NCBI RefSeq assembly: GCF_028641065.1
Contig: NC_073399.1
Coordinates: 3,410,001-3,474,000 of the forward strand
DNA length: 64,000 bases
Reading direction: 5' to 3'
DNA from: Leucoraja erinacea
Taxonomy: Eukaryota
In this document: piece after piece, positions 1 to 64,000 of the stretch
Numbering within the stretch: the stretch's first letter is position 1
Layout of the letters: every line of letters starts with the position of its first letter
Program-made: the position numbers and the translations under genes
Notes under the pieces: generated by a model
Databases searched by the model: none
Told to the model about the DNA's origin: nothing
Seen by the model: only the letters and a program-made list of their open reading frames with translations

Positions 1-25228: not shown

Positions 25229-25469
25229 GTCAGTGCGGACATTGAGGGAAGAAATTGTCTTTTTCTTTGCTTGTTGAATATTGTTTTGCTTCTCCAGTCG
25301 AATAAGCACCTTTATTAATTAGGAACTTGATTTTACAATTATTTCCCAGATGGTGAGGATAATTTAACAGCTTGTGTGTTTACCATTGTCTATTTAGTCA
25401 AATTCACATATCAAATAACTAAAGTTTAAAGATATGTAGTAAAGGTGCTTAAACTCTGGTGCTGAGGCT

Positions 25470-27725
25470 CAACGAAGAAGAGTGATGTCAGGCAGAGCCG
25501 TAGTGGTGGGAGACACGATAGTCAGAGGTGCGGACAGGAGATTCTGCGAGACTCCAGGATGGAGTGTTGCCTCCCTGGTGCCAGGGCCCAGGACCTCACG
25601 GAGCGGCTGCACGGCATACTCAAGAGTGAGGGGGAGCAGCCGGAGGTTGTTGTGCATGTTGGCATGACTGATATAGGTCAGAAGAGGAAGGAGGTTCTGC
25701 AACACAAGTTTACGAAATTAGGTAGAAGACTGAAAAGCAGGACCTGCAGGGTAATGATCTCAGGATCGCTTCCAGTACATCGTTCTACTGAAGGCAAGAA
25801 CAGGAAGATAAGGGAAATGAATGTGTGGCTGAGGAGTTGGTGCAGGGGCAAGGATTTAGATTTCTGGATCACCGAGATCTCTTCTGGGGCAGGGGTGACC
25901 TGTACAAAAGGGAGGGGAGGACCAACATCCCAGCGGGCAGTGTTGCTAACGCTACACAGGAGGGTTTAAACTAGATTGGTGGGGGGGTGGGGGAATCTTG
26001 TGCAGGACAGAGGCACATGAGAAACTAGAAGTTGGTATGGAGGGTGGTGTGAGGAAGGTTCGTGGACAGAATAGGCAGGTGAAAGACGGAGAGCGAGGAA
26101 GGAAGGTTAGTTTATGGGTTAGTCAGCCATGATCATATTGAATGGCGGAGCAGGCTCGAAGGGCCAAATGGCCTACTGCTGCACCTATTTTCCATGTTTA
26201 AACTGCACGTATTTTAATGCAAGGGGCCTAACGGGTAAGGCAAATGAGCTCAGGGCATGGAGATACGTGCTACTGGGATGTTGTAGCCAAGACTGAAACC
26301 GGGTTAAGGAAGGGGGAGGACTGGCAGCTCAATGTGCCTCTTTTTAAGTGGCTGCAGGGAAAACGCTGGGAGCAATAGGCTGCTGAGTTGGAAAATTACT
26401 AGAGAGTATTCTGAGGGATAGGCTATACAGGCATTTGGATGGGCAAGGGCTGATTAGGGACAGTCCGCATGGATTTGTACGTGGAAGGTCGTGTCTCACA
26501 AGTCTGATTTTTTTACAGACATGATCAAAAAGGTTGATGAGAGCAGAGATGTAGATGTTGTGTACATGGATTTCAGCAAAGCATTCGACAAGGTTCCGCA
26601 TGGTAGGCTGCTCTGGAAGGTTAGATCGCATGGGATCCAAGGAGAGATAGCTGAACAGATAGCAAATTGGCTCCATGGAAGGAAGCAGAGGGTGATGGTG
26701 GAAGGTTGCTTCTCAGACTGGAGGCCTGTGACTAGTGGTGTGCCCCAGGGTTCGGTGCTGGGGCCATTACTGTTTGTCATCTACATCAATGATTTGGATG
26801 AGAACATACTGGGCAAGATTAGCAAGTTTGCTGATGATACAAAAGTGAGTGGTTTTGCAGGTAGTGAAGATGGTTGTGAATGATTGCAGCAGGATCTGGA
26901 TCGATTAGCCAGGTGGGCGGAGGAATGTTGATGGAATTTAATACAGAGACGTGTGAGGTGTTGCATTTTGGGACGTCGAACAGGGGCAGGACCTACACAG
27001 TAAATGGGAGGCCTCTGCATAGTGTTGTTGAGCAGAGGGATCTAGGAGTACAGGTGCATGGTTCTTTGAAGGTCGAGTCGCAGGTAGATAAGGTGGTTAA
27101 CAAGGCTTTTGGCACTTTGGCCTACATCAGTCAGAGTATTGAGTATAGATGTTGGGAGGTCATGTTGCAGTTGTATAAGATGTTGGTGAGACAGCATTTA
27201 GAATATTATGTTCAGTTCTGGGCACCATGTTATAGTCAAGCTTGAAAGGGTTCAGAAATGATTTACAAGGATGTTGCCAGGATAGAGGGTGTGAGCTACA
27301 GGGAGAGGTTGAGTAGGCTGGGTCTCTATTCTATGGAGCGCAGGAGGATGAGGGGAGATCTTATAGAGGTGTACAAAATCATGAGAGGAATAGATTGGGT
27401 AAATGCACAGTCTCTTGCCCAGAGTAGGGGAATCGAGGGCCAGAGGACATAGGTTCAAGGTGAAGGGGAAAAGATTTAATAAGAATCTGAGGGGTAATGT
27501 TTTCACACAAAGAGTGGTGGGTGTATGGAACAAGCTGCTAGAGGAGGTAGTTGAGGCTGGGACTATCCCATTGTGTAAGAAACAAGAGACAGGTACACGG
27601 ATAGGACAGAATTGGAGGGATATGGACCAAGCACAGGTAAGTGGGACTAGTGTAGCTGGGACATGTTGGCCGGTGTGTGGGCAAGTTGGGCCGAAGGGCC
27701 TGTTTCCACTCTGTATTACTCTGAA
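25470..27725 (+). mobile_element. Internally deleted CR1 LINE (ORF1 esterase, EN start, RT, 3' UTR)
   Basis: AVVVGDTIVRG and VVVHVGMTD (SGNH esterase-like ORF1). YFNARGL (EN start). [37 protein letters not shown] (RT). Stops and frameshifts present. Confidence 0.9.
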
Positions 27726-28028
27726 AAGTTTTGATAATTTCACCAACAGTAGGGTATTAGATAAAATGCAGAATTCTAGAATATTAATAAATGTCAAACA
27801 ATAATTGGAACTTTGTGAACTCAAGTAACTTGAAAATCATTGTAATATTACTCCTATCCAATGTCCAAATATTTACCATCTAGCAGCAATAAACTGGTAT
27901 AAGTGACTCGAATTTTTGGATGCAAGCTAAAAGCTAACTTTATAAAATTGATTCTAAATCAATGATTTGTAGTTTAAATTATAACATTGAATATGTATTT
28001 TAAGAAGTGCTTTATATCTTTGTCACAG

Positions 28029-28114
28029 GGAACCTTGGTCCGAGTTTTTGACACTACTACAGGGCAACTCATTCAAGAGTTGAGGAGGGGGTCACAAGCA
28101 GCAAATATCTATTG
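28029..28114 (+). CDS. WDR45B: WDR45B exon 7 (PROPPIN LRRG phosphoinositide-binding motif)
   Basis: tcacag|GGA...TG|gtatg. GTLVRVFDTTTGQLIQELRRGSQAANIY. Confidence 0.96.
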
Positions 28115-28908
28115 GTATGTTTAAAACACTGCAGCCTGCATTAATACCTTTCAACATCGGTTAACTAATTTTGTGTTAAGAATATGGTATATTCTTCTAT
28201 TCTTTTGTCTCTTCATCTCTGGCTTTTGTCCAACCATCTGTCCAGATGCTCCAGCATTGTCATTTTTCCAATTGTCACTTTTTTTTACTAAGTTGTAGTG
28301 TCTTCTACAGAGCATTTTTAGAAGTTTCCTGGTTCTACATTGTGATGTAACCCTGCATAATCTGAACAAGTTGCTTCCATTTCTAAAATCTCAATATTAT
28401 GATTTACGTTTTGGCAATTAAACAATTCCGGAGTGTATTTGTTTGGATTGCGATTCAAATGTAAAAGATGATGGTGAATAGAGATGATGGTGAAATGAGA
28501 GGTGACATTTATTTGGTTGGAAGTCCTTGTAGTTCTCTCCCTCAAGGTTGGTGGGAGCAGAGTGAATATCTTTAAGGCATGGGTAAAGACTTGAGCACTG
28601 TGAAGAAAGGTTACTGTATGGAGACATCCAGTGGAGATGAGGTTACAATCAGGTCGACTTTGATCTTTTTAAATGGTGAAGCAGGTCTGGGCTCATACCT
28701 TTCTGTGTCTATACCCATCAGTGGGGTAGATTGGCATTGTCTGCTCCTGTTCATCCCCTCCATTCTTTTGACTACTGTTCAATAACAGGAAAAAAATCAC
28801 ACATTTTGCTGCTTACAAAACCAGAGACTGAGGGTGGGGGGATTGTATTGGACAGTTGAAATTGTGTTTTTTTTCCCCTGTAGCAATAATGAACATTTTG
28901 TCTTGCAG

Positions 28909-29010
28909 CATTAATTTTAATCAAGATGCTTCTTTAATCTGCGTGTCAAGTGATCATGGGACTGTTCATATTTTTGCAGCCGAGGATCCCAAAAGAAACA
29001 AACAGTCCAG
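28909..29010 (+). CDS. WDR45B: WDR45B exon 8
   Basis: ttgcag|C...CCAG|gtaaa. [34 protein letters not shown]. Confidence 0.96.
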
Positions 29011-29574
29011 GTAAATAATGAGATTTACAAACGGGTACATCGACTTCTCTTTAAACAGTTGCATTTATATTGGAAATTGTTAACAAAATGCCTTCCATGC
29101 CAATTTACATGGTATAATCTTCTCTTCTGGTTCTGCTGAACAAAGAAAGTCAGGAATAATGATTTTAGAAATGTGAATGTTGTACATGAATGACCTTGTC
29201 TGATTTAGAACTTGGAATTTGCTTAAAATATTTCAGCCAGTTACATTAGAATGGCAGCAGCCTTTAAGCTTATTTCGTTCAATTAGGTAATGTTTGATTT
29301 TAATGTCAATTTGACACCCACTTTTACTTCCTTAACCATATGTTCCCTTAAAAAAGATTTTTCAAAAATTTGAATTAATTCAGTATCCAGGCTCTCTTGG
29401 AGGTAAATTCCAGATGTTCACCATGTCATGCAGTGAGTTTATACTGATTTCAAATTCTTATTTTAATGAATTCTTTAATCGCTTCAGATTATTTGGTTTG
29501 GTCAACCCAACCATTTGAATTTGAAGGTATACAATTATGTACTCATAATTTAACCTTTAATCCTCTAGCATCAT

Positions 29575-30295
29575 ATACAATGCAATACCGTTTATTGTCA
29601 TTTGAACCTCAAATGAAGTTCAAACGAAATTTGGTTTCTGCAATCATGCAAGAAAAGAACCAAGGCACACACCAACACAATTTACACAAACATCCATCAC
29701 AGTGAATCTCCTCCTCACTGTGATGGAAGGCAAAGTCTTGTCTCTCCCCTGCTCTCCATTCTTCTCCCGATGTCAGTCAAAGCCCCCGTGGGCGATGGTA
29801 AGTCCCGCAGCCATTAAGGCCGCGCTCTGTGTCTTGACGTTGGAGCCATCAGCGGGCGCTAGCAAGTCCCGCGGCCGTTAAAGCCGCACCGGGCGATGCA
29901 AGGCCCCACTCCGGGTCGTTTTCAACCCCACAATTCAGTTGCCGTTGCGGGAGCTCTGAAAAGCGGCCTCCCACCAGGGACCCGCGAGTTCCCGATGTCA
30001 CTGTCCACCGGGCCTGCGGCAGGCGCCTTCGAATCTCTGGAGTCGGGCCGCAGGAGCGCGCCACCACAGCTCCTCCCGTTCCGAACTCGGCCATCTCCAT
30101 GATGGTAGGTCCGCAGGCTCCGCGACTGGAGCCCCCATGTCGTTCCGGTTGGAGGCCACTCCATGGTGCTAGGCCCCAATGACAATGGAGACCTGACAGG
30201 GAATAGGCCGGGTCCCCCGTATAGGGAAGAGATTATAAAGTTCCCTCCCCCCAAACAGGCGGACTGCAGAGGCCACTGCAACGCTGGTCGCGCTG
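29575..30295 (-). mobile_element. GC/CpG-rich interspersed repeat of uncertain class
   Basis: Abrupt GC-rich block in an AT-rich intron, with a tttattgtca terminus like Rex-Babar tails and an internal duplication agtcccgc.gcc.tta..gccgc. Confidence 0.45.
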
Positions 30296-30503
30296 CCCGA
30301 TATTGTCATATCTTCAGATGTCAATGTGAATGGGCCAAAATTCATATTACAAGGAGATTGCCGTCATCATGTATTTTGCAAATGCTGGATCTAAATATTT
30401 TGAAATGCCATATTATTTTGGTAGATACGCTGTTTTATTAGTAACTAATTTCTTTCTTCACTATCTTCCTTTCCCTTCCTGACTCCCACCTCTCTGATTG
30501 CAG

Positions 30504-30625
30504 TTTAGCATCTGCAAGCTTCCTTCCAAAATACTTCAGCTCGAAGTGGAGCTTTTCCAAGTTTCAGGTTCCTTCTGGGTCACCTTGTATCTGTGCCTTC
30601 GGTGCTGAGACAAACGCTGTTGTGG
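30504..30625 (+). CDS. WDR45B: WDR45B exon 9
   Basis: ttgcag|T...GTGG|gtaag. [40 protein letters not shown]. Confidence 0.96.
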
Positions 30626-30924
30626 GTAAGTTTCATTCTCTTCCACTCACCGGCCTGTAATGTAGATATGAAATGCAAATGTGCAGATTCTGCATATGTA
30701 GAGAATTGCACACATGCAGAGAGATGATCATGCTTCTGTGAAGAGTGCATCTACAGTATTATGTATGGCATTTGTCTTTTTTTAAGAAGGAATGTAAATG
30801 TATTAGAAATAGTTCAGAGACACTTTATGAAAACATGAAATTATTTTCTATTTTAATGAAAGAGTAAAACAATTGTCATGTTTAAAGCCAGATTTAATGC
30901 AATAATGGATTTATTTCATTGCAG

Positions 30925-31031
30925 CAATTTGCGCTGATGGCAGCTATTACAAATTTTTATTCAACACCAAAGGTGAATGCACCCGTGATGTATATGCTCA
31001 ATTCCTGGAAATGACAGACGACAAGATATGA
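30925..31031 (+). CDS. WDR45B: WDR45B exon 10 (terminal coding part)
   Basis: ttgcag|[40 protein letters not shown]. The ten exons sum to 1035 nt (344 aa plus stop) with consistent phases. Confidence 0.96.
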
Positions 31032-32830
31032 ATACAAATGACATGATTACAAATAATTTACAAACAAATGTATTGCTGTGTTGTATCCTGCCTTCTCAAA
31101 GGACAGTGTTAAACGACTAAACTAAGGAAGATAATGAACCTTTGGATGGACCACTGAAAGAACAGCATACTCTTACTTCCATATTATTTGTCATTTTCCT
31201 ATTTTCAATCTTTCAGAGTTGAGAAGAATCCTCTAAAGTAAATAGAAAGACAAACATAGTGACCACAGAGACATTACCAAATCTTCAGCCTTTTATATTA
31301 AAACAAAGTGAACTAACTGTGCCTGTTTAAACTTGTATCTGGATGTTTACAGTATGAAATTTGATAGCAGCCAGTCAGGTCACTCAATGTGTGCTATACC
31401 TGATAATAAAGATTGTTTTTTGTCTGCTGAGAGTTGTGTGCTCATGCCGAGCATCATCTTGGAGGAGGGGACAGTTGTCATCTATTCATCGTAAGTGTGG
31501 TCAGTGTATGTGGAAAATGTTCAATGGAAATTGCACAACTGAACTATTAACTTGAGATCAGTTAATGGAATAGATTTATATTGTATTGTTTATGCAATTT
31601 GGGGTCCAAGCACAAGGTTAAACTGCTGTTTGCTTTGAACAGGATGCCCAATTTGTTAGTCACTTATGTGCATACAGTACAAAGCATTTAGAATTGAAGA
31701 ACCTTAATATAAACTGCACACAAACATCTTGTCTGGATCGAAAGGAGATTTAAATACGTTTCACTGATAGAGACAATTCTATCTAACAAACCGGCAATCT
31801 GGGTAAAAAATGATATAAATTGATAAAGGAATGGTCATTGTAGATTTTGCAGAATAAACCATTACAAACAGTTGTATAAATGGAGCAGTTTAAGACGGTT
31901 CATTGGTCATGTTAAATTGTTTGAGACTTCAGAATTTATGCTCTATTTTCAATAGAAATTTAACAGCTTTCAGTTCTGATAGTTAGTCGTGTGAAATAAT
32001 CACACCTTAATTCACTAGTTGGCAACATTTTTTTTAAACATCTGATTTACATTCTAATTTAACTTGTCAAGCAGGTAAAATTTTGGGCAAATATTCATGT
32101 TTAACCAGAATGATTTTTGAATAGAAGTTTGCTCACCTCTGGTGGATTGATTATGCAGGAGGGAAGTATTTGGAATGACTTCAGTTCCCCCGGAAAGTGT
32201 CAGAATAGACTTGAGAGAAACTTTAAAATGTTCATTTATTTAACCAGACCTATATAGATTTACGAAGAATTTCCTGTTGCAATACAATTTATTTGGAAAT
32301 CGAACCAGTAATCTGAGTTTATGGCCAGAAGACCAATGTAACTGACAGCGTACATGGCAATGTTACACTACTTCTAACTTGTATTTTAAAATCTGAACTG
32401 CAGCACTACACCTCGATTTAAAATTGCAATAGGACAAACCACATGTGGACATTTTGAAGAATTCAGCTTTTGAGAAAATGCTTCCAGGAAACAAGAAATT
32501 ACATTTGAAACTGTATTGAGTTAGTAAGTGATCACATGGTTAGCTACTTTCACTATAGCTTTTTTATATAAGGCCACTTTTTTTTTCTCCAGTAATTGTA
32601 CAGCTATTGAATTGGAGGATAACTTTCATAGAACACATTTCTTTAATACTAACCAGTGTTTATAAGCACCTTTCAATTCTGGAATTATAAATTAAAATCA
32701 AGTAAATGTATATAGGTTTGTGTGCATGTAAATTGTTAATGAGCTCAGTTACATCCACTTTTTACTAAAAAATGTTTATTAAATTTTTCATGTTTGACCA
32801 TTTGTGTATAATTTGCTGTTTCACTGCCTT

Positions 32831-32836
32831 AATAAA
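32831..32836 (+). terminator. Candidate distal WDR45B poly(A) signal (a proximal AATAAA is at 31853-31858)
   Basis: AATAAA near the end of AT-rich, repeat-free sequence after the stop codon. Confidence 0.4.
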
Positions 32837-33544
32837 GGGTCATATAGTCTTCAGTAGTTGTTACTAATTAAATGTGTTACCACAGTAAAATCTATTTTAA
32901 CGAATAGTATTTAAATTTGAACAGATATGGTCAAAGTAGTATTCCAGACTGGGTTGCATTGAAAAAAATTGGCATGTCGTGGAGTTTCTCCAATTGTCTG
33001 CATGTCACGCGTCTCATTTTATTACAATTAAATTGAGACGTCTTAATTCCAATAGCCTGCAGCCCCTAGTGGTGGTTAGTTCTATTAATATCAGCATTTA
33101 ATGGTAAGAGAATTTTAATTTTGAGCCTTTAGCCTGCAACTGCTGCTCCACCAAGCTCAATCTCCCACTCGAATGGTAAATATACTGTAGTCTATTATAA
33201 TTGCTGAAACAAAATGTTGCATTTTCCCCAGAGTTGGGGACTTATTTTCAGAATCTTAAGGCACTGTCCTGCTGAAGTAACAACTCACACAATACTATGC
33301 GATTGAAAAGAAACTAGGGCTTCACACATACCACCGTTTCCTGCAAATTCTAAACATTTCCAATTCTCATTTCCACATCTCTGCCCTGAATAGCATTTTC
33401 TCCTTTATCTACTGCTGTCCTTGAAGACTTGTTTGGGAATGCTCTGAAATTACAAAGCACAAAAACAAGTCTTTCAGCCCAACTTATCCCACACTTTCTC
33501 TGCTGCAATAGACTATCCAAGACATTCCGATTAACTCCCCTAGT

Positions 33545-33862
33545 TTTTCTTCTCTCCTCTATTATCAGAGTGAGGCCCAGTCCAAATTGGAGGAACAGCA
33601 CCTCATATTTCACTTGGGTAGTTTACACCCCAGCAGTATGAACATTGACTTCTCTAACTGCAGATAGCCCTTGCTTTCTCTCTCCATCCCCCTTCCCAGT
33701 TCTCCCACGAGTCTTACTGTCTCCGACTCCATTCTATCTTTGTCCCGCCCCCTCCCCCGACATCAGTCTGAAGATGGGTCTCGACCCGAAACACCGCCCA
33801 TTCCTTCTCTCTAGAGATGCTGCCTCACCCGCTGACTTACTCCAACATTATGTCTACCTTCA
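33545..33862 (+). mobile_element. Penelope-like element 3' fragment with hammerhead-like motif (33768-33795)
   Basis: Reverse-complement match to 15080-15430. CTGAAGA-tGGGTCTCGACCC-GAAAC-acc. Confidence 0.82.
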
Positions 33863-34053
33863 CAAAAGGTCTGGCCTGATAAATTGTGGAATGATAGGTA
33901 TGTGTGCACTTGATAAGGAAGGCAACAAAGTAGAAAGGCAAATTCAACACATCCTTTCTGAAAGTTGCCGATGGAATCCTGGAAACATAGATATTATAAT
34001 TTGAATATCCTATTGCGACATCCACATTTCTACAAAGATCAACTTAGTTTTAA

Positions 34054-34150
34054 AGATACACAAAAATGCTGGAGAATCTCAGTGGGTGCAGCAGCATCTA
34101 TGGAGCGAAGGAAATAGGTAACGTTTCGGGTCGAAACCCTTCTACAGACG
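34054..34150 (-). mobile_element. Short Penelope-derived element
   Basis: Minus strand CTGtAGA-aGGGTTTCGACCC-GAAAC-GTT plus family tail. Confidence 0.75.
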
Positions 34151-37100
34151 TTTGTGTAATAGGACTGATGAATACTGAATCTAGAACATTTTAGACTGGT
34201 AACAAAATCTCAAGGTGGAGCAAGTGAAGGTAATCATACAACAACCTGAAACGCCACACTGTGCTGTGCTGAATGGCAACTTCATAAAGTTCAATCTACC
34301 TCTCAATCTGCATTCTAGTTTGATGGCCACCAATTTTTTTGAAATACACCAAAATATCAAAATATTCTTTCAGTTTGGACTGCATCCATATACATTTGTA
34401 ACAAAATAAATAAGGATGCTGCTAAAGCCAAGTACTTCAGACATTAAGTGATACATTACTTACCGTTTCAATGTCACTGCAGCACAGGATGCCATTACAT
34501 AAAATATTTTCGCCTTGTTCTCTATATAAATATTTAGAATCAGAAATATTTGTTGATTTCAACTTATTTGATTTGTACTTTCCAATCTTTATTTGTTCTC
34601 ATTAGTTATGAAATTTTATCTGTGGTAGAAAATGTTTCATGCCACACAAACTTGTTTTATAAAATCCCTTTTACACCCCTCACAACATAGTACATTTATT
34701 TGCATAGCAGCAACTAAATAGTTTGTTTTTCAATGTACAGAGATGGAACTGAGATTCTCACTTCTGCAATGGAACATTCCCCAACAACATTCCCAAAACT
34801 CCATTAATATTGCAATTTCCTTGCTTCTTAATGCTGTACAACTTATAAAGCTCAGTTGCCACAAGGCAAACGTTTCATGTTGTTCCAAACGATGTAGTTA
34901 GTTACAAGGTCACATCACAAAAGCAGACACTTTTAGACTTAAATTAAATGATAGTTAACTACAGCCAAATATTTTAGTGTTTTATAAGTAATTTTGGATT
35001 TAAAGAAAAAAAACGTTTAATCTCATGAATTTACTAGGATAGGAATAAGTGATACAACTCCTGGAATAATGGTTTTAAATCCTTCCCTTGATCTTAGATT
35101 TACTGGACTGCTTCAGATCCCAATCTGGAAAAGCCACCACTCCAGTAAAACCACCACAGAGTGGACTAAAAATTAACAATATTGCAATCATTTCAAAAGC
35201 ATTACACCTCATTTATTGATCTGCTCAAAACACTTCAGACTTGGTTATTCCAGCTCACTTGCTTTGGACTAATGTTGCTGAAGGCAATGCATTCATATTA
35301 TACCTTTCTACAATTTCATGAAAGTGCATCATGTCGGTGAATTACTTTGAAATACATCAACTTTTGGCAAAGAAAAAACAAATGAAGCCATAGGTCTTGC
35401 ACTCGTTTTTCCAGATTCCATGATTCAACATTATTTAAAACTATGCACAAAGCGATGGTCTCACCAATCACCTTTTCTATTCAATTTAAAGTAACTTCAT
35501 TATGACAAAATGAGGTTTAATGCAGCTTATCAAACCGGTGAAAAAACGGGGACGTTTCTGCCCTGGAACAGTGGTTTTACATTGTTATAAAGTACAGCTA
35601 CCCGTCATGTGTGATATGGTTCTCTCGGGGTTCAAGGGTCTTTCAGACCCCTTTCAGCAAGCGATCCAATAACTGCTACGTTTTCCTTACAGCAAATGGC
35701 ACCAGGGAAAGAAGTCTTTCTTGGCTACTTTCCTATTCCATTCTATTTTACCATTAAAGACAAGAGGCACTTGGCTTAAACCAATGAGTAAAGTGATTGA
35801 GAATTATAGGTGCAAAGCTTTGATTATTCTAACAGCATAATGCTACTACATTTTTACGTTTGGTTAAATTTTAATCCTGGCGTCTATTAGTTTCCTTAAA
35901 TCATAATGATGATATTGAACACAAAATTACAAACTTTGATGTCACAGAAAATATTTTTTGCTCCGCCCATCAGCCACGAACTTAGGTTATTCAACTTTGA
36001 GGCATCACAATCACTGTCCCAAATCCCATTCCTGGAATCTACAGGGCAATCAGTTGGAGCAAGAAACTGATGAAACCCATTACAGCAGAGCCCATCTAAT
36101 TAACTGGACTGAGGACTTTACATTCTTGGCTACGTTGAGGATAAAACTGCATGCATGCATTGAACAAATCCTAACTTGACACAAATTAATTTTCTTCATA
36201 TGATCATTTTCAGGATGTGTAATTTTCAGTACATGGACATCATATTTAAATGTTTTTATTCTTCAGTTTGACTTTTAGTAACAGTTACTAGGTTCCAATA
36301 GCCCAGAACAGATATGCAAGTTTTCTCCCATTCTTTTAAATAAACAATATGCAGCAATGTGTTTTTCTTCTTTTAGTTTGAAATATAGCCTGCAAAACCA
36401 AGCCAGGAATAGTCAACGTTAACACAAAGTAACAAATAAGCGAATAAAGCAAAGAAGCAGTAGTTAAGTGCAGCACTGGTCAAATTAACAGCTGTTCATT
36501 TAGGTCTGGCAACGGCTCAGTTACATTGTCTTCTTGCCCAACACATGCAAACCCGAAGCATTTGCTCACTAAATATTAATAAAAATGGATTAAATTCATC
36601 AGGAATCTGTTAAAATATGAAAATTTGCAGGTGTAAATTAGCTTTATCTGGATTCAAATAAAAACTGAAGTAAACTTTTAACCACTCATGGTTATTTAAA
36701 AAAACATAACTACATTCGATTTCACTGAACATAAATTTACGTACGAAAACAGTTGCAGTTTCAAAGCTTCTGAAATATAAAATGGAGTGATCTGAAATGA
36801 TAGGAACCCCATTTTCATCTACAGAATGAAAAACACCCAAAAATATCCTAATTCCACATATGAACAAAATACTGCATATTTACTAACAACTGCATTAGGT
36901 AGGTCATTAAAGGCTAGCTGCCAGATGTAGGAAATGGGTCCACACCTTTGTTCCCTTTATGTAACATACAATCTTGTGTAATTGGTGTTGTTTAAAGCAC
37001 TCGCCATGTTGCCGTCACATTGGTGTGTGTGGCTAGCTGAGGTCCTCTCATTCTCTCCCTTTCCCAGTGAGCACTGAGGTAGATGAGCAGGAGGAACAGC

Positions 37101-37317
37101 CTCTCTTGAGGGGTGTGATGTTTTACATTTGTTCAGTTTCTTTAACTTGTGTTTTAAGGCTTCCCATTTCTCAGTGCTGCAGTTCACAGTCGCTCCTACA
37201 GGGCCCTATAACCCCCAACGAGTCAACACATGCTGGAGTTCTGGATATTGAGTTAGGCTTGTCCTTTTGGCACCTTGCAATTGATAAAAAGTTAGCTGCA
37301 TTCCCATCCCCTGGTCT

Positions 37318-37593
<276 letters not shown>

Positions 37594-39234
37594 TTAAACC
37601 TATATACTTTAACTGTAAATATTTATTTCAAAACTACTATTGAAAAGTTACAAAGCAACTTGTTACACATATTTTGTTTAATCTATTTGTTATTCCAAAT
37701 ACAAAGCAGAAAATAGATTTAAAAGCAGAATTTTGAAAATGGTCATTTCTGTACAGATCTAATTTTAACCAAGACTACAGTGGATTGAACTAGGTTTTCA
37801 TTCAGACTTTGACTGGTCCAGCATGTACAATCATAATATTTCAATTTAGAATATTCTTGAGCTAGTGATTTAGTGAAACAGCTATCTTGACATTCCAGTA
37901 TTCTCACAACTGTACTGCTCAAAAAAGCTAATCTTCAAAGAGATAATTGTTAACCAGAAAATTGTTAAACAGATGATGTCTACATTTCCACAGCTTCAAT
38001 TTGTCCAATAATAAAAATAAATATTCATATTAAAATGATACTTCTGTTTCGTTTACACCAATTAGTGTGGACCATTGGGACCGTGACATATGTAAGCATC
38101 CACAGTGCAGATCACAATGGAGGTATTCTGGAAGGCATTGCAATAAACTAACTGATCTGCTGAATTATGCCTTTCAACTGAAGACAATTACAAATATGCT
38201 AACCATAAGCCCCAATCACAAAGATAGTTTTGTACCTTTCTGATTTAACAGCTGAAAACGCTTGTGATCCTTTTCAGCAAACAATTTAAATTCATAAGAT
38301 TACAAGTGGTAGGAGCAGCCATTCGGCCCATCAAGTCTACTCCGCCATTCAATCATGGCTGATCTATCTCTCCCTCCTGACCCAATTCACCTGCCTTCTC
38401 CCCATAGTCTCTGACACCCGTACTAATCAAGAATCTATCTATCTCTGCCATAAATGTATCCACCAACTTGGCCTCCGCCGCCTTCTGTGGCAAATAATTC
38501 CACAGATTCACCACAGATACATGTTGAACCAATTACAGAGCTAATGTATGTGGAGCATCCAGTTATACCTTTTTCTGCGGAGTGTTATTATTCAACTTTC
38601 CATCAGAAAAACTAAAGCCTTGTATTCCAATCTGGCACAAAATGAGATAGTAGGAAGCCCAAGTATCAAGGTACTGGAGGCAAGATCCATGAACTTGCAT
38701 GGTCAACAACGGAACAATTAATTGGATTACAGCTGTATTCAGTCAATATTAGAATCAGTGATGGAGAAGGAATTGGGATGATTGCAAGAATCTAACCAGA
38801 ATACCAATGCCCTTTTACACAATGCAGCCTTAAAACTATTCTCTCCAGCCTTTATGGGGAATCTTTGATAAACTCATAGCTAAAGAAACCGTTCATCAAT
38901 TTACTTTGCTTCTTATGTTAATTAACATGATGTGGGATGTTGTACTCTTAAAAACAGTTTGAAGCTTTCCCGCTGCCTACCTGATTTAAAGAAAACCATT
39001 GAGACTTTTGCATTGTGCAAAGTTTCATGGCATGTAATGAAGGCATTATGTAAATGTTTGACCAGTATTCAGGGGACTAGGTTCATATAGGTGGATGGAA
39101 AAACAATGGCGTCAACAATATTCACCAGATGCAGTTAATATTTAACAAAGCCTTTTAACTTCATATACAACTCCTCTGGGAAATACTTTCAAAGTAATTT
39201 TCAACCTTGGGTCGGGAATAGCTATATCTGACCA

Positions 39235-39350
39235 CCAAAAGTCCCATGGGCAAGATTTAAAAAGCAAAGGAATTCACCACGTGCCCTGGTCAATATTTAT
39301 CTTCTCAACTAACATCACCAGAAACAAATTAAATAGTAATTTTATTACAT
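39235..39350 (+). mobile_element. Deu-domain SINE remnant (SacSINE1/AmnSINE1-like)
   Basis: tcccatggg...gtgccctggtcaatatttatcttctcaactaacatcacc resembles the Deu core. A reverse copy lies near 63760-63860. Confidence 0.55.
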
Positions 39351-40779
39351 AAACCCATTACGTTCATGCCTGCCAGAAAAAAATGCCCAGATTAAACGGG
39401 GTCTCAGGTCTCAGATTGAAGCCTCGTGGATGAATAATTGAAATGCTCTAACACAATAACTTTTAAAACACTGGTGGTCTCTCAATCCATTTCCACAAAC
39501 GATGAGATTTTCATGAAGATCTTGCTGGCTCCTATTGCAGAGGATGAAGTTTCATTCAACAGGAAACTGCCCGTATCAAATTTTCAAAAATGCGTATATT
39601 TTGTCTCGTGGCGATGGACTGACTGCAAATTCCAGGCACTCAATTCTCCATATTTTTTTTTTTAAAGAACCATTCTTAGCCATTTGTACATTGGTTAAAC
39701 AAATCATTTATACCAATAGAGTCATAGTGTGGGGAAACAGGCCTTTCGGTCCATCCTGTCCACACTGCCCAACATGCCCCATTTACACTTGTCCCACCTG
39801 CCTGCGTTTGGCCCATATTGCTCTAAACCTATCCTAACCACCTACCTGTCTAAATGTTTTGTTATAGTTCCTGCTTCAAGTACATCCTCTGGCAGTTCCA
39901 TATACCCACCACCCCTTGTGTTAAGGTTCCTATTAAATCTTTCTCCCCTCACCTTAACCCTGCGTCCTTAGGTTCTGGCAAGAGGCCGTGATCTATTTGT
40001 ACACTTTATTAAAAAAGTTATTATCAATAATTATTCCAATAGGAAGCCTACATCTAACAGTAACTCAACATAAATGCAATGAGTTTGAGGCAAAGGCATA
40101 CAGGTTTGTAGGTTAATTGGCTTGGTAAATGTATAAATTGTCCCTAGTGGGATAGTGTTAATAGCGGGGATCACTGGTCAGCGCAGACCCGGTGGGCCGA
40201 AGAGTCTGTATCTCTAAACTAAACAATGCTGAACTAACATCACCAGAAACAATCTTTCATCTTTCCACCAATTACTTATTTCAAAATTATGCCAGAATTA
40301 TTGATCCAGTTAGGCCCCTCAATGTTATATTCCTTGATGTGATAACGTCCCACTTCAAGATTTGATTTTACTGGCACTGGGCCCCTGACATGTTTGCTTA
40401 CATTCCAGGAGCACTCATATTCAAGGGTGAATTTTCATCAGCTTCAATGCAATTCCAATATTCAAATCCTCCTCTTACTGTCCAACATTCTGTATCGTCA
40501 CTCAGCACCTCGTTTGTTCTTTCTTGCATATTCAGTAATTCGTCACATTTTCCCATGCAACATTTACCTTTATACCTCTTCCCTTCCCACACGCCTCAAA
40601 AGTGTGGGAAGAAAAACAGTAAAAGGGCAGATCTTGCATTAAAGTGTTCTCCTAACCATCCACGCAAAGTAGCAATTCTCTGGTATTATTATTTCCAAAT
40701 TCAGTGCTCAGTGTGTGATCTTTTCTGCAATTGGCAAAACCCAAATACAGATTGCCTCCTCTGCAGAACTCCAAGTTTC

Positions 40780-41030
40780 CAGTTTAGTGATACAGGCGCG
40801 GAAACAGGCCCTTCTGCCCACCGAGTCTGCACTGACCAATGATCCCCACATTAACACTATCCTACATACACTAGGAACAATTTGCCTACAAACCTGTACG
40901 TCTTTGGAGTGTGGGAGGAAACCAGTGCTCCTGGAGAAAACCCACAGGAATTACAAACAGCACCCATAGTCAGGATACAACTTGGGTCTCTGGCATTGTA
41001 AGACAGCAACTCTACTGCTAACCCAAAGAT
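40780..41030 (-). mobile_element. HE1-like V-SINE
   Basis: Same family motifs in reverse orientation. Confidence 0.78.
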
Positions 41031-41445
41031 GCCTGCCACTATTTCTATTTTCCATTATTACTCCTCTGAAAAGACAGGCACTACAAGGCTTCCATCTTAT
41101 GCGACTATACAGTTTTGATGAAAAACTATCAATCTTAAAACTTTAACATTAAATCAGGTATTTTCCTTCGTCCACAGAAATGCTAATTATTCCCTGCACT
41201 TTTATCAGATTTCCAGCAATTCACTTCTACATTGTTCTTATTCCTTCTATTTAGATCTCCTCGAGTCAGTTCAGCTGCGATTAGCAAGCGTTGCCCACCA
41301 ATTCTCAGCCAACACCAGCATTACCATATCTCGGTCTCTTCTGGTCTCCAGCTTACCACAGGAATTTCCTCAGGTCTTTCACTAATTTAAATGTTTGATT
41401 TCCAACTTTCCTAGTTCTGAGAAAGCTCAAACCGAAACCATTTAT

Positions 41446-41750
41446 AGCCCTGTCCCATGGCACGAGTTCATTCCAAGAGCTCTCCCGAATTTTAAAAAAA
41501 AACAAAAACTCGTGGTAAGCACGGAGAATGAACCTAGCAGGTACGTCGGAGCTCGGGGACGTCTCTTAGCGGCTAGTAACGCTAACGGCAGGTACTCGGG
41601 AAGACTCGCTAACGGCAGGTAAGCACGGGAAGACTCGTGAACATTTTTCAACATGAAAAATGTCCATGAGAGCCACGAGTACCGACGAGTGGCCATTACC
41701 GTAAATCTCAGAGTTCGACTCAGGGCAAACTCGGGAGAGCTCTTGGGGAA
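41446..41750. mobile_element. PIF/Harbinger-type MITE (partial)
   Basis: Starts gccctgtccca. Internal inverted pair ccaagagctctcccg / cgggagagctcttgg. CpG-rich short internal repeats. Confidence 0.55.
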
Positions 41751-41986
41751 GGAAATTGAGGGTTAGCTCCAATGAAATTATTTGAAATAAGACATCTGAC
41801 TTCTCAAGATATGTTTAAATAAATCTCATGACACACAAATGAAAGGCAACAATTTATTCAGGAAAGATGTATAAATTTCCCCTCCTAATTTTGAATTAAG
41901 GAATATCATCGAGGAGTGGGCAATATTGGGTAGGGGAACTGTGCACTGGTAAAGACAAACCATAAAACATCAACCTCAAGTATTTA

Positions 41987-42472
<486 letters not shown>

Positions 42473-43151
42473 TCAAATGCCTATGTTTGGACTGAATAAA
42501 GGAATGTTCTTTATCACATTTGGCTTCATTAAAAAACTGGAAAAAAATGTACCATTTATAATCTTAATCAGCAGATTCTTACAGCAAACTTGAATAAACC
42601 TTCATTTAACTGCTCAGATACATGGACTGCAGTACATGTTGAAAATTGCACCAAGGTATCTCCAATTATAAAGTGATATTTTTCATTTTGTATTAAAACT
42701 ACAGTGCTATTCCTGGAAGTACACAGAGTGGCTGGAATAACTCAGCAGATCAGGCAGCATCTCTGGAGAATATGTGCAGGTGATGTTTCAGGTTGATACC
42801 CTTCTCCAGACCATGATCTAATTTGTCCCCTCTCCCAAAAACATTTTTGAACACGAAAATAGAAGTATTTAGTTTGATGCGACAGCTGTGCATTCCACAT
42901 GGGCAATGCAAGTTTCACTACTGTGATTGCACATATGGACGAACATTTCAGAACACAATTAATTGCCTTTTTGGGCAGTTCTATCATGTTGGGAATTAGT
43001 TTTATGATGCAAGATCTCATACCAAGTTAAATTTGGTGTAGCTTTTAATATGCATTACATAATCTATCTTGTACTCTATACTAGTGATCATATCACGGCT
43101 TCATTCCCTGCCACAATTAATCGTAACCTATTCTTATTCATTAAGTCATTA

Positions 43152-43541
<390 letters not shown>

Positions 43542-44735
43542 TTAGAGCAAGGGAACACAATTAATCCAATTGTTACACATTGAAATAAAGATGTGTATAC
43601 TATGTCTAAAATTATACAAAAAATGGCCACCTATTCCCAGTCTTCTTCCACTAATTAAATCACATCTTTTTGAAAAGATCTTTCCAGGTAGCGCATTCTT
43701 ACCGAAGATTTGGCTAAACATACCAAAACATCAATAAAAAAGCCATTTTTCAAATGGCTCACAGATTAGTCCAAGCACAACTTTTATTGACTGTAGAACG
43801 GCATTTTTAATTAAAGCCAGAGCATTTTATCCAATGCAAATTGATGTGTTAAAGCATGTCATATTTCGGCAACCTTGCTCAGTCCCATAGTACACCCCTG
43901 CATAACTTTGCTTTGGTAAATACTTGCACATGCCTGAAATATGCTGGAAAAACTACCAAGCATCTCTTAATAATACACTGAGACTACACGGTATGTTTAT
44001 TCATTTAGAAGACAAAAATGATAGATTTCATTGGTTCAAATTCTACCTATCAACAAACATGTTTCATTGAACTGAATTGAACCAAATCCTAACATTTCTA
44101 AGAATTGAAAGTATTGGCACAAAATAAATTAGATTCATGAAATATGATCCTTCTCCGTACAATCGGATTAGCCTTCTAGGTTTTAAGTATGTTCTATTTC
44201 TCAAAAAGATGAGATTGCCAGTATCAAAGATTAATGAATATTACAGTTATTTGTATAGACATCAAATCTGGAGCCAACAAGATTTCCTGGTGAATTCACA
44301 TTTGGTAAACTGCATCAAAGTTAGAAAAATATGTTAATGTGAACAATATCCAAGTAATATTGGAAAACAAATACTTTACGCAGTACTGACCAGCTTGCTC
44401 ATTAACAAGATAATTTGTGAAAATATGCACTTTGATAATAATAAATATTTAAGAGCACACTATCTTCATAGATATTAATGACAGGAGTACATTAAGAATA
44501 TCTTCTGCCTAGTCCTCCAACGCATCTCATTTATGGCAGCAAAGCCATAGTTTTAAAGATCACAGACGCAACTATCCTTAAAAGCCACAGAACAACCATC
44601 AACAAGAGAAAAGGAATAGTCAATTGCAGGATCTGGAGGCACTTGTCTCCCCCTTTCCTCAATAGGCAGTTTTGATTTAGCAGCATTTTTAATTCACTTC
44701 CCAGTCCCATCCTTTTATGTTCATGACATCTAGAT

Positions 44736-45003
44736 CATAGGTTTTCAAACTGGGGTCCATGATAAGATCCCATGGGGATTGCAAATATCATCTACATTAC
44801 AAGGAATCTTCAGAATTTAGCATTTAGATTTTGTTTGCAAAGGTGGAACTATCACATTGCAAACATTTTCTGCAAAACAAGGTTTTAACTGGGCAGCCTA
44901 GACCAGTGAACACGTTTAGAAGACAAAGGAGGGGGAGGGGGGGTCACCAAAACTCAGCGTTTTCAGGACTTTTTTCTTGTGCACAAAAGTTTGAAAACCA
45001 TTG
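44736..45003. mobile_element. hAT (Charlie-type) MITE
   Basis: TIRs cataggttttcaaact / agtttgaaaaccattg. 8-bp TSD atctagat (44728-44735) / atctggat (45004-45011). Confidence 0.75.
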
Positions 45004-45952
45004 ATCTGGATCACATTTGGCGAAGGATAAAATTGACTTTTGCAGCAATTGTGCGTTCAGTTGGTACTATTTCCAAAACCTGCAGATTGTGATTCTCTGG
45101 CAAATTTCAGTTTACGCTTCATTCAAGTATTTTCTAACTGATCTAACTTAGCCTTGCTCACCTTTTTCTGCGTGGGTGATTAATATATTATCCTTCCTCT
45201 AATAAAGGCCTTGTATGCTTTCCACTCTGTACCAAGAGAGGAGGTGTATTTTTCATTAAATATGAAATGTGACATACTTTTGCATCCTTTTTGAAAAGCT
45301 CTATACATTTGGAGTTTTAATTAATGACACGTGAGTGTGTCATCACATAATTCTAGGCTTCACCAAGGTATTGAAAAGTTGACCATTTTCAAATATTACT
45401 TACCAAATAATTTTAAAGCGATCATTATTCAGATAATGTAGTTCCAAATTAATTTTGGACATGCACAAACATTCTAAATGTCTTAATTGTTATTAAAAAA
45501 TCTGCCTCCGCAATGAGTGTGCTGTCTTTATTCAGTTTTATCCATCTTGCACATCAAGCAATGAATTGCCTTAACTAGTCAAAATGTGTTTACCACCGAG
45601 CTGAAAAAGCAACAATCACGCATCAACACAGCAGTGAGAATGGTCTCATGCCCAAACCCAGCTTCCTATTCCACCAAAAGAAATACACAAAAGCAAATGG
45701 AGAACAGAATCTCCATAAGATGTGTACTATTAACAAGTCACACATGTAAACCTAGTTATCGAATTCTACAAGTTGCAGGACCACACAGGTCATCTAGGAT
45801 ACAGATGAAGAAACACCATTACTGAGATCAGCAAGTGTACTGAAAGAAGCCCCAATGTCCAGAATTGATCAGAGGTATTGATGAGATACAAATCAAGCTT
45901 TTTTACAAAGGTTGAAAAACATGTAATATTCAAAACAATCCCAGAACAAAAC

Positions 45953-46126
45953 GTTTTAGAAGGAACAGCAGTTGCTGTTCAATCGAAGGTACACAAAAAA
46001 AGCTGGAGAAACTCAGCGGGTGCAGCAGCATCTACGGAGCGAAGGAAATAGGCAACGTTTCGGGCCGAAACCCTTCTTCAGTTTGTGTACCTTCGATTTT
46101 CCAGAATCTGCAGTTCCTTCTTAAAC
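45953..46126 (-). mobile_element. Penelope-derived mini-element with intact hammerhead core, inverted ends and 12-bp TSD
   Basis: CCAGAACAAAAC at 45941-45952 and 46127-46138. Imperfect inverted termini of about 45 bp. Core at 46054-46081. Confidence 0.85.
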
Positions 46127-46704
46127 CCAGAACAAAACAGCTTGTTGGCACAATGAAACCATTGAATAGTCAATGAAATTGTTAACCATTTGACATTTGT
46201 CTTAGAACCAGATCCACCAAATTAAAATCTTCAGGAACTCGGCTAGGTATGCAAAGCGCTCGCTAGACCACAAAGTGCAGCCGCTCATCACAAATTAAAG
46301 GTTTGACAAGAAAGAGTACGTTTCCACTAAAAGATTTTTACATGAGGGTCACATGTAAACACATAATGTAATTGCCTGAATTATACCACTGGAATCAAGG
46401 CAATCAACAACCACTCCAAATCATGACTTGAGGATCTGTTTAATCTTTATGTTCCAAACATCTATTACGTCACATGCTCAAGTAGACATGACTGCTCGCT
46501 TCATAGCTGTCAGCATTCACGATGAACTTGTCCTTTAACTGTTGATGATAGTATTGATAATGATTTATCAACTAGAGTAGATTCAATAAAACATTCTAGG
46601 AAGCCTGACCTCCTCTCTCAAGAACTATTACATTCATCATCTCTTCACTATTTTTCAGGTTTTCTTTCACATTTTTCTGTGACCAGTTGTGAAGTATAGA
46701 TCTA

Positions 46705-48258
46705 CAGTGCCCTCCATAGTGTTTGGGACAAAGACCCATCATTTATTTATTTGCCTCTGTGCTTCACAATTTGAGATTTGTAATAGAAAAAAAAAAAAAA
46801 AAAATCACACGTGGTTAAAGTGCACATTGTCAGATTTTAATAAAGGGTATATTTAGACATTTTGGTTTCACCATGTAGAAATTACAGGTGTTTATACATA
46901 GTCCTCCCTATTTCAGGACACCATTATGTTTGGGACACAGCAATGTCATGTAAATGAAAGTAGTCATGTTTAGTATTATGTACATACCCTTTGCATGCAA
47001 TGACTGCTTGAAGTCTGCGATTCATTTACATCACCAGTTGCTGCGTGTCTTCTCTGGTGCTGCTCTGCCTGGCCTTTATTGCAGCCATCTTTAGCTTATG
47101 CATGTTTTGGGGGCTAGTCCCCTTCAGTTTTCTCTTCAGCATATAATAAGCATGCTCAATTGGGTTCAGAACAGGTGATTGACTTGGCCACTCAAAAATT
47201 GACTGTTTTTAGCTTTGAAAAACTCCTTTGTTGCTTTAGCAGTATGGTTAGGATCATTGTCTTGCTGTAGAATGAACCGCTGGCCAATGAGTTTTGAGAC
47301 ATTTGTTTGAACTTGAGCAGATAGGATGTGTCTATACACTTCAGAATTCATTATGCTACCACCATCAGCAGTTGTATCATCAATGAAGATCAGTGAGCCA
47401 GTACCTTCAGCAGCCATAACACCCCCACCACCATGTTTCACCGATGAGGTGGTATGCTTTGGATCTTGGGCAGTTCCTTCTCTCCTCCTTACTTTGTTCT
47501 TGCCATCACTCTGATATAAGTTAATCTTTGTCTCATCTGTCCACAAGACTGTTTTCCAGAACTGTGGTTGCTCTTTTAAGTACTTTGTGACAATCTGTAA
47601 CCTGGCCTTACTATTTTTGCGGCTAACCAGTGGTTTGTATCTTGCAGTGTAGCCTCTGTATTTCTGTTCATGAAGTCTTCTGTGGACAGTGGTCATTGAC
47701 AAATCCACACCTGACTCACGAAGAGTCTTTCTGATCCGTCGGGCAGGTGTTTGGGGATTTTTCTTTATTATAGAGAGAATTCTTCTGAAATCATCCGTGA
47801 AGGTCTTCCTTGGCCTGTCAGTCCCTTTGCGATTAGTAAGCTCATCAGCGCTCTCTTTCTTCTTAATGATGTACCAAACAGTTGATTTTGGTAAGCCCAA
47901 GGTTTGGCTGATGTCTAACAGTTGTATTCTTGTTTCTCAGTCTCATAATGGCTTCTTTGACTTTCCTTGGCGCAAATTTGTCCTCATGTTGATAAACAGC
48001 AATAAAAGTTTCCAAAGGTGGAAAGACTGGAGGAAAGACTAAGTGCTGAGAGCTCTCTTATACTTGCCTATGTATAAACACAGCTGTCATTTCCACATGG
48101 TGAAACCAAAATGTATATAAATACCCTTTAATAAAATCTGACAATGTGCACTTTGACCACATGTGATTTTTTTTCTATTACAAATCTCAAATTGTGGAGT
48201 ACAGAAGCAAAAATAAATAAATAATGGGTCTTTGGTCCAAACATTATGGAGGGCACTG
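46705..48258 (-). mobile_element. Complete Tc1/mariner transposon with long TIRs and frameshifted transposase
   Basis: TA|CAGTGCCCTCCAT...ATGGAGGGCACTG|TA ends and TIRs of about 170 bp. ORF 47166-47900 has WTDETK and QQDND. WPSQSPVLNPIE lies in another frame. Confidence 0.95.
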
Positions 48259-49053
48259 TATTTCACGAAGAAAAGCATTCTAATGATTATGCAATCATTT
48301 ACTCAATTTGTCGAAATCACCCTTTTTCATTTTCTGAAAACGAACAATTCTCCCTCGAAACAGATCTTTCAGTTAGTTGATGAAACCTTGATTCCCTGCT
48401 TACTGATTCAGTAGCACTGCAAAAGCAGATTTGTTTTGAAGTGGAATCAAACAAGTTTGCATATTTTGAATTTCTTGATTTCTGAAGCAAATTCGTACTT
48501 CCACACTACTATTCATGTTTCCGTCATTTATAGCTAGATAGCTATTTTTCCTCACAAAATTCCAGAAAGTTTGATCTCAAAGTAACAAAACATATATACA
48601 ATGTTATTTTGGGGGAGATAAAATAGTGATGGCATTCAATCTGAAATCAGGTTTCAATGCATTACTTTTGTTTAATTGAAGATTTGCCATTATAAAGGAC
48701 AAGGCAGTTTGTGTTAAAGGGGGAATGTATTTTTTCCACAGTCAAGTACCAGATTTACGCAGAGATCACCGTGGCATCTGGATGTGATACCATAATTTAA
48801 CAAGACCTCAAAATTCTCTTCTGCTAATACATTCCAGAACAAATAAAATCATCAGCTTTATCACCAGCACACGAGTGTAAGATATTTGATGGAATATAAA
48901 ATTAAGGTTTTACCACCTTAAATTCCATTTTTGTCTCCCCACAAAATAAGAAGTTTTTCTAACCCTTTATAGATTATACCTCATATCAATGTTTTTTTAT
49001 TTAGATGACATGGCCATTCAAAATTACAAAAAATCATCATAATATGTGTGCTA

Positions 49054-49392
<339 letters not shown>

Positions 49393-49900
49393 TTAAATAT
49401 ATACTAGGACAATAATATATTTGAAGTTTTATTTCAACCAACAATCTGTCAATTATATCCAAAATCCATGGTCTTGAAATTCTCAACAAACACGTTAATT
49501 ATTTACTTCAAGCATTTAGTTGAATACAGAGTGTAGAGAATTATTTCAAACTTTATTCACACAATATTAGAATAAGTCAACTAGAATACAAGCTGAAAGT
49601 TGATGCGTTCTACAAACAGTAGTATATCTTTATTGAAGCAAGGTTACATTCAGCACAATGATGGAACCATTATATTTTCTTCGTCACACTGAAAATGACA
49701 ATTGAGAATAACTACGAACAGATTTTTGTTAAGGCCTGGAAAAAATGAAAACCTTATCATCTGAACTTTTTAATAATTTCATACTGCATATATACAATTC
49801 CTGTGAAACAAGAAATGAGGCTTAACTTAAGAGGAATATCTTATTAAAAACAGGTTAACTAGGGTGGTGGAAATCAGAATTTATAATCTGTTTTGCACAG

Positions 49901-50130
49901 GGCGGCACTGTGGTGCAGCGCCAGAGACCTAGGTTCGATCCTATCAACTATAGGGTGCGTATCTGTACAAAGTTTGTACGTTTTCCCTGTGACCTGCGTG
50001 GATTTTGTTTTGGGATCTCCAATTTCCTCCCAAACTCTAAAGACGTACAGGTTAGTCGGCTAATTGGCTTGGTATAACTATAAATTGACACTAGTGCGAG
50101 TAGGACAGTGTTAGTGTACGGGGATTGCTG
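49901..50130 (+). mobile_element. HE1-like V-SINE
   Basis: ggcggcactgtggtgcagcg...ggttcgatcc B-box plus V domain. Confidence 0.78.
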
Positions 50131-50573
50131 GAACGAGAAAGTCCGTTCCAACATTTGAGCATAGTTGAAGCTATCAAGTCCAACATTTGGGACGGCTTAG
50201 GGAACATTTGTTGTAAGTATATAGAGGGCCAACAAAAAGAGAAGGAACACATCACCTCTCAAACTACCTACCTGCCCGCTCCCTCAAGCATGCCTTGCAA
50301 TACTTGGGGCCCACAATAGTTATCTGTAACCTCAGAATTCGAGTGGAAACAAGTCATCCAGGAGGAGGGAGCAAGTGGATGGTGATAGAAAACCAGAAGC
50401 AACTTTTCCTACACTGTTGACCATTTTGCAGAATTGTTAACTTCCTCACATCAATATGCTCATGTTATTTCTGTTGGATATACAAAAATCATGCAGCTGC
50501 TGACAATAGTTGTTTCCCTGGATTTCCCAGAGAAGATCAGACCCTGATATTATTCAAACACCAAAACATTTAA

Positions 50574-50787
50574 GGGCCTGTCCCACTTTCACGACCTCTG
50601 CCGAGTTTGCCCTTGACTCGTACTCCCAGCATGATCGTCACAAGGTCGTAGGTAGGTCGTAGCAGGCCGTGATGCTAGTCGTAGGTACTCGTGGCATCAA
50701 GTAGGTCGGGGCATTTTTCTAGCATGATGAAAAATGTCCATGAGTAAAAAAGGTTGTGAATTAGGTCATGAAAGTGGGACAGGCAAC
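50574..50787. mobile_element. PIF/Harbinger-type MITE
   Basis: TIRs gggcctgtcccactttcacgacc / ggtcatgaaagtgggacaggc, flanked by TAA/TTA. Confidence 0.7.
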
Positions 50788-52560
50788 TTAAGACCTGGAA
50801 CGCAACGCTACAACAAAGAAGCTGACTAGTTGTGGATCTCAGCTATGTCGGAGTAAACAAATAACAAATTAGCTGAGAAAGGAAATTATCAAAAATAGCT
50901 GCAGCTTGTCACTGCCACAATACGAGTGTTTAATAATAGATACACAACCCATTATTGTCCTTAAAGCTAGTACTAATCAAACCCATGGGTACCCCAGTGA
51001 ACAGTATAATTAATTTATTTCAGGGTTAGTTGGCAGCATCTTCAACATCAGAGGGGGACATACAAGATTATGGCCAGAGCACTTCACATATTCATCCTTT
51101 AATAAGACATCCCTATTTTAAAAAAAAAAACTTAGATGAACACATTTTACCAGTTCAAAAGTTCACTCTCCTGCAACAACAAATCTGCACATACCATTTA
51201 TTTCCCCCATGGTTCCATTCTCAGTTAGTACAGCAATTGGATGCACATTCATGTTAAAGATTTGTTGAAGCCAAATGAAGGACAATAAAACCCACATTAC
51301 ATTCACCAATAGTTCCTTTTTACACAATGTTTTTGACAGTCCATTTTTGTATTTCTCATTGTACTATGCATACACTGTACTTTCTTGAAGATCTCAGATC
51401 TCCTCTTTTAAATTCTGATACGTTTCCTATGCTCAGGATTACTGTTCTTTTTTCGGCAACATTATAAGCCTTCACTTTATACACTCCTTACAATTCCAAA
51501 TTTTCTCAACATTTTCTGGTCAAAAGGTCAGATAAGTTGTGTTGACTATGTCACACATTTGCAATATACACAAATATACTCAGATTTTCACAAGAGACGG
51601 TACCATGACAGCACAGAATTGTTTTTTAGGCCCCAGTGTTTTTAAAATGGTCATTTGCTGTGTAGATATTTCTCATGGTTCCACAGCATTCCAGTAGGTG
51701 GCACTCTAGTTAATTTCCTTATTATATATGTATGCACCTTCTTGCCATTTAAGAGTACTTTATATTTAGAAAGAAGAGTTATACAACACTAAATGCTGAC
51801 TTGGCAAAATGTCCAACCCGAGAATCATTGGCTCTATCAATTAGATTCTTCCTTCCTTTCATTGCGAGGTAGTCATTAAAAAATGGTTCTAATTTTCATT
51901 ATAACAGAGGCAAAATATGACCATGCATGCATACAATAATGTTCAGAAGTTCACTAAAAAGTAATAATTCAAATCATTTAAAATACATTTGTTGGCAACA
52001 TGTTATAACAGTGCATAGTATGAGAATTTTATAACCATCTTTTTCTGAAAGATCAGTCCTCCAGTTACATTTGCCAAAGTGTGTGATTGTGTATATGTTT
52101 ATGTTATATATTTAAAAAAGAATGAAGAATTCATTCAGATTTAAATTTTTCAGATGTTGTCAATAACCTCACACAAGTATGGACTATGTCAATTTGGAAT
52201 CACGTACAGTATTTTGTGGAATATTAAAAAAAAAGTGCATTCTACACATCATAGAACATTGAACAGTACAGCACAGAAACAGGCCCTTCAGCCCACAACG
52301 TCTGTGCCCAACATTATGCCTGTTTGCACGTGATCCATATCCCTCCATTTCCTGCATCTCCATGTACCCATTTAAAAACCTCTTAAACGTCACCGTTGTA
52401 TATCTGCCTCCATCACCACCCCTGCAGCATTTTGCAGGCACACACAACCCTCTGTGTAAAATACTTGCAACAACCATCTCCTTTAAATTTTCCCCTTTAA
52501 TCAAAGCTATGTCCTTGACTCCTGGTCTTTTCCACCCTGCTAACAATGTTCTGATTGTCT

Positions 52561-52716
52561 GGGAAAGAACTGCAGATGCTGGTTTAAATCGAAGGTAGAC
52601 ACAAAATGCTGGAGTGACTCAGTGGGACAGGCAGCATCTCTGGAGAGAAGGAATGAGAGACATTTCGGGTCGAGTCCCTTCTTCAGACTGAGTTACTCCA
52701 GCATTTTGTGTCTATC
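52561..52716 (-). mobile_element. Penelope-derived mini-element nested in an older CR1 fragment (about 52250-52855)
   Basis: TSD TTCTGATTGTCT at 52549-52560 and 52717-52728. Minus core CTGAAGA-aGGGactcgaCCC-GAAAT-GTC. Fold-back end. Confidence 0.85.
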
Positions 52717-53032
52717 TTCTGATTGTCTATCCCAAATATGTTTCACATAAATTTTTATATACTTCTATCAGGTCTCCACTCAACCTCAACGGTCCAGACA
52801 AAACAATTCAAGTTTGTCCAACTTTTCCATACAGTTAATGCACTCAATTCCAGGCATAAGCATTTGACCCACTGGTCAAAAAGAATAAGACTAATATAAT
52901 TAACACATGTAGGTAAATGGATACATTTACAATAGCCAGCTAAATGTAATTTTTTTAAGACAAATGCTGTTATAATTATCCCTTTAGTAGAAAACCTCAA
53001 ATCCAGAAACATACCCCTGGCATAAGTAACTA

Positions 53033-53368
<336 letters not shown>

Positions 53369-53610
53369 TCATAGAATCATGAACCACTTAAGACACAGGA
53401 GCCAACTTGGCCCATCATGTTATGCTAGTTGAAAAAAGTGCCACCAAACCCAATACCATCGCCCCAATTCCATGGCCCTTCAATTACTTTCTAAATAGAT
53501 GATGATCAGTGGTCCCCTTTATCATTTTTCCTTGGATTCTATGTTCTCTCTTCCCTCCCCCCCACATCACCCTGCTATGTGGGATTTTGTCAAAGTCATG
53601 CCAAAACCTA

Positions 53611-53895
<285 letters not shown>

Positions 53896-54729
53896 TTATC
53901 AAAGAACATTGTTACTTCTCAAAGACTTGAGAACTTTGAGTTATTAAGGAAAAAAAATCTGTCACTGAATTTTGCTCAAAACCAAATGTTTTCACACATC
54001 ACAAAACACTTCTGTTTGAATGAACAAATTCTGTTAGTGTAATGTAGTATGAGGAAGGGTCCCGGCCCAAAACGTTGCCTATCCATGTTCTCCCAAAACG
54101 CTACATGACCCAATGAGTTACACCCAACACTTTGTGTCTTCTGTTATATTGAAAACCACCTTTAATCTATATGTTCAGATTTTAATTAACTTGGTATCAC
54201 TTAACACATGCTGCAAAAGAGTTACGGATCTAGCTTTGACTTTCTTCAGAAGAAATAGAAGGTTTATTTAAATAATGACACTGGTGCAAGACAATTTTCA
54301 TGACACGCTGCTCAGCCAGGGCAGACAGACCTTGACCCTGGACCTAGTCTTTATTAGAGACCCCGGCAATGCTCCAAGTAAACACCAAATTCACCACAGT
54401 GGATTGAAAATGAATCTACCCTTTTTGAAAATCAAATTAGCTGTTTTCAAATTGCTTAATAGGTCTCTGGTCATTTTCATCTGAAATGTTAAATTAAGAA
54501 CATTTGATATATTGGTTACCAGTTTAACAATTCAGTTGATTCCCCTTTTCTATTTTGCCTGTATCCCTCCAATCTATTCCCCTTCAGGTACCTATCAACT
54601 TTGCAGATTGACACTTACACTCATTTACAGTAGCCAATTAAACAAACCAATTTGTCTTTGGGAAGTGGGATGATCCAGCTAAAACCTATGTAGTTACAAG
54701 TAAAATGATCACAGCCCACAAAACAGACA

Positions 54730-55031
54730 TTGTGGCGCAGCGGCAAAGTCGCTGCCTTAGAGCGCATGCAGCTCTGGTGACCAGGGTTCGATAATGACTA
54801 CGGGTGCTGTCTGTACGGAGTTTGTATGTTCTACCCATGGGTTTTCTCCGAGATCTTCGGTCTCCTCCCACACTCCAAAGATGTACAGGTATGTAGGTTA
54901 ATTGGCTTAGTAAATGCAAATATGGTTCTTAGTGGGTGTAGGATAGTGTTAATATGTGGAGATTGCTGGTTGGCATGGACCCAGTGTGCCGATAGGGCCT
55001 GTTTCCGTGCTGCATCTCTAAACTAAACTAA
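54730..55031 (+). mobile_element. HE1-like V-SINE
   Basis: gtggcgcagcgg A-box, gggttcgat B-box, V domain and ctctaaactaaac tail. Confidence 0.8.
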
Positions 55032-55457
55032 AAAGATGCCAGAATCAGACCTGGACCCCTGGTTCTCTAAGACGATCTGTCACTGCTGCTTCATTGCTAA
55101 AAATAATATGTCTAAATGTAACAAAAATTTGGGTTTGTAGAGTAGATGAGGTAGCCAAATAATTTGAGTTTGTACTGGTAAAACCAATTTGAAATACACT
55201 AATGCTGTACAACAATTTGGCTCAATATGCAAATATATGTCAGAATTACCTCAGTGGGGCTTCAGAATGTGCCAGGGGCATAAAAGTGACCACTTATGTT
55301 AAGTTCTCTCTTTGTCAGGAGTCAGTAATTTGTAATCAAAGATCACGTCATAGGCAGATACACCTTGTGTATGCTACAGCTTGCTGCTATAATAATTCAT
55401 TAACAGCAGTCAGGCATGGCTCAAACTTACAAGATTGCTACCGTACTCCAGGAACTA

Positions 55458-55745
<288 letters not shown>

Positions 55746-55954
55746 CTAATTCCACAGTGTGGCAGATATTGAAACCTGTAGACTGGCAAACAGTTCCAAT
55801 ACAAGGATAATTTAAATTCCAGGCCTTAACTTGGGATCTTATCAGCTGCAGATCATTAATTTAAGAGTATGATATATGGATAATCTGTGAATGGCCCATT
55901 AGAGGGACCTTAAGAGACATTAAGAGATTAGAGTGACGAGGAGGAAGATAGAGT

Positions 55955-56101
55955 AGAAACAAATAACTGCAGGTGCTGGTTTGTACCAAAGGTAGACAAA
56001 GTGCTGGAGCAACTCAGACTGAAGAAGGATCCTGACCTGAAACGTCATCTGTCCTTTTTCTCCAGAGATGTTGCCTGACCCGCTGAGTTACTTCAGCACT
56101 G
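55955..56101 (+). mobile_element. Fold-back Penelope-derived mini-element with hammerhead core (56019-56046)
   Basis: Inverted tail joined to CTGAAGA-AGGatcctgaCCT-GAAAC-GTC. Confidence 0.78.
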
Positions 56102-56369
56102 AAAAGAGTGCTTGCCAACAAACAAGGCAGATGCAAAAGCCAGTGGCTAGTTCAAGAATGGAGTAGTAAATAGGGTGAATCATGCAAGTTGTGTTGGATT
56201 TAGTGGAATACAAGTTAAGAGTTGAGAAAAAGTAGGATAGATGCATACTGCATCACATGCAAACTGAAAACGGAGAGATAAAAATATATGGTTTTGAATA
56301 TGGTGGACAACGTAGGTGACTGGGAATTATAGTTTATACAAAAACAAGGAAATATACAAAAAAATATAC

Positions 56370-56746
56370 ATTGAAACATATAAGATTGTTAAGGGCTTGG
56401 ACACACTAGAGGCAGGAAACATGATCCCGATGTTGGGGGAGTCCAGAACGAGGGGCCACAGTTTAAGAATAAGGAGCAAGCCATTTTGGAACGGAGACAA
56501 GGAAACACTTTTTCTCACAGAAGGTGATGAGTCTGTGGAATTCTCTGTCTCAGAGGGCGGTGGAGGCAGGTTCTCTGCATGCTTTCAAGAGAGAGCTTGA
56601 TAGGGGTCTTAAAGATAGCAGAGTCAGGGGATATGGGGAGAAGGCAGGAACGGGGTACTGATTGGGGATGACCAGCCATGATCACAATGAGTGGCGGTGC
56701 TGGCTCGAATGGCCGAATGGCTACTCCTGCACCTATTGTCTATTGT
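56370..56746 (+). mobile_element. CR1 3' end
   Basis: IETYKIVKGLDTLEAGNMIPMLGESRTRGHSLRI plus CR1 3' UTR. Confidence 0.85.
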
Positions 56747-56949
56747 AAAAAGAGCAGCTTGATCAGTAGATATATTCATAGTCAGTCTACGAGTCCAGAA
56801 TCTGAGTGCTTACACAAGAAACTGGAAGCACTCGGATTGTGATTACCTATTATTATTCTGCATTCTCAACCATATGCAAATTGTTTAGAGGAGGGTTACC
56901 CCACCTCTCTTGCACTACATTCAGCTCTGGATTAGCTTGACAATAAGAA

Positions 56950-57400
56950 CACTAGCAAGTTTGCGGATGACACTGCCACCCAGCTTTGTGTCATCCGCAA
57001 ACTTGCTAGTGTTGCTCCTAATTCCCTCTTCCAAATCATTATACACACACCGAGCCTTGCATATATGTATACATATATGTATATATATACACTCGTCACT
57101 GCCTGCCATTCTGAAAAGGCCCAGTTCACTCCTACTCTTTGCTTCCTGTCTGCCAACCAATTTTCTATCCACGTCAACACCCTACCCCCAATACCATGTG
57201 CTCTAATTTTAGTCACCAGTCTCCCGTGCAGGACCTTATCAAAGGCTTTCTGAAAGTCTAGATACACTACATCCACTGGCTCCCCTTCATCCATTTTACT
57301 TGTCACATCCTCAAAAAATTCCAGAAGATTAGTCAAGCATGATTTTCCTTTCATAAATCCATGCTGACTTGGACTAATCTTTTTACTGCTATCCAAATGC
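56950..57400 (-). mobile_element. CR1 reverse-transcriptase fragment
   Basis: SQHGFMKGKSCLTNLLEFFE...VDVVYLDFQKAFDKV and KFADDTKLGG. Confidence 0.88.
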
Positions 57401-57679
57401 TGTGTAATCCTGCACCATTCTGCTGTTTGAACTCGTCGCCATATTATTACTATGTATATTGTTTACACTGAGCTTCAAGTGAGAAAGGAATTTCATTGCA
57501 AACTGGTGTACACAATAACAATCTAACTGAATTGTGTTACTTTTCTCCTTTCATCTGCAACAGTTCAAAATCCATCTTTATAATGTAAATTTTAGTCAGT
57601 TCTCCTGCAGTCATTTTGACTTCAATTGTCAATTGAATAAACTAATGCATATGCCAGAATGCCACTATCCAGTATCTTA

Positions 57680-57922
<243 letters not shown>

Positions 57923-60084
57923 TTAAGGTACTCTTAAATATTAATGAACACACTCATTTTGGAATTTCCCTAATGAGAGGTAATATTAGCCATTTCACAT
58001 GTGATGGATTCTATGCTTATATACAGTTGTCTGCATTCACATGTGCTGTACATACACACACACATACCATGTAGACCTGGAGTGAACTGTGGCCTAATGC
58101 CACCCAGAATCATCCCTGGTGGTTCACCAAGCCCAAACTGACCAAGGCATGTGATAGGGGCTATCTTGCTGGCATCCAACATGGCTGTCCAGAGGCCCCA
58201 TCCACTTATCATCCATCTGGACAGGCGTTGATAGATTTATATTAAAAGTTTTCAGTTTCCATGAGATACAAAATTAAAACTGAAATAAAAATTTAGAAAT
58301 TGAAAGTAGTTAAGAAAACACATAATTAAAACCTTGAAGCAAAATAATTAAGCTTAGCTTCTAACTCTTTGCCCGACCACCATCAAAATTAATGGCGTCT
58401 CAGAACGTAGGCATCCAAATATCAATTCCCCGGCATGATTCTGGAGAAACCCAGCAAGATTGGTCCTGGCTGTTGGGCGTTGTATTAAGATAAAGAGCCA
58501 AAGTAAACTAGAAGGTACAGTTCTCAGGATACAAGAATAGAGAGATCCAGGGTAAATGTACATTTAAATTGTTAACACAGGCTGAGAAACTGGTTTTAGT
58601 TACGTGGCCAGGCTGGTGTTGCTGGGGTGTTCGCCATGGAACTGAGAAGGTTGAAAGGGGCCTGTTGTGCTGCTGCTGTGTGTGCTGTTGTGGGATATAT
58701 GACAATCACCACACTTTACTCTCTTCAAGTAGAGATGTTAAAAATCGTGAAAGGGATGGACAGGGAGAAACTGTTCCATTGGTGGTGAGATTAATGAACA
58801 GGAAAAGAAACGGAGTGGCAAAAGAGCAAAGAATACGAGGAGCATTTATAAAAATAAAGCACAAATGTCTGGAATACATTCCAAGAGTAGTAGAGGAGGC
58901 AGGTTCATTTTCCAGTGTTCAAAAATGATCCAGGCAAGTCTCTAAATACAAACTTGCAGAGCTACAAAAAAAAAAGGGGGTAGTGGTATGGAATGAGGTA
59001 GTCTCTTCTTTCCCAGCATCGATTTTGCAATTCTGATTCTACATACTATTCAATGATGGACAGACTTGATCCTTTACAGTGGCCAGAAACCTTGGATTTC
59101 TATGTTTGACAGAGTATTTGCAAAAGTCTGCCACTTGGAACAGCTGAAAAGTACGACAAAGAGTTTGTTATGCGAATACTTAAAAGAAAGCAAGCCTGGT
59201 TTTTCTGGAATATAACCTGCAAAGCGCTCTTCGACTAACACATTATTTTGTGCATGTCCTTAAACTTTAATCAGAAGTCAGTTTGTTACAGTAACACCGA
59301 CTACAAAAGTTCACCAATAATAAAATTAATTTAAAAAACTGGTCTATAAAGTTACTTTTAACATTAAAAAAAATTATACCCACTGAAGTCGATTTGTCTT
59401 CTGCAGATAATTTCATGCTTGTTGAATTTCCAAATTAAAATTTAATATGCAACAATTTAAATGGACAGATTATATGTCTGTAAACAGGTGGACTTCACAC
59501 ATGCTGTTTTTCAAGTACTGTAAACATTAGCAGCAATTCATTTCAAAGAGCAAATGGCTATTTATAGATGATATCAGGGATAAACAGTCTCACTAAGAAC
59601 TCCATGGCAGGACTGCGCACAACATAGGGACTGTTGCGTAAACAACTTCAAGTATCACACCCATTTGTTACTAGCTACCTTGTCCCTTGCGCAGATCAGC
59701 AGGTGCTGTTTTTCTTGGTTGCGTTTCATCTCCACAAAGCACCAACTCTGCAGTGCTGTTTATACAATTCATCCCTGAAACAATCTCCATCTGTCAACCA
59801 AAATATTTAGCAGAATGCAACCATCACATTTTCGCAATGCTTGCAGTCTTTAAAAATAAAACTGGTTTTGCAAAAAAAGAGATAAATGCATTACCCAGAT
59901 GAACATTTATAAACAAACATAACTGCAGCAGTCCAAGTGCCTAACTGACAATTATTTCAACATGTTGATATATTAGAAGCCCTGAAAGTTTGTTCCCTGG
60001 CCCCAACGAATCATCTTTAACATGGATGGACAATCTCTTTACATCTCCATCCTGTTGAAGGCCCCCTGCCTTTTCCTTGAGCAA

Positions 60085-60418
60085 ACTTCCCGATGTTGGG
60101 GAAGTCCAGGACAAGGGGTCACAGCTTAAGGATAAGGGGGAAATCCTTTAAAACAGAGACGAGAAGAATTTTTTTCACACAGAGAGTGGAGAATCTCTGG
60201 AACTCTCTGCCACAGAGGGTAGTTGAGGCCAGTTCATTGGCTATATTTAAGAGGGAGTTAGATGTGGCCCTTGTGGCTAAGGGGATCAGAGGATATGGAG
60301 AGAAGGCAGGTACGGGATACTGAGTTGGATGATCAGCCATGATCATATTGAATGGCGGTGCAGGCCCGAAGGGCCGAATGGCCTACTCCTGCACCTAATT
60401 TCTGTTTCTATGTTTCTA
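60085..60418 (+). mobile_element. CR1 3' end
   Basis: Reverse complement of 3147-3505, with (tttctatg) tail. Confidence 0.88.
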
Positions 60419-62198
60419 AAAATAGATCATGGGAAGAATGAAAGCATTTTCGAAATGATCCTCTTGACCAGACTTAGATTTTAAAGTGTACACCAAAATA
60501 CCAAACAAAAGTCAGCTTACATGCACCTGAGCCTCATATTGCAAATTTAAAATTCATCCACATTTGATCAAATTGTTTTAAAGTATGATCAAAGTGTTCC
60601 AAATTGGACATTTTGTATTGTTAGCAAAAGAGTCTGTCATGCCCTCAAGTATTTCATAAAATCTTTAGTGAGCATCTTCAACAGAACATTGCAAAGTATT
60701 TCATACATTAAGCACATAAAGATGATAAATGACTACGAACTTGATTTAAAGCAAGTTTAGAACAACGAACTAAGAGGGGCTCAAAACACACTTGAAAAAA
60801 AATACTACAAAAGTTTCAAATCATATTTAATAGTAGGAAAATTCTGTTTGGCTTCTTCTAGATATCAATTCAGCAATTTGAAATTTAGAAACAAGGAAAG
60901 AACCAAAAAGGAAAGGAGATAAGAGTTTTCACCCTTAGCGTACGAGGGAAATTGGATGTGCCCGAAAAGGACGCAAAAATTCCCCCGCCCCATTTTGCTA
61001 ATACACACATCTCGGAGTTCTCATTTAAAAAATATTTATAGCGAGGCTACTCTTTCACTTTGACCTCATCAATTCTGTCACCTTTTGTTGGCTTCTCATA
61101 AAACCACAAGCTTCAAACTTACTGTCCCATTGAGTTATTCCAGCATTGTGTCTATCTTCAAACTTACTACTCTTTTCAACATTAAGTCGCTTTGTTTAAT
61201 TTTGTGACATCCTAACAACTTAATTGGATCATTTTTCCTTTGAACTGATTTCTTAATAGATGATATTATATCTCATTTAAATGTGTGAATATCTCTTACC
61301 AACAAATCTTTGAGTCTAATTTCAGTCTACAATATGCACCAATGCCCTGTTATTGGTAAAAGTCAGTACCACATCCTGTCACATTTTGATCACTATCCAA
61401 ACCACTTCTGTGTTCAATGGTGCCTTTTCTGTTTAAAGTGCAACATTTCCCTTATTTGATCACCCCAGCTCTCCACAAATACTCATAATACAGTAAGTTT
61501 AAAGCCCTACCTCCTACATCTGCCCTTAAGTAATTTGCCAAAGTACAAATTCCTGTTCTTCCCAGCAAAATATCTCTAATTTCCCCCTTACTGTTGCCTG
61601 TCTCACTGGTTCAAAAGCTGGCGTGTCTTTTGGGCATGTACAAGGCATGATAGTTCAGCCATGTAAAAAATTGTAATCATTTCACTTTTTAATCTGACCA
61701 TGCTACCAAAGCCGAATGAAATCTTTAATGCAGAATTTTTAATAAATTAAAAATAGTAGAGTTAGAACTGTGTCGTCATAACCAACTGTTCAAGTGAAGG
61801 ATTCTAAATGTGTGCTGCTTGGTTGAAAATAATGTACAATTTATAAACCATTTTTCAAATTTCTATAAAAAGATTTGAAAAATTATAATCTGCAATATTT
61901 GAATGCATGACCTTTATTCACCACATTTGTGGTCAGAAATATTTTGGCACTGAACACGTTAGGACCAATTCCCGGAACTGAATGGGCTCACATTCCAAAC
62001 ACTGTTCTTATTAATTTCCTCATACATCTATGCTGCAGGATGTAACGAGTCAGAACACTGACACTTTAGTCAATTGAAAATGTTGGTTTAATGTCCATAC
62101 CTTTATAATAATGTACGGCGTCACAAGGCAGAGACAAGAGTTCAAATGAAAAAATAACAAGTTGTAAAATAAGGTAGTTAGGCTTAAGCAATGCCAGA

Positions 62199-62710
62199 AG
62201 GGCTTCCCCGACGACAATGTCTATGACAAATTACAACAACCTACCACTTAGTTGGCGTCAAACTATTGACAATCGGTGACACACAAGGACGTCCACACCT
62301 ACGACCACACAGGAGACAACCTACAACAACCAAAGTCAACTCACAACTAGCTACGACCCTGTCGGCGACAATTGAAAACAACCGTAGACAATTCAGTCGC
62401 CGGTACCTGTCGCTGGTTGACGTAGGTAGTCGCCAATGGAATTCACCAAAGTCAGCACCAGCGAAAACCTACATCACCTGGCGACAACCTACGACAGCAC
62501 CTACGTCAGGAGAGGTCAAGCTACGCTCATTGGCGTCAACCCACTGTCGGCAACATTTTTTGAACATGTTGAAAATCCAGCGGCAACCAGAAAGAGGCTA
62601 CAACTCTTTGGGTGACTGAGGAGACTACTCACGATCATATAGGCAACACCCTGGCAACCATGTGGCAACAGCCTAGTCACCTAAAAAATAGCCTAAGTGG
62701 GACAGGCCCT
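62199..62710. mobile_element. PIF/Harbinger-type MITE
   Basis: Right end aagtgggacaggccc-ttta matches the TIR at 50574. CpG-rich cgacaacc/ctacgac internal repeats. Confidence 0.6.
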
Positions 62711-63155
62711 TTAGTCCTAGACGAGAGAAATTATCGCCAAATAGATATTCAGAAGACAAAAGTTATCTTTGGGGTTCTTGTCACAAACTCTACGTCCTAA
62801 CCAATGATCATTTGTCTCCCCGGCAGATGTTTAAAATTGATTACGGCCGTTGGTAATGAAACAAGCCGCTTTAGTTTTGTCTCCTCTGCTGTTATGCCCT
62901 CATTCATATATTTGGTATTTCCAAGTATTGCAACAGATAGCTGTCCGGTCTTTCTCATTTTATATATTGTAATTCTCATCCAGACAATACAATACAATAT
63001 CCCAACTCTCAGTGTATCATTCATGCATCACTGTTGAATTTCCTTAAAACCTACTTTGGGACAGGATGTTCAAGTGTCAAATTTATTTGCTACTGATCCT
63101 GTGAATCAATTTTGCCAAATTAAAAGATGCTACATTCCACAAACAACAAATTTTA

Positions 63156-63281
63156 GTCAAAAGGGTCTCGACCCGAAACGTCACCCATTCCTTCTCTTCA
63201 GAGATGCTGCCTGTCCCGCTGAGTTACTCCAGCTTTTTGTGTCTACCTTCAATTTAAACTAGCATCTGCAGTTCCTTCCTA
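63156..63281 (+). mobile_element. Penelope-derived mini-element with 11-bp TSD
   Basis: AACAAATTTTA at 63145-63155 and 63282-63292. Begins inside the hammerhead (aagggtctcgacccgaaacgtc). Confidence 0.82.
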
Positions 63282-63859
63282 AACAAATTTTACGGTGCAT
63301 TATGAATTTCTGGTAGTGGAGTGAGTGTTCTTTGCAAAGAGCCCCAAACTGATTACAAAAACATATCTAGCATGCTTTTGGCCTCACATAATGACTATTC
63401 AGTAACTTGTATTACTAATTAAAACTTACTGGAATTTTTATAGCAAATATGGCAAGTAATTATAGCTCTCCTAACAAGCAAATATTTATGATTGACTACT
63501 GAATAGAACAGGTCAAAATACATCCACAGTCTTGCACAACTGATTAAAAAAAGTCAAATAACTTTAATTTACTGTATTCCTGTATATCAATGTATAATAT
63601 GCAAACACATAATATTCTAGAAATTATCTAGACTAAGAAAAGGCAAAAGGTTTACATATTAACATATATGTACATCTGTATATGCGCTACATGATTTCGG
63701 GAAGTCAAGGTGTCACAAGGTGCTTTGCTGCTGATGTGTTTTCAAGTATAAAGTAAAAAGACACAGCCAGATGTTTCGACAGAGCAATGAAATAAATGTA
63801 CAGATCATTTGTTTTAGGTGGTGATGGAGGGATAAATATTGGGAAGACACTAACTCCAC

Positions 63860-64000
63860 GTCTATCGAATGGTTTTCCATTCCTCAACACTCATCACCGC
63901 AGTAGTGTTGTTGGCTAATTTAATGATTAGATTGGTGCTTCGCCACAGTCGTGGGTATGAAAAGAGCAGAGTAGGAGGCTAAGCATGCAGCCTCGAGGCA
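63860..64000 (-). mobile_element. Degenerate Rex1/Babar RT fragment (runs off the window)
   Basis: Minus strand PRGCMLSLLLCSFHTHDC resembles the RT motif PQGCVLSPLLFxxYTHDC. Confidence 0.55.

Follow-up and report, generated by a model that had tools for sequence, protein, structure and literature searches.

Hammerhead-bearing repeats around FOXK2 in Leucoraja erinacea are most probably singly inserted 3′ ends of a Neptune-type Penelope-like element

Minimal hammerheads in the ends of Penelope-like elements (PLEs) are known and are common in cold-blooded vertebrates, so their occurrence in a fish genome is in itself ordinary; dispersed PLE minimal hammerheads in vertebrate genomes have already been published, with approximately 4,000 motifs in coelacanth and 9,000 in Xenopus (PMC4209133). 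The pseudo-LTR (pLTR) hammerheads described by Cervera & De la Pena (2014, PMC4209133) resemble those of the window, which is the whole 64-kb stretch of L. erinacea DNA analysed here, in having CUGANGAH with an extra base, a G10.1-C11.1 pair and a GAAA-CG-U-H palindrome, in their pLTR position, and in occurring mostly as single dispersed copies tied to truncated PLEs with an inverted second copy nearby. However, the 4-bp helix II of the window family is at the short end of the published range, and its 2-bp helix I, made up of a G-C pair and a U-A or U-G pair, is weaker than the 2-bp examples of two G-C pairs in Fig. S3 of that study. In the same work minimal hammerheads showed no cleavage when single and only weak cleavage as dimers, and no cartilaginous fish name appeared in the supplement files searched. 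The Neptune clade of PLEs (PMC8557442) shares with the window family a C-terminal GIY-YIG-type endonuclease with CCHH residues and a Cys linker ahead of it (intact in two homologous proteins, P0002 and P0006), 5′ truncation, an inverted 5′ copy and an optional tail, whereas the window family is without an RT within the 64 kb and its clade is set by motif and host group. The Poseidon element of Anolis carolinensis (PMC11167929) is alike in carrying the hammerhead near the pLTR end, in having insertion 3′ ends approximately 100-130 nt downstream, and in its AT-rich targets, and differs in belonging to another clade; its ORF begins inside helix II. The accessible text of that study describes neither the 5′ ends of the RNA nor solo units whose 5′ start is fixed. 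Cleavage by the Anolis hammerhead required protein, and insertion in vitro did not need the hammerhead. Non-LTR retrozymes (PMC7229834; 10.64898/2026.07.22.740005) are likewise non-coding, with a type I hammerhead and kinship to PLE pLTRs, but are tandem, with mostly canonical hammerheads and circular RNAs, whereas the window copies are solo, minimal and flanked by target duplications (TSDs); of nine Xenopus retrozyme dimers, one cleaved (10.64898/2026.07.22.740005). The role of PLE hammerheads has been called unclear (PMC8557442). No paper on the present family in skates or sharks was among the literature matches listed, and it may well be catalogued in Repbase or Dfam, which lay outside the scope of the searches.

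The initial annotation of this DNA, made from its letters, had read a hammerhead core at 46081-46054 on the minus strand, within FOXK2 (the focal copy), and had named 13 further sites. Re-reading gave an exact match to CUGAAGA-A-GGGU(UUCG)GCCC-GAAAC-GUU, a minimal type I hammerhead core. A profile built from eight window copies was then used to search the window alongside five Markov controls, in which the best E was 0.95; it recovered the unit at all 13 other sites, so that every one of them is present, together with a core-bearing copy at 13580, and also matched 3′ fragments of the unit at 2532, 8545, 16209, 18179, 24870 and 61122. The start of the hammerhead is kept in 15 copies, and the local density is high, at about one copy per 4 kb of the window, in support of the initial annotation on this point. 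A fixed-spacing core pattern with at most one mismatch gave 18 matches against 6.35 expected, a count reached in 0/100 shuffles. A strict minimal-hammerhead descriptor (core, helix II, palindrome and UH), of the kind the initial annotation had proposed, was run on the 64-kb window and matched only the focal site (46081, minus) and 7889 (plus), with no match in 100 Markov controls. Rfam at its gathering threshold matched no family in the whole window, hammerhead included, and at E ≤ 10 the interval 45900-46200 gave no hammerhead and only unrelated families. The best Rfam match near the focal locus was a miRNA-precursor model, far below cut-off, that fits the long inverted repeat described below. 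Head-to-head palindromic remnants consisting of only the 3′ half of the unit were also seen at 18114-18211 and 24817-24910.

Table 1. Coordinates of the focal insertion, the other hammerhead-bearing copies, the PLE ORF fragments and the host intron in the window
Feature	Position	Strand	Basis
FOXK2 host intron	43535..49175	-	exon boundaries; forkhead Pfam matches; FOXK2 best PDB match
Focal insertion: TSD, upstream copy, 12 bp	46127..46138	-	identical to 45941-45952
Focal insertion: inverted 45-bp copy of the element 3′ end (tail); abuts C3 and takes the place of the helix I 5′ arm	46082..46126	+	84% identity to inverted 45953-45997
Focal insertion: pseudo-LTR 3′ unit, 129 bp, hammerhead to tail, subfamily B	45953..46081	-	first 88 nt 81% identical to ORF-linked copy at 15174
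Focal insertion: hammerhead core CUGAAGA (C3-A9); extra A at 46074	46075..46081	-	sequence; fits PLE consensus CUGANGAH (PMC4209133 Fig. S3)
Focal insertion: helix II, 4 bp with 4-nt loop	46062..46073	-	sole helix predicted by RNAalifold on 13 copies
Focal insertion: GAAA, palindromic ACGU (minimal helix III, 46058-46055), N17=U; putative cleavage after 46054	46054..46061	-	sequence; strict descriptor
Focal insertion: TSD, downstream copy, 12 bp	45941..45952	-	TSD reading
Longest copy: 11-bp TSD, inverted pLTR (15975-16110, plus), 3′ part of PLE ORF, pLTR with hammerhead 15174-15147, TSD	15066..16121	-	
ORF-linked copy (hammerhead at 19716) whose ORF-to-hammerhead spacer differs	19304..19846	+	
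ORF-linked copy; hammerhead at 33768	33533..33862	+	
Short copy, 18-bp TSD (2 mismatches)	7869..7992	+	core, palindrome, helix II and 2-bp helix I intact
Short subfamily B copy, 11-bp TSD; GAAA broken	11418..11534	-	
Subfamily B head-to-head palindromic insertion (12829), both arms internally deleted, 16-bp TSD (1 mismatch)	12765..12926	-	
Short subfamily B copy (34147); A6 mutated	34050..34149	-	
Short copy (52686), inverted 3′ arm, 12-bp TSD, in the sense of FOXK2; damage to the palindrome and to helix II	52549..52728	-	
Short copy (63157), 11-bp TSD; 5′ core deletion	63145..63292	+	
Divergent copy (56019) with inverted 3′ arm	55963..56100	+	
Divergent copy (42809), broken core	42715..42811	-	
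Divergent copy (54049), broken core	54046..54144	+	
Divergent copy absent from the initial annotation, broken core	13580..13650	+	
Decayed Neptune-type PLE ORF C-terminus (Cys linker and GIY-YIG-type endonuclease), one in-frame stop and a frameshift	15316..15944	-	
Another C-terminal piece of the endonuclease, from the same PLE, truncated by the window edge ahead of the pLTR	1..342	-	

Thirteen of the 15 start-keeping copies were aligned, 12829 and 15990 being excluded for internal deletions. The core (CUGANGA / GAAA / UH) is intact in the focal copy, in the consensus of each of the two subfamilies (A and B) and in 4/13 aligned copies, and is broken in the other nine; the ACGU palindrome (15.1-16.1, the helix III of a dimer) is present in eight, the focal copy included. 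Helix II, with G10.1-C11.1 and the extra base after A9, has 96% of its cells paired across the 13 copies. Core, palindrome and full helix II are together intact in two copies (46081 and 7889), and a 2-bp helix I is present in addition in 7889 alone, which makes this copy a better cleavage candidate than the focal one. The helix I of about 2 bp given in the initial annotation holds for the family, in which it is seen in consensus A and in 7889, but not for the focal copy, where it is 0 bp because the inverted arm abuts C3 and places AAA 5′ of the core, unable to pair with the GCC past the cleavage site. Decay of the CpG type is enriched (19/78 versus 27/284 cells, p = 0.002), although it accounts for 19 of the 46 changes in the hammerhead region and not for most of them, as had been proposed. 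Where C11.1 has changed on one side only, the change is C>T within a CpG that also gives rise to the core-breaking G12>A in 3/13 copies.

An origin from a Penelope element, proposed by the initial annotation, is shown within the window by the copies at 15174, 19716 and 33768, which continue upstream of the hammerhead into the C-terminus of a GIY-YIG endonuclease. The decayed ORF of approximately 630 bp at 15066-16121, read with X at the stop, is 45% identical over 177 aa to P0002 of Lepisosteus oculatus, a protein in which RT motifs are accompanied by a C-x5-C-x2-C linker and a GIY-YIG-type motif. Among the matches listed (two of 380 candidates in the search of longer proteins and 22 of 67 in that of near-length proteins), Leucoraja erinacea and Heptranchias perlo supply the closest named homologs of the protein fragment, and a gene model of Leucoraja erinacea is 64% identical to the ORF fragment. 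Pfam matches GIY-YIG only below cut-off, both in the window fragment read through its stop (E = 0.33) and in P0002 (E = 0.0016), and did not recognise it in the stop-to-stop endonuclease fragments of the window. The 64-kb window contains no RT part of a PLE, tblastn of P0002 matching only residues 216-424, and no full-length PLE. The linker CX2-5CxxC marks Neptune and Nematis PLEs (PMC8557442); it is intact in P0002 and P0006 and lacks one cysteine in the window copy. The family is here called Neptune-type by motif and host group, the linker being shared with Nematis. An inverted 5′-truncated copy, a tail and short TSDs are a described PLE layout (PMC8557442, PMC3846280), and an inverted 5′ pLTR, a tail and a target duplication are all found in the window. 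In the 100 nt ahead of the hammerhead, 19716 is 57-58% identical to the other two long copies, compared with 83% in the ORF end and 77-88% in the unit, which makes the unit the conserved module. In the public skate and shark gene models P0006, P0007 and P0020, endonuclease pieces are joined to unrelated sequence, and these models are probably annotation chimeras with PLE remnants.

TSDs of 11-18 bp, mostly AT-rich, delimit seven insertions in the window; at 13580, 19716, 33768, 34147, 42809, 54049 and 56019 the automatic TSD search returned only chance-level candidates, which were not counted. Inverted arms accompany 46081, 52686, 56019 and 12829, their length varying from copy to copy, and an inverted pLTR is present at 15990. 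Two subfamilies can be separated. Subfamily B comprises 46081, 11522, 34147 and 12829, all four short and sharing diagnostic bases, whereas subfamily A includes both long, ORF-linked copies and short copies of the same unit. The A and B consensuses differ at 0/13 core and palindrome positions and at 13/67 others (p = 0.11), the B consensus being built on three copies with the focal one among them. Subfamily B is a young one. In the stretch that separates the 3′ end of WDR45B from that of FOXK2, the copies 33768 (plus) and 34147 (minus), which belong to different subfamilies, lie tail to tail with approximately 190 bp between them.

Taken together, these features make it probable that the repeats derive from a Neptune-type PLE, as 3′ (pseudo-LTR) ends of it that were inserted singly, that the hammerhead was under selection in the parent element, that the copies decay neutrally, and that the focal copy most likely does not cleave FOXK2 RNA. 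The RT and GIY-YIG endonuclease of the element would insert units one by one, giving the 11-18-bp TSDs and often an inverted 3′ arm. Reverse transcription, which in a lizard PLE begins internally at the tail (PMC11167929), would start at the tail approximately 130 nt downstream of the hammerhead and run to the 5′ end of the unit. The parent would carry a minimal hammerhead (2-bp helix I, 4-bp helix II and palindromic ACGU) maintained by selection; by analogy with published PLE data, its ribozyme probably cleaves only as a dimer and with help of the element's own protein. After insertion the copies would decay neutrally, the perfect core of the focal copy being due to its young insertion, and this copy in FOXK2 is most likely an inert leftover.

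The part of this explanation that concerns selection was assessed by counting non-CpG changes against the consensus in the 13-copy alignment, with misaligned columns of the 63157 copy excluded. Over all 13 copies the core had 8/124 changes and helix II 5/91, compared with 72/613 outside them (core p = 0.11), and core and helix II together were somewhat more conserved than the rest (13/215 versus 72/613, p = 0.018). In the nine copies at least 88% identical to their own consensus the core (4/84) and helix II (3/63) changed as often as elsewhere (23/429; core versus elsewhere p = 1.0), whereas in the four divergent copies core and helix II had 6/68 changes against 49/184 elsewhere (p = 0.002); this split into young and divergent copies was made after the fact and on few copies, and retention of the core may favour the detection of divergent ones. 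Neutral decay in the close copies with conservation in the divergent ones is most simply read as selection in the source lineages, that is, of the hammerhead in source elements, with neutrality after insertion. RNAalifold on the 13 copies predicted helix II only, and 0/6 pairs of helices I and II had changed on both sides; of the two signs of constraint that the initial annotation had suggested looking for, conservation of core and helix II is seen in the divergent copies and covariation is not. Copies inside the two host genes are six in sense and six in antisense orientation, numbers too small to reveal modest selection.

Among 22 sense units (inverted arms excluded), 11 start at -5 to +1 of C3 (p ~ 1e-7 versus a uniform start over -20 to +60) and none at the cleavage site, and cleavage does not define the inserted unit within this window. 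Seven of these 11 are delimited by a TSD or an inverted arm (p ~ 1e-4); for the other four, the absence of upstream homology could reflect a different spacer. The clustering suggests either a short RNA start or a fold-back point. A start of the RNA fits, as copying from the tail to the 5′ end would give the unit, and the three long copies match at -3 what we take to be the initiator consensus, YYANWYY. Penelope has been found to have an internal promoter (PMC2377424).

Alternatively, the boundary may be a DNA-level hotspot, set by cDNA fold-back and self-priming at the odd palindrome TCAG-T-CTGA or by a CAG splice acceptor as in D. virilis Penelope; this proposal is limited to the boundary, is compatible with the main explanation, and seems to us plausible, if on balance doubtful. 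It does not readily account for 7889, 11522 and 63157, which start at -3 to -1 with the TSD directly adjoining and without an inverted arm, nor for the initiator match in the long copies, whereas the insertion at 12829, a head-to-head palindrome centred on TCAG-T-CTGA, and the joining of 52686 and 56019 via TCAG microhomology speak for it. Palindromic junctions have been taken as self-priming elsewhere (PMC3846280), and the D. virilis intron ends at helix I (PMC4209133).

It is a tentative possibility that the PLE protein mass-produces an element of approximately 130 nt from the first bases of the hammerhead, either copied in 'strong-stop' fashion from the 5′ leader of its own mRNA or supplied by a non-autonomous master devoted to it (subfamily B). 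In that case the RNA 5′ arm would be only 3 nt long and the ends not set by cleavage, the hammerhead would be a protein-assisted switch or RNP handle and not an excision tool for the transposing unit, and a genome with the density seen here would preserve a natural record, of very large size, of where PLE copies start and stop. Since the family is dense and its ends can be read from TSDs, whether cleavage, a transcription start or fold-back defines the unit lends itself to a genome-wide test.

A non-autonomous family was already suggested in the initial annotation; that the short copies, above all those of subfamily B, are such a self-standing element, with an RNA of approximately 130-175 nt, its own master loci, a start at the hammerhead and PLE protein supplied in trans, is rather unlikely. 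Its basis is the 11/22 units starting within -5 to +1 of C3, seven of them firmly delimited, and the fact that all four subfamily B copies are short with common diagnostic bases and that no B parent is seen in the window; in rotifers, pLTR sequences alone are enough for mobilisation in trans (PMC3846280). However, subfamily A makes ORF-linked and short copies from the same unit, the inverted arms vary in length as expected from formation at insertion and not from inheritance through a master, the focal element contains no Pol III boxes, and four B copies are too few to count against an ORF-bearing B parent. The label 'SINE-like' of the initial annotation was not upheld in the Pol III sense, as the window contains no tRNA and the focal element no A or B box by a simple consensus. 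A 5S or 7SL SINE head would have appeared in the whole-window Rfam search, and none did.

In the RNA of the focal insertion, the inverted arms close a long hairpin (-72 kcal/mol, z = -5.1), which in the FOXK2 intron (45953-46126, minus; 45-bp arms) is a possible double-stranded RNA or editing substrate and is more likely than the ribozyme to affect the FOXK2 pre-mRNA. The right arm contains at 45963-45980 a perfect 8-bp inverted repeat with a 2-nt spacer that is imperfect in the left arm and in the 12829 copy, and the mismatches between the arms, which are clustered, look as if a quasi-palindrome had been corrected by template switching. For the focal helix II within 400 nt of intron sequence the predicted pairing probability is approximately 0.01, and a pyrimidine tract farther downstream is predicted to pair at approximately 0.87 with G8, A9 and the 5′ strand of helix II, in nearest-neighbour predictions that ignore tertiary contacts, proteins and co-transcriptional folding. 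Short-window folding showed no structure beyond that of shuffles (z -0.55 to 1.18). Across unit positions 6-41 in all copies, the bases past the cleavage site repeat the helix II 3′ strand (ACCC/ACCC in subfamily A and GCCC/GCCU in B); in both subfamilies, the predicted minimum for most copies is therefore an alternative pairing in which the core is hidden, and this could be a conserved off-state.

With a helix I of 0 bp, due to the inverted tail having replaced its 5′ arm, and a helix II probability of approximately 0.01, cleavage of the FOXK2 pre-mRNA by the focal copy is predicted to be unlikely, in support of the doubt already raised about its activity as a monomer; of the claim that an intact copy lies in the cleavable sense, the orientation stands, but a working ribozyme, with the helix I 5′ arm absent and the RNA predicted to misfold, is not supported. 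It is accordingly very improbable that the focal copy, alone or with a second sense copy, cuts this pre-mRNA as an intronic ribozyme that is active or has been co-opted: its core, palindrome and helix II are perfect, it is in sense orientation and 42809 and 52686 are also sense in the same pre-mRNA, but in 52686, the only upstream partner with which helix I could reach 2 bp, palindrome and helix II are both broken, the focal homodimer is predicted as an extended duplex and not as a double hammerhead, and depletion from the sense strand is not seen among the copies in the two host genes. Equally remote is a non-LTR retrozyme whose tandem hammerhead repeats yield circular RNAs by double self-cleavage, a label used in the initial annotation. 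The type I hammerhead related to PLE pLTRs and a 2026 preprint reporting pLTR-derived retrozymes in one chondrichthyan genome (10.64898/2026.07.22.740005) speak for it, but no tandem array in the window contains the unit, same-strand copies are at least 1.3 kb apart, the hammerhead is minimal instead of canonical, and the cleavage site is the unit start in 0/22 cases.

The host gene assignment of the initial annotation was confirmed: the forkhead exon is closest to FOXK2 in PDB, the gene is on the minus strand and the focal copy is in sense to it, with eight FOXK2-like exons visible in the window; the focal intron is presumably intron 6 by human numbering, if one exon lies past the window. The other window genes are the 3′ end of a gene with Ras and SOCS-box domains and a PROPPIN gene closest to WIPI3/WDR45B (plus, ~9480-31028). 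We take these to be RAB40-like (2704-4242) and WDR45B (9480-31028), which with FOXK2 (37321-64000) presumably lie in the order of human chromosome 17q25.3. Two assembly gaps (N runs at 9597-9734 and 10059-10451) fall in C-rich/CA-repeat sequence in the first WDR45B intron. The focal FOXK2 intron also contains the decayed remains of a DNA transposon of the Tc1 type (47169-47936, minus), whose inverted repeats lie at 46703-46901 and 48068-48260. Other retroelement fragments, with RT pieces, an esterase-like ORF and many 3′ ends of 200-400 bp, which we assume to derive from CR1/L2-type LINEs, are located at 25466-27800, 56370-57462, 3143-3695, 60087-60418 and elsewhere in the window.
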